A stretch of DNA of 64,000 nucleotides from an uncultured Chloroflexia bacterium (lineage in GTDB: Bacteria; Chloroflexota; Limnocylindria; Limnocylindrales; CSP1-4). This document shows, in pieces, positions 1-64,000 of the stretch. Under the pieces are notes generated by a model that saw only the letters and a list, made by a program, of their open reading frames with translations, had not been told where the DNA came from and made no database searches. Numbering within the stretch: position 1 is the first letter of the stretch; the number at the start of each line of letters is the position of its first letter. A program made the position numbers and the translations under genes. The stretch lies in contig CAVRKH010000012.1 of NCBI GenBank assembly GCA_963721655.1, positions 17,518 to 81,517 on the forward strand, in the 5' to 3' direction.

Positions 1-1
1 C

Positions 2-275
2 GGCGCTCGCCGACGCATCCAGCCGCTGATCAAGGAGACCGCCGCGGACGCCCACCCCCTCGTCGGGGCATGCAACGATCCGGAGGCGGTCACGGCGGCC
101 CTGGCCGGCGCGGGCTTCGAGGAGATCGAGCTCGAGACCGTCGGCAACCTCGCCCGGGCGTGGGGCCGGCGCCTGCCGACGTTCGCCCTGGGGCTGGCCG
201 GCGACCTGATCGCGCAGGGCAGCCCGAGCCGCCGGTCCACGATCCTCGCGGTCGCGCGGAAGCGCAGGCGCTTGA
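2..275 (+). CDS. C-terminal part of a gene entering from the left edge, possibly a SAM-dependent methyltransferase-like protein
   Basis: Frame-2 translation ...HPLVGACNDPEAVTAALAGAGFEEIE...TILAVARKRR resembles class I methyltransferase C-termini (L..AGFE.IE; final A.K strand). End uncertain: the frame stays open to 832. Confidence 0.3.
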
Positions 276-317
276 CTGCGCTTTTCACGTTCGGCGCGGA
301 AATCACCATTCCCCTGC

Positions 318-336
318 GATGCGACTTCCCGGCATC
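318..336. repeat. 19-bp element GATGCGACTTCCCGGCATC, inverted copy of 720-738
   Basis: Reverse complement GATGCCGGGAAGTCGCATC matches 720-738 GATGCCGGGAAGTTGCATC at 18/19; each copy has self-complementary GATGC...GCATC ends. Confidence 0.85.
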
Positions 337-357
337 AACGGCGTCGGGGCGTCCAGA

Positions 358-606
358 TCACCACCAGCCTCCAGGCGGCCGGCGCGACCCGGGATCCCAT
401 GTGTCCCCGAGCACACCGACCAGGGCCGCGAATCGCCACCAGCGCAGGTTCGCGAGCTTTCCGTTCTCGAGTCGCGAGATGACCGACTGGTCAAGCCCGC
501 ACAGCTTCCCGAGGTGGCGCTGGCTCAGTCCGGCTCGACGCCTCGCCTCGCGAACCGACTCACCGATGGCGGCCATGCCGGCCAGGGACACGCTGGGAAA
601 GTCCAT
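358..606 (-). CDS. Small XRE/Cro-C1 helix-turn-helix protein
   Basis: IGESVREARRRAGLSQRHLGKLCGLDQSVISRLENG is a canonical HTH_3 motif; start MDFPSV chosen within ORF 358..663. Confidence 0.8.
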   Translation of the reverse strand: MDFPSVSLAGMAAIGESVREARRRAGLSQRHLGKLCGLDQSVISRLENGKLANLRWWRFAALVGVLGDTWDPGSRRPPGGWW

Positions 607-719
607 CGAGCCGCGCCCCGCCTTCGGGAACGAGCGTGGCGTGTACATGGCGCATTCGTACATGACGGCGCTTCATCCGGCCTCATCCGCCGATTGCCTC
701 CGCAGCCACCCCACCCAGC

Positions 720-810
720 GATGCCGGGAAGTTGCATCAGAAATGCCGGGAAGTTGCATCCCGGGAGAAGGTGACTTCCCGGCTCGAAGTCCCGGCTCGA
801 GCTCCCCGGC
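720..810. repeat. Cluster of short direct/inverted repeats
   Basis: ATGCCGGGAAGTTGCATC at 721-738 and 743-760, an inverted CTTCCCGG at 775-782, and CCCGGCTCGA at 778-787 and 791-800. Confidence 0.8.
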
Positions 811-859
811 GCATTCGGACCTCTCGTGCTAGCGTCGGTCTGATGGAGAGCAGGACCTG

Positions 860-2947
860 ATGGCGTTTCCGCGTGGTCGCACGCGCGCCGCAACCGGCGG
901 CGCGGCCGGTGGCGGCGGCGGGGGCAGGACCCGAAGCATGGGCGGGGGCATGTGGGGCGGCCCCACCCAGGAGTTCGTCCCGGTGCCGCCGGAGCGGCGC
1001 GACGCGACGATCCGGCGGATCGTCGCCTTCTTCCGTCCGTATCGGTTCCAGGTGCTCGTCGTCCTGGTCGCGATCCTGCTGACCAGCCTGATCGGCCTGG
1101 TGAACCCGCTGTTGCTCGGTGTCCTCCTCGACCAGGTGATCATCGGCGGCGACTACGAGAAGCTGAACCTGTATGTCGGGCTGATGATCGTGCTGCCGAT
1201 CCTGACGGGCCTGATCGGCGTCGGGCAGAGCTACCTCAACAACGTCATCGGCCAGAACGTCATGCAGGACCTGCGGGGGGCGCTCTATGCGCACCTCCAG
1301 AGCATGCCGCTGCGCTTCTTCACCGAGACGCGAACCGGCGAGATCCAGAGCCGCCTGGCCAACGACGTGGGCGGCGTGCAGTCCGTCGTCACCGACACGG
1401 CGAGCTCGATCACCAGCAACCTCGCGATCGCGGTCAGCACGATCATCGCGATGTTCCTGCTGAGCTGGCAGCTGGCCCTGCTGTCACTCGGGCTGCTGCC
1501 GTTCTTCATGTACCTCACCTACCGCGTCGGCAAGGTCCGCCGGGAGGTGTCGACCGAGACCCAGAAGTCCCTCGCCGAGCTCAGCGCGACGACCGAGGAG
1601 ACGCTCAGCGTGTCGGGCATGCTGCTGTCCAAGACGTTCGGCCAGCAGGAGAACTCGATCGCAAAGTTCCGGGCGATCAACGCGAACCTTGCCAGGCTCC
1701 AGATCAGGCAGGCGATGGTCGGGCGCTGGTTCTTCATGATCATCGGGACGATCTTCAGCATCATGCCGGCGTTCGTGTACTGGCTCGCCGGGACGCTCGC
1801 AGCGAATGGCGATCCCAATGCCCCGACCGCCGGCGCGATCGTCGCGTTCACGACCCTCCAGAGCCGCCTGTTCTTTCCCCTCGGCCAGCTGCTCAATGTC
1901 CAGGTCGAGATCCAGGGCTCGCTGGCCCTGTTCGACCGGATCTTCGAATACCTCGGGATGGATTCCGAGATCGTCGACGCGCCCGACGCCGTGGCGCTCG
2001 ACCCGGCAATGGTCCATGGCGGGCTCCGGATGCGCGACGTGTCGTTCCGCTACCCGTCGGCGCCGGTGCCGCCGCCGGTGGTGGTCGACGAGGCCGGCAA
2101 CGGCACGCACGCCGCCGAGGAGCTCGAGGAGCTGGAGGAGCTGGCGGAGGTCACGCCGATCGCCGCGATGGAAGCCGTCGAGGCGGGTGCCTTCGAGCCG
2201 TTCGACAGTGGTGCGCCGCCGATCGAGCTCGTCCAGCCGTTCGCACTCGAGCACATCGACTTCGAGGCGCAACCGGGCGAGCTGGTCGCGCTGGTGGGTC
2301 CGTCCGGCTCGGGCAAGACCACCACGACGTACCTGATCCCGCGGCTGTACGACGTGGACTCCGGCGCGGTCGAGATCGACGGCGTCGATGTCCGGCAGAT
2401 CAAGCTCGCATCGCTCGGCCAGGTGATCGGCGTCGTGACCCAGGAGACGTACCTGTTCCACGCGTCCATCCGCGACAACCTGCACTACGCCAAGCCCGAC
2501 GCCACCGACGCGGAGCTCGAGGTGGCGACGCGCGCCGCGGCGATCCACGACCGCATCGTCGAACTGCCCGAGGGGTACGACACGCTCGTCGGCGAGCGCG
2601 GCTACAAGCTGTCGGGCGGTGAGAAGCAGCGGATCGCCATCGCCCGAGTGTTGCTGAAGGATCCGCGGATCCTCATCCTCGACGAGGCGACCTCCGCGCT
2701 CGACACCGTGTCGGAGCGGCTCATCCAGGCCGCGTTCGAACGCCTGATGGAAGGGCGCACCACGATCGCGATTGCGCACCGCCTGTCGACCATCCTGCGT
2801 GCCGACCGGATCCTCGTCTACGAGCGCGGCCGCATCGTCGAACAGGGCACGCATGCCGAGCTCCTGGCCCGGGGCGGCCTGTACGCCCGCCTGTACCGGG
2901 AGCAGTTCCTGTCCGAGCACCCCGTGGCAAGCGAGGCCGGGGTCTGA
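860..2947 (+). CDS. ABC exporter, fused TMD-NBD (MsbA/YfiB-like)
   Basis: ABC membrane domain, Walker A GPSGSGKT, signature LSGGEKQR, Walker B ILILDEAT, H-loop IAHRLST. Confidence 0.95.
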   Translation: MAFPRGRTRAATGGAAGGGGGGRTRSMGGGMWGGPTQEFVPVPPERRDATIRRIVAFFRPYRFQVLVVLVAILLTSLIGLVNPLLLGVLLDQVIIGGDYEKLNLYVGLMIVLPILTGLIGVGQSYLNNVIGQNVMQDLRGALYAHLQSMPLRFFTETRTGEIQSRLANDVGGVQSVVTDTASSITSNLAIAVSTIIAMFLLSWQLALLSLGLLPFFMYLTYRVGKVRREVSTETQKSLAELSATTEETLSVSGMLLSKTFGQQENSIAKFRAINANLARLQIRQAMVGRWFFMIIGTIFSIMPAFVYWLAGTLAANGDPNAPTAGAIVAFTTLQSRLFFPLGQLLNVQVEIQGSLALFDRIFEYLGMDSEIVDAPDAVALDPAMVHGGLRMRDVSFRYPSAPVPPPVVVDEAGNGTHAAEELEELEELAEVTPIAAMEAVEAGAFEPFDSGAPPIELVQPFALEHIDFEAQPGELVALVGPSGSGKTTTTYLIPRLYDVDSGAVEIDGVDVRQIKLASLGQVIGVVTQETYLFHASIRDNLHYAKPDATDAELEVATRAAAIHDRIVELPEGYDTLVGERGYKLSGGEKQRIAIARVLLKDPRILILDEATSALDTVSERLIQAAFERLMEGRTTIAIAHRLSTILRADRILVYERGRIVEQGTHAELLARGGLYARLYREQFLSEHPVASEAGV

Positions 2948-2949
2948 GC

Positions 2950-3432
2950 GTGTCGATCAAGACCGCCGAGGTGGCCTTCACCGCGGGGCTGCATTTCGAG
3001 GCGGACACCGGCAGCGGCCGGCACTTCGCCTACGACGACGATCCCGACGGTGGCATCGGCCCGCTCGAGAGCGTGCTCAGCTCGCTGGCCGCGTGCACGG
3101 CGATGGACGTGATCTCGATCGCGCTCAAGAAGCGCCAAGGGGTCGAGCGCTACGTCGTCCATGCGCGGGCGGAGCAGCGCGACGAGTACCCGAAGATCTT
3201 CACGCGGATCGATCTCGTCCACGAGGTCGTCGGGTCATCGATCGATACCGAGGCGATCAAGCGCTGTGTCGAGCTGTCGGCGACGAAATACTGCCCGGTC
3301 AGCGCGATGCTCTCCTCGGGCGCCACCGAGATCCACCACGCCTACCGGATCGTGCGCCCCGACCAGCCGGTCGAGGAGGGCGAGGTCCTCGTGACCGGGC
3401 CGTATCGCTCCGCGGACCCGATCGAGTCGTAA
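2950..3432 (+). CDS. OsmC/YhfA family protein
   Basis: GPLE..LSSLAACTAMDV and SATKYCPVSAM, the two conserved Cys motifs. Confidence 0.9.
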   Translation: MSIKTAEVAFTAGLHFEADTGSGRHFAYDDDPDGGIGPLESVLSSLAACTAMDVISIALKKRQGVERYVVHARAEQRDEYPKIFTRIDLVHEVVGSSIDTEAIKRCVELSATKYCPVSAMLSSGATEIHHAYRIVRPDQPVEEGEVLVTGPYRSADPIES

Positions 3433-3442
3433 GCCGTCGCGC

Positions 3443-3973
3443 TCAGCGCGAGGAGAACGGACCCCCGAACGCTTCCTCGGACTTCGTCCCGCGGCCGCGC
3501 GTCCAGAGCGACGTCGCGACCGACGGAACCCACCAGCGCAGGAAGTACAGCCGGCAACCCAGGCAGTAGCCCGTCAACGCGAGCAGGCTCTGCAGCGCGG
3601 CCACGGCAAGCGCGAAGGCCCAGCCGAGCGTGGACCAGCCCACGACGAACGCGAGCAGCGACAGGATCAGCGCGATGCTGCCCAGCGTCTGGGCGAAGCG
3701 CGGCGGGTACTCGTGCTCGGGCTCGGTCTTGCCGAGCCGGGCGATCCGGACGATCCGGCGCCAGATCGCGCCGTAGATCGAGTACTTGAGGCCGAACGCG
3801 GCGCTCGTCCCGATCGAGAGCAGGGCGAGGAACACGCCCGGGACCCACCCAGCCGCGAACGAGGCGATGAGCAGGATCGCCGACAGTCCGGCTCCGAACC
3901 GATGGCCGCGCGGGTCGATCATGCGCGCCGGCGGCAGCGAGGATTCGGCTCCGGCCGGGATGGCGTTCGGCAT
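3443..3973 (-). CDS. DUF4395 family membrane protein
   Basis: IDPRGHRF..., EHEYPPRFAQTLG, AALQSLLALTGYCLGCRLY; this is the C-terminal part of shadow ORF 3443..6877. Confidence 0.85.
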   Translation of the reverse strand: MPNAIPAGAESSLPPARMIDPRGHRFGAGLSAILLIASFAAGWVPGVFLALLSIGTSAAFGLKYSIYGAIWRRIVRIARLGKTEPEHEYPPRFAQTLGSIALILSLLAFVVGWSTLGWAFALAVAALQSLLALTGYCLGCRLYFLRWWVPSVATSLWTRGRGTKSEEAFGGPFSSR

Positions 3974-4124
3974 CGTGGTCTCCTGGGAGCGCGGCGGATC
4001 TGGGGTGGACCGCGGAGGATCGGGACGCGAGGCGGCAGAGACTACCACAACTCCTAGTGGTCTACTAGGGTATGGGCTGTGGGCTGCGTCATCGGTATGC
4101 TGTCCGCCCGTTCGGGGTCTGTTC

Positions 4125-4159
4125 TTGCATGAGTATGCATCGATGTGTATAGTCATACG
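4125..4159 (+). promoter_or_regulatory. sigma70-type promoter overlapped by two tandem ARG boxes
   Basis: -35 TTGCAT 4125-4130, 17-bp spacer, -10 TATAGT 4148-4153. Palindromes TGCAT-GAGT-ATGCA (4126-4139) and TGTAT-AGTC-ATACG (4146-4159) have a 20-bp period, directly upstream of an arg operon containing argR. Confidence 0.85.
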
Positions 4160-4163
4160 AACC

Positions 4164-4229
4164 ATGTCGGCGGTCCCTCCGATCCGAACCGCGAGCCTGC
4201 CCCCCGTGAGGGGCCTGGCACGCCCGTGA
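4164..4229 (+). CDS. Putative 21-aa leader ORF ([21 protein letters not shown])
   Basis: ATG about 10 nt after the -10 box; its TGA overlaps the argC GTG start (GTGA 4226-4229). Confidence 0.4.
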   Translation: MSAVPPIRTASLPPVRGLARP

Positions 4230-5369
4230 GCGTGGGCATCGACGCACCGGCTCCGATCGCGACGGACCGCCCGACTGGCCTCCCCCGCTCCGCTCGCGGC
4301 GTCCCCGCCGACGGCGGGCAGCGGCGCGTCCGCGTCGCGATCGTCGGCGCGACCGGCTACGTGGGCGCCGAGCTCATCCGCATCCTGGCGCGCCACCCGA
4401 ACGTCGAGCTGGTGGGACTGCAGGGCCGCGATCGCGACAACGAGCCGATCGAGGACACGCACCGCCATCTCGCGGGTACGGGCCTGACCGTCGACTCGGC
4501 ACTGCCCGAGGCGGACGCCGTGTTCCTGGCGCTGCCCCACGGGACTGCCGCGGCGCGAGTCCCCGAGATTGCGCGTGACGGGACCGCGGTGATCGACCTT
4601 GGGCCGGACTTCCGGCTGCGCGACCCGGCCGACTACCCGCGCTGGTACGGGTTCGAGCATCCCCACCCGGAGCTCGCGACCGCGGCAACGTACGGGCTGC
4701 CGGAGCTCCACCGCGCCGAGCTCGCGGCCCTCGTCGATGCGCCCGTTGCCATCGTCGGCGCACCGGGCTGCTATCCGACCGCGACGCTCCTGGCGCTCGC
4801 GCCGCTGGCCCGTGCCGGGCTCATCGAAGACCTCGTGGTGGACGCCAAGAGCGGTGTCTCGGGCGCCGGCCGCGACCCGAAGCCGGACATGATGTTCGGC
4901 GAGGTCAACGAGAGCGTGAAGGCGTACGGCATCGGCGGGCATCGCCACGTGGCCGAGATCGAGCAGGAGCTCGCCTCGCTGGGTGGCGACGTGGCGGCCA
5001 ATCCGGGAGCGGTCGGCGTGGACTTCCTGCCTCACCTCATCCCGATGAACCGCGGCATCCTGTCGGCATGCCACGTCCGTGCCACGCGACCGATCAGCCA
5101 GGCCGAGCTCGACCGGCTGTATGCCGAGGCCTATGCAGACGAACCGTTCGTGCGCGTCGTCGCCACCGCCGCCGGCCACCAGGCACGTGACGGGCTCGAA
5201 CGAGGCCCGCGTCCACGTCCATCTCGATGAGCGGACCGGCCGGATCCTCGCGATCGGGGTGATCGACAACCTCGTCAAGGGCGCCGCGGGCCAGGGCGTC
5301 CAGGCATTCAACATCGTCCACGGCCTGCCCGAGACCGCCGGTCTCGAGCAGCTGCCGCTGGCGCCATAG
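4226..5369 (+). CDS. argC: N-acetyl-gamma-glutamyl-phosphate reductase (frameshift ~5170)
   Basis: [42 protein letters not shown]; C-terminus [11 protein letters not shown] lies in a second frame. Confidence 0.93.
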
Positions 5370-5389
5370 CTCCACCGGATCACACGGCG

Positions 5390-6770
5390 ATGACCACCGT
5401 CCATGCGACTCGCCCAATCCCGGAGCTGCCGACGAGCCTCCCACTCGTCGAGCGGCGGGCCGCCCTGCCGGCCGGTTTTGCGGCCGGCGGGGCGGCCATC
5501 GGGATCAAGGCCTCCGGACGGCCCGACCTGGTGCTGATCCGGACGACCGACGGGCCGGCGGCCGCTGCCGCGGTGTTCACGCCGAATGCGTTTGCGGCGG
5601 CGCCCGTGAAGCAGTCGCAGGCGAACCTCGCCGCGACGTCGGGCGATCCGCGTGGACGGCACGGCTGGGCGGAGGTCGTGATCTCGACCAGCGGTTCCGC
5701 CAACGCGGCCACCGGTCCTGCGGGTGACGCGGACCAGGCCGAAATCGGCCGGATCGTCGGCGCGGCCACAGGCGTAGCCGTGGAGCGGGTGCTCCACCTG
5801 TCGACCGGGATCATCGGGACGCGCCTGCCGCTCGACCGGGTGGCCGAGGGCGTCGCCTCGAACCTCCCGGCACTCACCACCGCCGATGCCGGGCTGGCGG
5901 CGGCGGCCGAGGCGCTGCGGACGACCGATTCGGTCACGAAGCTCGCGACGACGAGCGTCGAGCTGCCGGCCAGCCGACGGCGGGACCGTGCGGGTGACGG
6001 TCTCGGGGATCGCCAAGGGCGTCGGGATGATCCACCCGCGGATGGCCACGATGCTCGCCGTCGTCCTGACCGACGCCGCGGTCGAGCCCGCGGTGCTGGC
6101 CGGCCTCCTGCGGCCGGCCGCCGTCCGGACCTGGAACCAGCTCTCGGTCGACGGCGACACGAGCACCAATGACACGGTCTTCGTGCTCGCGTCGGGGAAG
6201 GCCGGCAACCAGGAGCTGAGCGCAGGCACGCCGGCGACGACGGCGCTCGGCGCAGCGATCGAGGCGGTCGCCCGCGACCTGGCACGGCAGCAGGCCGCCG
6301 ACGGCGAGGGTGCGGCAACGTTGATCACCTGCCAGGTGTCCGGAGCCCGCGACGATGCCGAGGCGCGGGCGGTGGCACGGGCGGTGGTGTCGTCGAGCCT
6401 GCTGAAGGCGGCGGTCCACGGCCGCGACCCGAACTGGGGCCGCATCGCAGGCGCGGCGGGGAACGGCGTGCTGGCCGATGCCGCGGTGCTCGAGGCCGGC
6501 GGACTCCCCGCGGATGAGGCGGCGGCACGTGCCGGCAGCCCGGTCGCGCTCGACCCGGACCGGTTGCGGATCGCGATCGCCGGCCATCTCGTGTTCGACG
6601 GCACCGCCGGCGGCCCGGTTGCCTTCGACCGCGCGGCCGCACGCGCGGAGATGGATGACCCGGAGCTCCTGATCCGGCTCGACCTGGGGCTCGGCGGCGG
6701 TACGGGCGAGGCGTTCGGGTGCGACCTCACCGAGCAGTACGTGATCGAGAACAGCGAGTACACGACGTGA
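5390..6770 (+). CDS. argJ: Ornithine acetyltransferase/N-acetylglutamate synthase (frameshift ~5970)
   Basis: SGSANAATG, LSTGIIG, AKGVGMIHPRMATML, SVDGDTSTNDT, ADGEGA, DPNWGRI, GCDLTEQYVIENSEYTT. Confidence 0.95.
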
Positions 6771-7558
6771 GCGAGATTCTCGTCGTCAAACTGGGTGGTA
6801 CGACGATCGCCGAGCAGTCCCAGGTGCTCGAGGAAGTGGCCGCGGTCGCGCGCCAGCGTCCCGTGGTCCTCGTCCACGGTGGCGGCAAGCGGATCACCGA
6901 GTGGCTCGAACGACTCGGCGTTCCCTCGCGCTTCGAGGGCGGCCTGCGGGTCACCGACCCGGCGGCGCTCGAGGTGGCCGCGGCGGTTCTCCGGGGAGTG
7001 GTCAACAGCGAGCTCGTCTCGGGTCTGCGCACCCTCGGCGTCGACGCCGTCGGCCTGTCCGGGGTCGATGGCGGCCTGCTGATCGCGGAGCGCATCCCGG
7101 AGCTCGGGCTCGTCGCACGCATCGTCGGGCTTCGCCGCGACCTCCTCGACGCGATCCTCGTCGGCGGCCAGGTCCCGGTGGTCGCGCCGCTCGCGCGGGA
7201 CGAGGACGGGATCGTCTGCAACGTGAACGCGGACGACGCCGCGGCCGGCATCGCGGCGGGGCTCGGCGCGCGACAGCTCGTGCTGATGACCGACGTCGAC
7301 GGGGTGCGCGACGCGGAGGGCCGGCGGCTCGACACGCTGACCGTCGGCGAGGCCGAGGCGCTCATCGAGAGCGGCGTGATCAAGGGCGGGATGGTCCCGA
7401 AGATCCGGGCTGCCCTGGCCGCCGTCACGTGGGAGGGATCCGAGGCGATCATCGCCGACTCGGCCGCCGAGCGCGCCCTCGAGCGGTCGCTCAGCGAGCA
7501 GACGTTCGGCACCCGGATCACCGCGAGCCGGCCGGCGGCGAACGTGGGCGCGGCGTGA
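6767..7558 (+). CDS. argB: Acetylglutamate kinase
   Basis: VVKLGG, VHGGGKRI, GLRVTD, NVNADDAA, MTDVDGV, GGMVPKI. Confidence 0.95.
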   Translation: MSEILVVKLGGTTIAEQSQVLEEVAAVARQRPVVLVHGGGKRITEWLERLGVPSRFEGGLRVTDPAALEVAAAVLRGVVNSELVSGLRTLGVDAVGLSGVDGGLLIAERIPELGLVARIVGLRRDLLDAILVGGQVPVVAPLARDEDGIVCNVNADDAAAGIAAGLGARQLVLMTDVDGVRDAEGRRLDTLTVGEAEALIESGVIKGGMVPKIRAALAAVTWEGSEAIIADSAAERALERSLSEQTFGTRITASRPAANVGAA

Positions 7559-8100
7559 ACGGCGGCCCGGAGGCGAAGCGGCTTCGCCAGCGACAGATCC
7601 GCCAGCTCGTCACGAGCCGGCCCCTGACCAGCCAGCGCGAGCTCGTCGATGCGCTCGCTGAGCAGGGCTACGACGTCACGCAGGCGACGGTCTCGCGCGA
7701 CATCGGGGAGCTCGGGCTGTTCAAGGCGCCGCGTGGTGGCGCGCACGTCTACGTGGCACCGCAGGACGTGGCGCCCGCGGTCCGGCCGCAGTCCGACGAG
7801 CGCCTCCGGCGGATCCTCGAGGACGTGCCGATCACCGTCGGGCGCAGCGGGCTGATCCTCGTGCTGACCGGCACGCCGGGTACCGCGAGCGTCGTGGCCC
7901 AGGCGATCGACGAGTCGACCCTCCATGAGCAGGAAGGCACCCTCGCGGGCGACAATACGTTGCTCGTCCTGTTCGCCGACGAGGAGCGCCTCGAGCGCTG
8001 GCTCGAGCGGTTCCGCCGGCTGCAGGGCCTCCCCACCCCGGCGTCCATCGTGCCGTCCGAAATGCCCGTCCCAGCCGTTCCCGGAGGTTCCCGCAGATGA
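7555..8100 (+). CDS. argR: Arginine repressor
   Basis: SQRELVDAL...VTQATVSRDIGELG; GTPGTA..VA.AID; GTLAGDNTLLV. Starts at GTG within ORF 6901..8100. Confidence 0.93.
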   Translation: MNGGPEAKRLRQRQIRQLVTSRPLTSQRELVDALAEQGYDVTQATVSRDIGELGLFKAPRGGAHVYVAPQDVAPAVRPQSDERLRRILEDVPITVGRSGLILVLTGTPGTASVVAQAIDESTLHEQEGTLAGDNTLLVLFADEERLERWLERFRRLQGLPTPASIVPSEMPVPAVPGGSRR

Positions 8101-9380
8101 AGAAGGTCGTGCTCGCCTACTCGGGCGGTCTCGACACCTCGGTCGCCGTTGCCTGGCTCAAGGAGCAGTACGGGGCCGAGGTCGTGACGCTCACTGTCGA
8201 CGTCGGTGGCGGTTCGCTGCGCCAGGGCGTCGAGGCGCGGGCGATGTCGGCCGGCGCGTCCCGCGCCTACGTGGTCGACGCGCGCGAGCGCTTCGTGACC
8301 GACTTCGTGTGGCCGCACCTCCAGGCGAACGCGCTCTACCAGGGCGCCTATCCGCTGGCGACGGCGCTGGCCCGGCCGCTCATTGCCCAACTGCTCGTCG
8401 AGGTCGCGGCGAAGGAGAGCGCCGACGCCGTCGCGCACGGCTGCACCGGCAAGGGCAACGACCAGGTCCGCTTCGATGTCGCGACGCACGCCCTGAACCC
8501 GGGGCTCGAGGTCATCGCACCGATGCGCGTCGGGATGGGCCTCACCCGCGACCAGGAGATCGACTACGCCGCCGAGCGCGGGATCGAGATCCCGATCACG
8601 AAGCAGTCGCCCTACTCGATCGACGTCAACCTGTGGGGCCGCTCGTGCGAAACCGGTGTGCTCGAGGACCCGTGGGTCACGCCACCGGCCGACGCCTACG
8701 AGTGGACCGTCGCACCGGCCGATGCGCCCGATCCGATCGAGCTGACGATCGACTTCGAGGGTGGGATCCCGGTTGCGCTCGATGGGGAGCGGCTGCCCCC
8801 GGTCGAGCTCGTCGACCGGTTGCACGAGCTCGGCGGGGCGCACGGCGTCGGGCGCATCGACCACGTCGAGGACCGCCTGGTCGGGATCAAGAGCCGCGAG
8901 ATCTACGAGGCGCCCGCCGCGACGATCCTGCACGAGGCGCATCGCGCGCTCGAAGGGCTGACGCTGACTCGCGACACGCTCCGCTTCAACCGCCTCGTCG
9001 CCGACGAGCTGGCTCGACTCGTCTACGACGGGCTGTGGTTCAGCGCCCTGTCGCGCGACCTGCGCGGCTACGCCGCCTCGTCGCAGCGGGTCGTGTCGGG
9101 CGAGGTCCGCATCCGGCTCGACCACGGGCAGGCGATCGTCAGCGGGCGGCGCTCCCCGCTGTCGCTGTACGACAAGAGCCTCGCCACGTACGACGAGGGT
9201 GACGCGTTCGACCACGCAGCGGCGGTCGGCTTCATCGAGATCTTCGGGTTGCCGCTGCGGGTGGAGGCCGCGCGGCACGGCGCCGTCGGGCGGTTCCACG
9301 GTGCCGCGTGGGCCTGGACCGACCCGCTCCTCGAGGGTCTGCCGACGACCGTCACCGACCCGGAGCCCGCCACCGTCTGA
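8097..9380 (+). CDS. argG: Argininosuccinate synthase
   Basis: VLAYSGGLDTS, HGCTGKGNDQVRF, YSIDVNLWGRS, RLVGIKSREIYEAPA. Confidence 0.97.
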   Translation: MKKVVLAYSGGLDTSVAVAWLKEQYGAEVVTLTVDVGGGSLRQGVEARAMSAGASRAYVVDARERFVTDFVWPHLQANALYQGAYPLATALARPLIAQLLVEVAAKESADAVAHGCTGKGNDQVRFDVATHALNPGLEVIAPMRVGMGLTRDQEIDYAAERGIEIPITKQSPYSIDVNLWGRSCETGVLEDPWVTPPADAYEWTVAPADAPDPIELTIDFEGGIPVALDGERLPPVELVDRLHELGGAHGVGRIDHVEDRLVGIKSREIYEAPAATILHEAHRALEGLTLTRDTLRFNRLVADELARLVYDGLWFSALSRDLRGYAASSQRVVSGEVRIRLDHGQAIVSGRRSPLSLYDKSLATYDEGDAFDHAAAVGFIEIFGLPLRVEAARHGAVGRFHGAAWAWTDPLLEGLPTTVTDPEPATV

Positions 9381-9384
9381 GCGG

Positions 9385-10339
9385 TCAGCCCGGGTTCGGG
9401 CTTTCGACCGATTCCTGGTAGCGCTCGCGCGCTTCGTCGACGGTCAGGACCTCGTCGCCGGTTGGTGGTTCGGCCTCCATGGGCGCACCGTAGTCCTCGA
9501 AGTCGTAGGTCACGACCAGCGCGTCGATGTCCTGGCCCTGGAGCTCCTGCTCGTAACGCGTCCGCGCGATGTGCCCATCCGCGTCGACCCAGACTTCGAG
9601 CTCGTGGGTCAATGGGACGCCGGCGGCATTGAACCCGTTCACGTGCGATTCGTAGGCCGGCAGCAGCGACTCGGGGATGTGCGGGCGCGCCGCCTCGATG
9701 TCGACCTGCGCCACGTAGCGCGTGACTGCCCGGTCGCCGATCGTCTCCTCGCCCGCCGCGTCGGCGCTCGTGACGCCGAGCGGCGCCACCAGCACCAGGG
9801 AGTAGTCGCCGTTCTGGCGAATGAACATGTCCTGTCCCAACGTTCCCGGCTTGATGTCAAGGACGACCCACGTGTGCTCCGGGAGGTAGGGCGCGTCGCG
9901 ACCCCGAGTGAACACGTGCTCGCCGTCGTAGATGACCTCGGACGCAGGCACGGTCCCAGCCACGCCCGGTGACGCGAAGCGGAACTGGCTGGGGTCGCCG
10001 AACGACACCTGGCCCGTGCCGGTCATCGGGGGCAAGGTGTCGTCGGGATCGGCCGAACGGACGTCGACCGCGAAGCGGAGGGTCTCCTCGGCGAGCGTCG
10101 CGAGGGCTGCGTCGAGGACCTCCTGCGCGGGGCCGCCGGGCTCGACGGAGACGGCGGGCGACGGCGCGTGCGAGGCGGCTGCCGAGGACGGTGCTGGGCA
10201 TCGACGGCGCCGCCGAGGGCGCCGCCGGCGATGCAACGGCCGACGAAGAAGGTGACGCAGTCTCGGGAGCCGCGGCGCTGCACGAGGCGAGGGCGAGCGC
10301 CAGACCGAACACCGTGGCGGCGAATCGGAGCTGGCGCAT
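9385..10339 (-). CDS. Lipoprotein, LppX/LprAFG-like (frameshift ~10185)
   Basis: Signal MRQLRFAATVFGLALALASC, Ser/Ala/Pro linker, then beta-rich domain (...GEETIGDRAVTRY...VWVDADGHIAR). Confidence 0.7.
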
Positions 10340-10529
10340 CGGATCCTCGCAGCGGGTTCGGAGGGCCAAGGTTACGCGACCGATGCCGGAGCGACGACGG
10401 TACCTTCCTCGGGTGCGACCAGCTGTTTCGCGAGCGCGGGCTGAGCGCCGCGGGCGTCACCGACCGGCTCCGCCATGGCCGAGCGCACGCTGCTCCGCGC
10501 ACCCCGGCCCGATGCGCCATGATCGGCCG

Positions 10530-11802
10530 GTGACGACGACCGAACCCATCACGCAACCTTCGCGGCCACGTTCCGCCGCCGGGCGCCGTCTCGACGAGCT
10601 GGCATTCCTCCACGAGATCGCGCGGCTCGCGACGCAGGCACGCGACTGGGACGAGCTGATGCGCACGATCGTCGACGGGACGACGGCGGCGATGAGCGTC
10701 GAGGTCTGCTCGTTCTACCTGTCCGACCGGGACGCGGATCGGCTGACGCTCGCCGCAACGAACGGCCTGGACCGCAGCCAGGTCGGCCGGGTGAGCCTGG
10801 CGGTCGGCCAGGGGATCACCGGTCGCGCGGCCGCGTCCCGCCTGCCGATCGCCGTGCGCGACGTCACCGCCGACCGCCGCTTCTCGTGGGTCCGCGGGTT
10901 CGACATGCGCGGCCTGCACGCGATGCTGTCGGTGCCGCTCGTGTGGCACGAAGAGGTCGTCGGCGTGCTCAACGTCCAGACGCTGGCGAAGCGCAACTTC
11001 CGTCGCGCCGAGATCGAGTTCCTGACGACGATCGCCGCGCTCCTCGCGGGCATCGTGGCGAAGGGCCGGCTGCAGGCCGAGATCGAGGGCCGCCTGCAGC
11101 AGTTGACGGCGCTCGATGCCGCGCGTGCCGAGCTCCTGTCGGTCGTCACCCATGAGCTGCGCACGCCGTTGTCGGTCGTCCGGGCGTACGTCGACCTCCT
11201 CGGCGAGGCAGCCGCCGGGACGAGTCCCAGCCCAACGGAGGCCAACGCGCGCGAGTGGCATGACGCCGCGCTGGACCAGGTGTCGCGGCTCGATCGACTC
11301 GTCGATTCGATCCTCGCGTCGGTCCGCGGGGAGGGGCTGACCGGGCTGTCGCGGGCGCCATTCGACGCCGTTGCGGCCGTCGGCGAGACCGTCGACACGC
11401 TGCGCCTGGTCCTCCGTCCTCACCCGATCCGCTGGGAGCGACCGTCCGAGGGGATGGCCGCCATCGGTGACGAGACACGGTTCCGCCAGGTCCTCGAGCA
11501 GTTGCTCGAGAACGAATTCGAAGTACGCACCGACGGCCGACGGCGTGAGCATCGGCGTCTGGCGGCGTGCCGGCGAGATCCAGGTGTATGTCACCGACGA
11601 CGGCCCCGGGGTTCCGGCGGAGGACTGGGAGAGCGTCTTCGAGCCGTTCGTCCGGATCGAGGGGCGGGGGCGCAGCCGCGGCTCGGGGATCGGGCTGTTC
11701 GCGGCGCGCCGGCTGATGGACGCGATGGGCGGGCGGGTCTGGCTGGAGCCGAATGGCTACGGCGGCAGCCGCTTCATCGTGGCGCTGCCCGCCGAGGGTT
11801 GA
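10530..11802 (+). CDS. Cytoplasmic GAF-domain histidine kinase (frameshift ~11515)
   Basis: GAF (VCSFYL...VGQGITG...SVPL...VVGVLNVQ), H-box VTHELRTPL, DDGPGV, GSGIGL; no TM segment. Confidence 0.9.
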
Positions 11803-11811
11803 GCGGGCCGG

Positions 11812-12819
11812 TCAGGCCGCGGGAATCGGTGCGGGCAGCCCCTGCTCGGTAGCGACGAGCCGCGCCCCGTCGGCGAGGCGGCGGTAGATCGCGGCACTCG
11901 CGGCGATGCCCTCGCGGTACGGCGTCACCGGGACCTTCCCGAGGGAGGCAAGCGATTCGTGAGCGATCGCGGCGGGGAACGGGAGCTCGGTCGGCGCCAC
12001 CGTGATGAGCCCGGCAGCTTCCGGCACCGCCATCTCGATCGCCGCGACCCAATCCGCGATCGCGACTGCGTCGCCACCAAGATTGAACACGCGGGCGCCG
12101 GCCGGCTCCGACCGGCTGGCGAGCAGCAACGTCTTTGCCACGTCCTCGGCGTACTGGAACAGGGTCGAGCCGCCGAACGTGATCTCGAACGGCCGGCCAA
12201 GGACCGCGGCTGCGATGGCGACGGTGGGGCTGCTGGTCATCCCCTGGTCGCGTCCAACGCCATACACCGTCATCGGGCGCAGCCCGACGCTCGGCACGCC
12301 GGAGTCCTGCCAGTAGATCCGGGCGTTGCCCTCGTTCGCCCGCTTGTAGACGCCGTAGTGGTTACCGGGGTGCGCCTCTGCGTCCTCCTCGAGCCGGCCG
12401 GTCACGGCGTTGACGTCCGACGGCGAGTACATCCCGATCGACCCCGCGTAGACGACCGGCGCCGCGATCGAGCCCTGGCGTCGGACGGCCTCGAAGACGT
12501 TCACCGTCCCGACCACGTTCACCGCCGCGCCGAGCGGCGGGTCCGCGCGAGAGAACGGAACCTGCAGCGCGGCCAGGTGGATGACGTTCGTGATGCCGTG
12601 CTCGTCGAGGACGCGCTCGAGCGCCGGCAGGTCCGTGATGTCGCCCGCGACGAGCGGTACGCGCTCGAGCTCGTCGGGCTCGAGGATCTGGGCGAGTCGC
12701 CGCGTATTCCGCCCGAGATCGAACCCGACGACCGGCGTGCCCTCGCGCACCAGCTCGCGCACGGTCCACGCGCCGACGCAGCCGAGTGCGCCAGTGACGA
12801 GGAACCGCTCCTCGGTCAT
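11812..12819 (-). CDS. NAD-dependent epimerase/dehydratase (extended SDR)
   Basis: LVTGALGCVG, DITD, HLAA, YGVYK (YxxxK). Confidence 0.88.
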   Translation of the reverse strand: MTEERFLVTGALGCVGAWTVRELVREGTPVVGFDLGRNTRRLAQILEPDELERVPLVAGDITDLPALERVLDEHGITNVIHLAALQVPFSRADPPLGAAVNVVGTVNVFEAVRRQGSIAAPVVYAGSIGMYSPSDVNAVTGRLEEDAEAHPGNHYGVYKRANEGNARIYWQDSGVPSVGLRPMTVYGVGRDQGMTSSPTVAIAAAVLGRPFEITFGGSTLFQYAEDVAKTLLLASRSEPAGARVFNLGGDAVAIADWVAAIEMAVPEAAGLITVAPTELPFPAAIAHESLASLGKVPVTPYREGIAASAAIYRRLADGARLVATEQGLPAPIPAA

Positions 12820-13715
12820 GAACGCTGCCCGTTGTCTTCGAAGCGGCAGGTGTTCTCGAGGCGGCCGATGCGCTCGATCTCGACGGTCACCCGGTCGCCG
12901 TCCCCGAGGAAGCGCGGCGGATCGCGGAACGCGCCGACCCCGCCCGGTGTCCCGGTCGCGATGACGTCGCCGGGCTCGAGCGTGAACGAGCGTGACAGGA
13001 AGCTGATGATCTGGGCAACGGAGAAGTACATCTCGGACGTGCGCGAGTCCTGGACGAGCTCACCGCCGACCCGGCACGTGATCGCGAGGTCCTGCGGATC
13101 GCCGATCTCGTCGGCGGTCACCAGCACCGGGCCCATCGGGCAGAACGTGTCCAGGGACTTCCCGCGGACCCATTGTCCGTCGCCGAACTGGAGGTCCCGG
13201 GCCGACACGTCGTTGATGCAGGTGTAGCCGAGGACGTGGTCCAGTGCGTCGGCTTCGGTCACATGCCGAGCGGTCCGACCGATGACCACCCCGAGCTCCG
13301 CCTCGTAGTCGACCTGCCCCGTCAGACCGGGATCCCAGCGGATGTCGGCTTCGGGGCCGACCACGCTGCTCGGCCACTTGGCGAACACCAGTGGCGCCGC
13401 CGGCGCGCTGACTCCTTCTTCGTCCGTGTGCTCGCGGTAGTTGCGGCCGATGGCCACGACCTTGCCGGGCCTTGGGAGCGGGGCCAGCAGCTCGGTCCCG
13501 GAAAGCGGCACGACCTGCGACGCCGGCGACGAGGAGGAGACATTCGTCGCCGACGCCGCGGCCGCGAGGTTGGTAAGCCCTGTGGGTCCGAGAGCGATCA
13601 GGTCAGCCATGGTGCGCGGGCCGTCAGGCAGCACATCGCAGGCTGCCCGCCAAGCCTCCCCGGAGACGACTCCGAGCGTCTCGCCGGCGGGGGTTCTCGC
13701 GGAGATCAAGCGCAC
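12816..13715 (-). CDS. Fumarylacetoacetate-hydrolase family protein (likely 2,4-diketo-3-deoxy-L-fuconate hydrolase)
   Basis: GRNYREH, DYEAELGVVIG, NDVSARD, GKSLDTFCPMGP, GDVIATGTP; specificity inferred from context. Confidence 0.85.
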   Translation of the reverse strand: MRLISARTPAGETLGVVSGEAWRAACDVLPDGPRTMADLIALGPTGLTNLAAAASATNVSSSSPASQVVPLSGTELLAPLPRPGKVVAIGRNYREHTDEEGVSAPAAPLVFAKWPSSVVGPEADIRWDPGLTGQVDYEAELGVVIGRTARHVTEADALDHVLGYTCINDVSARDLQFGDGQWVRGKSLDTFCPMGPVLVTADEIGDPQDLAITCRVGGELVQDSRTSEMYFSVAQIISFLSRSFTLEPGDVIATGTPGGVGAFRDPPRFLGDGDRVTVEIERIGRLENTCRFEDNGQRS

Positions 13716-13807
13716 AACGGCTCCAGATGTTCAGTATTCTGGCCGGTGGACGGAGGACTGGACGATACGATACGGTCATCGTCTGCGTCAACCATCAGGA
13801 GGGTGCA

Positions 13808-14848
13808 GTGGCCTTCGATCCCGTCGCGCGCGTCCCGCTCGGTCGGACCGGGCTCTCGGTCACGAGGCTCGGTTTCGGGAGCGCGTCGATCGGCGGCCTG
13901 TTCAGCGCGGTCACCGAAGATGACGCGCGGACGATGGTCCAGCGCGCCTGGGACATCGGCATCCGCTATTTCGACACGGCCCCGCTGTACGGCTACGGCG
14001 ACGCGGAGCGGCACATCGGCAGCGTGCTGCGCGCCATGCCGCGCGACGCGTTTGTGCTCTCGACGAAAGTCGGCCGGCTCGTTCGGACGCCGGACGCGAT
14101 CGGCCCAGGCGACGAGCGCGACCTTCAGCGCTTCGACGGCCGCGACGACGCCTTCTATGTCCGCTCAGGGCCCGAGCGCATCGTCTTCGACTACTCCGGA
14201 GACGGCGTCAGGCGGTCGATCGAGGAGAGCCTGGAGCGGCTCGGGCTCGACCGGATCGACATCGCGCTGATCCACGACCCGGACGACCACTGGCAGGCCG
14301 CGCTTGACGGGGCGTACCCGGCCCTCGCCAGGCTCCGCGAGCAGGGCGTGATCCGGGCCGTCGGAGCCGGCATGAACCAGTCGGAGATGCTCGCCCGCTT
14401 CGTCCGCGAAACCGACATGGACGCGGTGCTCCTCGCCGGGCGCTACACGCTGCTCGAACAGGGAGCTCTCGACGAGTTGCTGCCGGCCTGCGAGCAGCGC
14501 GGCGTTTCGGTGCTCATCGGCGGGGTGATGAACAGCGGTCTGCTCACCGGTCCGAAGGCCGGGAGCCGGTTCAACTACACGCCGGCGCCGGCAGAGGTCG
14601 TCGAACGCGCCCGCAGGATCGGCGAGGTCTGCGACCGGCACGACGTCCCGCTCCGGGCCGCAGCCATCCAGTTCCCGCTCGCTCACCCCGTCGTCGCCTC
14701 GCTCGTGGTCGGCGTCCGAACCGTCCCCCACCTCGACGAGTACCCGGCCTTCGCCCGGGTCGATATCCCGGCAGCCCTGTGGGACGACCTCCGCGCCGAG
14801 GGCCTGCTCCGGTTGGACGCCCCGACACCGCGAGGGACGAGCGCTTGA
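13808..14848 (+). CDS. Aldo/keto reductase, L-fucose dehydrogenase (D-threo-aldose 1-dehydrogenase)-like
   Basis: GIRYFDTAPLYGYG, LSTKVGRL, FDYSGDGVRRSIEESLERLGLDRIDI..IHDPD, LLAGRYTLL. Confidence 0.85.
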   Translation: MAFDPVARVPLGRTGLSVTRLGFGSASIGGLFSAVTEDDARTMVQRAWDIGIRYFDTAPLYGYGDAERHIGSVLRAMPRDAFVLSTKVGRLVRTPDAIGPGDERDLQRFDGRDDAFYVRSGPERIVFDYSGDGVRRSIEESLERLGLDRIDIALIHDPDDHWQAALDGAYPALARLREQGVIRAVGAGMNQSEMLARFVRETDMDAVLLAGRYTLLEQGALDELLPACEQRGVSVLIGGVMNSGLLTGPKAGSRFNYTPAPAEVVERARRIGEVCDRHDVPLRAAAIQFPLAHPVVASLVVGVRTVPHLDEYPAFARVDIPAALWDDLRAEGLLRLDAPTPRGTSA

Positions 14849-15682
14849 TCGTCGACGCCCATCACCACTTCTGGGACCCGGCGGCGACCGACTATCCGTG
14901 GCTGACCGACGAGCTCGCCTCGATCCGCCGCGCGTTCGGGCCGGCCGACCTCGAGCCGGCCCTGCGGGCGAACGGCGTCGACGCCACGGTCCTCGTCCAG
15001 ACCCGGTCGAGCCTCGAGGAAACCGAGGACTTCCTCGCCCTCGCCGACCGCACGCCGTTCGTCCGTGGCGTCGTCGGCTGGGTCGACCTGACCGACCCGG
15101 GCGTGGCAGACACGATCGCCGCTCTCCGCGGCGCGACCCGACGGCGCGTACCTCGTCGGGATCCGCCACCAGGCGCACGACGAGCCGGATCCGGACTGGC
15201 TGGTGCGCGACGACGTCATCCGCGGGATCCAGGCGGTCGGGCGGGCCGGGCTCGTGTACGACCTGCTCGTCCGGTCGCGCGAGCTGCCGGCGGCGCTCGC
15301 CCTCGCCCGCCGGCTGCCGGACGTCCCGTTCGTCATCGACCACATCGCGAAGCCGCCGATCGCGTCGGGGGAGCTCGAGCCATGGGCGTCGCGCATCGCG
15401 CCGTTCCGGGAGCTGGAGCACGTCGCCTGCAAGGTCTCGGGGATGGTCACGGAGGCCGACTGGTCGACCTGGACGCCGGCCGACCTCCAGCCCTACGTCG
15501 ACCACGTCCTCGAGGTGTTCGGTCCGGACCGGCTCCTGTTCGGCTCCGACTGGCCGGTGTGCCTCCTCGCGGCGGGCTACGACCAGGTGCTCGACGCGGC
15601 GCGATCGACGCTGGCAAACCTCGGCGACGACGACCGGGCGAAGGTCCTCGGCGGGACGGCCGCCCGCGTCTACCGGCTCTGA
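14845..15682 (+). CDS. Amidohydrolase_2, L-fuconolactone hydrolase-like (frameshift ~15140)
   Basis: IVDAHHHFWD, VRGVVGWVDL, VIDHIAKP, CKVSGMVTEA, FGSDWPV. Confidence 0.85.
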
Positions 15683-16485
15683 GCGACCGCCGGTGATGGC
15701 GCCGGCGGCTCGACGTGGAGCGGGTCCGACATCCGGCGGGCGAGCACGTGCAGGTCCTGGACCAGCGCCGGGACCCGGTCGCCGGTCGCCCGGACCTTGA
15801 GCAACGTGATGCTCGCGGCGTACGGCCCCTCGCCGGGACGCCGGCCCGGGATCGCGACGCCGAAGCACACGACGCCCTCGACGGTCTCCTCGTCGTCCAT
15901 CGAGTAGCCCCGCTCGCGGACGACCGCGAGGTCGTCGAGCAGCGCGTCGACGGAAGCGAGCGAGCGGCCGGTCAGGACCGGCAGCTCGACCCCGTCGAAC
16001 CGCCGCCGCACCTCGCGCTCGTCGATGAGGGCGAGGGCGGCCTTGCCCGTCGCGGTGACGCTTGCCGGGAGCCGCCGCCCGATCTGCGAGGTCAGCCGGA
16101 CCGGCTGCTTCCCGTCGTGGCGGGCGAGATAGGTCATCTCGACCCCGTCGAGGACCGCGAGCTGGACGGTCTCCTCGGAGCCGGCCGGGAGCTCGTTGCA
16201 GGCCTCGTAGAACTCCTGGACGAGGTCGACCGACGTCAGGTAGGCGCCGCCGAGCTCGGCCAGCTTGCGGCCCAGCGTGAACCCCGTCCCCACGCGCCGG
16301 ATGAGCCCGGTGTCGGCGAGCGCAGCGCAGATGTTCGCGATCGACGACTTCGGCAATCCGAGCCGGCGGGCCAACTCGCTCGGTCCGACCGGGGCGCTGC
16401 CGTTCTCGGCGAGGAGGTCGAGGATCGCCGCTGCGCGGGTGACTGCAGGGGCCAGCGATCCGCCTGCATCGATCTCGTCACTCAC
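15670..16485 (-). CDS. IclR family regulator
   Basis: APAVTRAAAILDLL..SELARRLGLPKSS; TATGKA; RGYSMDDEET. Confidence 0.92.
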   Translation of the reverse strand: MSDEIDAGGSLAPAVTRAAAILDLLAENGSAPVGPSELARRLGLPKSSIANICAALADTGLIRRVGTGFTLGRKLAELGGAYLTSVDLVQEFYEACNELPAGSEETVQLAVLDGVEMTYLARHDGKQPVRLTSQIGRRLPASVTATGKAALALIDEREVRRRFDGVELPVLTGRSLASVDALLDDLAVVRERGYSMDDEETVEGVVCFGVAIPGRRPGEGPYAASITLLKVRATGDRVPALVQDLHVLARRMSDPLHVEPPAPSPAVAQSR

Positions 16486-16581
16486 GACGTTCACTGCCCC
16501 TCTGTACGCCCACGAACTCGCTGCCGCCAGCGTCATTGTCCGGGCTTGACGGCAGCGCTATCGTTCAGGATACCGTGCGCT

Positions 16582-16597
16582 GTCCAGTGGACTGGAC
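16582..16597. promoter_or_regulatory. Perfect palindrome GTCCAGT-GG-ACTGGAC, candidate IclR operator
   Basis: Lies between divergent iclR and the ABC operon; GGACTGGACGA also occurs at 13755-13765 in the cluster's other divergent promoter region. Confidence 0.65.
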
Positions 16598-16644
16598 GAC
16601 GCCCGAAATTGGGGTCGTGACTCCGGAGAACCGTGGAGGAGAGC

Positions 16645-17698
16645 ATGAACTCGGAACGCATTCGCTCGCGCTACGCGCTGGCAGCGGTGGCGCTGCTCGT
16701 CGCGGCGTGCTCGAGCAGCGGCGGCGGCACGGCCGCACCCGCCGCAAGCGCCGCTCCGCCCCCGTCCGCCGCCGCCAGCACCGCTGCTGGCAGTCCGGCC
16801 GCCAGTGGTGGCGGTGGCGCCGCCGCGGGCGCCTACATCCCGATCGTGTCGAAGGGCTTCCAGCACCAGTTCTGGCAGGCAGTCAAGCAGGGCGCCGAGT
16901 CGAAGGCCACCGAGCTCGGCGTGACGGTGAACTTCGAAGGTCCCGAGACCGAGACGCAGGTCGACAAGCAGCTCGAGATGCTCCAGGCGGAGCTCGACAA
17001 GAACCCGGCAGCCCTGTGCTTCGCGGCGCTCGACAGCCAGGCGGCAACCCCGTTGCTGGAGCAGTTCCAGGAGAAGAGCATCCCGGTGATCGCCTTCGAC
17101 TCGGGGGTCGACAGCGACATCCCGATCACGACGGCCGCGACGGACAACATCAAGGCCGCCGGCGATGGCGGCCGACAAGATGGGCGAGCTCATCGGTGGA
17201 TCGGGCAAGGTCGGCGTGATCGTCCACGACCAGACGAGCCGGACGGGCATCGACCGGCGCGACGGGTTCATCAACGAGATGAAGGCCAAGTACCCGGACG
17301 TCGAGATCATCGGCCCGCAGTACGGCGGCGGCGACCAGCTCAAGTCGACGGACCTGGCCAAGGCGATGATCCAGGCGAACCCCGACATCAAGGGCTTCTT
17401 CGGCGCCAACGAAGGCTCGGCGATCGGCGTGGTCAACGCCGTGAAGGAGCTCAACAAGGCCGGCGAGCTCGTCGTCATCGGCTACGACTCGGGCAAGGCC
17501 CAGATCGACGCGATCAACAGCGGCCTGATGGCCGGAGCGATCACCCAGAACCCGATCGGCATCGGCGAGCAGTGCGTCGACGCGGCCGTGAAGGCGATCA
17601 ACGGCGAAGAGGTGCCGAAGACCATCGATACCGGCTTCTACTGGTACGACAAGACCAACATCAACGACCCGGAGATCCAGGCCGTCCTGTACCAGTAA
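16645..17698 (+). CDS. Sugar ABC substrate-binding lipoprotein (frameshift ~17160)
   Basis: Lipobox LVAAC, VSKGFQHQFWQAVKQGA, IPVIAFDSG, IGYDSGK, IDTGFYWYDK. Confidence 0.92.
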
Positions 17699-17790
17699 CC
17701 GACATTCGATCCGGATAACCGGGCTCGGGGCTGCCGCATACTTGTGGCGGCCCCGTCCCATTGAGGCCGGCAGGCTTCGAGGAGCTCCCG

Positions 17791-19312
17791 ATGCGTGACC
17801 TGCTGGTCGAGATGACCGGGATCACCAAGGACTTCCCCGGCGTCCACGCGCTCGCCGACGCAGGCTTCGAGCTCCGTTCCGGCGAGGTCCACGCCCTGGT
17901 CGGCGAGAACGGCGCCGGCAAGTCCACCCTGATGAAGATCCTGGCCGGCGTGTACCAGCCCGACGCCGGCGAGATCCGGTTCAAGGGGGAGCCGGTCGAG
18001 ATCGCCAACCCGCGAACGGCGCTGGACCTCGGCATCAGCATGATCCACCAGGAGCTGAACCTGGCGCCGCACCTGACGGTCGCCCAGAACATCTTCCTGG
18101 GCCGCGAGCCGCGCGGCAGGCCGCGCTTCCTGCTCGACGATCGGCGGCTCAATCGCCAGACGCAGGAGCTGATCGAGCGCCTCCATCTCAAGCTCGATCC
18201 CCGTGCCCGTGTCGGCGACCTCAAGATCGCCCAGCAGCAGATGGTCGAGATCGCCAAGGCGCTCTCGCTCAATGCCGCCGTCCTGGTGATGGACGAGCCG
18301 ACGGCGGCGCTCACCGACACCGAGATCGACGAGCTGTTCCGGATCATCCGGGACCTTCGCGCGAACGGCGTCGGGGTCGTCCACATCTCGCACCGGCTCG
18401 AGGAGCTCAAGCAGATCTCGGACCGCGTGACGGTGATGCGCGACGGGCGCTACGTCGCGACGCTGGAGACCGCCGATGCGGAGATCCCGGTCGTCATCAA
18501 CATGATGGTCGGGCGGACGATCTACGAGGCGGCGCCGGAGATCCCCGAACGTTCGGACGAGGTCGTCCTCGAGGTCCGCGGCCTCACCCGCGGCAGGATG
18601 GTGCGGGACGTCTCGTTCGTGCTCCACAAGGGCGAGATTCTCGGCGTCGCCGGGCTGGTCGGGGCGGGCCGGACCGAGGTCGTTCGGGCGATCTTCGGCG
18701 CGGACCGGCCGGATTCCGGCGAGATCCAGGTCCACGGTCGGCGGGTCGACATCCACAGCCCGGCCGACGCGGTCGACGCTCGGCATCGCCTATCTCTCGG
18801 AGGATCGCAAGCGCTACGGCCTGGCGCTCGGCATGAACGTCGAGACCAACATCGTGCTCGCCTCGCTGAACCGGTTCATGTCGTCGTTCGGCCGCATCGA
18901 CACCCGCCGGACGCGAGCGGTGGCGGAGCAGCGCGTGCAGGATCTCGGCATCAAGACCCCGAGCGTCCGCCAGCGCGCCCGCAACCTGTCGGGCGGAACC
19001 CAGCAGAAGGTCGTCATCGCCAAGTGGCTGACCGCTGACACCGACATCCTCATCTTCGACGAACCGACCCGGGGGATCGACGTCGGCGCGAAGAGCGAGA
19101 TCTACCACCTGCTCAACGAGCTGGCGCGGGACGGGAAGTCGATCATCATGATCTCGTCCGAGCTGCCCGAGATCCTCCGGATGAGCCACCGGATCATCGT
19201 GATGTGCGAGGGCCGGCTGACCGGTGAGCTGGACGGGGCGACCGCCACCCAGGAACAGATCATGACCTTCGCCACCCAGCGGGCTTCGGTCGCGGAGGCA
19301 GCCACGGCATGA
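17791..19312 (+). CDS. Sugar ABC ATP-binding protein, RbsA/MglA type (frameshift ~18780)
   Basis: [22 protein letters not shown], second [25 protein letters not shown]. Confidence 0.93.
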
Positions 19313-20314
19313 GATCCACGATGGATACGGCCCTGGCGCGGCCGCGCGCGCTCATCCGTTCGGACGCCGTCCAGCGCCTGCTGGCGTTCGCGCGCCCTGG
19401 TCGTGCTCATCATCGTCTTCTCGCTCCTGTCGTCGAACTTCCTGACGTTCGACAACGCTGTCGGGATCCTGCTGGCGACGTCGGTCAACGGCATCCTGGC
19501 CCTCGGCGTGACGTTCGTGATCATCACCGGCGGGATCGATCTGTCGATCGGCACGGTCATGACCCTGTCGGCGGTCATCACGGGTGTCGTCATCACGAAC
19601 ATGGGCCTGCCGATCCCTGTCGGCATCGCGGCCGGCATGCTCACCGGGGCACTGGCCGGGCTCGCCAACGGCATCCTCATTGCGCGCTTCCGAATCCCGT
19701 CGTTCATCGTCACGCTCGGCATGCTCAACATCGCCAAGGGCCTGGCGCTCGTGATCTCGGGACTGACGCCGATCTACTTCAACGACGCACCCGGGTTCAA
19801 CGAGGGGGCGATGGGCTCGCTGATCGGGTCCGTCATCCCCGGCTTCGACATCCCGAACGTGGTCCTCGTCATGTTCGGGGCGGCGTTGATCGCGAGCTTC
19901 GTCCTGTCGCGCACGATCCTCGGTCGGTACACGTTCGCCCTGGGGAGCAACGAGGAGGCGGCGCGCCTGTCGGGCGTCAACGTCGTCACCTGGAAGGCGT
20001 CCGTGTACGTCGTGTGCGGCCTCTTCGCGGGTCTCGCGGGCGTCGTCATCGCCGCCCGGCTCAACTCGGCCCAGCCATCGCTCGGCCAGGGCTACGAGCT
20101 CGACGCGATCGCGGCGGCGGTCATCGGCGGCACGTCGCTCAGTGGCGGCGAGGGATCGATCCTGGGCACGGTCATCGGTGCCTTCATCATCAGCACGCTC
20201 ACCAACGGCCTGCGCATCCTGTCGGTCCCCCAGGAGTGGCAGACCGTGGTGACCGGCGGGATCGTCATCCTGGCGGTCTACCTCGACATCGTCCGTCGCC
20301 GGCGACAGGCGTGA
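19309..20314 (+). CDS. Sugar ABC permease, RbsC type (frameshift ~19395)
   Basis: [41 protein letters not shown]. Confidence 0.93.
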
Positions 20315-21682
20315 GCGATCCCGCGATCCGGATCACGGACCTCGACGTCCTCGACGTCCGCTTCCCCACGTCGCGCAACCTCGACGGCTCCGACGCGATG
20401 AACCTGGATCCGGACTACTCGGCGGCGTACGTGATCGTGCGCGACCTCCGACCGACGGCGGACCGGAGGGCCACGGCCTGACATTCACGATCGGCCGGGG
20501 CACCGAGATCGTCGTCGCCGCCGTCGAGGCGCTGCGACCGCTCGTCGTGGGACGCCGGACCGACGAACTCTTCGCGGACATGGGCGCCTTCTGGCGGACG
20601 CTCGTCGGCGACAGCCAGCTGCGCTGGATCGGGCCGGAGAAGGGGGTCATCCACCTGGCCACCGCCGCGGTCGTGAATGCCGTCTGGGACCTCTTCGCGA
20701 AGCGGGAGGGCAAGCCGCTGTGGAAGCTGCGTCTGCGACATGACGCCGGAGCGAACAGGTCGCGCTCGTGGACTTCCGCTACATCTCGGACGCCCTGACG
20801 CCGGAGCGGGCACTCGAGCGGCTGCGGGGCCTCGAGGCGACGCGCGCGGAACGCGAGGCGGAGCTGCTCCGCACCGGGTATCCGGCGTACTCCACCTCGG
20901 TCGGCTGGCTCGGCTACGACGACGACAAGATCCGCCGGCTCTGCCGCGAGGCGCTGGCCGAAGGGTGGACCGCCTTCAAGCTCAAGGTCGGCGCCGACAT
21001 CGATGACGACCGACGGCGGGCGCGCATCGTGCGCGAGGAGATCGGTCCCGATCGGATCCTGGCGGTCGATGCCAACCAGCGCTGGGGGGTCGCCGAGGCG
21101 ATCGCATGGATGGACCGGCTGCGGGAGTTCGACCCGTACTGGATCGAGGAGCCGACCAGCCCGGACGACATCCTGGGGCACGCGACGATCGCCCGGGGCG
21201 TGGCCCCGATCCGTGTCGCGACCGGCGAGCACGTCCACAACCGGGTGATGTTCAAGCAGCTGCTGCAGGCCGAGGCGATCTCGGTGTGCCAGATCGACGC
21301 GTGCCGGCTGGGCGGCGTCAACGAGGTGCTCGCCGTCCTGCTCATGGCCGCCGAGTTCGGCGTGCCGGTCTGCCCGCATGCCGGCGGGGTCGGCCTGTGC
21401 GAGCTCGTGCAGCACCTCTCGATCATCGACTACGTGTGCGTGTCGGGCTCGCTCGACGGCCGGATGATCGAGTACGTCGACCATCTGCACGAGCACTTCG
21501 TCGACCCGGTCGTCATTCGCGACGCGCGCTACCAGGTGCCCACGCGGCCGGGCTACAGCGCCGAGATCAGGCCCGAGTCGCTGGCTCGCTACCGCTTCCC
21601 GGACGGGGACGAGTGGCGCGGGATCGCGGACGACGTCAGCGCCGCCGCGGTCGCCTCGGCGACGGCCGGCGCGAGCCGATGA
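20311..21682 (+). CDS. fucD: L-fuconate dehydratase (frameshifts ~20445, ~20740)
   Basis: [78 protein letters not shown]. Confidence 0.9.
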
Positions 21683-22008
21683 CCGTCCGTCGCTTCGGGC
21701 AGCGGATCCGGGTACGTCCAGAGGCCATCGACGAGTACGAGCGACTGCACGCCGATCCGTGGCCCGGGGTGCTCGACCAGATCCGGCGGTCGAACATCCG
21801 GAACTACACGATCTGGCGCGACGGGACGGACCTCTTCGCGGCCTTCGACTACGTCGGCCAGGACTTCGAGGCCGACATGGCAGCGATGGCGGCCGACCCC
21901 GAGACGCAGCGCTGGTGGAAGCTCACCGACGCCATGCAGGATCCCCTCCCCGACCGCGAGCCCGGAACGTGGTGGAAGACCCTCCGCGAGGTGTTCCACA
22001 CGGACTGA
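21679..22008 (+). CDS. L-rhamnose/L-fucose mutarotase (RhaM family)
   Basis: [34 protein letters not shown]. Confidence 0.88.
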
Positions 22009-23128
22009 CGCCGCTCAGGCCGGCGCGGCCGAGCACGACCTGGGTCTCGCTCGCGCGCAGGTGCGCGTAGCGCGGCTTGACGATCTCGTTGATGATCCGC
22101 AGCCGCTCGTCGAACGGGGCGAACGCGCTCTTCATCGCGTTGATCGTCAGCCACTCCATCTCGCCGAGCCCGATCCCGAACGCCTCGTCGAGCGCCGCGA
22201 ACTCGCTCGACAGCGACACGCCGCTCATGAGCCGGTTGTCGGTGTTGACCGTCAGCCGGTAGCGCAACCGGCGCAGCAGGTCGATCGGGTGGTCGGCCAC
22301 CGACTGCACCGCCCCGGTGTGCACGTTCGAGGTCGGGCACATCTCGAGCGGCACGCGCCGGTCGCGGACGAACGCGGCGAGCCGCCCGAGCTCCACCGAG
22401 CCGTCGGGCCGCATCGTGATGTCGTCGACGATCCGCACGCCGTGCCCGAGCCGCTCGGCACCGCAGAACTGGAGCGCTTCCCAGATCGACGGCGGCCCGA
22501 ACGATTCGCCGGCGTGGATCGTGATGTGGAAGTTCTCGCGGCGGACGTAGTCGAACGCCTCGATATAGCGGGTCGGGCGGTAGCCGTCCTCGGGGCCGGC
22601 GATGTCGAAGCCGACGACGCCCGCGTCGCGCCAGCGGACCGCACATTCGGCCACCTCGAGCGAGCGGGCGAACTGGCGCATCGCCGTCACGAGCACCTTC
22701 ATGACGATCGGCTGGCCCGCGGCAGCAGCCCGCTCCGCGCCGATCCGGAACCCCTCGAGGTTCGCCTCGACCACCTCGTCGAGCGTCAGACCGCGCTCGA
22801 CCGACAGCTCCGGGGCGTAGCGGACCTCGGCGTACACGATCCCGTCGGCGGCGAGGTCCTCGGCGCACTCGGCGGCCACGCGGATGATCGCGTCGCGCTC
22901 CTGCATGACGCCGATCGTGTGGGCGAACGTCTCCAGGTAGAGCTCGAGGCTCTTGCGATCCGCACCGCGGCGCATCCACGCCTCGAGCTCGTCGGCGTCG
23001 GTCGTGGGCAGGTCGGCGTAGCCGTACTCACGCGCGAGATCCACGATCGTCGCCGGGCGCAGGCCACCGTCGAGGTGGTCGTGGAGGAGCGCCTTCGGCG
23101 CCTGGCGGATCGTCTCGAGCGTCGGCAT
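21923..23128 (-). CDS. add: Adenosine deaminase (true stop may be near 22015)
   Basis: [51 protein letters not shown]. Confidence 0.92.
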
Positions 23129-23172
23129 CGCGGCCCTCAGATACAGGTTTGCGGATGGTACCGCGCGGCGAT

Positions 23173-24594
23173 TCAGCCCTCGGCGTCGATGCGGGCGCGA
23201 GCCGCGCGGAGCGCCGCGTGGACGCGGTCCGGCGCCGTCCCGCCGATCACGTCACAGCTCGCAAGGGCGGCGTCGATGTCGGCTGCGGCCCGGACCGTCG
23301 TCCCGATCGAGGGGTTTCGGGCGAGCTCCGTGGCCCCGGGATCGTCGCTGGCCGCCAGCGCGGCGGCGATCGTGTCGTCGTCCAGCGCCTCGAGCCCGAT
23401 CCCGGCCTTCTCGGCGCCCGCCACCAGCGTGCCGACGACGTGGTGAGCCGCGCGGAACGGGACACCCTGGCGCACGAGCGTGTCCGCGACCGACGTCGCC
23501 GTCGTGAAGCCCTCCGCGGCGGCCGCCCGCATGCGCTCCCGATCGACGGTGAGCGTGTCGAGCATCCCGGCGAGCACGCCGAGGCTGGCCTCGAAGATGC
23601 CGACGGCCCCGAACAGCGGCGGCTTGTCCTCCTGCAGGTCGCGCTGGTACGCGAGCGGGAGGCCCTTGAGGATCGTGAGGACCGCGGTCAACGCGGCGAT
23701 CGAGCGGGCGGCTCGGCCACGGACGAGCTCGGCAGGATCCGGGTTCTTCTTGTTGGGCATGATCGAGCTGCCGGTCGAGAACGCGTCCGACACCCGCACG
23801 AACCCGAAGCGCGGGTTCGACCACCAGGTGAGCTCCTCCGCCAGCCGGCTGAGGTGGACCATCCCGAGCGCCACGGCCGCGAGGACCTCGACCACGAAGT
23901 CGCGGTCCGAGACCGCGTCGAGCGAGTTCGCGGTGACGCCGTCGAAGCCGAGCTCCGTTGCGGTCGCCTCGCGATCGAGCGGGTAGCCCGCTCCCGCGAG
24001 GGCGCCGGCCCCCAGCGGCGAAACGTTGAGCCGCCGCCGCGCGTCGGCAAGCCGGCCACGGTCGCGTTCGGCCATCTCCACGTAGGCGAGGAGATGGTGC
24101 GCGAACAGGACGGGCTGGGCGGGCTGGATGTGCGTCGCGCCGGGCATGACCGCGTCGCCATCGCGTTCGGCCAGACCGACCAACGCGCGCTCGAACGCGA
24201 CGAGCGAGGCGTCGAGCCGGTCGATCGCGCGGCGCAGCCACAGGCGCAGGTCCGTGGCGACCTGGTCGTTCCGCGAGCGGCCGGTGTGGAGCTTGCCGGC
24301 CACCGGCCCGACGCGCTCGGTCAGGGCCACTTCGAGGTTCAGGTGGACGTCCTCGAGCTCGGGATCCCACTCGATGGAGCCGGCCGCGACGTCCGCGACG
24401 AGGGTGTTCAGGCCCTCGACGAGCGTCGCCAGCTCGGCCTCGGTGATGAGCCCCGCGCGGGCAAGCCCGCGGACGTGCGCGATGGAGCCCGCCAGGTCGT
24501 CCGCGGCCAGCTCGCGATCCACGTCGATCGATCGCGTGAACGCGGCGACGCGCTCGTCGTTCGCCTCGCCGAACCGTCCTCCCCAGACCCGCAT
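23173..24594 (-). CDS. argH: Argininosuccinate lyase
   Basis: [45 protein letters not shown]. Confidence 0.97.
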
Positions 24595-24678
24595 CCGTCC
24601 TCCGTGCGTTCGTGGCCGCCCATCCTACCCGGGTGCGCCTGCTCGTTTTTGGCCTAGACCGATAGGCCAACGAGGTTT

Positions 24679-25666
24679 ATGATCATGGCGATGTCGTCCC
24701 AGCGTCCCCCGGAGCCCGTCGCCACCCCGTCGCAGACCTCCGGGACCCGGCTCGACTGGAGCTTGTTCGTCCTCCTGTCGTTCATGTGGGGCAGCAGCTA
24801 CCTGTTCATCAAGATCGGCGTCGACGAGGGGCTGCGACCGCTGACGCTGATCATGCTGCGCCTCCTGTTCGGGACGCTCCTGCTGGCCGCGGTCTTCGTT
24901 GTCGTCCGTCCGGCGCTCCCGACGAGCCGGCGCACGTACGGCCACCTGCTGGTCATGTCGCTGTTCTCCATCGTGATCCCGTTCTGGCTCATCACGTACG
25001 GCGAAGGGAGCGGCGTCGATTCCTCGGTCGCGGCGATCCTCAATTCGACCGTGCCGCTGTTCACGATCGTGATCGCGCCGCTGTTCCTGTATCGACGAGC
25101 ACATCACGCTGAACCGCCTCGCGGGCCTGGCGGTCGGGTTCGTGGGCGTGATCGTGCTCACCAGCGGCGACCTCGGCGGGTCGGGCTCGGCCGGCGGGAT
25201 CAGCTTTGGCATCGTGGCACTGCTCCTGTCCGCGGTGTCGTACGCCGTCGGCGCCGTCTACGCACGGCGCAATGCCCGCGGCCTGTCGCCGATGACGATC
25301 GCGCTGTTCCAGGTGCTGTTTGCGTTCGCGATCGTGACGACGCTCGCGTTCACGATCGAGAACCCGCTCAGCGCCTCGATCACGCCCGCGGCGGCCTTCT
25401 CGGTCGTGTGGCTCGGGCTGTTCGGCTCGGGCATGGCGTACCTGTTGTTCTTCCGGCTCCTGAGCGCCTGGGGCCCGACGCGCACGTCGCTGGTCGCCTA
25501 TCTGCTCCCGGTCTGGGGCATCCTCCTCGGCGTTGCCGTTCTGGACGAGACGGTCGATTCGCGCGTGCTGCTCGGGACCGCGCTCATCGTCGGCGGCGTG
25601 GCGCTCGTGAACGCACGGTTCGGAGCGCGGCGCCTGTTCGAGCGATCGGCGCCGGCGGTCGACTGA
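24679..25666 (+). CDS. DMT/EamA transporter (frameshift ~25090)
   Basis: MWGSSYLFIKIG, VAAILNSTVPLFT, LVAYLLPVWGILLG...E. Confidence 0.88.
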
Positions 25667-25670
25667 CCGC

Positions 25671-26564
25671 TCAGGCGTCGATGGCGAGGAGGATCGCCCC
25701 CGCCACGATGACCGCCGAGGCAACGATCCTTCGCGTCGCGTCGCCCCGTGAGACGGCCTCGCCCATCCGCACGGCGCCCCACGCGGCAGCAACGACCGTG
25801 GCCGACTCGCGCAGCGGCGCCACGGCCGTCAACGGCGCCACGCTGAGCGCGTACAGCACGAGCAGGTACGCGACGAGCGTGAGGATCCCGCCGACCGCCG
25901 CACGGCGGGCGACCTCCGGGTCGCGCCAGCCGGTCCCACGACCGGCGGCCACGACGCCGATCGCGAGGATGAGTGACCCGCTCAGCCAGATGAGCGCGGC
26001 GTACGGGAGCGGATCGATCAGCCGCGTCCCGACGCGGTCCACCGTCGAGTAGGCCGCGATCGCAATGCCGGTGGCGACCGCAAAGGCGATCGGACCAGGG
26101 GCACCCGGCCGGCGGCCGTTCGCGAGCGCAGACCGCACCGCCAGCCAGGGTCGCTGGAGCGCGAGGAAGCCGGCGAGCAGGCACGCCACGCCGATCCATC
26201 CGGCAGTGCCGAGGCGTTCGCCGAGCAGCCCCACGCCGACCGCGACGAGGATGAGCGGCGCGGTACCCCGTGCGATCGGGTACACGACCGACAGGTCACC
26301 CCGGCGGTACGCGCCGGCGAGCAGCGCAAAGTAGATCGCCTCGATCAGCCCCGAGACGAGGCCGAGCGCGAGGCCCTCGGGCGGCAGCGGGTTCGCGCCG
26401 TCCAGCCACCAGACGGCGGTGCCGACGGGGACGATGACGAGCGCCCCGACCAGCAGCCCGATCGTCGCGGTGAGGAGCGTGTCGCCGGCTGACTTGAGCC
26501 GGACGTTCCAGGCGACATGGAGGACCGCCGATCCCGCGACGAGAGCGATGACGAACGGCTCCAC
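25671..26564 (-). CDS. DMT/EamA transporter
   Basis: SAVLHVAWN, GDLSVVYPIARG.APL, VAPLRESA. Confidence 0.88.
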   Translation of the reverse strand: MEPFVIALVAGSAVLHVAWNVRLKSAGDTLLTATIGLLVGALVIVPVGTAVWWLDGANPLPPEGLALGLVSGLIEAIYFALLAGAYRRGDLSVVYPIARGTAPLILVAVGVGLLGERLGTAGWIGVACLLAGFLALQRPWLAVRSALANGRRPGAPGPIAFAVATGIAIAAYSTVDRVGTRLIDPLPYAALIWLSGSLILAIGVVAAGRGTGWRDPEVARRAAVGGILTLVAYLLVLYALSVAPLTAVAPLRESATVVAAAWGAVRMGEAVSRGDATRRIVASAVIVAGAILLAIDA

Positions 26565-26610
26565 GCCGGCAGTCTAGGGAGCGGCCGCGGCCGGAGCGCG
26601 GCCGGCCGGA

Positions 26611-27129
26611 TCAGGAAGGCTGCGCCTGGCGACGCTCGGCTGCCCCGGTCGCCTCGGCTCGTTCCTTCAGCGTCCGCAGATGGTGTTCGACGCGGCTCGC
26701 GAGCGACTCGCGGCTCAGCTTCATGAGGATCCCGGCCCAGCGGTCGTGCGGATCGAACGTCGCGACGTGGACCACCCGGGTGCCACCGGCGAGCGGTTCG
26801 AACCACCAGCGGAACTCGCCGCTGAACCCGGCGCCGGTCACCCGCAGCGCAAAGCTCGACTGCGGACGCGCCTCGAGGCTCTCGACGCGGGCCGTATCGC
26901 GGAGGAGGCCCACGCGGGTCTCGGCACGGCGGGTCGACGCAGCCGCGGGCCAGTCCGGGGCGGGCGGGTCGAGCCGGAGCTGCGGAAAGAGCGCACCGGC
27001 GTTGGCCGGATCGTGCAGGGTCGCCCACACGATTCGCGGCGACGCGTTCACGAAGACGCGCCGCTCGACCGCCCCCGGGTCGAGCCTTCCCGAACGGGAA
27101 GATGTCTGTCTGTTCGTTCCCACAGCCAT
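26611..27129 (-). CDS. SRPBCC (START-like) domain protein
   Basis: VFVNASPRIVWATLHD...W.FEPLAGGTRV, C-terminal helix L..LKERAE. Confidence 0.8.
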   Translation of the reverse strand: MAVGTNRQTSSRSGRLDPGAVERRVFVNASPRIVWATLHDPANAGALFPQLRLDPPAPDWPAAASTRRAETRVGLLRDTARVESLEARPQSSFALRVTGAGFSGEFRWWFEPLAGGTRVVHVATFDPHDRWAGILMKLSRESLASRVEHHLRTLKERAEATGAAERRQAQPS

Positions 27130-27131
27130 CG

Positions 27132-28112
27132 CTACACCCCGATCGGGTGCCAGACCGTCTTCATCTCCATGAAGGCGGCAATCCATTCAGGCCGCTCGGC
27201 GGCACGGTCGTCCAGCCAGTCGAAACGAGCCTCGGACACGGTCGTCGGGCGGCGCAGCACCCGCTTGACGTCGTCGGCCGCAAGCAAGTCGACTTCCATG
27301 CGCATGGTGTCAGGCACGCCCCACGTGTCGAGCGCGTCGACGTCGGCATGCCCCGCGAGGACCGGGACGAGCTCGGGCTTCAGGCCGGTGAGGACGTTCA
27401 CGACGCCGCCGGGCACGTCGGACGTGGCGAACACCTCGCTGAGCGTCACCGCGGGCAGCGGCCGGGTCTCGGACGTCAGGACGACCACCGCGTTACCGGC
27501 GACGAGTGGCGGGGCGAGCCGTGAGACCAGCCCGAGGAGCGACGAGGTCTCCGGCGCCACGATGCCGACCACTCCGGTCGGCTCCGGGATCGTGAAGTTG
27601 AAGTACGGGGCAGCCACCGGGTTCGACGAGCCCAGCACCTGGCCGATCTTGTCGGCCCAGCCCGCGTACCAGACCCAGCGGTCGATCGCCGCGTCGACGG
27701 CCCGTGCCGCGGCCGGCTGGCGCAGGCCCTCGGCAGCCGCGACCTCGTCGACGAACTGGTCGCGCCGGCCCTCCATCAGCTCGGCGACGCGGTACAGCAC
27801 CTGGCCGCGGTTCATCGCGGTCTTGGCGGCCCAGCCGGGGAACGCCTTGCGCGCGACACGCACCGCGTCGCGCAGATCCTTGCGTGAGGCGCGAGCCGCG
27901 TTCGCGAGGGGCGAGCCGTCCGCCGCCGAGACGAGGTACGAGCGGCCGGATTCGGACCGCGGGAAGTCCCCACCGACAAACAGCTTGTACGTCTTGCGCA
28001 CGGCGATCCGGGCCGGAGTCGCGGCCGTGGCCGCCGTCTGCGCACGCCGTGCGACGGCGCGCGACGTCCCGTTCCGCCCGTTCGAGGACGCGGACGAGGG
28101 GCGCGTGGCCAT
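27132..28112 (-). CDS. Short aldehyde-dehydrogenase-like protein (NAD-binding part only)
   Basis: KTYKLFVGGDFPRSESGR, NFTIPEPTGVVG, GGVVNVLTG, ends EMKTVWHPIGV; no ELGG or catalytic Cys segment. Confidence 0.88.
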   Translation of the reverse strand: MATRPSSASSNGRNGTSRAVARRAQTAATAATPARIAVRKTYKLFVGGDFPRSESGRSYLVSAADGSPLANAARASRKDLRDAVRVARKAFPGWAAKTAMNRGQVLYRVAELMEGRRDQFVDEVAAAEGLRQPAAARAVDAAIDRWVWYAGWADKIGQVLGSSNPVAAPYFNFTIPEPTGVVGIVAPETSSLLGLVSRLAPPLVAGNAVVVLTSETRPLPAVTLSEVFATSDVPGGVVNVLTGLKPELVPVLAGHADVDALDTWGVPDTMRMEVDLLAADDVKRVLRRPTTVSEARFDWLDDRAAERPEWIAAFMEMKTVWHPIGV

Positions 28113-29635
28113 CAGCGGTCCTCCAGGCGGACGTACGCGTGGAGCCCGTGCATGCCGCCCTCGCGCCCGAAGCCGGATTGCTTGTAGCCGCCGAACGGCG
28201 ACGTCGGATCGAAGCGATTGAACGTGTTCGCCCACACGACCCCGGCACGCATCTTCGAGACCATCGCCAGGATCCGGCTCCCCTTCTCCGTCCAGATGCC
28301 GGCCGACAGCCCGTAGACCGTGTTGTTGGCCTTCTCGACGGCCTCGTCCGGCGTCCGGAACGTCAGCGTCGAGAGGACCGGCCCGAAGATCTCCTCGCGC
28401 GCGATGCGATGGCTCTGCGCGACATTCGTGAACAGCGTCGGCCGGAAGAAATAGCCCCGCTCCGGCAGGTCGCACGGCGGCTGGTAGAGGTCGGCGCCCT
28501 CGTCGACGCCGGCCTGCACGAGCTCGGTGATCTTCTCGAGCTGGCTCTTCGAGTTGATCGCGCCGACATCGGTGTTCTTGTCGAGTGGGTCGCCGACGCG
28601 GATCGTCGCGAGGCGGTCCTTGAGCTTGTCGATCAGTGCGTCGGCGATCGACTCCTGGACGAGCAGCCGCGACCCGGCGCAGCAGACCTCGCCCTGGTTG
28701 AAGTAGATGCCGTTGACGATGCCCTCGACGGCCTGGTCGAGCGGCGCATCGTCGAACACGATGTTGGCGGCCTTGCCACCGAGCTCGAGCGTGAGCGCCT
28801 TGTCGGTGCCGGCCACGCCGCGCTGGATCTTCTTGCCGATCTCGGTCGAGCCGGTGAACGCGACCTTGTCGACGCCGGGGTGCATCGCCAGCACCGTCCC
28901 GATCTCGCCGGGCCCCGGCGTGATGTTGACCACGCCCGGCGGCAGGTCGGCCTGGCGGCAGACGTCGGCGAACAGCAGCGCGCTGAGCGGGGTCGTCGAC
29001 GCGGGCTTGAGGACGACCGTGTTGCCGGCGGCAAGGGCCGGGGCGATCTTCCAGGAAAGCATGAGCAGCGGGAAGTTCCACGGGATGATCTGGGCGGCGA
29101 CGCCGAGCGGCTTCGCGACGCGGCCCGGGAACGCGTACTCGAGCTTGTCGGCCCAGCCCGCGTAGTACCAGAAGTGGGCCGCGGCCAGCGGCACGTCGAC
29201 GTCGCGGCTCTCCTTGATCGGCTTGCCCGAGTCCATCGACTCGAGGACCGCGAACTCCCGGCTGCGCTCCTGGAGGATGCGCGCGATCCGGAACAGGTAC
29301 TTGGCGCGTTCCTTCCCGGGGAGGCTGCCCCACGACCGGCGCTGGGCACGGCGCGCGGCGCGGACCGCCTTGTCGATGTCGGCCGGCGTCGCGCGTGCGA
29401 TCTGGGCGAGCGGTTGTTCGGTCGACGGGTCGATCGAGGTGAACGTGGCGCCATCCGAGGACGGGACCTCGCGCCCACCGATGAACAGCCCGTAACGCTC
29501 CTTGAGCGTGACGATGTCACGCGCCTCGGGCGCCGGTGCATATTCCCAGGGGATCGCCTGACCGTCGCCGAGGCCCCAGCTGTTCGGGGCACGCTCGCCG
29601 GTGGTTGCGACGCGCGTGTCGGAGTCGGTGGCCAT
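28112..29635 (-). CDS. Aldehyde dehydrogenase
   Basis: IIPWNFP, FTGST, LELGGK, NQGEVCCAG, EEIFGPV, GGYKQSGFGRE. Confidence 0.96.
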   Translation of the reverse strand: MATDSDTRVATTGERAPNSWGLGDGQAIPWEYAPAPEARDIVTLKERYGLFIGGREVPSSDGATFTSIDPSTEQPLAQIARATPADIDKAVRAARRAQRRSWGSLPGKERAKYLFRIARILQERSREFAVLESMDSGKPIKESRDVDVPLAAAHFWYYAGWADKLEYAFPGRVAKPLGVAAQIIPWNFPLLMLSWKIAPALAAGNTVVLKPASTTPLSALLFADVCRQADLPPGVVNITPGPGEIGTVLAMHPGVDKVAFTGSTEIGKKIQRGVAGTDKALTLELGGKAANIVFDDAPLDQAVEGIVNGIYFNQGEVCCAGSRLLVQESIADALIDKLKDRLATIRVGDPLDKNTDVGAINSKSQLEKITELVQAGVDEGADLYQPPCDLPERGYFFRPTLFTNVAQSHRIAREEIFGPVLSTLTFRTPDEAVEKANNTVYGLSAGIWTEKGSRILAMVSKMRAGVVWANTFNRFDPTSPFGGYKQSGFGREGGMHGLHAYVRLEDR

Positions 29636-29657
29636 CCCATGCATTATGGCACTCGTC

Positions 29658-30632
29658 ATGCTTCCGCCCCGCACGGCGCGTGGCGCCGCGCTGCGCCTGC
29701 TCCTGTTCGCGGCCATCCCCGTGGCGTGCGTTCCGACAGCCACGCCGAGCCCACCTTCGACCGTGCTCGGCGGAGCCTGGGAGCGACGGGCCGACGCGCC
29801 GGTCGCCCTGACCGAGGTGGCGGTGACCTCGCACGACGGCCGGATCTGGGTGGCGGGCGGGCTCACCGCCGGCGGAGCGGGCTCGACCGACGTCTTCGTG
29901 TACGACCCGGCGACCGATGCCTGGACCGAGGGACCCGACCTGCCCGAGGCCGTTCATCACTCGACGCTCGTGAGCGACGGCGAGTCGCTGCGGCTCCTCG
30001 GCGGCTTTGCGGGCAGCACGTTCGACAACCCGACGCCGGCTGTTCGCCGTCTGGATGACGGGGCATCGACATGGGTCGACGACCCGCCGCTCCCCGAGCC
30101 GCGCGCGGCAGGGGCGGCGGCCTGGGACGGATCGCGGATCGTGTACGCGGGCGGGGTCGAGCCGGGGGCCGTCTCCGGCGCCGTGTTCGCGTTCGAGGAC
30201 GGTGCGTGGAGCCAGGTCGCCCGGCTGGCGAACCCGCGCGAGCACCTCGCGGCCACCTCCGACGGGGAGGGCGGCACGTACGTCGTCGGCGGGCGCGTCG
30301 GCGGCCTCGACGGCAACCTGGCCACGGCCGACCTGGTGCGGGGCACGACGGCGGAGACGATCGGCGAGTTGCCGACGCGGCGCGGCGGTGTCGCTGCGTT
30401 CTGGTGGCCGACCCTCGGGGCGTGCCTTGTCGGCGGGGAGTCACCCGGCGGTACGAACCCACAGGTCGAGTGCATCGACGAGGACGGCGACGTCGCGGTG
30501 CTGCCGGGTCTGGCACACCCGCGGCACGGGCTGGGTGCCGCGGTCGTCGATGGCGTGGCCTACGTCGCGCTCGGCGGCGATCAGCCCGGCCTGTTCGTCA
30601 GCCCGACGGTCGAGTCACTGCAGCTGCCCTGA
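29658..30632 (+). CDS. Kelch-repeat lipoprotein
   Basis: Lipobox-like VAC; repeated (V/L)AGG...W...LP.PR Kelch units. Confidence 0.85.
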   Translation: MLPPRTARGAALRLLLFAAIPVACVPTATPSPPSTVLGGAWERRADAPVALTEVAVTSHDGRIWVAGGLTAGGAGSTDVFVYDPATDAWTEGPDLPEAVHHSTLVSDGESLRLLGGFAGSTFDNPTPAVRRLDDGASTWVDDPPLPEPRAAGAAAWDGSRIVYAGGVEPGAVSGAVFAFEDGAWSQVARLANPREHLAATSDGEGGTYVVGGRVGGLDGNLATADLVRGTTAETIGELPTRRGGVAAFWWPTLGACLVGGESPGGTNPQVECIDEDGDVAVLPGLAHPRHGLGAAVVDGVAYVALGGDQPGLFVSPTVESLQLP

Positions 30633-30899
30633 CGGACTGGCTGTGGCGGACGCAGCCGGGCAGCGATACGCGATCAGCGGGTGCCACGCTTCGCAGTAGC
30701 GGACGTGCAGTAGGTGGACAGGGCGGCGACCTGACCCGCCACCGTGAGCAGGAGGAGCACCGCCCCGACCATCGGCAGCAGGCGGCGTGCGGGGCGGCGC
30801 GGGCGGCGAGCGAGCGAAGGCATCCGGCGGGCTAGAGTACGCCAGCACCCGGCCGGTACCAAACGCGGCCGATCGACCCGCCACCTGGAGACCTGCCCG

Positions 30900-31638
30900 A
30901 TGGATCGCCGCGACGGTGCCGAAGAGCACCTCGACGGTCCGCTCGACGACCAGCCGACGCTCGTCGGCAACCTGCGCGACCTGCGCCGGCTGAACCGGTT
31001 GTCGGGGGGCGTCGCGTTGAGCCGCTGGGGCGTCAACCGGCTGCTCGACGGGACCGCCGAGCCGACGACGCTGATCGACGTGGGCACCGGGGGCGCCGAC
31101 ATCCCGGTTGCGCTGCTGGCCGATTCCGTCTGGCGCGGACGACCTCTCGAGATCACGGCCGTCGACAGCCGGGCCGAGGTGCTCAGCGCGGCGCGCGTCG
31201 CCCGCCCGAAGCTGGATCGCGTCCAGCGCTTGCGGCTGGCCCTCGTCGACCCGGAGCGCCTGCCGTACCAGAACGAGACGTTCGACGTCGGGCACGCGTC
31301 GCTGGTCGTGCATCACCTTGATGAGGCCGAGGCCGTCCGCTTTCTCGCGGAGCTCGGCCGTGTCAGCCGGCGCGGGATCGTCGTCAACGACCTGCACCGC
31401 GGTCACCTCGGATTGATCGGCGCATGGCTCGCCGGCCGGTTCCTCACCCGGAACCGCTACACGCGTGACGATTCGCTGCTGTCCGTCCGACGGGCCTGGA
31501 CACTCGCGGAGGTCGAGGGGCTGCTGCGCCGGGCCGGGCTGGAGCCGGTCGATCGCCGGACGGCCGCGTTCGGCCAGCGCTACGCGGTGGTCGCGGTCCC
31601 GGCAGCGCGCCACGGCTCCCGCAGCCGCCGACCCGTGA
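30900..31638 (+). CDS. Class I SAM-dependent methyltransferase
   Basis: LRDLRRLNRLSGG, LIDVGTGGADIP, FDVGHASLVVHHL, VNDLHR; native TGA probably the GTGA at 31635-31638. Confidence 0.88.
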
Positions 31639-32847
31639 CGGAACCGGACGTCGCGATCGTCGGCGGCGGGCCGTCCGGGGCAATCGTCGCGTCGCTGCTG
31701 GCCCGCGCCGGCCACGACGTCACCCTGTTCGAGCGAAGCCCGGCATACCGCTGGCGAGCCTGCGGCGTGTTCGCGTCGCCCGCCACGGTCGCGGCGCTCC
31801 GCCGGGTCGGACTGGATGAGGCGACGCTTGCCCGGGTTGCCCGGCCCATCCCGGCAATGCGCGTTGAGACACCCACCGGGATCGCCTTCCGCCTGCCGTA
31901 CGGCGACGGGGAGCCGGTCGGGTTCGACCGCTCGGCGCTCGATCCGGCGCTCCTCGACGAGGCGCGGGCGGCCGGTGCGTCGGTGTGCACGGGCGCCCGG
32001 GTCGAGGCGGTGGACCTGGACGGGCCGCGGCCGGTGCTCCAGGTGCGCACAGCGCAGGGCCTCGAGCGACACACGGCCCGGCTCGTGGTCGGGGCCGACG
32101 GCGGCAACTCGATCGTCGCCCGGGCCGCGCGCGTCGCTCGATCCGCCCAGCTCGCCCCGCGCGTGGGCCTCACCTTCCACCTCGAAGACCGTGCCGGCGA
32201 TCCCGGCGCCGATGCCCGGATGCGCGTGTTCCGCGACGGCTACGTCGGTGTCGCCCCGGTTCCCGGCGGACGGGTGAACGTCGGGATCGTCCTCGGCCGG
32301 AGCTGGGGCCCGCGTCTTGCGGCCGACGGAGCCGAAGCGATCGCCGAGGAGGTCGTCTCCGGCATCCCGGTACTCGATGGTGCCGCCGGCTCGCCGCCGG
32401 ATCCCGCGGTATGGCGGACTGGAGCTCGCCTCGACCGCGTCGCCGGCGCCAGCCCGCTCGGCCACCGCGTGACCAGGCGCGCCGGTTCCACGTGGCTCGT
32501 GGTCGGCGACGCCGCCGGGTTCCTCGACCCGTTCACCGGCGAGGGACTGCATCGCGCGGTCGTTTCGGCCGAGCTCGCCGCACGGGCCGTCGCCGCGGCC
32601 CTCCGCGGCAATCCGCGGGCGCTCCCCGCCTACGACCGGGCCATGCGCCGCCGGTTCGCCGCCAAGGACGTCGTGTCGTGGCTCGTGCAGGTGTTCCTGG
32701 AGCGACCCGCCCTGTTCGAGTACGCCGCCCGCCGGATCGCGGCCCGCAGCGCCGTCCGTGAGACGATGGGCCTTGTCATGGGTGATCTCGTGCCCGCTTC
32801 CCGTGCGCTCGACCCGCGCTATCCTCGGCGCGCTCCTTCGCCCGTGA
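31635..32847 (+). CDS. FAD-dependent oxidoreductase (FixC/geranylgeranyl-reductase-like)
   Basis: DVAIVGGGPSG, VVGADGGNS, VGDAAGFLDPFTGEG; TGA at 32845 reached after a +1 indel at ~32822 (YLGALLRP*). Confidence 0.88.
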
Positions 32848-33320
32848 CCGATCCGGCTGTCAGCGAACCCACCCCGCGCCCGGCCAGCGGACGAACGCGC
32901 CTCGGGAGCTATGCGATCTGCCTCGACCGCGACGACCGGATCCTGCTGTGCCGCCTTGCTTCGAACGAGCCCGAGCCGGGAGCGTGGACGCTACCCGGCG
33001 GTGGCGTCGATTTCGGGGAGCATCCTGACGACGCCGTCGTCCGCGAGCTGCGCGAGGAAAGCGGGCTGACGGGGCGCATCGCCGAAGTCGAAGGCGTGTT
33101 CTCGCACCTCTACCCCGCCTCGCAGTACGCGAGCGGCGCCGACCTGCACTTCCTCGGCGTCCTGTACCGCGTCGAGGTGACCGGCGGACGATTGACCGAC
33201 GAGGTCGATGGCTCCACGGACCGCTGCGGCTGGTTCGGTCGCGACGAGGTAGCCCAGCTGAAGCTGGTGTCGGTCGCACGGCACGCGATCGGTCTCGTGT
33301 GGCCCGGCGCGCTCGCATGA
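32844..33320 (+). CDS. NUDIX hydrolase
   Basis: WTLPGGGVDFGEHPDDAVVRELREESGL, an intact Nudix box. Confidence 0.92.
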   Translation: MTDPAVSEPTPRPASGRTRLGSYAICLDRDDRILLCRLASNEPEPGAWTLPGGGVDFGEHPDDAVVRELREESGLTGRIAEVEGVFSHLYPASQYASGADLHFLGVLYRVEVTGGRLTDEVDGSTDRCGWFGRDEVAQLKLVSVARHAIGLVWPGALA

Positions 33321-33903
33321 AGAGCGCCATCTCGATCGATGTCGCGGCGCCGCCCGAGGTGGTGTTCGCCCTGGCACGGGACGTGGAGCGCTGGCCGCGG
33401 CTGCTCGCCCACTACGAGGACGTCCGGATCCTCGAACGGCGGCCCGATGGCAGCGTGGTCGCCCGGATGATCGCTCGACGGCCGGTGTTCGGGCTGCTCG
33501 GCATCGGCCTGCCGGTGGCGTGGCGGTCGCGGACATGGAGCGAGCCCGAGACCTGCCGGATCCGGTTCGTCCACCAGGGCGGCGCGACGAACGGGATGGA
33601 CGTCACGTGGCGGATCGAGTCGACCGGAGGGGGGCTGCCGGGTCACGATCGAGCACGACTTCCGGCCGCGGTTCGCGCCGTGGGCACCGTTCATCGACAC
33701 GGTTCTTCACCCGACCGATCGCCGGACGGACGCTCGCCACGTTCAAGGCGATCGCGGAGGCGTTGGCGAGCGCAGGAGCCGCGCCCGCGACGGAGGCGTT
33801 CGCGAGCCGCAGCTCGCGTCCGACGAAGGGCGCGGGCTCCGAGAGCCCGCCGGTGCCGAGCGCGGACTCCGAGAGCCCGCCGGCGTCGAAGAGATCAGCA
33901 TGA
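33317..33903 (+). CDS. SRPBCC / polyketide cyclase-like protein (frameshifts ~33635, ~33690)
   Basis: SIDVAAPPEVVFALARDVERWP, G...MDVTWRIE, TIEHD, I..RTLATFKAIAE. Confidence 0.8.
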
Positions 33904-35165
33904 GCACGCGGCGCAGGGTGTTCGTCACCGGGATCGGCGTGATCACGCCGATCGGCACGGGCGTCGACGCCTTCCGGGCCGGGCTGCGCGCCGCCCGCTC
34001 CCCGGTCCGGCGGATCGACCGCTTCGATCCGTCCGAATTCCGCTCGCAGGTCGCGGCCCAGGTCGACGACTTCGACCCGCTGGCGTGGCTCGAACCGAAG
34101 GTCGCCCGGCAGCTCGACCGGTTCAGCCAGTTCGGCCTCGTCGCCGGGCGGCTCGCCCTCGAGGACGCACGCCTCGTCCCCGGCGCCCCGAACAACCCGA
34201 GCCCCGAACGGATCGGGATCTACCTCGGCAGCGCGCTCGGCGGGATCGCCTACGCGGAGTCGCAGCACGAGCGGTACATGGACAAGGGCATCCGCCAGGT
34301 CGCGCCGAACCTTGCCCTGGCCGTGTTCGGCGGCGCGGCCCCGGCCAATCTCGGGATCGCGCTCGACGTGCGCGGCCCGATCCTGTCGACGGCCAACTCG
34401 TGCGCCTCGGGGAGCGTGGCCCTCGGCGAGGCACTCGGGGACCTGCGCGACGGGCGGGTCGACGCGGCGATTGCCGGGGGCTGCGAGGTGCCGCTGAGCG
34501 CCCTCGCGTTCGGTGCCTTCGACATCATCCGGGCGCTCTCGTCGACCCACAACGACGATCCGGGGAGTGCCGCCCGGCCCTTCGACCGTGACCGCGATGG
34601 CTTCGTCATGGGCGAGGGCGTCGCGTGGCTCGTGCTCGAGACCGAGGACATCGTCCGTGCGCGCGGCGCCGAGCCCTACGCGGAATTGCTCGGCTACGGG
34701 GCGACCTCCGACGCATACCACATGGTCCAGCCGCGTCCCGACGGGCGCGAGGCCGGCCGAGCCGCGCGGATCGCGCTGGAGGACGCCGGCGTGGACGGCG
34801 CCGAGATCGACTACGTGAACGCCCACGCCTCGTCGACGCCGATCGGTGACATCGCCGAGGCCCGGGCGATCGCGCTGGCCCTCGGGGAACGGGCGACGAG
34901 CGTCCCGGTGAGTGGCACGAAGGCGTACTACGGCCACCCACTCGGGGCGTCGGGCGCGATCGAAGGTGCCATCGCCGCGCTCGCGATCCGCGACGGCTGG
35001 GCGCCCCCGACGGTGAACCTCGACGACCCGGACCCCGACGTCGCGGCGATCCTGCCGATGCTGCTCCGCGAGGGCTGCCCCGGGACCTACCGCCGGGTGC
35101 TGTCGACCTCGTTCGGGTTCGGCGGCCTGAATGCCGCGGTCGTGCTCGGGGCGCCGGACGGCTGA
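33900..35165 (+). CDS. Beta-ketoacyl synthase II (FabF/KS-alpha-like)
   Basis: VTGIGVITPIG, ANSCASG (Cys), YVNAHASST (His), KAYYGHPLGASG (His), STSFGFGG. Confidence 0.93.
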   Translation: MSTRRRVFVTGIGVITPIGTGVDAFRAGLRAARSPVRRIDRFDPSEFRSQVAAQVDDFDPLAWLEPKVARQLDRFSQFGLVAGRLALEDARLVPGAPNNPSPERIGIYLGSALGGIAYAESQHERYMDKGIRQVAPNLALAVFGGAAPANLGIALDVRGPILSTANSCASGSVALGEALGDLRDGRVDAAIAGGCEVPLSALAFGAFDIIRALSSTHNDDPGSAARPFDRDRDGFVMGEGVAWLVLETEDIVRARGAEPYAELLGYGATSDAYHMVQPRPDGREAGRAARIALEDAGVDGAEIDYVNAHASSTPIGDIAEARAIALALGERATSVPVSGTKAYYGHPLGASGAIEGAIAALAIRDGWAPPTVNLDDPDPDVAAILPMLLREGCPGTYRRVLSTSFGFGGLNAAVVLGAPDG

Positions 35166-36544
35166 GTCCCGGCGCGGCTCAGCGCGGCCGGGCCCCCGGA
35201 CCGACCATCGCCTCGACGACGCCGCCCTCGACCGGAGTCGGCGCGACAGCGGCAGGCCGCGCCGCGGCGGGCCGCGCCTCGACACGCCTGCGCAATCGGC
35301 TCAGGAACCGTCACGAACCCGACCTGGCCGCGCATCCAGAGCAAGGCGGCGAGGCCGACCACGGCTGCGCCGATCCCCCCGATCGCGACCGCCACGGCGA
35401 CGCCCGCTGCCGAGGCGAGCCAACCGAACAGCAGGCCACCGATCGGCGTCGTGCCCGCGAAGACGGTCGTGTAGACGCTCATCGCGCGACCGCGAAGGGC
35501 GTCCGGGACGTTGAGCTGGATCATCGTGTTGGCGGTGGCGGCCATCGTGATGGCCCCGAACCCGACGATCACCATCAGCAGGAGCGACACCGAGAAGAGG
35601 TTCGAGGCTGCGAGCAGGACCTCGGCCAGCCCGAGGGCGATCGCGCCACCGACCAGCCGGCCCACGCGGGGCATGCCACCCGACACCGCCAGCCAGGCCG
35701 CCGCGATCAGCGAGCCGACGCCCGAGGCGGTCATCAGGAAGCCATAGCCGGAGGCATCGGTGCCGAGGACGTCGCGCGCGAGCGCCGGGATCACGACCGT
35801 GAAGTTCATGCCAAAGATGCTCACCAGGCCGATGACGACGATCCCGAGGAGCACCGGCGGGGTGTGCCGCACGTAACCGATCCCTTCGCGGAGCTGCGCG
35901 ATCACCTCGGGGGCGTTCCGCGGTCGTGGCGGCAACTCCGGCGTTCGAAGGGCGCTGGCGTCCATGGCAGCGAGCGCGACGAGCACCGCCGCGAAGCTGG
36001 CCGCGTTGATGGCGAACGCCACGCCGGAGCCGAACGCTCCGATCGTCAGGCCGGCCACGGCCGGGCCGACGACGCGCGCCGCGTTGAACATCGCCGAGTT
36101 GAGGGCGACCGCGTTGCCGATGTCGCCGCGCCCGACGATCTCGACCACGAAGCTCTGGCGGACGGGCATGTCGATCGCGTTGGCGGTGCCGAGGAGCAGC
36201 GCCAGGACGATGATCATCCAGACCTCGACGACACCGGTCAGCGTGAGCACGGCGAGGATCGCGGCGAGCACCATCATCACGGCCTGCACGACGAAGATCG
36301 TCTGGCGCTTCGGCAGGACGTCGGCGAGCACGCCGCCGAACAGGCCGAAGACCATGACCGGGAGGAACTGCGCGGCAGCGACCACGCCCAGCCAGAACGC
36401 ATCGTTGGTGAGCTCGAGGACGAGCCAGGCCTGGGCGACCTGCTGCATCCACGTCCCGATCAGCGAGATGAGCTGGCCGCCGAAGAACAGCTGGTAGTTG
36501 CGGTGGCGGAAGGCGCGCAGCCCTCGGACGGAGTGCACGGTCAT
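35087..36544 (-). CDS. MFS transporter, MFS_3/DUF894 type (C-terminal tail probably frameshifted; likely stop ~35179)
   Basis: FGGQLISLIGTWMQ, FGGVLADVLPK, AVALNSAMFNAARVVGP, ALRGRAMS. Confidence 0.9.
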   Translation of the reverse strand: MTVHSVRGLRAFRHRNYQLFFGGQLISLIGTWMQQVAQAWLVLELTNDAFWLGVVAAAQFLPVMVFGLFGGVLADVLPKRQTIFVVQAVMMVLAAILAVLTLTGVVEVWMIIVLALLLGTANAIDMPVRQSFVVEIVGRGDIGNAVALNSAMFNAARVVGPAVAGLTIGAFGSGVAFAINAASFAAVLVALAAMDASALRTPELPPRPRNAPEVIAQLREGIGYVRHTPPVLLGIVVIGLVSIFGMNFTVVIPALARDVLGTDASGYGFLMTASGVGSLIAAAWLAVSGGMPRVGRLVGGAIALGLAEVLLAASNLFSVSLLLMVIVGFGAITMAATANTMIQLNVPDALRGRAMSVYTTVFAGTTPIGGLLFGWLASAAGVAVAVAIGGIGAAVVGLAALLWMRGQVGFVTVPEPIAQACRGAARRGAACRCRADSGRGRRRRGDGRSGGPAALSRAGTQPSGAPSTTAAFRPPNPNEVDSTRR

Positions 36545-37032
36545 CGGCCGCGCCCGGTCCTGGTCGCCCTCGGCGACCGCTCGATGCCGGCCAGGTGGTC
36601 CGCCAGGTGGCGCCGGCGCGCTTCGGCTTCGTCGATCATCTCCGCGATGCGGACCGCCTTGTCTCGGAGCGTGTCGATCTGACCATCGACGCGCGCCAAC
36701 GCGTCAATCAGGATCGCGCGGCGCTCGGTGGGGTCCTCGGTCGCTTGAAACCGTTCGCGGTTGCGCTCGCGGGCGGCCTCGTCCTCGAGCAGCTGGCCGA
36801 TCTGGGCCAGCGAGAATCCCGCGTCGTCGCGGAGGCCGCGGATGAACCTGAGCCGCGCGATGTCCGACTCGTCGTACAGGCGGTAGGCGCCCTCGGAACG
36901 GGCGGCGGGTTCGAGGAGCCCGATCTCCTCGTAGTAGCGGATGGAACGGGGCGTCAGGCCGACCTCTGCGGCGACCTCCTGGATGCGCAGGAGTCCGGGA
37001 TCGTCCGACGCCCGGGGCTGGGTCGTCGTCAC
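36541..37032 (-). CDS. MerR family regulator
   Basis: LRIQEVAAEVGLTPRSIRYYEEIGLL.P.ARSEGAYRLY, GFSLAQI. Confidence 0.93.
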   Translation of the reverse strand: MTTTQPRASDDPGLLRIQEVAAEVGLTPRSIRYYEEIGLLEPAARSEGAYRLYDESDIARLRFIRGLRDDAGFSLAQIGQLLEDEAARERNRERFQATEDPTERRAILIDALARVDGQIDTLRDKAVRIAEMIDEAEARRRHLADHLAGIERSPRATRTGRGR

Positions 37033-37038
37033 CTGCCT

Positions 37039-37068
37039 ATTCTACGTCAAGGTTGACGTTTACGTAAA
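37039..37068 (-). promoter_or_regulatory. Promoter of a probably leaderless merR-MFS mRNA with MerR-type operator
   Basis: Minus-strand TTTACG-18 bp-TAGAAT; perfect dyad ACGTCAA-GG-TTGACGT at 37044-37059; GTG start 7 nt after the -10. Confidence 0.7.
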
Positions 37069-37184
37069 GGTTGAGCGGCGACCATTTCTTGACGAACCTG
37101 CAAGGCCGGTTCCGAACCGAGGGCCGGCCGCCGAACGTAGTACCGAGTGGATGGTCACACCGTCGGGGAGAAAGGAAGTTCGTC

Positions 37185-37484
37185 ATGATCCGACGAGCAC
37201 TCACCGCCCTGGGCACAGCCACCCTTTTCCTCGTCCTGGCCGCTGCACCGGTGGCGGCCGGCCATGGCAATCCGGCCGGCACAGGCCAGCCGGGAGCCGA
37301 ATGCGGTGACGAAGGAGCCGAACTCGAGCCGGCCGGATTCCTGACCGACGGGTTCGCGAACGCCGAAGCCCGCTACGCCGGCAGCGAGGGCACGCCGTCG
37401 CTGCTCCACGCGAACAGCGAGCACGCGGTGTCGCAGTACGACATCGCCTGCGTTCACTTCACAGCGGCGCAGGGCGGCGCCTAG
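37185..37484 (+). CDS. Small secreted protein of unknown function
   Basis: RBS AAGGAAG, signal peptide ending PVAA, two Cys (GAEC, VSQYDIAC). Confidence 0.7.
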   Translation: MIRRALTALGTATLFLVLAAAPVAAGHGNPAGTGQPGAECGDEGAELEPAGFLTDGFANAEARYAGSEGTPSLLHANSEHAVSQYDIACVHFTAAQGGA

Positions 37485-37901
37485 GACGTTTCGGCGGCCC
37501 GCTTCATGCCCTCGGCTTCGAGGTTCATGTAGCGGTTGGTCAGCCCTTTGTAGAACCAGGGCGACTGGGATGAGGAAGCCGCGCATGTCGAGCGTCAGCG
37601 TGAGACGCGCGCGGCCCTCGCCCAGCGCCTCGACCCGGTGTCCCGCGACGCTGGTGATGCCGGTGGTCTTCTGCGTCCACTCGAAGTAGGACGGCGCATC
37701 CCAGACCGTGATGTCCCAGGTGCCTTCGGGCAGCTTGGGTTGCTTGAGGCGCACCTGGCTGCCTTTGGTGATCGGCGCAGGGGTCAGCAGCTCGACGACG
37801 TCGACGGTCTCGATGCGCTGCGGCCAGGCATCGAGGTCGCTGAGCACGTCCCAGACGCGCTGCTGAGGAGCATCGATGTCGATCGACTTCTCAAAGCGCA
37901 T
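37481..37901 (-). CDS. SRPBCC family protein (frameshift ~37560)
   Basis: SIDIDAPQQRVWDVLSDLDAWP...YMNLEAEGMKRAAE. Confidence 0.85.
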
Positions 37902-37979
37902 GTCGGGCGGTCTGCTCAGAGGGAATCAGGGCGTTGGACATGGGCGCAGCTTAGCGGGCGATCGATTGCCCGCGTCGCG

Positions 37980-38836
37980 TCAGGACGGCTCGAAGCGGTA
38001 CATGCGGACGTCGCGGATCGGGCGGTAGCCGATGGCCTGGTAGATCCGGTTCGAGGTCGGGTTGGCGAGGTCCGTGAACAGGAAGCACCAGCGCCGCCCG
38101 CGGTCCAGCTCCGCCTGGCTCACGGCCGCCACGAGGGCGCTGGCATAGCCGCGGCGGCGGAGCTCCGGCGGGGTGTAGACGGCCCCGATCCGGATCCCGT
38201 GAGGCGTCGCCCCAGTCGACTGACACATCGAGACCGGATTCCCATCGACGTCCCAGATGTACCCGGTCCGGGTCGACTGGGAGAACATGTCGTCCACGAA
38301 CGCGCGCGTGTCCCGCCAATCCGCCTCGGAACCCATCGCCTCGGCATCGAACGCGCGAATCCAGTCCACCATCAGGTCGCGGTCCGGCACCTGCGCGCGG
38401 CGCAGCGATCCCGGAACCCCGTCTGGCGCCGTCACGGACTCGAGCGCGTAGCTCCGCTGACGCATGCCCGGCAGGTAGGTCCGCCCTGTTCGCGTACACC
38501 ATGCCCGGGCGAATGCCTCGGCGTGCTCCGCCGGGCCATCGACGCCGCTCAGGTCGTCCCCCGCGAGCGAGTCCGCGATCGCGTGCGATCGCCTGCTCGT
38601 CGTCCACCTCGGACAGGATCACGTTCCACGGCGGCGTCCAGATCGCGGTGGCCACCACTCGTCCGTCCGTCAGCGCGCGCGACGAGCGCGCCGCTCTCCG
38701 GGAAGCCGCCGCGTGCCAGCGCATCCCCAAGGATGCCGAGCGTCAACTGATGCTCCGGCTCGCGCGCCTCGAGAAAGGACCCACAGATATCGAGGAACGC
38801 CTCGACCGAGTCGAAGCGACGCGTCTCGACCGGCAC
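37980..38836 (-). CDS. GNAT acetyltransferase (multiple frameshifts 38465-38650)
   Basis: FLEAREPEHQL.LG; RIGAVYTPPELRRRGYASALV; LFTDLANPTSNRIYQAIGY. Confidence 0.85.
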
Positions 38837-38840
38837 CGCG

Positions 38841-39821
38841 TCAGTCGAGCGTGAAGTCGTCCGGGTCCTGGTAGCGCCCGCTCCGCTGGAACTCGATCTG
38901 CATGAGCACGTCGTTGAGCAGGCTCGATGCGCCGAAGCGGAACCAGTCCGGGCTCATCCAGCGCGGACCGAGCGTCTCGTACAGCACCACCAGGTACTGG
39001 ATCGCTTCCTTGGCCACCCGGATCCCGCCGGCCGGTTTCATGCCGACCTGCCGGCCGGTCGCCCGCTCGAAGTCGCGGATCGCCTCGAGCATGACGAGCG
39101 TCACCGGCAGCGTCGCCGCGGGCTGCACCTTGCCGGTCGAGGTCTTGATGAAGTCCGCACCGGCGGCCATGGCCAGGACACTGGCCCGCCGCACGTTGTC
39201 GTACGTCTCGAGCTCGCCGGTCTCGAGGATCACCTTCAGGTGGGCGTCACCGCAGGACTCCTTGACGTCCACGATCTCGTCGAAGACGGTCCGGTAGTCA
39301 CCGGTCAGGAACGCGCTGCGGTCGATGACCATGTCGACCTCGTCGGCACCCGCTTCCACGGCCTGGCGGGTCTCGGCGAGCTTGATGTCGAGGAACGTCT
39401 GGCCGGACGGGAAGCCCGTGGCGACGCTCGCGACCTTGACCGATGAGCCCTTGAGCGCTTCCTTGGCCTCGGCGACGAGCGCCGGATAGACGCACAGCGC
39501 CGCCACCGACGGGATCGTCGGATCGCCGGGCTTCGGCCGCATGGCCTTGGCGGACAGCGCGCGGATCTTGCCCGGCGTGTCCTTTCCCTCGAGGGTGGTC
39601 AGGTCCATCATCCGGATCGCGAGCTCGAGCGCCCACAGCTTCGACGCCTTCTTGATCGAGCGCCGCTTGAGCGCGTCGACCCGCTGGTCGACACCGACCT
39701 GGTCGACGGGGGTGACCCGGCCGAGCAGGCTGCCGAGCGGCCCCGGGCGCGAATCCCACGAGCGGATCAGCTCGTTGGCGCGCTCGCGGGCGACGCTGTC
39801 CGTGCGGTGGCTGGTGACCAT
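38841..39821 (-). CDS. deoC: Deoxyribose-phosphate aldolase
   Basis: DLTTLEG, VATGFPSG, GADEVDMVI, LKVILETGEL, FIKTSTGK, KPAGG, RFGASSLL. Confidence 0.96.
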   Translation of the reverse strand: MVTSHRTDSVARERANELIRSWDSRPGPLGSLLGRVTPVDQVGVDQRVDALKRRSIKKASKLWALELAIRMMDLTTLEGKDTPGKIRALSAKAMRPKPGDPTIPSVAALCVYPALVAEAKEALKGSSVKVASVATGFPSGQTFLDIKLAETRQAVEAGADEVDMVIDRSAFLTGDYRTVFDEIVDVKESCGDAHLKVILETGELETYDNVRRASVLAMAAGADFIKTSTGKVQPAATLPVTLVMLEAIRDFERATGRQVGMKPAGGIRVAKEAIQYLVVLYETLGPRWMSPDWFRFGASSLLNDVLMQIEFQRSGRYQDPDDFTLD

Positions 39822-39914
39822 GGGACGGAGAGGATACACCCGGTTCCGTGCAGATCCGGGCGGCCGCGACCGGGTTCGACCCCGGTCAGCGGCCGACCAA
39901 TTTCGGGTTGAGGA

Positions 39915-40121
39915 TCAGAACCGGCGGCGACCGGGCGTGACGACGGCACCGACAACTGCGGCCTTGGCGACCGGCGAGGGACCGGGCGAGACTGCGGCGC
40001 CGACGACGGCGGCCTTGGCGACCGGCGAGGGACCGGGCGAGACGGCGGCGCCGACGACAGCTGCCTTGGCGACGGGGGCGCCGATGACTCCCCTTCCGGC
40101 ACGACGTGGTCCGAGTGGCAT
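39915..40121 (-). CDS. 68-aa peptide built from three 17-aa repeats
   Basis: RBS AGGAG; MPLGPRRAGRGVIGA-(PVAKAAVVGAAVSPGPS)x~3-RRRF; third-position variation between copies. Confidence 0.65.
   Translation of the reverse strand: MPLGPRRAGRGVIGAPVAKAAVVGAAVSPGPSPVAKAAVVGAAVSPGPSPVAKAAVVGAVVTPGRRRF
39936..40075. repeat. Three tandem 51-bp coding repeats
   Basis: GCCTTGGCGAC at 39961, 40012 and 40063. Confidence 0.9.
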
Positions 40122-40122
40122 G

Positions 40123-40590
40123 TCAGACTCCTGCTGGTTCGAGCGCCGCCTCGGCCTCGTCGGCTTCGATCGCGGCGATGAGGGCCTGGATGGGGATGCG
40201 TCCATTCGCGATCAGCTGGCCGCCGGCGCGTCGAATCGCCGACGCAAACGGCGCGGCCCACAGGTTCTCGTAGACGAGGACGCCCGCGATGCTGCCCGGT
40301 TCCATCGCCGCGGCGAGGTTGTCCACGTCCTCTTCGGCCAGGGTCTCCGCCAGCTCCGCCTCGAGGCGGCCCAGCTCACCGAGGTCCTCGAGGTCGCCCA
40401 GCTCCTGGGCCATCACCGTGCCGTCCTCGCCCTTCGCGAGGATCAGGATGTCCATCACCCGGATGATCCCGGCGTCGTGGAGCCTCAGGAGCTCGTCGGC
40501 TCCTTCACCGGTGAAGTTCTGCGCTCCCGCCGGAAACTCGACGATCACGTAGTCGACGGGCCCCAGCTCGTCGAGCGTTCTGTCTGTCAT
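40123..40590 (-). CDS. DUF6325 family protein
   Basis: GPVDYVIVEFP, GIIRVMDIL, VYENLWAAPFA.AIRRAGG.LIA.GRIP. Confidence 0.8.
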   Translation of the reverse strand: MTDRTLDELGPVDYVIVEFPAGAQNFTGEGADELLRLHDAGIIRVMDILILAKGEDGTVMAQELGDLEDLGELGRLEAELAETLAEEDVDNLAAAMEPGSIAGVLVYENLWAAPFASAIRRAGGQLIANGRIPIQALIAAIEADEAEAALEPAGV

Positions 40591-40750
40591 GGTGCCTCCA
40601 ATCGCCGGGCTCGGTGCGAGCCGGCGAAGCAACGGTCGCACGGTCGAGGCCTCACGGCATCATTCGGGATGGGTGATACGCGCGATTGGCCGAGTCGTCG
40701 GCGTGCGCAACCGCGGGCCCGGGAACGTGACCGGCTACCATCGACCGACG

Positions 40751-41497
40751 ATGACCGACCAGCTCTCGCTCCGGCTCGAGCCCGAGCAACCGGTCCTGCC
40801 GGGCTTGCCCGACCTCCGGCCGATGCTGCCGCGGCCCCTCGCCGAGCCATTCGATTCGGACGAGCACCTGTTCCAGCCGTGGTGGGGCGGGCGCCGCGCG
40901 CTGATCTACGTGGGCCCGGCCGACCTGGCCGGGGGCGGGGTCGTCCGCGTCGTTGACGAGGATGGCGCCGACCTCACCCGATATCTGCGCGAGCTGGCCG
41001 GGCTGGCCGTCCGGGTCGATGCCCGCTCGGCGGTACTGGACGGGGAGCTCGTGGTCGTCGATGCGTCGGGGCGCGCGGATCCGGCCGCGATGGCGGCACG
41101 GCTCGAGGGACGCGCGGGACGGGCCGTCGCCTTCCTGGCGCTCGATCTGCTCCACATCGACGGCCGGTCGTTGCTCGGCCAGCCGCTGACCAAGCGGTAC
41201 GAGGCGCTGCGGCGCGTCCTGCGACCCGGCGACGAGGTCGTCGCGGTACCGGCCATCGCAACCGAAGGCCGCGCGCTGTGGGATGCGGTCGCCGCCCAGG
41301 GTCTGGCCGGGGTGCTCGCCCGTCAGCGCGCGAGTCCGTACCTGGCCGGCGTCCGGAGCCGGCTGTGGCGGTTCATCGAAGCACGACCCGGCGCCGTGGC
41401 CGAGACCGCGGAACCGGTCGAAGACGAACCGTCGCGGCCCGCCGCCGCACCGGTGCTCGCGCTCATCGAGCGCCTGCCGCTGGACCTCGAGGACTAG
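40751..41497 (+). CDS. ATP-dependent DNA ligase adenylation-domain homologue, catalytic residues degenerate
   Basis: PMLPRPL..PFDS, VLDGELVV, ALDLLHIDG..L...PL.KR, SPY..G.RS..W; motif I reads QPWWGGRR instead of E.KxDG.R. Confidence 0.85.
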   Translation: MTDQLSLRLEPEQPVLPGLPDLRPMLPRPLAEPFDSDEHLFQPWWGGRRALIYVGPADLAGGGVVRVVDEDGADLTRYLRELAGLAVRVDARSAVLDGELVVVDASGRADPAAMAARLEGRAGRAVAFLALDLLHIDGRSLLGQPLTKRYEALRRVLRPGDEVVAVPAIATEGRALWDAVAAQGLAGVLARQRASPYLAGVRSRLWRFIEARPGAVAETAEPVEDEPSRPAAAPVLALIERLPLDLED

Positions 41498-41511
41498 ACC
41501 CTCCGGCGCGG

Positions 41512-42834
41512 CTAGCGGCGCGTCGCGGCGGCCACGAACTCGCGCAGGCCGGGGCGCTGCCCATACAGCAGCACGCCCGCGGAATAGATCCGGATCGCCG
41601 CCATGGCGACGGCCGCGATCGCGAGCACGAGCAGGCCCAATGACAGCGCCACCTCCCACGGCGGGACCCGGCCGACCATGAGGCGGGCCAGCATCGCGAA
41701 CGGGCTGAACGGCGGCAGGAGCGACATCAGCCGCGCGACCGGTCCGGCGCCACCGGTCAGCAGGATGGGCAGCGCGCCGAGATAGCCGACCATCGCGAGG
41801 AGGCTCAGTGGCAGCGACAGCGTCTGCAGGTCGTCGGGGCGGCTCACGAACGAGCCGACCGCGGCGTACACGAAGGCGTACAGCGCGAAGCCGAGCAGGA
41901 AGAACGTGCCGTAGGCGAGGAGCAGGCCCGCCGTGAGGCCCGTGATCGGCGTTCCGGAGGCTCCCGCCGGCCCGAGCACCGCCGCGGCGATCCGGTCCTG
42001 GAACGCGAGCACGAGCAGCGCCGGCAGCGCGATCGCGACGTACTGGGTGAGCCCCGCGCCGCCGATCCCCAGGACCTTGCCGATCACGAGCTGGCGCGAC
42101 GATGCGGCGCTGATCATCAGCTCCATGACCCGGCTGCTCTTCTCTGCGGCGACGCCGGTCGCAACCCACATCCCGTAGATCAGGATCGACAGGAACATCA
42201 GCACGATGAAGACCGTCCCGACGAAGCCGCGGCTGGCGATCTCCTGCTGGCTCACCGGGCGGCCGTCGCTCGTCGGCGCCGTGGCCGACTCGAGGTCGAA
42301 CTGCGGCGCCTGGAACGGGTCGAGCTGGGCGTCATCGGGGAGGTTCGCGGTCCAGTCGAGCACCGCGAGGCCGATGGCGGCGAAGCCGACCAGCTGGGCG
42401 CGCGTCGCGTCGGCGATGCCCGGCGTCCGGAACGTCACGTGCAGCCGGCCATCGTCCTGACGGTCCACCAGGATCACGCCGGCGTAGGCGCCGTTCGACA
42501 GGCCCTCTTCGGCAGCCGCCGGATCACCAACGACCGCGAACCCGAACGGCTTCTGCCAGGTTGCCTGGTCCACGCCCTGCGGCGGGTTGTTGAGCATGGC
42601 GTCGACGACGCCGACGGCGCGCTCGCCGAGGGCGGCGTCAGGCGACACGATGGCGAGCTGGGTCACCGTCCGCGCGTCGAGATAGCGGACCGCGATGGGC
42701 GTGAGCGCCACGCCGAGCGCGAGCGCCATCAGGATGAGCGTGGACATGAGGTACAGGCGGCTCCGCACCCGGTCGCGGTATTCGCGCCGGGCAACGATCG
42801 CGGCATTGGGCAGGAGCGGGTCCACGCGGGCCAT
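41512..42834 (-). CDS. ABC-2 permease (NatB/YhaP-like)
   Basis: VAAEKSSRVMELMISA, GKVLG, YAAVGSFVSR.DD, PFSPFAMLAR. Confidence 0.9.
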   Translation of the reverse strand: MARVDPLLPNAAIVARREYRDRVRSRLYLMSTLILMALALGVALTPIAVRYLDARTVTQLAIVSPDAALGERAVGVVDAMLNNPPQGVDQATWQKPFGFAVVGDPAAAEEGLSNGAYAGVILVDRQDDGRLHVTFRTPGIADATRAQLVGFAAIGLAVLDWTANLPDDAQLDPFQAPQFDLESATAPTSDGRPVSQQEIASRGFVGTVFIVLMFLSILIYGMWVATGVAAEKSSRVMELMISAASSRQLVIGKVLGIGGAGLTQYVAIALPALLVLAFQDRIAAAVLGPAGASGTPITGLTAGLLLAYGTFFLLGFALYAFVYAAVGSFVSRPDDLQTLSLPLSLLAMVGYLGALPILLTGGAGPVARLMSLLPPFSPFAMLARLMVGRVPPWEVALSLGLLVLAIAAVAMAAIRIYSAGVLLYGQRPGLREFVAAATRR

Positions 42835-43766
42835 CAGGGCGCCAGCGTCCGTTCGCCATCATCGGGAGCACGCCCGACGTGCTCGATGAACAGCGTCTCG
42901 AGCGACGGTTCGTCGAGCTCGAAGTGCGTCACCGTCGAGCCGCCACGCACGGCGGCCGCGAGGACCGCGTCGGGTTCGATGCCGTCGGTGAGCTCGAGCT
43001 CGGTCCGGTCAACGCCAGATCGGCGAACGAGGACGCCGGGCAGCCGCTCGAGCCAGGAATGGTCCCCCGATCCGTTGAGCCCGATGCGCACGATCCGCCG
43101 GCCGCTTGACCGCTTCAGGTCGCGGATCGTCCCACCGGCGACGACGCGCCCCCGGTCGACGATCGCGACGGACTCGCACATCGCCTCGGCGAGCTCCATC
43201 TGGTGGGTCGAGAAGACCACCGTGCGGCCCTGGTCGCGCAATTCGAGGAACGCCTCGCGCAGGAGCGCGAGGTTGACCGGATCGAGGCCCGTGAACGGCT
43301 CGTCCATGAGCAGGACCTCGGGCTCGTGGAGGATCGCGGCGATGAACTGGACCTTCTGCTGGTTGCCCTTCGAGAGCTCCTCGGCGCGCCGGTTCGCGTA
43401 TTCGGCGATGCGGAAGCGGACCAGCCAGCGCATGGCCTCGCTGCGGGCACGATCGCGCGATGCGCCATACAGCTCGGCGAAGTAGACGAGCTGGTCGAGG
43501 ACCGGCAGCCGCGCGTACAGCCCGCGCTCCTCGGGGAGGTAGCCCCACGTGCGGCGGGACAGCTGGTTGCTGGGCGTGCCGTCCCAGCGCACCTCGCCGG
43601 AATCCGCCTCGAGGATGCCGAGACAGATCCGCATGGTGGTGGTCTTGCCGGCGCCGTTGGCACCCAGGAAGCCGAAGATCGCCCCGCGCGGGACGCTGAA
43701 CTCGATCCCGTCGAGTGCGGTGACATGCCCGAAGCGCTTGGTGACGCGATCGATCTCGAGGCTCAC
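42834..43766 (-). CDS. ABC-2 ATP-binding protein (NatA/YhaQ-like)
   Basis: GANGAGKTT, YLPEERGLY, LSKGNQQK, DEPFTGLDPVN. Confidence 0.93.
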   Translation of the reverse strand: MSLEIDRVTKRFGHVTALDGIEFSVPRGAIFGFLGANGAGKTTTMRICLGILEADSGEVRWDGTPSNQLSRRTWGYLPEERGLYARLPVLDQLVYFAELYGASRDRARSEAMRWLVRFRIAEYANRRAEELSKGNQQKVQFIAAILHEPEVLLMDEPFTGLDPVNLALLREAFLELRDQGRTVVFSTHQMELAEAMCESVAIVDRGRVVAGGTIRDLKRSSGRRIVRIGLNGSGDHSWLERLPGVLVRRSGVDRTELELTDGIEPDAVLAAAVRGGSTVTHFELDEPSLETLFIEHVGRAPDDGERTLAP

Positions 43767-43830
43767 CGGGTCAGGATAGTCCGCGGCGCCTCCGCGACCG
43801 ATCGGGGAGTTCCCCTCGGCGGCGCGGCCT

Positions 43831-46372
43831 TCAGGCGATCCACAGGCGCCCGCGGACCGTGCGCACGACCTCGGCGAGGACGGCCGGCGCGAGCGCCACG
43901 ACGGCCACGATCAACCAGTCGTCTGGCTCGAGCGGCGTCGCCCGGAAGGCCTCGGCGAGCGGCGTGATGTGCGGGATCGCGACCTGGACGGCGACGACGA
44001 GCAGCCCGGCGAGCAGGAGGAACGAGTTGCGCCCCAGGCGGTGGAGCGGGATCGTCAGGCTGCGATTGGCGTATGCCCGCACGACCTGCGCGACGACGAG
44101 CGTGGTGTAGGCAAGCCAGCGCGTGTGGTCGGGCGATCCGGGGTGCGTGACCATGATCACGAGGGCCGCGACGGCACTGAACCCGCCCGCGGCCGTGATC
44201 CGCAGCAGGATCTCCCGGCTGAGGAGCGGGATGCGCCGATCACGCGGCGGGCGGTGCATCAGGCCTGGCTCCGCCGGCTCGCGCTCGAAGGCGACCGACG
44301 TCGACAGGTCGATGAACAGCTCGAGCCACAGGATCTGGAGCGGCAGCAGCGGCTGGCCGAACCCGTAGATCGTGGCGATGAGGATGAATCCCAGAAGGGC
44401 GACGTGCGTCGAGACGATGAAGACGAGGCCCTTCTGCACGTTGTCGACGATCCGCCGGCCCTCGCGCAGGCCGTACATCAGCGTCGCGAACGAATCGTCC
44501 CCGAGCACCAGGTCCGCCGCTTCGCGCGCCACGGCCGTGCCGGAGCCCATCGCGACGGCAACGTCGGCGCGGTTGAGCGCCGGCGCGTCGTTGACGCCGT
44601 CGCCGGTGACCGCGACCGTCCGGCCGTGCTCGCGGGCGACCCGGACCAGCCGTTCCTTGCCCTCTGGCGTCGATCGGGCGACGACCTGCAGGTTGTCCAG
44701 CTCCGCGGCGAGCTCCGCGTCGTCCCAGGACTCGATGGTGCGTCCAACGACGACCTTCGGATGCTCCAGGCCGGCCTGGTGGGCAATCGCCGCCGCGGTC
44801 GCCGGATGGTCGCCGGTCACGACGATCGTCTGGATCCCGGCATTGCGGGCCGTCGCCAGTGCCTCGCGGATTCCGTCGCGGAGCGGGTCAGCGAAGCCGA
44901 TGAGCGCTCGCATCTCGGTCTGGCCGTCGCCCTCGCGGCGGGCCAGGCCGACGGTCCGCTCCCCGGTGGCCGCGGAACCCTCGATCAGGACCTCCCACGC
45001 GGTCCTCGTCATCCGTGACCCGCTCGCTTCGGCGAGAACGGCCTCAGGCGCGCCGATGAGGAGCGTCTCGACCCGGCCGTCCCGCCGCGCCCTGGTGCGG
45101 GCGAACGGATGGGCATCGGAGACGGGGTCCGCGTCGAGGAGCTCGGCAGGATCGAGGCGCGCCGCCGGCCCGTCCTCCGCCACCGCCCGCATCAGCGAGC
45201 GCGTGAACGAGCTTGGCGGCGAGCCGGCATCGATCGCCCAGGCGTCCTCCTCCGCGCGCAGCGCATCGAGCAGGATCGCCGCTCGGCCGTCGGCGTCCTC
45301 GACCGGGCCGGCCGGGGTCCGGACCGATGCCACGTCGAGGCGGTTGCGGGTCAACGTCCCGGTCTTGTCGGTGATGATCAGGTCGACCGCCCCGAGGGAC
45401 TCCTCCGCGTTGAGCCGGCGCACGAGCACGCCCCGCTTGAGGAGGCGGTACGCACCCAGGCCGAGAACGACCGCGAGGAGGATCGGCGGCTCCTCGGGGA
45501 TTGCGGCGATCGCGGCCGAGATGCCGGCGAGGATCGTCGCGCCTGCGTCCTGGCCCCGAATGAACCCCAGCGACATGACGATCGCGATCAGCCCGATCGC
45601 CACCCACAGGAGGATGCGGACGAGCCGGTCGAGCTCGGCCTGCAGCGGCGACCGGCGCCGACCGCGATCGGCCAGCCCACCCGCGATCCGGCCGAGCTCG
45701 GTCGACGCGCCGGTGGCGACCACGATCCCCTCCCCTCGCCCGCCGACGACGCTCGTTCCGCCGTAGGCGATCGACCGCCGGTCGGCGAGGTCGCTGTCCC
45801 CGACATCAGGCTCCGTGCGACCCTGCTCCGGGATCGATTCGCCGGTGAGGACGCTGCGGTCGAGCTGCAGGCGGTCGACGCGGATCAGGCGCAGGTCGGC
45901 CGGCACGACGTCGCCGCCCGACAACAGGACCACGTCGCCCGGGACGATGCTCGCGGCGGTGACCTGCGACCACCGTCCCGTTCCGTCGGACGCGGGCCAT
46001 CGGTGCGCTTGCATCGCGGAGCGCCTCCAGCGCCCGCTCGCCGCGGTACTCGGTGATGACGTCCGCGCCGACGATCGGGATCAGGCCGACGAGCACGAGC
46101 AGCCCGTCGCGCGCCTCGCCGAGCAGCACGGCCCCGGCGCCCGCCGCGAGGAGCAGGAGCACGAACGGCTCCGTGGCCGCCTCGACGACGAGTCGCCACA
46201 CGCTCGTCCGCTTCGGCGGCTCCAGCTGGTTGGGCCCGATCCGGGCGGCGCGCCGCGCGGCCTCGGTGGATTCGAGGCCGGCGGGCGGGTCGACCGCCAG
46301 CCGATCGGCAACCGCCGCCGCCGGCAGGGCGTGCGCGTCGGGCAGCGAGTACGCCTGGGAGCTCGCGGACAT
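43831..46372 (-). CDS. P-type cation-transporting ATPase, P2-like (frameshift ~45970)
   Basis: TGES, DKTGT, VVTGDHP.TA, VTGDGVNDAPAL; M4 AIPEEPP. Confidence 0.9.
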
Positions 46373-46454
46373 GTCCTCATGATCGGCGATCGGCGCCAAT
46401 TCGCCACGTGCCGTCCGGCCCGATCCGCGGGCGGGCACAGGGCAGCGTGCGACA

Positions 46455-46874
46455 ATGCGGAACGTGACCACACCGATCTCGTCCGGCGCGCCGAGCGCGA
46501 CCCCGACCGGGATCCACGCAGATCGTGCGGCCGGCAGCCTGACGGTCGACTGGGCCGACGGCCACCAGACCGCCTACGACGCGCGCTCGCTGCGCTGGAT
46601 GTGTCCGTGTGCGTTCTGCCGCGGCGAGGCGGGCCTGCCCGGCTGGCTGGACTCGGCGCCGACGCTCACGGATGAGCAGATGCGGCTCGTCGACGTGCAG
46701 CTGGTCGGCAGCTATGCGATCTGCCCGACCTGGGGCGACGGCCACCGAACCGGCTACTACTCGTTCGCGATGCTGCGCGCCCGCTGCCCGTGCCCCGTCT
46801 GCACAGCTGCCGGCGGTGCTGGTGACCCCGACGAGCCAAAAGCACCCGCCCATCACCACGGAGATTCGACATGA
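46455..46874 (+). CDS. DUF971 (GBBH-N-like) protein
   Basis: W.DGH...Y....LR..CPCA.C, VGSYA...W.DGH.TG.Y; extra CPCPVC. Confidence 0.88.
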   Translation: MRNVTTPISSGAPSATPTGIHADRAAGSLTVDWADGHQTAYDARSLRWMCPCAFCRGEAGLPGWLDSAPTLTDEQMRLVDVQLVGSYAICPTWGDGHRTGYYSFAMLRARCPCPVCTAAGGAGDPDEPKAPAHHHGDST

Positions 46875-47215
46875 TCGTCGTCACCACCCCGTTCCTTGCC
46901 GGCAACCGCGTCCTTGAGTCGAAGGGCATGGTCTTCGGCCTCGTGGTCCGCAGCCGCGGCCTCGGCGGCAACGTGATGGCCCAGCTGCGGTCGCTCGGGG
47001 GTGGCGAGATCCACGAGTACACCGAGCTGCTCGAGGACACCCGCCGGCAGGCCCTCGACCGCCTCGTGCAGAACGCGACGCTGATGGGCGCGAACGCGGT
47101 CCTCTCGATGCGCTTCGACAGCTCGGAGCTGTCCGGCACGATGAGCGAGATCGTCGCGTACGGAACGGCGGTCGTGGTCGAGCCGGACGCGGGTGCGACC
47201 CAGTCGTCGGAGTGA
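46871..47215 (+). CDS. YbjQ/UPF0145 family protein
   Basis: GMVFGLVVRSR, GGEIHEYTELL, GANAVLSMRFDS, VAYGTAV. Confidence 0.92.
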   Translation: MIVVTTPFLAGNRVLESKGMVFGLVVRSRGLGGNVMAQLRSLGGGEIHEYTELLEDTRRQALDRLVQNATLMGANAVLSMRFDSSELSGTMSEIVAYGTAVVVEPDAGATQSSE

Positions 47216-47222
47216 CGCGGCG

Positions 47223-47570
47223 ATGATGATCCTGCGCGCGCTGATCCTCGGGCTCGGCGCCCTCCTCATCCTCGGCGGCTTTGCCGCCATCGCGGTCGGA
47301 GGCTGGGTAGGTCTGTGGGGGTTGTGGTTGGTCGTGGGCGGACTCGTGATCGTGGCGGCGATCCTGCTCGAGCGACGGCGCTACCGCTCCGTGGCCGCCG
47401 AAGTCGGCCCGGAGCCGCCCGGTCCCGGCGGCGGGGAGCCGCTCGACGAGCCGCTCGAGCCGCGCTTCAGCCCGACGACCGAACGCTTCGTGGACCCGAC
47501 CACCGGCGTGACGATGGTGGTGTGGGTGGACAAGGCGTCCGGTGACCGGCGGTACCGGGCGGACCGATGA
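47223..47570 (+). CDS. Small membrane protein
   Basis: Two hydrophobic helices, ERRRYR, ERFVDPTTG...VW.D...G.RRY. Confidence 0.7.
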   Translation: MMILRALILGLGALLILGGFAAIAVGGWVGLWGLWLVVGGLVIVAAILLERRRYRSVAAEVGPEPPGPGGGEPLDEPLEPRFSPTTERFVDPTTGVTMVVWVDKASGDRRYRADR

Positions 47571-47671
47571 TCGTCATGGGCGGACTGATCAAACGCGCGT
47601 GCTATCCTCGCCCGCCCGTGGTCGGCCCAATCGCCCACGCGATATCCACCTGAGAGGCAGAGCCGAAGCGC

Positions 47672-49846
47672 ATGGCTGCCGTCCAACCCGGAACCGTCTC
47701 GCGACCGCAGGTTCGGCGTGCGCGGCGGCCCGCACGCGCGGAGGCCCCGCTCCCGTACATCAATCGCGAGCTGTCCTGGCTGGAATTCAACGCGCGGGTC
47801 CTGCACGAGGCTCGTGACCAGCGCAACCCGCTGCTCGAGCGGATCAAGTTCCTCACGATCTTCGCGGGCAATCTCGACGAGTTCTTCCAGGTCCGTGTCG
47901 CCGGCCTGCGCCAGCAGGTCCAGGCGGGCAAGGCCGCGCTGTCGCCGGACGGCCGGACGGCCGAAGACCAGCTCGCAGCGATCCGCGAGCGGGTGCTCGA
48001 GCTGATTGCGGACCACTCGCGAATCTCGCTCAACGTGCGCGCAGCCCTCGCCGAGGAGGGGATCGAGATCGTGGACTACGCCGCGATCCCGCAGCACCAC
48101 CAGGCGCTCCGTGAGCGGTTCCTCGAGGAGATCTTCCCCGTCCTCACGCCGCTCGCGGTCGACCCCGGGCATCCGTTCCCGTACATCTCGACGTTGAGCC
48201 TGTCGATCGCCGTGGGATTGCGCGACCCGGAGAGCGGCGAGCGCCGCTTCGCGCGCGTCAAGGTCCCCCAGATCCTGCCCCGCCTGATCGTGGTCGAGCC
48301 GTCGCGGTTCGTGCTCATCGACCAGGTGATCGAGGCCAACCTGGATGCCCTGTTCCTCGGCATGGAGATCCTCGATCACCACCTCTTCCGGGTGACGCGC
48401 AACGCCGACCTCGCGATCGAGGAGGACGAGGCCGACGACCTGCTCATGGCGATCGAGGAGGAGCTGCGGCGGCGGCGTTTCGGCGAAGCGGTCCGGCTCG
48501 AAGTCGAGCGATCGATGCCGCCGATGACCCGGCGCATCCTGCTCGACGGTCTCGGGCTGCGCGAGAACGACGAGTACGAGATCAGCGGGATGCTCGACCT
48601 GACCGGGTTGGGCCAGCTCATGGACCTCGACCGGCCGAACCTCAAGGTGGCGCCGTGGGCGCCGGTCACGCCGCCGCGCCTCGTCCCGCCCGACGAGGAC
48701 GAGCCGGCCGACGTGTTCGCGGCGATCCGTGCCGGTGACATCCTCGTCCACCACCCCTACGAGTCGTTCGCGGCGTCGGTGGAGCGGTTCATCGCGCAGG
48801 CCGCCGACGATCCCGATGTCCTCACGATCAAGCAGACGCTCTACCGGACCTCCGGCGACTCGCCGATCGTGCAGTCGCTCATCAGTGCCGCCGAGCGCGG
48901 CAAGCAGGTGGTCGTCCTCGTCGAGATCAAGGCCCGCTTCGACGAGGAGGCGAACATCGTCTGGGCCCGCAAGCTCGAGCGCGCCGGAGCGCACGTCGTG
49001 TACGGGCTGGTCGGGCTGAAGACCCACAGCAAGACCTCGCTGGTCGTCCGCCGGGAAGGATCCGGGCTGCGCCGCTACGTGCACATCGGAACCGGCAACT
49101 ACAACCCGAAGACCGCCCGCCTGTACGTGGACCTCGGCCTGCTCACCGCCCGCCCCGAGATCGGCGCGGACGTCACCGACCTGTTCAACGTGCTCACCGG
49201 CCTGTCGCGGCAGCATTCGTTCCGCCGGCTGCTCGTCGCTCCGCACAGCCTCCGCTCCCGGTTCCTCGAGCTCGTCGCCCGCGAGGTCGAGCACGCACGT
49301 CTCGGGCACGAGGCGCGCATCATCCTCAAGCTCAACGCGATCGTGGACGTGGCGGTGATCGAGGCGCTCTACGAGGCGGCGCGGGCCGGGGTCAGGATCG
49401 AGCTGATCGTCCGCGGCGCGTGCTCGCTCCAGCCCGGCGTGCCGGGCCTGTCCGAGAGCGTTCGCGTCCGATCGATCATCGGCGAGTTCCTGGAGCATTC
49501 CCGGATCTGGGGCTTCGCCAACGGCGGCGACCCGGAGTGGTACATCGGCTCGGCCGACCTCATGGACCGCAACCTCGACCGGCGGGTCGAGGCGGTCGTG
49601 CCGGTCGAGGACGCCGAGGCGCGCAACCGGCTCGCCGGGATCGTCGAGGTCCTGCTCTCCGATGACCGCCGCTCCTGGCAACTGCTGCCCGACGGCACGT
49701 GGAAGCGGACGGAGGAGCTCGAGGGACGCGAGGGGACGATCGATACGTTCGAGGTCCTCAAGGAGCGGGCCCTGGCGATGGACGACGAGTCCCACCTGCC
49801 TCGGCGTCCGCATGCCGGCGCCGGCTCGCTGGATCCTCGCGCGTGA
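47672..49846 (+). CDS. ppk1: Polyphosphate kinase 1
   Basis: NRELSWLEFNARVL, GNLDEFFQVRVAGL, HPFPYIS, HHPYESF, ARFDEEANI, GLKTHSK, GTGNYN, SADLMDRNLDRRVE. Confidence 0.97.
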   Translation: MAAVQPGTVSRPQVRRARRPARAEAPLPYINRELSWLEFNARVLHEARDQRNPLLERIKFLTIFAGNLDEFFQVRVAGLRQQVQAGKAALSPDGRTAEDQLAAIRERVLELIADHSRISLNVRAALAEEGIEIVDYAAIPQHHQALRERFLEEIFPVLTPLAVDPGHPFPYISTLSLSIAVGLRDPESGERRFARVKVPQILPRLIVVEPSRFVLIDQVIEANLDALFLGMEILDHHLFRVTRNADLAIEEDEADDLLMAIEEELRRRRFGEAVRLEVERSMPPMTRRILLDGLGLRENDEYEISGMLDLTGLGQLMDLDRPNLKVAPWAPVTPPRLVPPDEDEPADVFAAIRAGDILVHHPYESFAASVERFIAQAADDPDVLTIKQTLYRTSGDSPIVQSLISAAERGKQVVVLVEIKARFDEEANIVWARKLERAGAHVVYGLVGLKTHSKTSLVVRREGSGLRRYVHIGTGNYNPKTARLYVDLGLLTARPEIGADVTDLFNVLTGLSRQHSFRRLLVAPHSLRSRFLELVAREVEHARLGHEARIILKLNAIVDVAVIEALYEAARAGVRIELIVRGACSLQPGVPGLSESVRVRSIIGEFLEHSRIWGFANGGDPEWYIGSADLMDRNLDRRVEAVVPVEDAEARNRLAGIVEVLLSDDRRSWQLLPDGTWKRTEELEGREGTIDTFEVLKERALAMDDESHLPRRPHAGAGSLDPRA

Positions 49847-51538
49847 CGACGACCCGTTCGCCTCGGCCTGTGGAGATCGAGCTCAAGTACCGGGTGCACG
49901 ACGGCCCGGCGGCCGAGCGCTACCTCGAGGCCGACACGCTGGCCACGTTCGTCTCGGCCTCGACGATGCGTCCGCGGAAGGTCGAGGATCGCTACGTCGA
50001 CACGGCGGATGGCGATTTCGCGAAGGCCGGCTTTGCGGCGCGCCTGCGCCGGACGAACAAGGGCACGAGCGTCGGCCTGAAGTCGCTCAATGGCGGACCG
50101 GGTGCCGCCGGCGACGGCTCGGCCACGCACCGGCGCGAGGAGCTCGAAGGCCCCGCCCATGAATCGGCCGGGCCGCACGAGTGGCCCGTGTCGGACGCCC
50201 GCTCGCTCGTGCTCGAGCTTGCCGGCGATGCACCCCTGCTCGAGTTGGTCACCGTTCGCCAGCTCCGCCGGCGACGCGAGCTGCGCGACGGGGATACCCG
50301 AGTGGAGCTGACCCTCGATGACGTCGACGTCGTGGTCCGGGGCGAGGTCGTGGACCGCTTCGCCGAGCTCGAGGTCGAGTTGCTCAAGGGCGACGAGGCG
50401 CGCCTGGCGGAGCTCGACGGCGTGCTGCGGGCCGACCCGGGCCTGAGTCCGTCAACGCTGTCGAAGCTCGAGTCGGCGCTCGCCGCGGTGAGTCGGAAGG
50501 GCGCATCGGACGGGATCGGCCCGGATATCGAGCCGGTGCCTTCGACGTCGGACGAGCTCCAGGAAGACCAGGTCGAAGCGCCCGGCGAGTCGACGGGCCT
50601 GCCGACCATCAAGACGCCCGGCGTCACCGCCGACGACCACGTGGCCGAGGCAGCTCGCAAGGTCTTGCGCTTCCACCTCGCCCGGATGCTCGCTCGCGAG
50701 GCGGGCACACGCGAAGGCACGAACAACGAGGAGCTCCACGCAATGCGGGTTGCGACCCGCCGCCAGCGAGCCGCGTGGCGCGTCTTCGGCGATGCGTTCC
50801 GTCGCGGCCGCACGAAGCGCTACCGCTCGGGCCTGCGCGAGATCGCATCCCGCCTCGGGGCCGTGCGCGATCTCGATGTCCTGCTCGACGCGGCCGATCT
50901 GTACCGCGCGGACCTGCCGAAGGTCGACCAGCGCAGCCTCGAGCCGCTGCTCGGCAGCTGGCGCCAGCATCGCGACGACGCGCGCGTGCTGCTCACGCGC
51001 GAGCTCGATTCGGACGGCTACCGGCGCTGGGTCGATGACTACCGGGACTTCGTGCGGACGGAGGGCGCGGCGGTCATCCCGGTGGGCCCGGTGGAGCCGC
51101 ATCGCGTCCGTGACACGGCACCATCCCGCATCTGGGCCGCCTACGAGCACGTCCGCGGCTACGAGGCCGTGCTCCGCTGGGCTGACGTCGAGACGCTCCA
51201 CGAGTTGCGGATCGCCGGCAAGTGGCTGCGCTACACCATCGAGTTCGTGCGCGAGCCACTCGGGCCGGATGCGACGCCGCTGATCACACGGGTCGTCGCG
51301 CTCCAGGACCACCTCGGACTGATGAACGACGCGAACGTGGCTGCCCACATGGCGCGCACGTTCCTGGTCGAGCATGGCTCGCGAGTTGAGCTCGCAGGAA
51401 AGCTCCGCAATCGGCCGCTACCTCGTGGACCGCGAACGCGACGTCGCGCGGCTGCGGCGGACGATCGGGAGACCGTGGAGAGGCGTCGCGGGCGTCGGCT
51501 TCCGACGCGCGTTGGGACGGGTGGTCGCCGGACTCTGA
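49843..51538 (+). CDS. CYTH-CHAD protein (inorganic triphosphatase/polyP-binding; frameshift ~51385)
   Basis: VEIELKY, DRYVDT...RLR, FAELEVEL; CHAD LHAMRVATRR, LGAVRDLDV, LHELRIAGKWLRY, LQDHLGLMND. Confidence 0.9.
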
Positions 51539-51545
51539 CGTTCGC

Positions 51546-52500
51546 TCAGCCGCGCCAGCCGTGGGCGAGGTCGGGCAGGCGGTCACGCCAGGCGGAGCCC
51601 GGCATGGTGCACCGCAAGGATCGCGCCCTCACGCAGGCTCGCATTCGACACGCGCATGCGGTCCAGTCCGTATCGCTCGAGCAGGGCGGCCACGATCGCC
51701 CCGCCTGCCGGCAGGAGGCGCGCGCGAACCGGATTGATCAGATGGCGCTCGGCGGCCAGCTCGGCCGGCTCCGCGGCGAGGATCCCCTGGATATCGGCCA
51801 GTCGGCGACGCGTCAGCGTCCGATCGAGCAGTGCGGCCGGGATGACCTTGATCAGGTTCGAGGCGGTGCCGCCGACACCGACAAGGTCGCGGGGCCCGGC
51901 GTCGGTCGCGCCGGCCAGGATTTCGTCCGCCTCTGCCAGCATGCCCGCGACCTCGTCCGGGGCCGGCGGATCGTGCGTCACGTGCCTGCTCGTCAGCCGG
52001 GCCGATCCGAGTTGGAGTCCCCACGCGGCTGCGGGGCGGTCCGGTCCCACGAACGCGAACTCCGAGCTGCCACCGCCGATGTCGACGACCAGCGTCTCGC
52101 GCTCGACGGGACGCCCCTCCGTCACCCCGAGCAGCGTCAGGTACGCCTCTTCTTCATGTGACAGGACGTGGAGCGGCGCGCCGGTCGCCACCCCGGCCTC
52201 GTGGACGATGGCCGCCGCGTCAGCCGCTCTGCGCAGCGGTTCGGTGCCCAGGAGGGTGATCTCAGCGACCCCGAGGCGCCGTGCCGTCTGCACGTACTGG
52301 ACGAGCGTGGCGACGAGCTCGCCGCGGCCGGCTGAGCCGAGCGGCTGTCCGTCGTGGACGGCGTCACCAAGGCCGAGGAACACCGACTCGTCGACGAGCG
52401 GCTCCAGCCGGTGGCCGGCAACCGCGGCCACGAGCAGATGAACCGAGTTCGAGCCGAGGTCGACAGCCGCCCCGATGGCGGCCCGCCGACCGGGCCGATT
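51546..52500 (-). CDS. ppx: Ppx/GppA exopolyphosphatase, short form (start uncertain; frameshift ~51590)
   Basis: AVDLGSNSVHLLV, GTEPLRRA, EEEAYLTLLG, VDIGGGSSE, GVGGT, SLREG. Confidence 0.88.
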
Positions 52501-52516
52501 GGCGGGGCTGGTCGCG

Positions 52517-53014
52517 TCAGGTCGGGCCAGTGCCGTCGCCCGATCCGTCGGCTGGAACCGTCTTCCGCGTGCGCGGCGTTCGCGTGGCGGACGATGACGC
52601 GGTCTTCCGCCGCGTCGACGTCGACGTGCCTTGCGTCGTCGCCTTCGTCGCGGTCGACGCGACCGCCACCGTTGGCTTCGGAGCGGCCGGCTTGGCGGCA
52701 GCCGGCTTCGCAGCGGCCGGCTTCGCAGCGGCCGGCTTCGCCCGCGCCCTCGATCGCGCAGGGGAGGCGGCACGGGACGAGGCGGGCGCCGTCGACCGAC
52801 CGTGCGCGGGTTGCGGGCCTGAGTTCCTTGATCTGGGCCGTCAGCTGGGCAACCTCGGCGCGTGCTTCGGACGCCTGCTTCTTCCGCTTTGCCTCGACGT
52901 CGCGGGCCTTCTGGAGGCGCTTCTCGAGCCGCGCCAATTCCTTTGCCTGCGTCCTTGGCCGCGCTCTTGGCGACCTGCCGTACCGGCTGACTGACCCTTG
53001 CCGGACTTCGCCAC
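52517..53014 (-). CDS. Lys/Ala-rich coiled-coil plus histone-H1-like tail protein (several frameshifts)
   Basis: RBS AAGGAG, GTG start MAKSGK; ARLEKRLQKARDVEAKRKKQ; KPAAA x4 (15-bp repeats ~52683-52740); ...RKTVPADGSGDGTGPT*. Reconstructed across frames. Confidence 0.55.
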
Positions 53015-53178
53015 GAACTCTCCTTCCCTGCCCCCTTCACGCCCGCACGCTGCGGGTGCCCTCGTAGAGCATGATCGGCGCGCCGTGTGCCACGGAGCGG
53101 CGACAGACCTGCAAGTCTGCCATCGTCCGCAAGCAGGACGCGAAACTCGCCGGTACCTGCAGGGCCATCGGGACGCCG

Positions 53179-53217
53179 CATAACCCTTCGTTAACGACGG
53201 CCCAACATCCGGTTATC
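53179..53217 (+). promoter_or_regulatory. Four direct repeats with 11-bp period (PHO-box-like)
   Basis: CATAAC 53179, GTTAAC 53190, CCCAAC 53201, GTTATC 53212. Confidence 0.6.
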
Positions 53218-53239
53218 GTCTCCGCCCGACGCTGCGTCC

Positions 53240-53950
53240 ATGGAGGACCACGTCGCGCCGGGCCGATCGATCTCGTCGGGCTGGCTCGCGCTTGCCGTCG
53301 ACGGGCCTGCCCTCGATCTGCCGGGGCTCGCCGCCGGCACGCCGGTTCGTGTCGTCCCCGACGTTCCATCGTTCGTCACCCTCCTCGAGCAGGCGCGGCC
53401 TCGCATCTGTCTCCTCGGGACACCGCCGGGCGGCCCGGCAGAGACCGAGCTCGTCGCGCGCGAGCGGCGGCGCCGGCACGGATTACGGGTCGTCCAGGTT
53501 TCGGCGCCCGAGGCCGTGGAGGTCCGTCTCGAGGCCCTGCGACTCGGCTTCGATGAGGCAGTGCCGAGCTCGATCGAACCCGGCGAGCTCGCGGCCCGCC
53601 TCGCCCTGCTCGACGAGCGGGCGCGCACCCGCCCCGGCCGGAGCCTTCCGATCGCCGCTGGCTGCGAGCTCGATCTCTTCGCGCACGAGCTGCGGCGGGA
53701 CGGCCGGCTCGTCCACCTGCGGCCCAAGGAATTCGATCTGCTCGCCGTCCTGGCCAGCCACCCGGGACGCGCCTGGACGCGGCGCCAGCTCCTCGACCGA
53801 GCGTGGGGCCACGGTCACGACGGTGACCCGCGGACGATCGATGTCCATGTCCGCTGGCTGCGCTCGAAGATCGAGACCGAACCCGAACAGCCGGCGCACC
53901 TGGTGACCGTTCGCGGGGTCGGCTACCGGCTCGATCCACCCGGGCGTTAA
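53240..53950 (+). CDS. OmpR-type wHTH regulator with degenerate receiver domain
   Basis: LRPKEFDLLAVL, RRQLLDRAWG, RTIDVHVRWLRSKIE, VTVRGVGYR; receiver has LLGTPP where the Asp should be. Confidence 0.88.
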   Translation: MEDHVAPGRSISSGWLALAVDGPALDLPGLAAGTPVRVVPDVPSFVTLLEQARPRICLLGTPPGGPAETELVARERRRRHGLRVVQVSAPEAVEVRLEALRLGFDEAVPSSIEPGELAARLALLDERARTRPGRSLPIAAGCELDLFAHELRRDGRLVHLRPKEFDLLAVLASHPGRAWTRRQLLDRAWGHGHDGDPRTIDVHVRWLRSKIETEPEQPAHLVTVRGVGYRLDPPGR

Positions 53951-53973
53951 CAGTCGCTTAACGGAGTAGCAAA
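53946..53973 (+). promoter_or_regulatory. PHO-box-like repeats upstream of pstS
   Basis: GTTAAC 53946 and CTTAAC 53957, an 11-bp period, with a weaker third unit. Confidence 0.6.
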
Positions 53974-54080
53974 GGACCGTTGATGCCCGGCTCCGACGAT
54001 CCGGGTGTTGAACAAGGGGGAGTGCAGATCCTCGGATCCCGCCTGCGCCGAGCGCGGGCACCTTTGGAGGAACAACCCAC

Positions 54081-55181
54081 GTGAGCATCAACTCGCGCAC
54101 GCGCCTCGCGGCGCTCGGACTGGTGGCGGTCTTCGCCATCGGCGCTTGCAGCAGCGGCAGCTCGACCGCCGCGCCAGCAGCGTCCCAGCCGGCCGCCGAA
54201 TCCATGGCCCCCGGGTCCTCAGCGCACCGGGGCGTCCGAAGCGACCGCTGCCGGCGGCCCGCCGGAGTGCCTCTCGTTCGCCGACATCTACGCGCTCGTC
54301 GGCCCCGAGTCGGAAGACGTCCAGACCTGGGATCAGGCGGCCACGATCGCCGGTGAGCTCGGCTCCAACACGGAGTTCCCCGCCGGCCTGCCGATCGCGA
54401 TCACGGCGCCCGGCGAAGAGTCGGGCACGTTCGACAGCTTCGTCGACATCGTCCTCGGCGACTACCTCGAAGAGCGCGAGCAGGGCGACGCGACCACCCG
54501 CCTCAGCAACTACCAGTCGAGCGCGGATGACAACGCGATCATCGACGGCATCGCCAACTCGGCCGGGTCGTTCGGTTGGGTCGGCTTCGCCTTCTACGAG
54601 GAGAACCTCGATCGCGTCCGCGCGTTCACGATCGCCGCGGAGCCGAACGGCACGTGCGTCGAGCCGACGGCCGAGACGATCGCCGTCGAACGAGTACCCG
54701 ATCTCGCGCGACCTGTACATCTACGTCAGCAAGCAGAAGCTTGCCGAGAACCCGACGATCGCCGCCTACGTCGACTATTACCTTGCCGAGGGCACGATCG
54801 ACGGCGTCCTCGAGACGGTGCCCTACGTTCCCCTGAAGCCCGAGGTCCTCGCCGAGTCGCGAACCGCGTGGGAGACGTTCAAGGGTTCGACGGCCGCCTC
54901 CCCTGACGGCACGATCGCCGTGAGTGGATCATCGACGGTCCAGCCGATCTCGAACAAGGTGGCCGAGCAGTTCAACGCGGAGAACGCGGGCTTCAGCTAC
55001 ACGGTTGAAGGTCCGGGTACCGGCGACGGCTTCGCCGCAGTTCTGCGCCGGTGATATCGACATCGCGGACGCCTCGCGTCCGATCAGCGACGAGGAAATC
55101 GCCCTCTGCCAGGAGGCAGGCATCGAATACCAGGAGCTCAAGGTCGCCATCGACGGCATCGCCGTGATGACCCAGAAGTAG
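54081..55181 (+). CDS. pstS: Phosphate-binding lipoprotein, apparently circularly permuted (frameshifts ~54225, ~54685, ~55035)
   Basis: Lipobox IGAC; CLSFADIY...PGEESGTFDSF...GWVGFAFY...YPISRDLYIYV comes before GSSTVQPI...GPGTGDGF..FCAGDIDIADASRPI...VAIDGIAV*. Confidence 0.85.
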
Positions 55182-55196
55182 CAGTTTCTCCTCCCA

Positions 55197-55237
55197 GCGA
55201 ACGGGTCGGGCCAGCTCGGAGGCCTCGACCCGTTCGC
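55197..55237 (+). other. pstS-pstC intercistronic stem-loop
   Basis: GCGAACGGGTCG (55197-55208) pairs with CGACCCGTTCGC (55226-55237). Confidence 0.7.
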
Positions 55238-55274
55238 CTATCCTGTACGTCCACTTCGGAGGCCCGATCGAGCG

Positions 55275-56210
55275 ATGACGCAAGCGACTGACGCGGCGGA
55301 CCTGCGGACGGCGTTGCGCGGCAGTGCGGCCCGCCGCCGTCGCGAACGGACCGTGCGGGCGATCCTCCTGAGCGCCGGACTTGCATCGGTCGCCATCAGC
55401 GCGTTCATCGTGGTGACGCTCATCGTCGACGCGCTGCGGTTCCTGGCCGCGGTCGACCTCAGCGCCCTGAATTCGGCCGGCTGGGCTCCACGCCGCGGGC
55501 TGTTCGACCTCCCGACGCTGCTCATCGGGACGTTCCTCGTGTCGGCCATCGCGATGCTCGTGGCCACCCCGATCGGACTCTTCAGCGCGATCTTCCTCGC
55601 CGAGTACGCCTCGCCCCGCACGCGGAGCTTCGTCAAGCCGATCCTCGAGATCCTCGCCGGCATCCCGAGCATCGTGCTCGGCTTCTTCGCGATCGCGGTC
55701 ATCAGCCCGGAGATCGTCCAGCGGATCAACCCGCAGGCGTCAGGGTTCAACATCCTCGCGGCGAGCATCGCCGTCGGCATCCTGTCGATCCCGCTCGTCG
55801 CGTCGGTCTCCGAGGACGCCATGCGGGCCGTGCCGCGGTCGCTCCGTGAAGCCTCCTACGGGCTGGGGGCCCGGCGGCTGACGACGAGCATGCGCGTCGT
55901 CTTCCCTGCTGCGATCTCGGGGATCGTGGCAGCCCTGATCCTGGCGACGAGCCGGGCGATCGGCGAGACGATGGTCGTGGCGCTCGCAGCCGGGGCGAGC
56001 GGCAGCGGCGCCCGCTCGTTCGACATCTTCAACGTCGGCCAGACGCTCACCGCCGCGATGGCCTCGCTCGCGATCGGCAGCGACCGGGTGCGCGGCGACG
56101 ACCTGGCGTTCCCGAGCCTGTTCTTCGTCGGCGCGGTGCTGTTCGTGATCACGCTCCTGCTCAACGTCATCGGCGACGCGTTCGTCCGTCGGACGCGGCA
56201 GCGGTACTAG
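55275..56210 (+). CDS. pstC: Phosphate ABC permease
   Basis: VKPILEILAGIPSIVLGFF, SEDAMRAVP, LATSRAIGETM, TLTA. Confidence 0.95.
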   Translation: MTQATDAADLRTALRGSAARRRRERTVRAILLSAGLASVAISAFIVVTLIVDALRFLAAVDLSALNSAGWAPRRGLFDLPTLLIGTFLVSAIAMLVATPIGLFSAIFLAEYASPRTRSFVKPILEILAGIPSIVLGFFAIAVISPEIVQRINPQASGFNILAASIAVGILSIPLVASVSEDAMRAVPRSLREASYGLGARRLTTSMRVVFPAAISGIVAALILATSRAIGETMVVALAAGASGSGARSFDIFNVGQTLTAAMASLAIGSDRVRGDDLAFPSLFFVGAVLFVITLLLNVIGDAFVRRTRQRY

Positions 56211-56220
56211 GGATGCTTCG

Positions 56221-57169
56221 ATGAGCCTGATTGCACCCGCCGCAACCGGGGCCGCCGTCCGGCGCGGCCTCACGTCGACCCGACCCGACGTGCGGGGCAT
56301 GATCTTCCAACTGCTCCTGCTCGCCAGCCTCCTGTTCTCGCTGGCCGTGCTCGCCATCCTCCTGCTGAACGTGCTGACACGAGCGTGGCCGGTCTTCCAG
56401 ACCCGCGGGATCGACTTCCTGACCTCGCCGCTGTCGTCCGACCCGGCGCAGGCCGGGATCTCCCAGGGCCTGTTCGGGACCATCGTGCTGGCCGTCCTGG
56501 TGCCGATCTTCGCGTTCCCGTTCGGCATCGCGACCGCCGTCTACCTCGAGGAGTACGCGCCGAACAACCGGCTGACGCGGTTCATCCAGATCAACATCCG
56601 GAACCTCGCCGGTGTCCCCTCGATCGTGTACGGCCTGCTCGGGCTGGCGATCTTCGTCGCCTTCTTCGAGGCCATCGGGCTGGGCGGCTCGCGGGACGGT
56701 CGCCACCTCCTCGCCGCGGCCGTGACGCTGGCCGTCCTGGTCCTGCCGATCGTGATCATCACGACCGCCGAGGCGCTCCGCGCCGTCCCGATCACGATCC
56801 GCGAAGCCGGCTACGGCGTCGGAGCCTCACGCTGGGAGGTGACCCGCAAGCTCGTGCTGCCGGCGGCCGTCCCGGGCATCCTGACCGGCACGGTGCTCGC
56901 GCTCGCCCGGGCACTCGGCGAGACCGCGCCGCTGCTCCTCGTCGGCGGGATCGTGGGCGGCTTCTCGACGCCCGAGGGCGCAGTCGGCCGTCGACACGCT
57001 CCTGGGCAACTACACCGCGCTGCCGCTGACCGTGTTCCAGTGGGCCAAGCAGCCGCAGGACGAGTTCCGCGAGCTGGCGGCAGCCGCCATCGTCGTGCTG
57101 CTCGCGGTCACCCTGTTTGCCAACGCCGTCGCGATCCTGCTGCGGAACCGCTTCGAACGGAACTGGTGA
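56221..57169 (+). CDS. pstA: Phosphate ABC permease (frameshift ~56985)
   Basis: AVYLEEYA, NLAGVPSIVYGLLG, EALRAVP, LARALGETAPL, ..LRNRFERNW*. Confidence 0.93.
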
Positions 57170-57224
57170 TGCCCGACGAGAGCGTCGCCGACGCGCCCCC
57201 TTCGACGATCCACATGGAGACAAC

Positions 57225-58091
57225 ATGACCCAGACCGCACCAGCGCCACCGACCGAGGCTCCGCCGGTTCGGGTCGCGGTGGCCCACGGACGCGGAGGCG
57301 CTCCCCGCACGGGACGCCGATCGCAGCCGAGCCGGTCATCAGCTTCAGGAACCTGCACTTCTATTACGGGTCGTTCCGCGCGGTGAAGGACATCTCGATC
57401 GACGTCCGGCCGCAGGAGATCACCGCGCTCATCGGGCCGTCGGGCTGCGGCAAGTCGACGCTGCTGCGGACGATCAACCGCATGAACGACCTGATCCCCG
57501 GCATCCGCGTCGACGGCCAGGTGCTCTACCACGGCGTCGACGTGTACGGCCGTGACGTCGATCCGGTCGAGGTCCGCCGGCGGATCGGCATGGTCTTCCA
57601 GAAGGCGAACCCGTTCCCGAAGTCGATCTACGACAACGTCGCATTCGGGCCGCGGATCGTCGGCTACAAGGGCAACATGGACGAGCTCGTCGAGTCCAGC
57701 CTGCGCCGCGCCGCACATCTGGGACGAGGTCAAGGACAAGCTCAAGCAGTCCGGCCTCGCGTTGTCGGGCGGCCAGCAGCAGCGGCTGTGCATCGCCCGC
57801 GCGATCGCCACCGACCCCGACGTGATCCTCATGGACGAGCCGTGCTCCGCGCTCGACCCGCGCAGCACGCTCCAGATCGAGGAGCTCATGGCGGAGCTCA
57901 AGAAGAACTACACGATCGTCATCGTGACCCACAACATGCAGCAGGCGGCGCGGGCGTCCGACCGGACCGTCTTCATGACGATGGCCGAGGATCGCGCCGG
58001 CTTCGTGGTCGAGCAGGCCGACACGATGGAGATCTTCACCAACCCGCAGAACCAGCTGACCGAGGACTACGTCTCCGGTCGGTTCGGCTGA
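57225..58091 (+). CDS. pstB: Phosphate ABC ATPase (frameshifts ~57300, ~57715)
   Basis: [63 protein letters not shown]. Confidence 0.95.
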
Positions 58092-58111
58092 GGCCGGAGG
58101 AGCCGAACGAC

Positions 58112-58867
58112 ATGACCGACCCGGAGCGCGCCACGGCCGAAGCCCTGAGCGACCAGCTCGACGAGCTGCTGGCGGCGGCGGACGGCCCGCCAACCTCGAG
58201 CGAGGTGCACCCCGCGCGCGAGCCGCTCGATCGCGAGCAGCGCGAGATCAAGCTCAACGTCCTGCGCATGGGCGCCCTGGTCGAGGACGCGATCCGGGCC
58301 GCGATCGCGGCGCTCGTGAACCACGACACCGAGGCCGCGCTCGCGGTCATCGTGGGCGACGGCCGGATCAACGAGGCGCAGCGCGCCGTGTCCACCGCGA
58401 TCTCGCGGACGATCGCCACCCAGCAGCCGGTCGCTCGCGACCTGCGCTTCCTCCTCTCGCTCGATCACGTGACGTACGAGCTCGAGCGCATCGGGGACCA
58501 TGCGGCCTCCGTGGCCAAGCAGGCGCGCAAGCTCGCGCCCGAGCCGCCGCTCGCGGAATACGTGCACCTGCCGCGGATGGGCGAGCTCGGCGCCGAGCTG
58601 GTCCACGGCATCCTGCGCGCGCTCGTCGACATCGACCAGCACCAGGCCCGGGCTGTGGCGGCCGGCGACGACGAGATCGACGCGCTCTACCACAAGACGT
58701 TCGCCGAGCTGATCGACCTCATGCGCGAGGACCCCGACAACGTCGAGCGCGGCGCGCGGATCCTGCTCGCGGCCCACTATCTCGAGCGGATCGGCGACCG
58801 GGTCACGAACATCGCCGAAGACGTCGTCTTCCTCGCGAGCGGCGAGGTGGAGGACCTGAACCCGTGA
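58112..58867 (+). CDS. phoU: Phosphate signalling protein PhoU
   Basis: [43 protein letters not shown]. Confidence 0.95.
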
Positions 58868-59312
58868 CGCCGACGGCGATCCGATCCGCGTGCTCGTGGT
58901 GTGCACGGGCAACTCGGCTCGAAGCCTGATGGCCGAGGCGCTCCTCCGCTCGAAGGGCGGCGACGCGTTCGAGGTCCACAGCGCCGGCACGCACCCGAGG
59001 GGTGTCAACCCGCTCACGCTGCGCGTCCTCGGGGACGCCGGTCTGGACGCCTCATGGGCGCGCTCCAAGTCGGTCGAGGAGTACCTCGGCCAGTCGTTCG
59101 ACTACGTGATCACGGTGTGCGACGAGGCTCGCCAGGAATGCCCGGTGTTCCCCGGCGTCCACGAATCGCTGCACTGGGGCTACGAGGACCCGGCCGAGGC
59201 CGAGGGCACCGAGGAGGAGCGGCTGGCCGTCTTCCGCCGGGTGTTCATCCAGCTGAGCGAGCGGATCGGGGCGTTCATCCCGCTCGCGCGCAAGCATCGC
59301 GCCGAGGTCTGA
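58864..59312 (+). CDS. arsC: Thioredoxin-coupled arsenate reductase (LMW-PTP fold; start uncertain)
   Basis: [38 protein letters not shown]. Confidence 0.85.
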
Positions 59313-59360
59313 TGCGACCACGATCGCCTGAGCCGGCCGGCCGTTCGATATGCTGACCCC

Positions 59361-59854
59361 GTGACCGACGTCGTCGAGCTGTACCTGCTGCGCCATGCGG
59401 ATGCCGGCGATCCGGCCGACGTGGGACGGGCCCGACGCGGCTCGGCCGCTGTCGCTCGAAGGGCGAGAAGCAGTCCGAGCGGCTCGGGCGGTTCCTGGCC
59501 GGGATCGGCTTCCGGCCCGACGCGATCCTCAGCTCGCCAAAGCTGCGCGCCTCGCAGACCGCCGAGATCGTCGCGGGCCAGCTCGGCGTGCCGGTGACGC
59601 TCGACGAGCGGCTGGCGGGCGGCGTCGACGATGTCGTGGTCGAGGCGATCCTGCGCGACGCCGGCGACCCGCGGCGGGTCGTGCTCGTCGGCCACGACCC
59701 GGACTTCTCGTCGCTCGTCCAGTCGCTGTGCGTCGCGCGGAACGTCGAGATGAAGAAGGGCGCACTGGCGCGGATCGACGTCGACCGGCCGGTCGGGGCC
59801 GGGCGCGGCGACCTGCGCTGGCTGGTGCCGCCCGATCTCCTGAAGCCCGGCTGA
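59361..59854 (+). CDS. sixA: Phosphohistidine phosphatase SixA (frameshifts ~59420-59465)
   Basis: LYLLRHADA, RPLS, SSPKLRA.QTAE, LVGHDPD, MKKG. Confidence 0.82.
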
Positions 59855-59868
59855 CCCTCAGTCGGCTG

Positions 59869-61052
59869 TCAGCGGGGAACGGCAGCGCGATCGGGTCGGG
59901 AGCCAGGCGGCTGCGACCCTCGGCATCGAAGCGGTCCAGGCCGAGGTCGGTGACGTCGATCAGCGATGTCGCCCCGTGCAGGGCCAGGTCGACCGCGACG
60001 CGCGAGACCGCCGGTCCCCACATCATCCCGTGCCCGCCCGCCGAGGCGATCGTGACGCCGTCGATGCGGTCGCCGTCCGGGGTGATCGCCGGGCCCAGGA
60101 TCGGGAGATGGTCGGGCGTGTAGTCGATCGTGGCGCACCACACGCGGCGCACGCCGAGATCGCGCGTCAGCGGCACGAACCCCGCGAGGCGCTCGCGCCA
60201 GCGCTCGAATGCGGCCCAGTCGATCGAGCGAGCCTCGCCGGGCTGCTCGTCGGGGTCGCTCCAGCCGAACAGGAGCCCGCCCTCCTCGAGCCGCCAGTAC
60301 AGCCCGGCGCCGATGTCGAACACCATCGGCATGCGCTCGACGGAGAAGGACTCGTGGGCCTCGAGCACCGCGACCGAGTGGCGCGCCGCGCCGGCCGGGA
60401 TGCGCAGGCCGGCCAGCCGGCCGACCTCGCGCAGCGACGGGCCGCCGGTCAGCAGCACGCGCTCGGTCGCGATCGGGCCGGCGTCGGTCTCGACCCCGAC
60501 GACCCGGGACCCGTCGAGGCGGAGCCCTCGGAACGCCGTCCGCTCGCGCAGCTCGACGCCCGCCGCCTGCATCGCGAGCGAGTACGCGCGGACGTTCCGC
60601 GGCGGGTCGATCGCGCCGTCGGTCGACAGGAAGCTGCCCCCGCGATGACCGGTCGCTGCGAGCGTCGGGACGACCTCGACCGCCTCCTCGCGGGACAGCC
60701 AGCGGACGTCGAGCCCCTCGCCGCGCTGCATCGCGACGCGCTCGCGCCCGGCACGTTCGTCGTCGTCGGTGACCGCGAGGATCAGGTAGCCGAGCTCGCG
60801 GAAGCCGGAATCCGTCCCGTAGGCCGCCTGCTGGCCGCGATAGAACGCCACGGTCCACCGGCCGAGCGCGACCGTGGCCGGCGTGCCGCCCTGCGCCCGG
60901 ACGATGCCTGCCGCGCGGGACGAGGCGCCCATCCCGAGAAGGCCGCGCTCGAGCACGACAACGCGCTCGAGGCCCGCGGCCTTCGCGAAGACCGACGCCC
61001 AGCCGCCGATCGTCCCGCCGCCGACGACGACCAGGTCTGCAGATTCGGTCAC
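59869..61052 (-). CDS. FAD-dependent amine/amino-acid oxidase (DAO/sarcosine oxidase beta-like; stop uncertain)
   Basis: VVVGGGTIG, GASSRAAG, YTPDHLPILG, GGHGMMWGP. Confidence 0.88.
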
Positions 61053-61066
61053 CGCGGACGACCTCC

Positions 61067-61814
61067 CTACCCGATCTCGACCCGCGCCGCGACGCCCACG
61101 TGGTCGCTCGGGTAGAGACCCGGATCGTCCACGGCCGGGCGGTCGAACGCCAGCCGGGCGCTCACCACGCGGATCGCGCCGCGCACCCAGATGTAGTCGA
61201 GGCAGCCCGGGATCGCCATCGTCGTCGATCGCCGGGCCCTGCAGGCCGCTCGGCCACGTGACTGCCGGCTCCGCGCCGTTCGCTTCCGCGTAGGCGGAGC
61301 GGTAGCCGGCGCCGGTCATCCGGGCGTAGGCAGGCTCGGCCGGATCGGCGTTGAAGTCGCCCACGACGATCGTGGGGCGATCCTCGCCCGCTCCGTCGAG
61401 CCAGTCGAGGAGCGCGGCCGCCTGCTCGTCGCGTACGGCCGCGTCCGGAACGAGGTGGTGGAGGTGCGTGACCGCGAAGGTGACCACGGCGCCGTGCGGG
61501 AGGGTCACCTCCACGCGATGGGCGGACCGGTCCCGCCCGAGGTCGACGCGCTCCGGCTCGGAGGCAGCCAGCGACTCGCGGACGAGGATGCTGTTGCCGT
61601 ACTCCGGCCGGCCCGCCCAGCCGCGGACCGCCCGGTAGTGACCCGCGCCCGCCGCGCCGAGCAGCCGGTCCTGCTGGAGCGGATACACGCACTCCTGGAG
61701 GCCGAGGAGGTCGGGCTGGAGCGCAGCCATGTCGGCGAGGAGGAGCGGCAGGCGCTCGTCCCAGCGGTCGGCCAGGTTGCGCAGGTTCAGGGTCGCGACG
61801 TGCAGCTGGTCCAC
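61067..61814 (-). CDS. Endonuclease/exonuclease/phosphatase family protein (frameshift ~61215)
   Basis: VATLNL, DLLGLQE, GNSIL, THL, VGDFNA, DYIW, PSDH. Confidence 0.88.
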
Positions 61815-61817
61815 CGG

Positions 61818-63053
61818 TCAGGGCTCCTCCGGGACGAGGGGCAGGGCGAACGAGAAGGTCGAGCCTTCCCCTTCGGTCGACTCGACCCAGATCCGGCCGC
61901 CGTGCTGTTCGACGACGTGCCGCGCGATCGACAGGCCGAGCCCGGTTCCCACCGGGCGTCTCCCCGCGCACCCGTGCCCGGTCGACCTTGTAGAACCGTT
62001 CGAAGATCCGCGGTTGCGCGGCCCGCGGGATGCCGATCCCATGATCCTGCACGGACGCTACCAGCTCGCGGTCCACGAGATGCACCCCGATCACGACCTC
62101 GCTGCCGCTCGGGCTGAACTTGACCGCGTTGTGGAGCAGGTTGACGAACACCTGCCCAAGGCGTGCCTCGTCGCCCCGGGTGCGCGGCAGCCCTGCCGGG
62201 ACGTCGACGCGCAGCGTCACGCCCTGCCGCTCGGCGAAGAGGCGCAACCGTTCGGCCGAGGCCGTCGCCAGCCGGCCGAGATCGAGGTCGTCGACGAGCG
62301 TGAGGCCTGTGCCGCTCTCGATCCGCGAGAGATCCATGATCTCGCTGACCATCTGGACGAGGTGGCCGGTCTCGACCTCGATCTTGGCGATCCGGTCGCG
62401 CATCTTCGGGCGGGATCGCCGTCGCCGGCCGCGTCTGCGTCGCGGCTGAGGGTCTCGGCCAGCAGGCCGACAGTCGTCAGCGGCGTCCGCAGCTCGTGCG
62501 ACAGGTTGTCGATGAACTCGGCCCGGATCTGCTGAAGACGGCGGAGCTCGCTCACGTCCGCGAGCACGAGCCACACGCCGCCCGCCGTCGAACGCCGGGC
62601 GCGGACGAGCAGCGCCGGCCCGTCGGCGCCGCGCAGGCGGACCTCGCCGGACGCGTTGCCCTGGTCGAGGGCCGTCCGGGCGAGCGCCTCGATCTGCGGA
62701 TCGAGGAACACCTCCAGGAGGTCCAGGCCCAGCAACATCCCGGGCGCCCGATCGACGAGCGCATGCGCCGCGGCGTTCGCGTAGACGACCTCCAGCTGCG
62801 GGTCGAGATCGACGACAGCAATGTCGACGAGATCGGCGAGGAACTGGCGATCGTGCGCCTGATCCGCGAGGTCGCGCTCGAGCCGGGCGTTGTCGGCCCG
62901 GAGCTGCTCGACGCCGTAGACCGGGTCGCCCTCGGCCCCGACCCCCGACAGCGATCGGACCCTCCGCAGGGTGACGTCCGCCCGGCGATGCGCAGCGAGC
63001 GCGACGACGAACCCGATCGCCAGCGCGATCGCGATGACGGGCCAGGGATCCAC
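61818..63053 (-). CDS. PhoR/SenX3-like PAS histidine kinase (frameshifts ~62410, ~61950)
   Basis: N-terminal TM, PAS-like region, [55 protein letters not shown]. Confidence 0.88.
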
Positions 63054-63159
63054 GGGCCGAGCATCGCATACGGGCCGGACCCGTTCGCGGCTCAGCGGCG
63101 GCGCTGCACCGAGGGCTGCCGTCGTCGATCGTCGGTGAGCAGGACTCGCCACGGCCGCG

Positions 63160-64000
63160 TCAGTCGTTCCCACTCCGCGGCGGGGTAGCTGGAGCGCAGG
63201 ACGACGAGGTGCGCGAGGCGGGCCGCCGACTGCCGCGCTCGCTCGAGCGTGGCCCTGTCGAGCGAACGGTCACTCGACCACGCGGGCGACGTCGCGCGCG
63301 GCGAGCACCGACGACACGCGCAGCGCCTCGTCGTCCTCGGGGGTCGTGTCGGCCGGCCACGGTTCCGCGTCCAGCACCTCGGGCGTGCCGGCTGCCGCGA
63401 GCGAGCGCACCCCGGCCGGCGAGAGCAGCTCGACCCGCCGGATGAGCGCCTCCACGTCGGCCCCGGCCGGCCCGTAGCGTGGCTGGCCGACCGCCGCGTC
63501 CCAGCCTCGTGTCAGGCGCTCGCGCACGCGGCCACGGAACGGTTCGTCGAGGTGCTCGTCGAGGAACTCGCCCAGCACGTGCTCCAGCGCCGCGCCGAGG
63601 ACGGCGTCGCGGACGTGCGGACGCTGCCAGGACGACTCGGGGAGGCGGGTCCTGAAGCTCGGCCTCGACGGTGGCCACGGCGGCACGCTGCTCCTTCGAC
63701 AGGAAGCGTTCGATCGAGGCGACGAACGCGATCGGCGTCGCGGCCGCGCAGTCGAGCCGGTCGAGCTCGTCGGCGCTCAGCCGCGTCACCCGCTCGAGGA
63801 ATGCCGCGAGCGCCGCTCCTCGATCGGGCGGGGCACGGCGGGCGGCCGGCCGGGTCGGGGCCGTCGAGCGAGCGGGCCCACCGAGGTCGTCCCAGCCGGC
63901 TGCGCGCCCTCGCCGGCCGGTCCGGATCCCGCGCTCCCGGTCGTACCGGGCGCGCAGCTCCGGGTCGCTCAGCCAGTCGTGGGCGACGTTGATCGCGGTG
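63160..64000 (-). CDS. J-domain (DnaJ-like) protein, partial, frameshifted
   Basis: The edge reads AINVAHDWLSDPELRARYD, the end of a J-domain; an unknown C-terminal region follows. Confidence 0.65.
   Translation of the reverse strand, partial: TAINVAHDWLSDPELRARYDRERGIRTGRRGRAAGWDDLGGPARSTAPTRPAARRAPPDRGAALAAFLERVTRLSADELDRLDCAAATPIAFVASIERFLSKEQRAAVATVEAELQDPPPRVVLAASARPRRRPRRGAGARAGRVPRRAPRRTVPWPRARAPDTRLGRGGRPATLRAGRGRRGGAHPAGRAALAGRGALARGSRHARGAGRGTVAGRHDPRGRRGAARVVGARRARRRPRGRVTVRSTGPRSSERGSRRPASRTSSSCAPATPPRSGND

Follow-up and report, generated by a model that had tools for sequence, protein, structure and literature searches.

An operon in the 64,000-nucleotide stretch of DNA analysed here (the window) is, by sequence comparison, the Limnocylindria version of a four-gene module that encodes a methyltransferase (MT), an FAD oxidoreductase (FAD), an SRPBCC protein and a β-ketoacyl synthase (KS) and occurs in at least six bacterial phyla. 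Judged from its sequences and gene order, this module would be a variant of the phenolic-lipid operon composed of an MT, an FAD oxidoreductase and a type III polyketide synthase (PKS), in which a FabF-like KS and the SRPBCC protein replace the type III PKS. We put the probability of this reading at roughly 0.55.

The operon occupies the forward strand and is followed by two genes on the opposite strand:

30900..31638, + strand: SAM-dependent methyltransferase, MT (Pfam Methyltransf_11/25; weak matches to UbiE and NCBIfam PRK06202)
31635..32847, + strand: FAD oxidoreductase (FAD_binding_3; geranylgeranyl-reductase / two-component halogenase-like family)
32844..33320, + strand: NUDIX hydrolase (Pfam PF00293)
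33317..33903, + strand: SRPBCC protein (Pfam Polyketide_cyc; aromatase/cyclase-like by sequence and fold matches)
33900..35165, + strand: FabF-like β-ketoacyl synthase, KS, 421 aa, intact (PF00109 + PF02801)
35087..36544, − strand: MFS_3 transporter (Pfam), convergent with the operon
36541..37032, − strand: MerR-family regulator, coupled to the MFS gene and seen in close relatives only

The initial annotation described five overlap-coupled genes. Pfam analysis bears out the five domains, their plus strand and their coordinates, and all four overlap motifs are present (GTGA at 31635 and 32844, ATGA at 33317 and 33900), but the genes are not five intact open reading frames as assembled. Starts lie at ATG 30900 for the MT, GTG 31635 for the FAD, GTG 32844 for the NUDIX and ATG 33317 for the SRPBCC gene. 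The ancestral stop of the MT gene is the TGA within GTGA 31635-31638, and that of the FAD gene is the TGA within GTGA 32844-32847. The tblastn match to the MFS gene spans residues 1-431 of 454.

These genes are found together in many lineages. Synteny of MT-FAD-SRPBCC-KS extends over Chloroflexota, Gemmatimonadota, Eremiobacterota, Armatimonadota, Elusimicrobiota and cultured Paenibacillus, so that the neighbourhood check proposed in the initial annotation comes out positive in at least six phyla. FAD, SRPBCC and KS are adjacent in 16 of the 20 inspected Chloroflexota loci, most of which also have the MT. In the other groups SRPBCC and KS adjoin each other in nearly all of 120 loci, with MT and/or FAD alongside in most. 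The NUDIX gene is present in L002, L003, L004, L019, L063, L089 and L111, frameshifted in L001 and missing in the other module loci; because it is confined to the Limnocylindria lineage, it falls outside the conserved core, and the processing of CoA thioesters suggested for it in the initial annotation would be a putative role. The MFS gene, which does not stand beside the module in L019 or in other phyla, adjoins the operon in close relatives only and probably does not belong to the core either. By this comparison of neighbourhoods, the NUDIX hydrolase, the MFS exporter and the MerR regulator are lineage-specific additions. Modules from Gemmatimonadota contain an inserted flavin reductase (PF01613), which fits a two-component flavin enzyme.

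The module appears to carry neither a carrier protein nor a second synthase of its own. A tblastn search with the genome's AcpP gave no acyl carrier protein (ACP) match at E < 0.01, either within the window or across the 1.23 Mb that surround 142 module loci, and the same 1.23 Mb yielded no type III PKS homologue by tblastn. There is likewise no adjacent chain-length factor (CLF): tblastn with the KS found one KS gene per module locus, the apparent double KS in L075 and L140 being frameshift splits only. The earlier observation that no ACP, CLF, AT or fab gene lies nearby therefore stands, since the AcpP search of the window was empty and the genome's fab genes are on other contigs.

No other module member is as conserved or as tightly linked as the KS. 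Its Cys-His-His triad is intact, as originally noted (Cys168, His309, His346), and is accompanied by Lys341; all four residues are conserved in 100% of 66 module KS. Ten positions, including S167 beside the catalytic Cys168, set the module KS apart from other KS of the same genomes. Identity among module KS across phyla is 46-57%, compared with 36-44% to other KS and about 40-45% to housekeeping FabF. In the tree, a single branch (SH-aLRT 100) separates the 66 module KS, which form a clade of their own and do not group with housekeeping FabF, from 20 further KS encoded in those genomes. The window KS is not the sole copy: its genome also contains fabF, in an acc-fabZ-fabF-fabH cluster on contig C21, and a fabD-KS-KS set on C2, three additional KS genes in all; acpP is on C14. 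Against the NCBIfam fabF equivalog TIGR03150 the KS scores 429.5 bits, below the cut-off of 493.75, and the broader subfamily model PRK07314 is the only one it passes. Its pairwise, not tree-based, bit scores are 329 to FabF (1J3N) and 268 to the actinorhodin KS (1TQY_A). The module KS shares the fold and the Cys-His-His-Lys catalytic residues of housekeeping FabF (KAS II), but differs in altered residues near the active site and in having no fab or acp context. A housekeeping FabF was rejected on the separate clade, the sub-cut-off score and this missing context.

The SRPBCC protein is closest to the aromatase/cyclases of type II PKS, in agreement with the earlier remark that such cyclases accompany KS-CLF pairs. 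Profile matches were obtained to BexL (5e-17), WhiE (1e-12), TcmN (4e-9) and ZhuI (about 6e-7). Its AlphaFold model adopts a helix-grip fold (pLDDT 92). A fold search with this model returned TTHA0849, a START protein from Thermus without an assigned function, as the top match, followed by WhiE-ORFVI, ZhuI and TcmN, and the TM scores to WhiE, ZhuI and TcmN were 0.64-0.76. In TcmN/WhiE numbering, the catalytic pocket residues are Tyr35 and Arg69. The module family keeps the Tyr of the W-P-x-x-L-x-x-Y motif as an aligned, invariant residue (Y33), a likeness to the type II enzymes. The Arg69 column, in contrast to TcmN and WhiE-ORFVI, is not conserved; Arg69 has no aligned equivalent in the module SRPBCC proteins, and an invariant Arg stands elsewhere (R55). 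The invariant set of the family comprises H32, Y33, R55, W69, H86, T91 and H113.

The MT and FAD tie the module to type III PKS operons. [quoted passage not shown] The MT tree and the FAD tree each place the type III PKS-linked proteins in two groups that lie within the KS-module proteins (starred support). Neither MT nor FAD has a paralogue in the window's genome, which also gave no match to the type III PKS family (PF00195, Chal_sti_synt). Across 301 Chloroflexota genomes, the SRPBCC family occurs in 40 and type III PKS in 36, with none holding both (hypergeometric P = 0.004, a value that ignores phylogenetic non-independence). The FAD contains the RxRACG motif, and its best solved-structure matches are CmlS and CndH. 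Flavin-dependent halogenases of the CmlS/CndH type are marked by a WxWxIP motif; a halogenase of this type was rejected, as the corresponding stretch of the window FAD reads GYVGVAPVP. The FAD family includes both C=C reductases (geranylgeranyl reductases) and hydroxylases, so ring hydroxylation is only a putative role. The Gimesia maris mtr and fdo genes come from an experimentally studied alkylresorcinol operon (PMC10896814, PMC6836626). The window MT is 37% identical to G. maris mtr over 63 aa (E 5e-9), a short alignment to an OCR-damaged sequence, and the window FAD has family-specific motifs in common with fdo, likewise through short alignments to OCR-damaged sequence. The earlier remark that this MT and FAD pair flanks type III PKS is thus confirmed for homologues in other Chloroflexota and matches the G. 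maris operon.

Several characterized systems share features with the module. The hierridin hidABC, srsABC and planctomycete alkylresorcinol operons are likewise small, contain MT and FAD of the same families and, as in the module, have the synthase in the last operon position (PMC10896814, PMC6836626). They differ in that the synthase is a type III PKS, whereas the module has the SRPBCC cyclase-like protein and the FabF-type KS; with this replacement the substrates of the module would probably be ACP-bound and not CoA esters. Type II aromatic PKS resemble the module in combining a discrete KS of the KAS I/II fold with a single-domain SRPBCC aromatase/cyclase-like protein, but the module is without a CLF, a dedicated ACP and a KR, and its KS is nearer to FabF than to KS-alpha. 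To our knowledge, the phyla that carry the module are not known for type II PKS. In the DarAB / BrtCD dialkylresorcinol pathway, a ketosynthase and an "aromatase" likewise lead to a resorcinol from fatty-acid-derived thioesters. DarB is KAS III (FabH)-like and couples two chains head to head; by this description it is set apart from the module KS, which is KAS II-like (PF00109 + PF02801) and has no FabH domains. DarA is not known as an SRPBCC protein. Both the resorcinol formation by this pathway and the dependence of some ACP-less DarAB/BrtCD-type clusters on primary metabolism are described in the literature (PMC6836626).

The best reading of these comparisons is that KS and cyclase would act as a carrier-less, CLF-less synthase standing in for the type III PKS. 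Given their place at the type III PKS position, they would probably lead to a related compound by an undescribed route. Comparative genomics supports in this respect the original proposal of a minimal polyketide or phenolic-lipid pathway with a homodimeric FabF-like KS. In the proposed mechanism, a homodimeric KS would load an acyl starter from housekeeping AcpP, or possibly from CoA, and add malonyl units a few times with no reduction. The helix-grip pocket of the SRPBCC protein could then hold the poly-β-keto chain for aldol cyclization and aromatization to a resorcinol-type ring. The FAD enzyme, presumably dependent on free reduced flavin, would hydroxylate this ring, and the MT would methylate it to give a methoxy-alkylphenol or alkylquinone-like product. 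We found no characterized precedent for an iterative, non-reducing FabF-type KS acting without a CLF or dedicated ACP.

A wider proposal, which we advance tentatively and at slightly less than even odds, is that a CLF-less, ACP-less "type II-like" PKS, made up of a homodimeric FabF-derived KS and one SRPBCC aromatase/cyclase, has on two or more occasions taken over from the type III PKS as the scaffold former for phenolic lipids or polyketide quinones tailored by MT and FAD, and is spread over six or more phyla of soil bacteria, most of them uncultured. If true, this would be a new and very small aromatic-polyketide architecture, one KS and one cyclase using the ACP of the cell, and a clear non-orthologous replacement of a type III PKS within an otherwise conserved operon. 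Such a module would probably be missed by current detection rules for biosynthetic gene clusters. In actinobacteria, alkylresorcinol-derived quinones from the type III PKS version reportedly serve as alternative carriers of electrons and as factors in the membrane or in antibiotic resistance (PMC9927152, PMC10896814). In light of these roles, the module could matter for respiration or for the cell envelope in soil lineages that are abundant but uncultured, such as Limnocylindria, Gemmatimonadota and Eremiobacterota. Because cultured Paenibacillus strains carry the module, the idea is directly testable.

Two rival functions were weighed. The module might modify ordinary lipids and make no aromatic polyketide, with the KS as a specialized elongating condensing enzyme, the SRPBCC protein as a lipid-binding or dehydratase-like helper, and MT and FAD methylating and reducing a chain of acyl or isoprenoid type, as happens when methyl-branched lipids form or when geranylgeranyl-reductase-type enzymes saturate their substrates. 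The greater likeness of the KS to FabF than to the type II KS-alpha (329 vs 268 bits) is consistent with this, as is the lack of an ACP, CLF, KR or TE. The FAD also matches the geranylgeranyl-reductase family (TIGR02032, 126.7 bits), and weakly MenJ, and has a Cys motif typical of geranylgeranyl-type reductases. Lipid carriers such as Coq10 are also found among SRPBCC proteins, and source databases label homologues as RatA or COQ10. However, the SRPBCC protein best matches catalytic aromatase/cyclases and not Coq10/RatA, save for the one START protein at the head of the fold matches. The MT does not belong to the cyclopropane/CFA-synthase type, both MT and FAD are members of a type III PKS-linked family with which they interleave in the trees, and the module and a type III PKS are found together in 0 of 301 genomes. 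We therefore regard lipid modification as unlikely. Far less probable still is the tailoring of a respiratory, menaquinone-like quinone by a UbiE-like MT, a UbiH/MenJ-like flavoprotein and a Coq10-like SRPBCC chaperone, with the KS accessory only. In its favour stand weak UbiE/COQ5, Ubi-OHase and MenJ matches and one homologue labelled COQ10-like by its source, but all of these matches fall far under the family cut-offs. An accessory part fits poorly with the KS being the most conserved and most tightly linked member, and no prenyltransferase or men/ubi gene flanks either of the two loci scanned with Pfam, L099 of Paenibacillus glycanilyticus and L194, an MT-FAD locus in G165.

The broken frames of the window also admit two explanations, of which assembly indels are the most likely. 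As assembled, MT, FAD and NUDIX form a single open reading frame (30744..33320; 858 aa, or 806 aa from ATG 30900), and the SRPBCC gene is split across three frames. Single-base insertions lie at ~31607, ~32823 and ~33699, in a G-run at 33624-33629, and at ~35289. The extra base at ~31607 puts the MT in frame with the FAD, that at ~32823 fuses FAD to NUDIX, those at 33624-33629 and 33699 cause the three-frame reading of SRPBCC, and that at ~35289 shifts the MFS C-terminus, so that this frame overlaps the KS gene. Four near relatives keep the five genes separate and linked by GTGA/ATGA overlaps; in L002 and L004 these genes encode 239-245, 403, 158, 164 and 421 aa and overlap by 4 nt, and the intact L002 MT matches 30900-31607 of the window at 92% identity (tblastn). 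None of the relatives whose sequence spans the respective site (L002, L003 and L004, and L063 except at 31607) has the insertions at 31607, 32823, 33699 and 35289; the G-run insertion is common to the window and L003 only.

Alternatively, the five insertions could be real mutations in a decaying pseudogene cluster, with a dead SRPBCC gene and MT-FAD-NUDIX as a non-functional read-through or newly made fusion protein. All five frameshifts fall within 3.7 kb (31607-35289), compared with only about one more in ~13 kb of flanks relative to L002; those in MT, FAD and MFS sit in the last ~25 codons, where selection is most tolerant, none creates a nearby stop, and the G-run insertion recurs in an independent contig (L003). 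On the other hand, the essential smc gene is likewise split by a frameshift, broken-frame signatures number ~27 per 100 kb here vs 8.6 per 100 kb at nine comparable loci, and the MAG is 75.7% complete despite 21 large contigs, which together point to an assembly prone to indels. Protein identity to intact relatives is also 90-97% for the KS and for the main parts of the other genes, all of them free of stops, and the window-specific insertions are missing in four relatives. Decay of the operon is thus improbable, at a minority chance well below that of assembly error; were the insertions real, the operon may be inactive in this genome. The C-terminal tail of the SRPBCC protein additionally contains a 90-nt in-frame insertion (33776-33874).

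Five domains are recognized by Pfam on the + strand at 30900–35165 of the window (C12:17518–81517; G+C ~71%). The source metagenome-assembled genome (MAG) comprises 3.39 Mb in 21 contigs with 75.7% completeness, and the protein relatives carry the labels Candidatus Limnocylindrales or Limnocylindria, Chloroflexota. The five genes are:

Within 30900–35165, + strand: methyltransferase (MT), Pfam Methyltransf_11/25
Within 30900–35165, + strand: FAD oxidoreductase (FAD), Pfam FAD_binding_3
Within 30900–35165, + strand: NUDIX hydrolase, Pfam
Within 30900–35165, + strand: SRPBCC protein, Pfam Polyketide_cyc
Within 30900–35165, + strand: complete ketosynthase (KS), Pfam ketoacyl-synt N and C

The KS is a FabF relative that forms its own clade. 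It scores 429.5 bits against the NCBIfam fabF model, under the equivalog cut-off of 493.75, and its best matches among solved structures, by bit score only, are FabF proteins (329 bits; actinorhodin KS, 268 bits). The genome carries three further KS genes, given here with its housekeeping acpP:

C21: fabF, in an accA-BCCP-accC-fabZ-fabF-fabH cluster
C2: two tandem KS genes, behind fabD
C14: acpP, housekeeping, in a plsX-acpP-rnc-smc arrangement

At least one further KS is also present in each of eight other genomes bearing the MT–FAD–SRPBCC–KS module. In a maximum-likelihood tree, one branch with an SH-aLRT of 100 parts 66 module KS from 20 other KS of the same genomes. The KS is thus distinct from housekeeping FabF and is not the sole copy. 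The Cys-His-His triad described as intact in the initial annotation is indeed so, with Cys168, His309 and His346, as well as Lys341, invariant across the module clade. Ten KS positions are specific to that clade (L113, a 139–150 stretch, S167, G205 and I210), and S167 adjoins the catalytic Cys168. On C2, outside the window, fabD and the two tandem FabF-like KS genes occupy 183069–186833, with an active-site Cys in both. This layout is similar to that of kasA/kasB, although the C2 set has no ACP gene between the KS genes.

Conservation of the KS is very strong, with hundreds of metagenomic homologues at 80–98% identity. A search with an intact SRPBCC protein found a homologue in 40 of 301 Chloroflexota genomes. 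FAD, SRPBCC and KS genes are adjacent in 16 of the 20 Chloroflexota loci inspected, with MT upstream in most of these. We also turned the invariant SRPBCC residues into a degenerate DNA pattern, which matched at least 120 loci in a GTDB set of one genome for each species. Gemmatimonadota are in the majority among the matches listed; the others listed are Chloroflexota including Thermomicrobia, Eremiobacterota/Vulcanimicrobiota, Armatimonadota, Elusimicrobiota, Paenibacillus humicus and P. glycanilyticus. The KS lies directly 3' of the SRPBCC gene in almost all of the listed pattern loci, and most of the loci also have MT and/or FAD beside this pair, so co-occurrence in other genomes, a check named at the outset, is seen across these phyla. 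Gene order is MT-FAD-SRPBCC-KS in Chloroflexota, Eremiobacterota and Paenibacillus, and FAD-X-MT-SRPBCC-KS in Gemmatimonadota, where direct inspection of the loci identified X:

L064 (Gemmatimonadota locus), 4788–5276: flavin reductase, PF01613, between FAD and MT; in the same place in most Gemmatimonadota loci (L049–L158)

Among the loci compared, NUDIX is confined to the Limnocylindria lineage. MFS_3 and MerR genes were considered as core members and rejected, their adjacency being limited to the closest relatives; the remaining flanking genes vary by lineage. SRPBCC-family members also occur with no adjoining KS at L023, L033 and L038, of which L023 (G129:C14) has SRPBCC and MT only. Across the window and the 1.23 Mb surrounding 142 module loci, tblastn gave no match to either the genome's own AcpP or a Chloroflexota type III polyketide synthase (PKS), which upholds the proposed lack of a neighboring ACP or type III PKS. 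No paper describing the module was found in the literature searched, most subscription-journal papers lying outside that search, and its proteins are named in the data sources only 'SRPBCC family protein', 'RatA' or '3-oxoacyl-ACP synthase II'.

MT and FAD belong to families in common with type III PKS operons, an association that the initial annotation had named. [quoted passage not shown] Type III PKS is present in 36 of the 301 Chloroflexota genomes. In five of 20 inspected type III PKS loci, homologues of MT (33–40% identity) and FAD (28–34%) come after the PKS, and in those five genomes the PKS-linked FAD gene is, by a wide margin, the top genome-wide match to the window FAD. The Gimesia maris homologues also match, as read from OCR-damaged sequences in the paper's supplement: mtr shares the family-specific VNDLxRxRxG...W..R.LTR stretch with MT (37% over 63 aa, E 5e-9), and fdo shares the RxxxCG and GDAAGxLxP motifs with FAD. 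In both the MT and FAD trees, proteins linked to type III PKS occur as two groups that branch, with starred support, within the KS-module proteins, and therefore the synthase partner changed at least twice. The distributions are complementary, with zero overlap between the 40 SRPBCC-family and 36 type III PKS genomes (n = 301; P = 0.004, uncorrected for phylogeny). No paralogues of MT or FAD were found in the window's genome, and a structure search returned no solved relative of MT. FAD falls in the geranylgeranyl-reductase/two-component halogenase-like group; a halogenase role was rejected, as the WxWxIP motif with the halogenase tryptophans is missing. In another genome, G165, an MT–FAD pair of the same families stands alone (L194, C1:2459000–2476000), ~600 kb from the genome's type III PKS and with no synthase gene beside it.

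The SRPBCC protein has an affinity to aromatase/cyclases. WhiE-ORFVI and TcmN are its top matches in a single-sequence search of solved structures, and profile matches include BexL (5e-17), WhiE-ORFVI (1e-12), TcmN (4e-9) and ZhuI (6.5e-7). The AlphaFold model has a helix-grip fold (pLDDT 92), for which Foldseek ranked TTHA0849, WhiE-ORFVI, ZhuI and TcmN best. BexL, WhiE-ORFVI, TcmN and ZhuI are aromatase/cyclases of type II PKS, where the initial annotation had placed SRPBCC cyclases beside KS-CLF. The invariant polar set of the module family is W26, H32, Y33, R55, W69, H86, T91 and H113. The catalytic Tyr of WhiE/TcmN aligns with the module Tyr, whereas the Arg69 column is not conserved in the module family. 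The C-terminal tail in the window (33776–33874) has a 90-nt in-frame insertion relative to the close relatives L002 and L004, holding an imperfect direct repeat (GSESPPVPSADSESPPAS). Tail length also varies in two other close relatives, L003 (+27 nt) and L063 (+60 nt).

The simplest account is that SRPBCC and KS are a two-protein synthase that may do the job of a type III PKS. Together they would perform non-reducing chain extension followed by directed cyclization, with acyl and malonyl units supplied by the cell's own ACP, FabD and fatty acid synthase, and FAD and MT might then decorate the ring, as in hid/srs systems. The minimal polyketide or phenolic-lipid pathway first proposed is supported by the checks suggested with it. 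Its main rival, a role for the module in non-aromatic lipid modification, seems improbable when set beside the cyclase affinity and the shared MT and FAD families; a part in respiratory-quinone tailoring is less likely still.

The initial annotation had described five genes coupled by overlaps. All four motifs, GTGA at 31635 and 32844 and ATGA at 33317 and 33900, are found in the sequence, and the genes are real, with L002 and L004 encoding five separate proteins with 4-nt overlaps. In the window assembly, however, the frames are broken: MT, FAD and NUDIX form one ORF (30744..33320), and the SRPBCC gene is divided among three frames. We aligned the DNA to four close relatives: L002 (ENA, 75-kb contig), L003 (ENA), L004 (JGI) and L063 (GTDB representative MAG). 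Single extra bases at ~31607, 32823, 33699 and 35289 occur only in the window and are absent from all relatives covering each site. A fifth, in the G-run at 33624–33629, is common to the window and L003 only, where it yields a 594-aa SRPBCC'-KS read-through. The base at ~35289 frameshifts the final ~25 codons of the MFS_3 gene (window 35087–35300), and as called, the ORF consequently runs 79 nt into the KS gene; the MFS_3 gene of the relatives ends 14 nt past the KS stop.

Indirect evidence favors assembly error for the five insertions over a decaying operon in the source genome, which we consider unlikely. Decay would fit the clustering of five frameshifts inside 3.7 kb, versus ~1 across the adjoining 13 kb, and the position of three of the five insertions in the final ~25 codons of their genes. 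Yet the essential smc gene is also split (C14:84760–88481, outside the window), a frameshift within the coiled coil leaving ORFs of 668 and 510 aa, and MAG completeness is low given its contiguity. Broken-frame ORFs, defined by a high-GC3 body and a long low-GC3 tail, number ~27 per 100 kb genome-wide versus 8.6 per 100 kb in nine control loci that come from other genomes and have similar G+C, a count that is crude because antisense ORFs produce false positives and is informative only in its threefold excess. We also sought rpoB as an indel gauge and found none in this incomplete MAG. Given the smc split and the ~3x signature, odd ORF boundaries elsewhere in the MAG should be read cautiously.

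A second, unrelated SRPBCC gene (Polyketide_cyc2) lies at 26614–27129 on the − strand of the window. Beside it stand an ABC transporter and a tandem pair of aldehyde dehydrogenase genes (26614–29866, − strand), an arrangement kept in loci L001 and L002; in L002 both dehydrogenases are called as a single 837-aa protein.

Follow-up and report, generated by a model that had tools for sequence, protein, structure and literature searches.

According to the textbook view, bacterial NHEJ is a minimal machine consisting of Ku and LigD. Two further proteins are relevant for the comparison, i.e. ImuB, a catalytically dead Y-family polymerase that is the clamp-motif adaptor of the ImuA′-ImuB-DnaE2 mutasome, and Hda, an AAA+ regulator of DnaA. 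Stand-alone, LIG-only ligases encoded together with Ku have been described for Streptomyces (kuA/ligC/polK; PMC5124664). The adenylated Lys of M. tuberculosis LigD is K481 (PMC8656161). In eukaryotic NHEJ, DNA ligase IV has a structural role that is independent of catalysis (PMC11754673, PMC10858965). The clamp-binding consensus is QL[S/D]LF or QxxLF, and the E. coli Hda hexapeptide QLSLPL binds the clamp tightly (PMC12309361). In a large NHEJ survey, LIG domains were counted from profile matches alone, and neither this survey (PMC7719229) nor a LigD structural review mentions lysine-less LIG paralogues. Our full-text literature searches found no description of lysine-less or inactive bacterial DNA-ligase paralogues, in keeping with the original prediction for the protein reported here, which had called its role undescribed.

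The window, i.e. the whole stretch of DNA that was analysed, comprises 64,000 nt from an uncultured Chloroflexia bacterium; the source organism is known solely from metagenome-assembled genomes. The ORF at 40751-41497 on the forward strand encodes a protein for which we coined the name psiLig. It derives from the LigD LIG family as a predicted pseudo-enzyme, and its architecture is new. The features of the locus are, with the respective evidence in parentheses:

40736-40741, + strand: TACCAT box, 9 nt 5′ of the psiLig ATG, a probable −10 element (conserved position)

40751-41497, + strand: psiLig coding sequence, 248 amino acids followed by a TAG stop (intact ORF and translation)

40760-40777, + strand: N-terminal peptide Q4-L-S-L-R-L9, a hexapeptide of the clamp-binding type, QLxLxL (orthologue conservation)

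40871-40897, + strand: degenerate motif I, FQPWWGGRR, canonical form F-E-x-K-W-D-G-x-R (alignment to 1VS0/6NHX)

40880-40882, + strand: W44, which replaces the adenylated Lys (alignment to 1VS0/6NHX)

41036-41050, + strand: motif III, LDGEL, kept (D97, G98 and E99 invariant in 81 orthologues)

41300-41326, + strand: degenerate motif IV, GLAGVLARQ, canonical form G-x-E-G-x-x-A-K (Glu replaced by Ala186, Lys by Arg191)

41363-41380, + strand: degenerate motif V, LWRFIE, canonical form W-L-K-I-K (both Lys gone)

41384-41446, + strand: variable, low-complexity, disordered linker, residues 212-232 (dN/dS 0.69; pLDDT 54-74)

41450-41482, + strand: C-terminal peptide P234-V-L-A-L-I-E-R-L-P-L244, followed by an acidic end (orthologue conservation; dN/dS 0.17)

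For all comparisons of orthologues, a set of 81 was used, consisting of 80 species-level loci and the window. The ATG at 40751 is the start codon in 81 of 81 orthologues, and the ORF is intact across all 81 species genomes; in the window it consists of 248 intact codons plus TAG, so that its description as free of indels in the original prediction was correct. A TACCAT box is present 8-11 nt 5′ of the ATG in 79 of the 81 loci. The spacing between box and ATG does not vary in multiples of three, and the box is therefore non-coding. The conserved ATG and the non-coding box upstream of it show that MTDQLSLRL is the real N-terminus of psiLig. The box is probably the −10 element of a leaderless or near-leaderless psiLig mRNA, as judged from its sequence and position. 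The same CTACCATCG box is also found 5′ of other ORF starts in the genome. We considered it as a mark of a repair regulon and rejected this idea: 14 occurrences in the genome compare with about 17 expected from composition, and the ORFs preceded by the box are unrelated. The near-expected count and the unrelated downstream ORFs characterise CTACCATCG as a generic −10/leaderless element. A consensus scan of the psiLig locus found neither a sigma-70 consensus promoter nor a terminator. A longer ORF, beginning at 40589, is also present.

The relationship of psiLig to DNA ligases was analysed with profiles and with a structural model. Pfam gives a match to PF01068 with an E-value of 3.3e-12, and a HMMER comparison with the PDB identified the ligase domain of M. 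tuberculosis LigD as the best solved relative (1VS0, E 1e-13; 29% identity to the M. tuberculosis LIG). The NCBIfam model for the NHEJ ligase domain, TIGR02779, yields 93.2 bits versus a cut-off of 227.75, and all 12 NCBIfam ligase models score psiLig below their cut-offs. Public automatic annotations label psiLig homologues as LigD or ATP-dependent DNA ligase. An AF2 model based on a diverse alignment of 77 rows has a pLDDT of 90.6 and a pTM of 0.83; it supersedes an earlier model with a pLDDT of 52, for which an alignment of 56 close homologues had been used. In the model, a folded domain spans residues ~15-212, and residues 1-12 and 213-248 are disordered. A Foldseek search of the PDB with this model retrieved ATP-dependent ligases exclusively, and the top match was 6NHX, i.e. 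the M. tuberculosis LigD LIG (E 6.5e-14, rmsd 2.4 Å, 198 columns). Residues ~15-212 are predicted by the model to correspond to the nucleotidyltransferase (adenylation) domain of ATP-dependent ligases of the LigD type. PF01068, AF2 and Foldseek bear out the adenylation-domain framework that had been proposed for the protein, and the OB domain that had been noted as missing is indeed absent: Pfam finds no match to PF04679 in psiLig, and the fold stops near residue 212, with a disordered tail after it.

The original prediction had also claimed that catalytic residues of motifs I, IV and V are replaced, and the alignment to 1VS0 and 6NHX agrees with this. Motif I is encoded by ttc cag ccg tgg tgg ggc ggg cgc cgc (40871-40897), within which cag ccg tgg tgg ggc had been quoted correctly. 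FQPWWGGRR aligns with FEGKWDGYR of 1VS0, so that W44 corresponds to the adenylated Lys and G46 to the Asp, and GLAGVLARQ of motif IV aligns with GWEGVIAKR. Motif V is LWRFIE in psiLig versus WLKIK in the LigD of the same genome. Like motif III, the motif IIIa block DLLxxDGRSLL has been kept. R49 of motif I and four arginines near the pocket, Arg191, Arg202, Arg204 and Arg207, are invariant in the clade to which the protein belongs (WGG-type, see below). At position 131, which is probably the adenine-stacking position, the window protein has Leu, not Phe. Because of this Leu131, and because the sister clade has lost the Glu of motif III, it appears doubtful that psiLig binds nucleotides. The residues for all three ligation steps are lost, and psiLig is predicted to be no longer able to join DNA.

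A word-index protein search yielded more than 2,300 matches to psiLig, and the best 120 of these are all ~245-255 aa long and 67-98% identical to it. A look-up of the exact sequence of P0001 gave no entry. In a genome scan, at least 216 species-level genomes proved to contain relatives; almost all of them are titled Candidatus Limnocylindrales or uncultured Chloroflexia, and the family belongs to the Chloroflexota class Limnocylindria. Neither the close nor the distant homologues retain KxDG. The position of the motif I Lys is occupied by W (67), S (12), L (1) or A (1) in the 81 orthologues, and by W (118) or S (3) in 121 metagenome cluster representatives. W45-G46-G47 and R49 are invariant in the 81 orthologues. 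In members that are 40-55% identical, W, A, S, R, C, V, L, T, N and E all occur at the Lys position, showing that it is unconstrained. With regard to a W-for-K replacement conserved under purifying selection, Lys is absent from all 81 orthologues and all 121 representatives and selection is purifying; the residue in its place is mostly W, sometimes S, L or A.

The dN/dS ratios were calculated according to Nei-Gojobori over 3,234 pairs. The values are 0.24 for the whole protein, 0.20 for the adenylation domain, 0.17 for the C-terminal motif (residues 233-245), and 0.69 for the linker (residues 210-232). The domain and both tails are under purifying selection, and the linker is near-neutral; the ratios of the protein and of its domain are not near 1. 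The number of Lys per psiLig protein is 0-3 (median 1), and the best column has a Lys in 27 of the 81 orthologues. The lack of a conserved Lys column rules out a migrated nucleophile, and adenylation through another Lys would therefore not be expected from the alignment.

Both ends of the protein carry conserved peptides; the corresponding peptide sequences of the window protein are MTDQLSLRLEPE (N-terminal) and APVLALIERLPLD (C-terminal tail). The N-terminal consensus of the 81 orthologues is M-x-D-Q-L-[SAT]-L-[RPS]-L, with Q4, L5 and L9 invariant and L7 present in 79. Position 8 is a Pro in 23 orthologues (QL[SAT]LPL), and some of these read exactly QLSLPL. Ku-adjacent relatives keep QLxL at a domain identity of 35%. 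P0204, a sister protein that lacks the Lys but has an OB domain, begins with MPQLSLF, and the Ku-adjacent members of genus g3 have PLPLEF at the N-terminus, with the Gln lost. In the genome of the window, DinB carries QLGLF and an ImuB-like ORF carries QLPLF. In the AF2 model, the N-terminal peptide has a pLDDT of 64 and no secondary structure. The first 12 residues of the 9,197 genome ORFs that are 150 aa or longer were compared with QL[x]L[x][LF]: apart from psiLig, a single ORF has it (QLGLRL), and this ORF was rejected, since it looks like a spurious non-coding frame. It is therefore unlikely that the motif of psiLig is due to chance. The likeness of MTDQLSLRL to a clamp-binding motif had been pointed out in the original prediction and has gained weight, as the QLxLxL core is invariant apart from the exceptions at L7 and the segment is disordered. 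The N-terminus of psiLig probably docks on the beta sliding clamp.

The C-terminal consensus is P-V-L-A-[LM]-[IL]-x-R-L-P-[LF], and the acidic end after it varies; the invariant residues are P234, L242 and P243, and 80 of the 81 orthologues have R241. LPLDLED at the C-terminus had been read as a second clamp-type motif. This is not supported in that form, as the LDLED end varies and the conserved element is PVLALIxRLPL (residues 234-244). Both tails persist in relatives with 35-42% domain identity, including the Ku-adjacent clade, and a related tail, RPRLVVLQSLRL, is found on apparently active Ku-adjacent ligases of families f52 and f53. Because they are conserved at such low domain identities and are disordered in the model, both tails are candidates for short linear docking motifs. 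Ku is the suspected partner of the C-terminal peptide.

In a tree of adenylation domains, the clade of the window protein, called WGG-type (support 96/95), is the sister of a WPG-type clade (100/99), the join of the two having weak support (79/93). The lysine-less, OB-containing proteins P0203 and P0204 are found at the base of the WPG-type clade. The WPG-type proteins have no OB domain and carry EQL[PD]L at the N-terminus and LALILRLPL at the C-terminus. Their motif III, LDGTL or LDATL, has lost the Glu, and these Ku-adjacent proteins are thus more degenerate than the WGG-type.

The context of Ku and its co-occurrence with psiLig were analysed in 111 genomes of the class Limnocylindria. In family f3, the WPG-type gene directly follows Ku on the same strand in 35 of 35 genomes, and the gap is 8 nt in the loci L100 and L103. 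In family f1, to which the window belongs, the order Ku-psiLig-LigD is found in 4 of 30 genomes (genera g3 and g127), and in the other 26 the gene is WGG-type and lies apart from Ku. Exactly one psiLig type is present in each Ku-positive genome of both families. Extra LIG ORFs of 356-400 aa in some f1 genomes were considered as a second psiLig and rejected, because they are stand-alone ligases of the active type (KWDG, OB+). In families f52 and f53, the slot after Ku is occupied by a LIG that is apparently active, judging from its KWDG, EG..AK and OB domain. Lysine-less LIG paralogues next to Ku may also have arisen independently elsewhere, e.g. P0192.

All 65 psiLig-bearing genomes of f1 and f3 contain Ku, and psiLig is absent from the Ku-less genomes, which are five small f2 genomes, G187, G216 and G226. 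A universal-stress-protein (USP) gene occupies the syntenic position between S9 peptidase and ABC-2 in G216. G290 is uninformative on psiLig presence, as its contig ends at the locus. A weak match in the Ku-less G187 was considered as a decayed psiLig and rejected, since this match is orthologous to a second lysine-less ligase-like family that is distinct from psiLig. Ku is present in nearly all Limnocylindria, and for this reason the informative losses are few. Neither Ku nor LigD was found within 8 kb of psiLig in any of the 81 WGG-type loci, window included, so that the link of the WGG-type to end joining rests on the sister clade and on co-occurrence. The Ku operons of the sister clade and the co-loss with Ku support the original prediction of a non-catalytic ligase-fold adaptor in repair. 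The genome of the window also encodes a Lig1-like enzyme (contig C2), a LigC-like enzyme (C10), a further stand-alone LIG (C13), and a LigD of the order PE-LIG-POL directly after Ku (C21).

In the window, as in all 81 WGG-type loci, psiLig is monocistronic. A DUF6325 gene lies divergently upstream, and a convergent ABC-2 permease and ATPase are located downstream, followed by a P-type ATPase and DUF971. Over the 81 loci, the conserved block is DeoC - S9 peptidase - psiLig - ABC-2, and the synteny also takes in DUF971 and PPK.

We see about an even chance that psiLig is kept by selection to assist Ku/LigD end joining as a non-catalytic accessory or adaptor, with the N-terminal tail on the clamp and the C-terminal tail on a second partner. 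In the most economical history, it would have originated from a Ku-associated, stand-alone LigD-type ligase that bore docking tails. The OB domain and catalysis would then have been lost, the dead protein would have been retained as a non-catalytic partner, and finally the gene would have moved away from Ku in most of the window's family. The ligase scaffold, with several Arg around the former active site, may recognise a DNA nick or a 5′-phosphate end. QLSLRL at the N-terminus would dock on the beta sliding clamp, and PVLALIxRLPL at the C-terminus on the second partner, most likely Ku or LigD. In this way, psiLig may recruit the end-joining machinery to broken DNA marked by the clamp, or it may stabilise a repair complex without sealing, similar to catalytically dead Lig4 in eukaryotes. 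Binding to DNA, clamp and Ku, as well as the direction of the effect on end joining, are what we infer for psiLig. More tentatively, psiLig could be a third NHEJ component, i.e. a dead ligase paralogue on the clamp and on Ku/LigD that couples repair to DNA marked by the clamp, e.g. at collapsed forks or gaps; we regard this as possible, with the balance clearly on the other side.

Several other explanations were weighed. psiLig could be a non-catalytic repair factor without clamp contact, so that both tails bind Ku or the LigD POL and QLxLxL just mimics a clamp motif. The operon context would fit, as it indicates Ku and LigD, not DnaN, and so would the PLPLEF of the g3 members, which is devoid of Gln, and the related Leu/Pro-rich N- and C-terminal peptides on other Ku-adjacent LIG proteins. 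However, some orthologues match the tight clamp binder QLSLPL exactly, P0204 has a canonical QLSLF at the same place, and such N-terminal motifs are essentially absent from the other ORFs of the genome, which makes this explanation rather unlikely. We assign a low probability also to a role as ligand sensor or regulator, in which the pocket would bind ATP, NAD+ or a 5′-phosphate, and psiLig would signal or sequester instead of serving as a scaffold, e.g. as a competitive inhibitor or decoy that keeps Ku or DNA ends from LigD during replication. The intact fold in the AF2 model and the invariance of R49, D97-G98-E99, Arg191, Arg202, Arg204 and Arg207 in the WGG clade are compatible with a pocket in use. 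In contrast, the Lys position varies freely (W/S/A/R/C/V/L/T/N/E), the Glu of motif IV and both Lys of motif V are lost, and the sister clade has in addition lost the Glu of motif III.

A role tied to the neighbouring genes and unrelated to DNA might be suspected from the constancy of the locus: the S9 peptidase is divergent from psiLig in 69 of 81 loci at a median distance of 82 bp, which holds even for 42%-identical members, and the ABC-2 exporter is convergent in 79 of 81. Yet the block, which includes DeoC, DUF971 and PPK, has the appearance of ordinary conserved synteny, the DUF6325 gene stands in place of the peptidase in the window, psiLig and its neighbours are not co-transcribed, and the sister clade resides in Ku operons; a neighbour-related role is thus very improbable. 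The labels LigD and ATP-dependent DNA ligase of the automatic annotations would be justified if psiLig were a working ligase or nucleotidyltransferase with a non-canonical nucleophile. However, no Lys is conserved and, at a range of 0-3 per protein, certain members may be entirely devoid of Lys; the OB domain is absent, and the scores are far under the family cut-offs. A decaying pseudogene, on the other hand, is at odds with a dN/dS of about 0.2 and with ORFs that are intact in 81 of 81 species genomes. Both residual enzymology and decay are hardly credible and effectively excluded.

If the reading of psiLig as an end-joining adaptor is correct, a non-enzymatic component would be added to bacterial NHEJ, and bacterial end joining would for the first time be connected to the sliding clamp. 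Some of the "multiple LigD/LigC" counts of genomes would represent pseudo-enzymes, and Limnocylindria, perhaps also other soil bacteria, would depart from the textbook two-component Ku-LigD system. Independent Ku-adjacent lysine-less LIGs such as P0192 would suggest that a dead-ligase NHEJ scaffold evolved repeatedly, in parallel to Lig4.

The comparison with known systems starts with the LIG of LigD (M. tuberculosis Rv0938; 1VS0, 6NHX, 6NHZ), from the group of which psiLig is derived in the tree. Both have the same fold and the motif order I-III-IIIa-IV-V, and motif III and the DLLxxDGRSLL block are kept. In contrast to the LigD LIG, psiLig is devoid of the Lys nucleophile, the Asp of motif I, the Glu and Lys of motif IV, the Lys of motif V, and the OB domain. 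It is also not fused to POL or PE, unlike LigD, and bears two conserved terminal peptides. With the stand-alone LIGs of the LigC type (Streptomyces, and L106/L107 of families f52/f53), psiLig shares that it is a single-domain-family protein with Ku-adjacent relatives, and the C-terminal tail RPRLVVLQSLRL of the f52/f53 LIGs is akin to its own. A Ku-adjacent stand-alone LIG of this type is the probable ancestor type of psiLig. However, the LigC-type and f52/f53 LIGs keep KWDG, EG..AK and the OB domain and are presumably active, whereas psiLig has lost all of these.

Outside the ligase family, the analogy to ImuB that the original prediction had drawn is apt, the more so as the ImuB-like protein of the same genome carries QLPLF. 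Like ImuB, psiLig is a pseudo-enzyme with the fold of a DNA-repair enzyme and a clamp-type motif, and an adaptor role is predicted for it. Unlike ImuB, it has a different fold and pathway, and its clamp contact and partners are predicted from the sequence. With Hda (QLSLPL) it shares a hexapeptide at the extreme, disordered N-terminus, which reads QLSLRL in the window, but the two proteins are unrelated in fold and function. Finally, psiLig may resemble Lig4, by analogy, as a ligase body that supports an end-joining complex without catalysis of its own. In contrast to Lig4, which is naturally active, psiLig has no OB domain, appears to be permanently inactive, and occurs together with an active LigD.

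The lysine-less LIG proteins (ligase domains of LigD type) that retain the OB domain include the following:

L094:1504-2502, OB-containing lysine-less LigD-LIG
Proteins P0178, P0208, P0217, P0231, P0235, P0240, P0243, P0246, P0257, P0260 and P0269, OB-containing lysine-less LigD-LIG

In the tree, these proteins are interspersed with active ones, a dispersal implying that the lysine would have been lost several times independently among OB-containing LigD-LIG proteins. Leu/Pro-rich peptides at the N- and C-termini, i.e. LPQLPF, PTVLSALPI and LPRLPL, are common among them. The coding sequence of P0192 and the stop of a Ku gene overlap.

Many genomes of the sister family f3 in the class sample have two Ku genes, one directly upstream of psiLig, the type of lysine-less ligase-like gene to which that of the window belongs, and the other, which scores better, elsewhere. 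In f3 (L100-L103), a Lig1-like ligase of 575 aa is encoded on the same strand 2-4 kb upstream of the Ku-psiLig pair.

The genome of the window also contains another, distinct lysine-less ligase-like ORF (L089, contig C11:76627-77571, minus strand), which lies outside the window and matches PF01068 with an E value of 1.7e-6. Its motifs I, III and IV read VEPQWAGLR, IFDGFL and GFLGLSFRA, respectively, and an identical but partial copy is found at C1:175979-176512. This family does not track Ku, because an orthologue (L110) occurs in the Ku-less genome G187. Also outside the window, at C13:21359-22364, is an active-type stand-alone LIG gene (L086/L090, FEVKWDGFRVEA), the coding sequence of which, as assembled, is broken across two reading frames, through a frameshift or else through an error of assembly; unbroken orthologues exist in G239 and G230 (L113 and L114).

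Upstream of psiLig, the window contains:

39920-40073, tandem repeat with a 51-bp unit, 3 copies, 89% matches
40123-40641, minus strand, DUF6325 gene
40735-40743, CTACCATCG box (TACCAT, a TANNNT-type -10), also present at 13 further genomic sites

The repeat, one reading frame of which gives repeated PVAKAAVVGAAVSPGPS units, sits between the start of deoC (39839, minus strand) and the stop of the DUF6325 gene (40123). In 69 of the 81 related loci, a divergently transcribed S9 (Tricorn-N/PD40) peptidase of 720-760 aa is encoded beside psiLig; its place is taken by the DUF6325 gene in the window's genome and at one other locus. The CTACCATCG box stands 4-7 nt ahead of the start codons of several ORFs, which suggests that leaderless transcripts are frequent in this organism.
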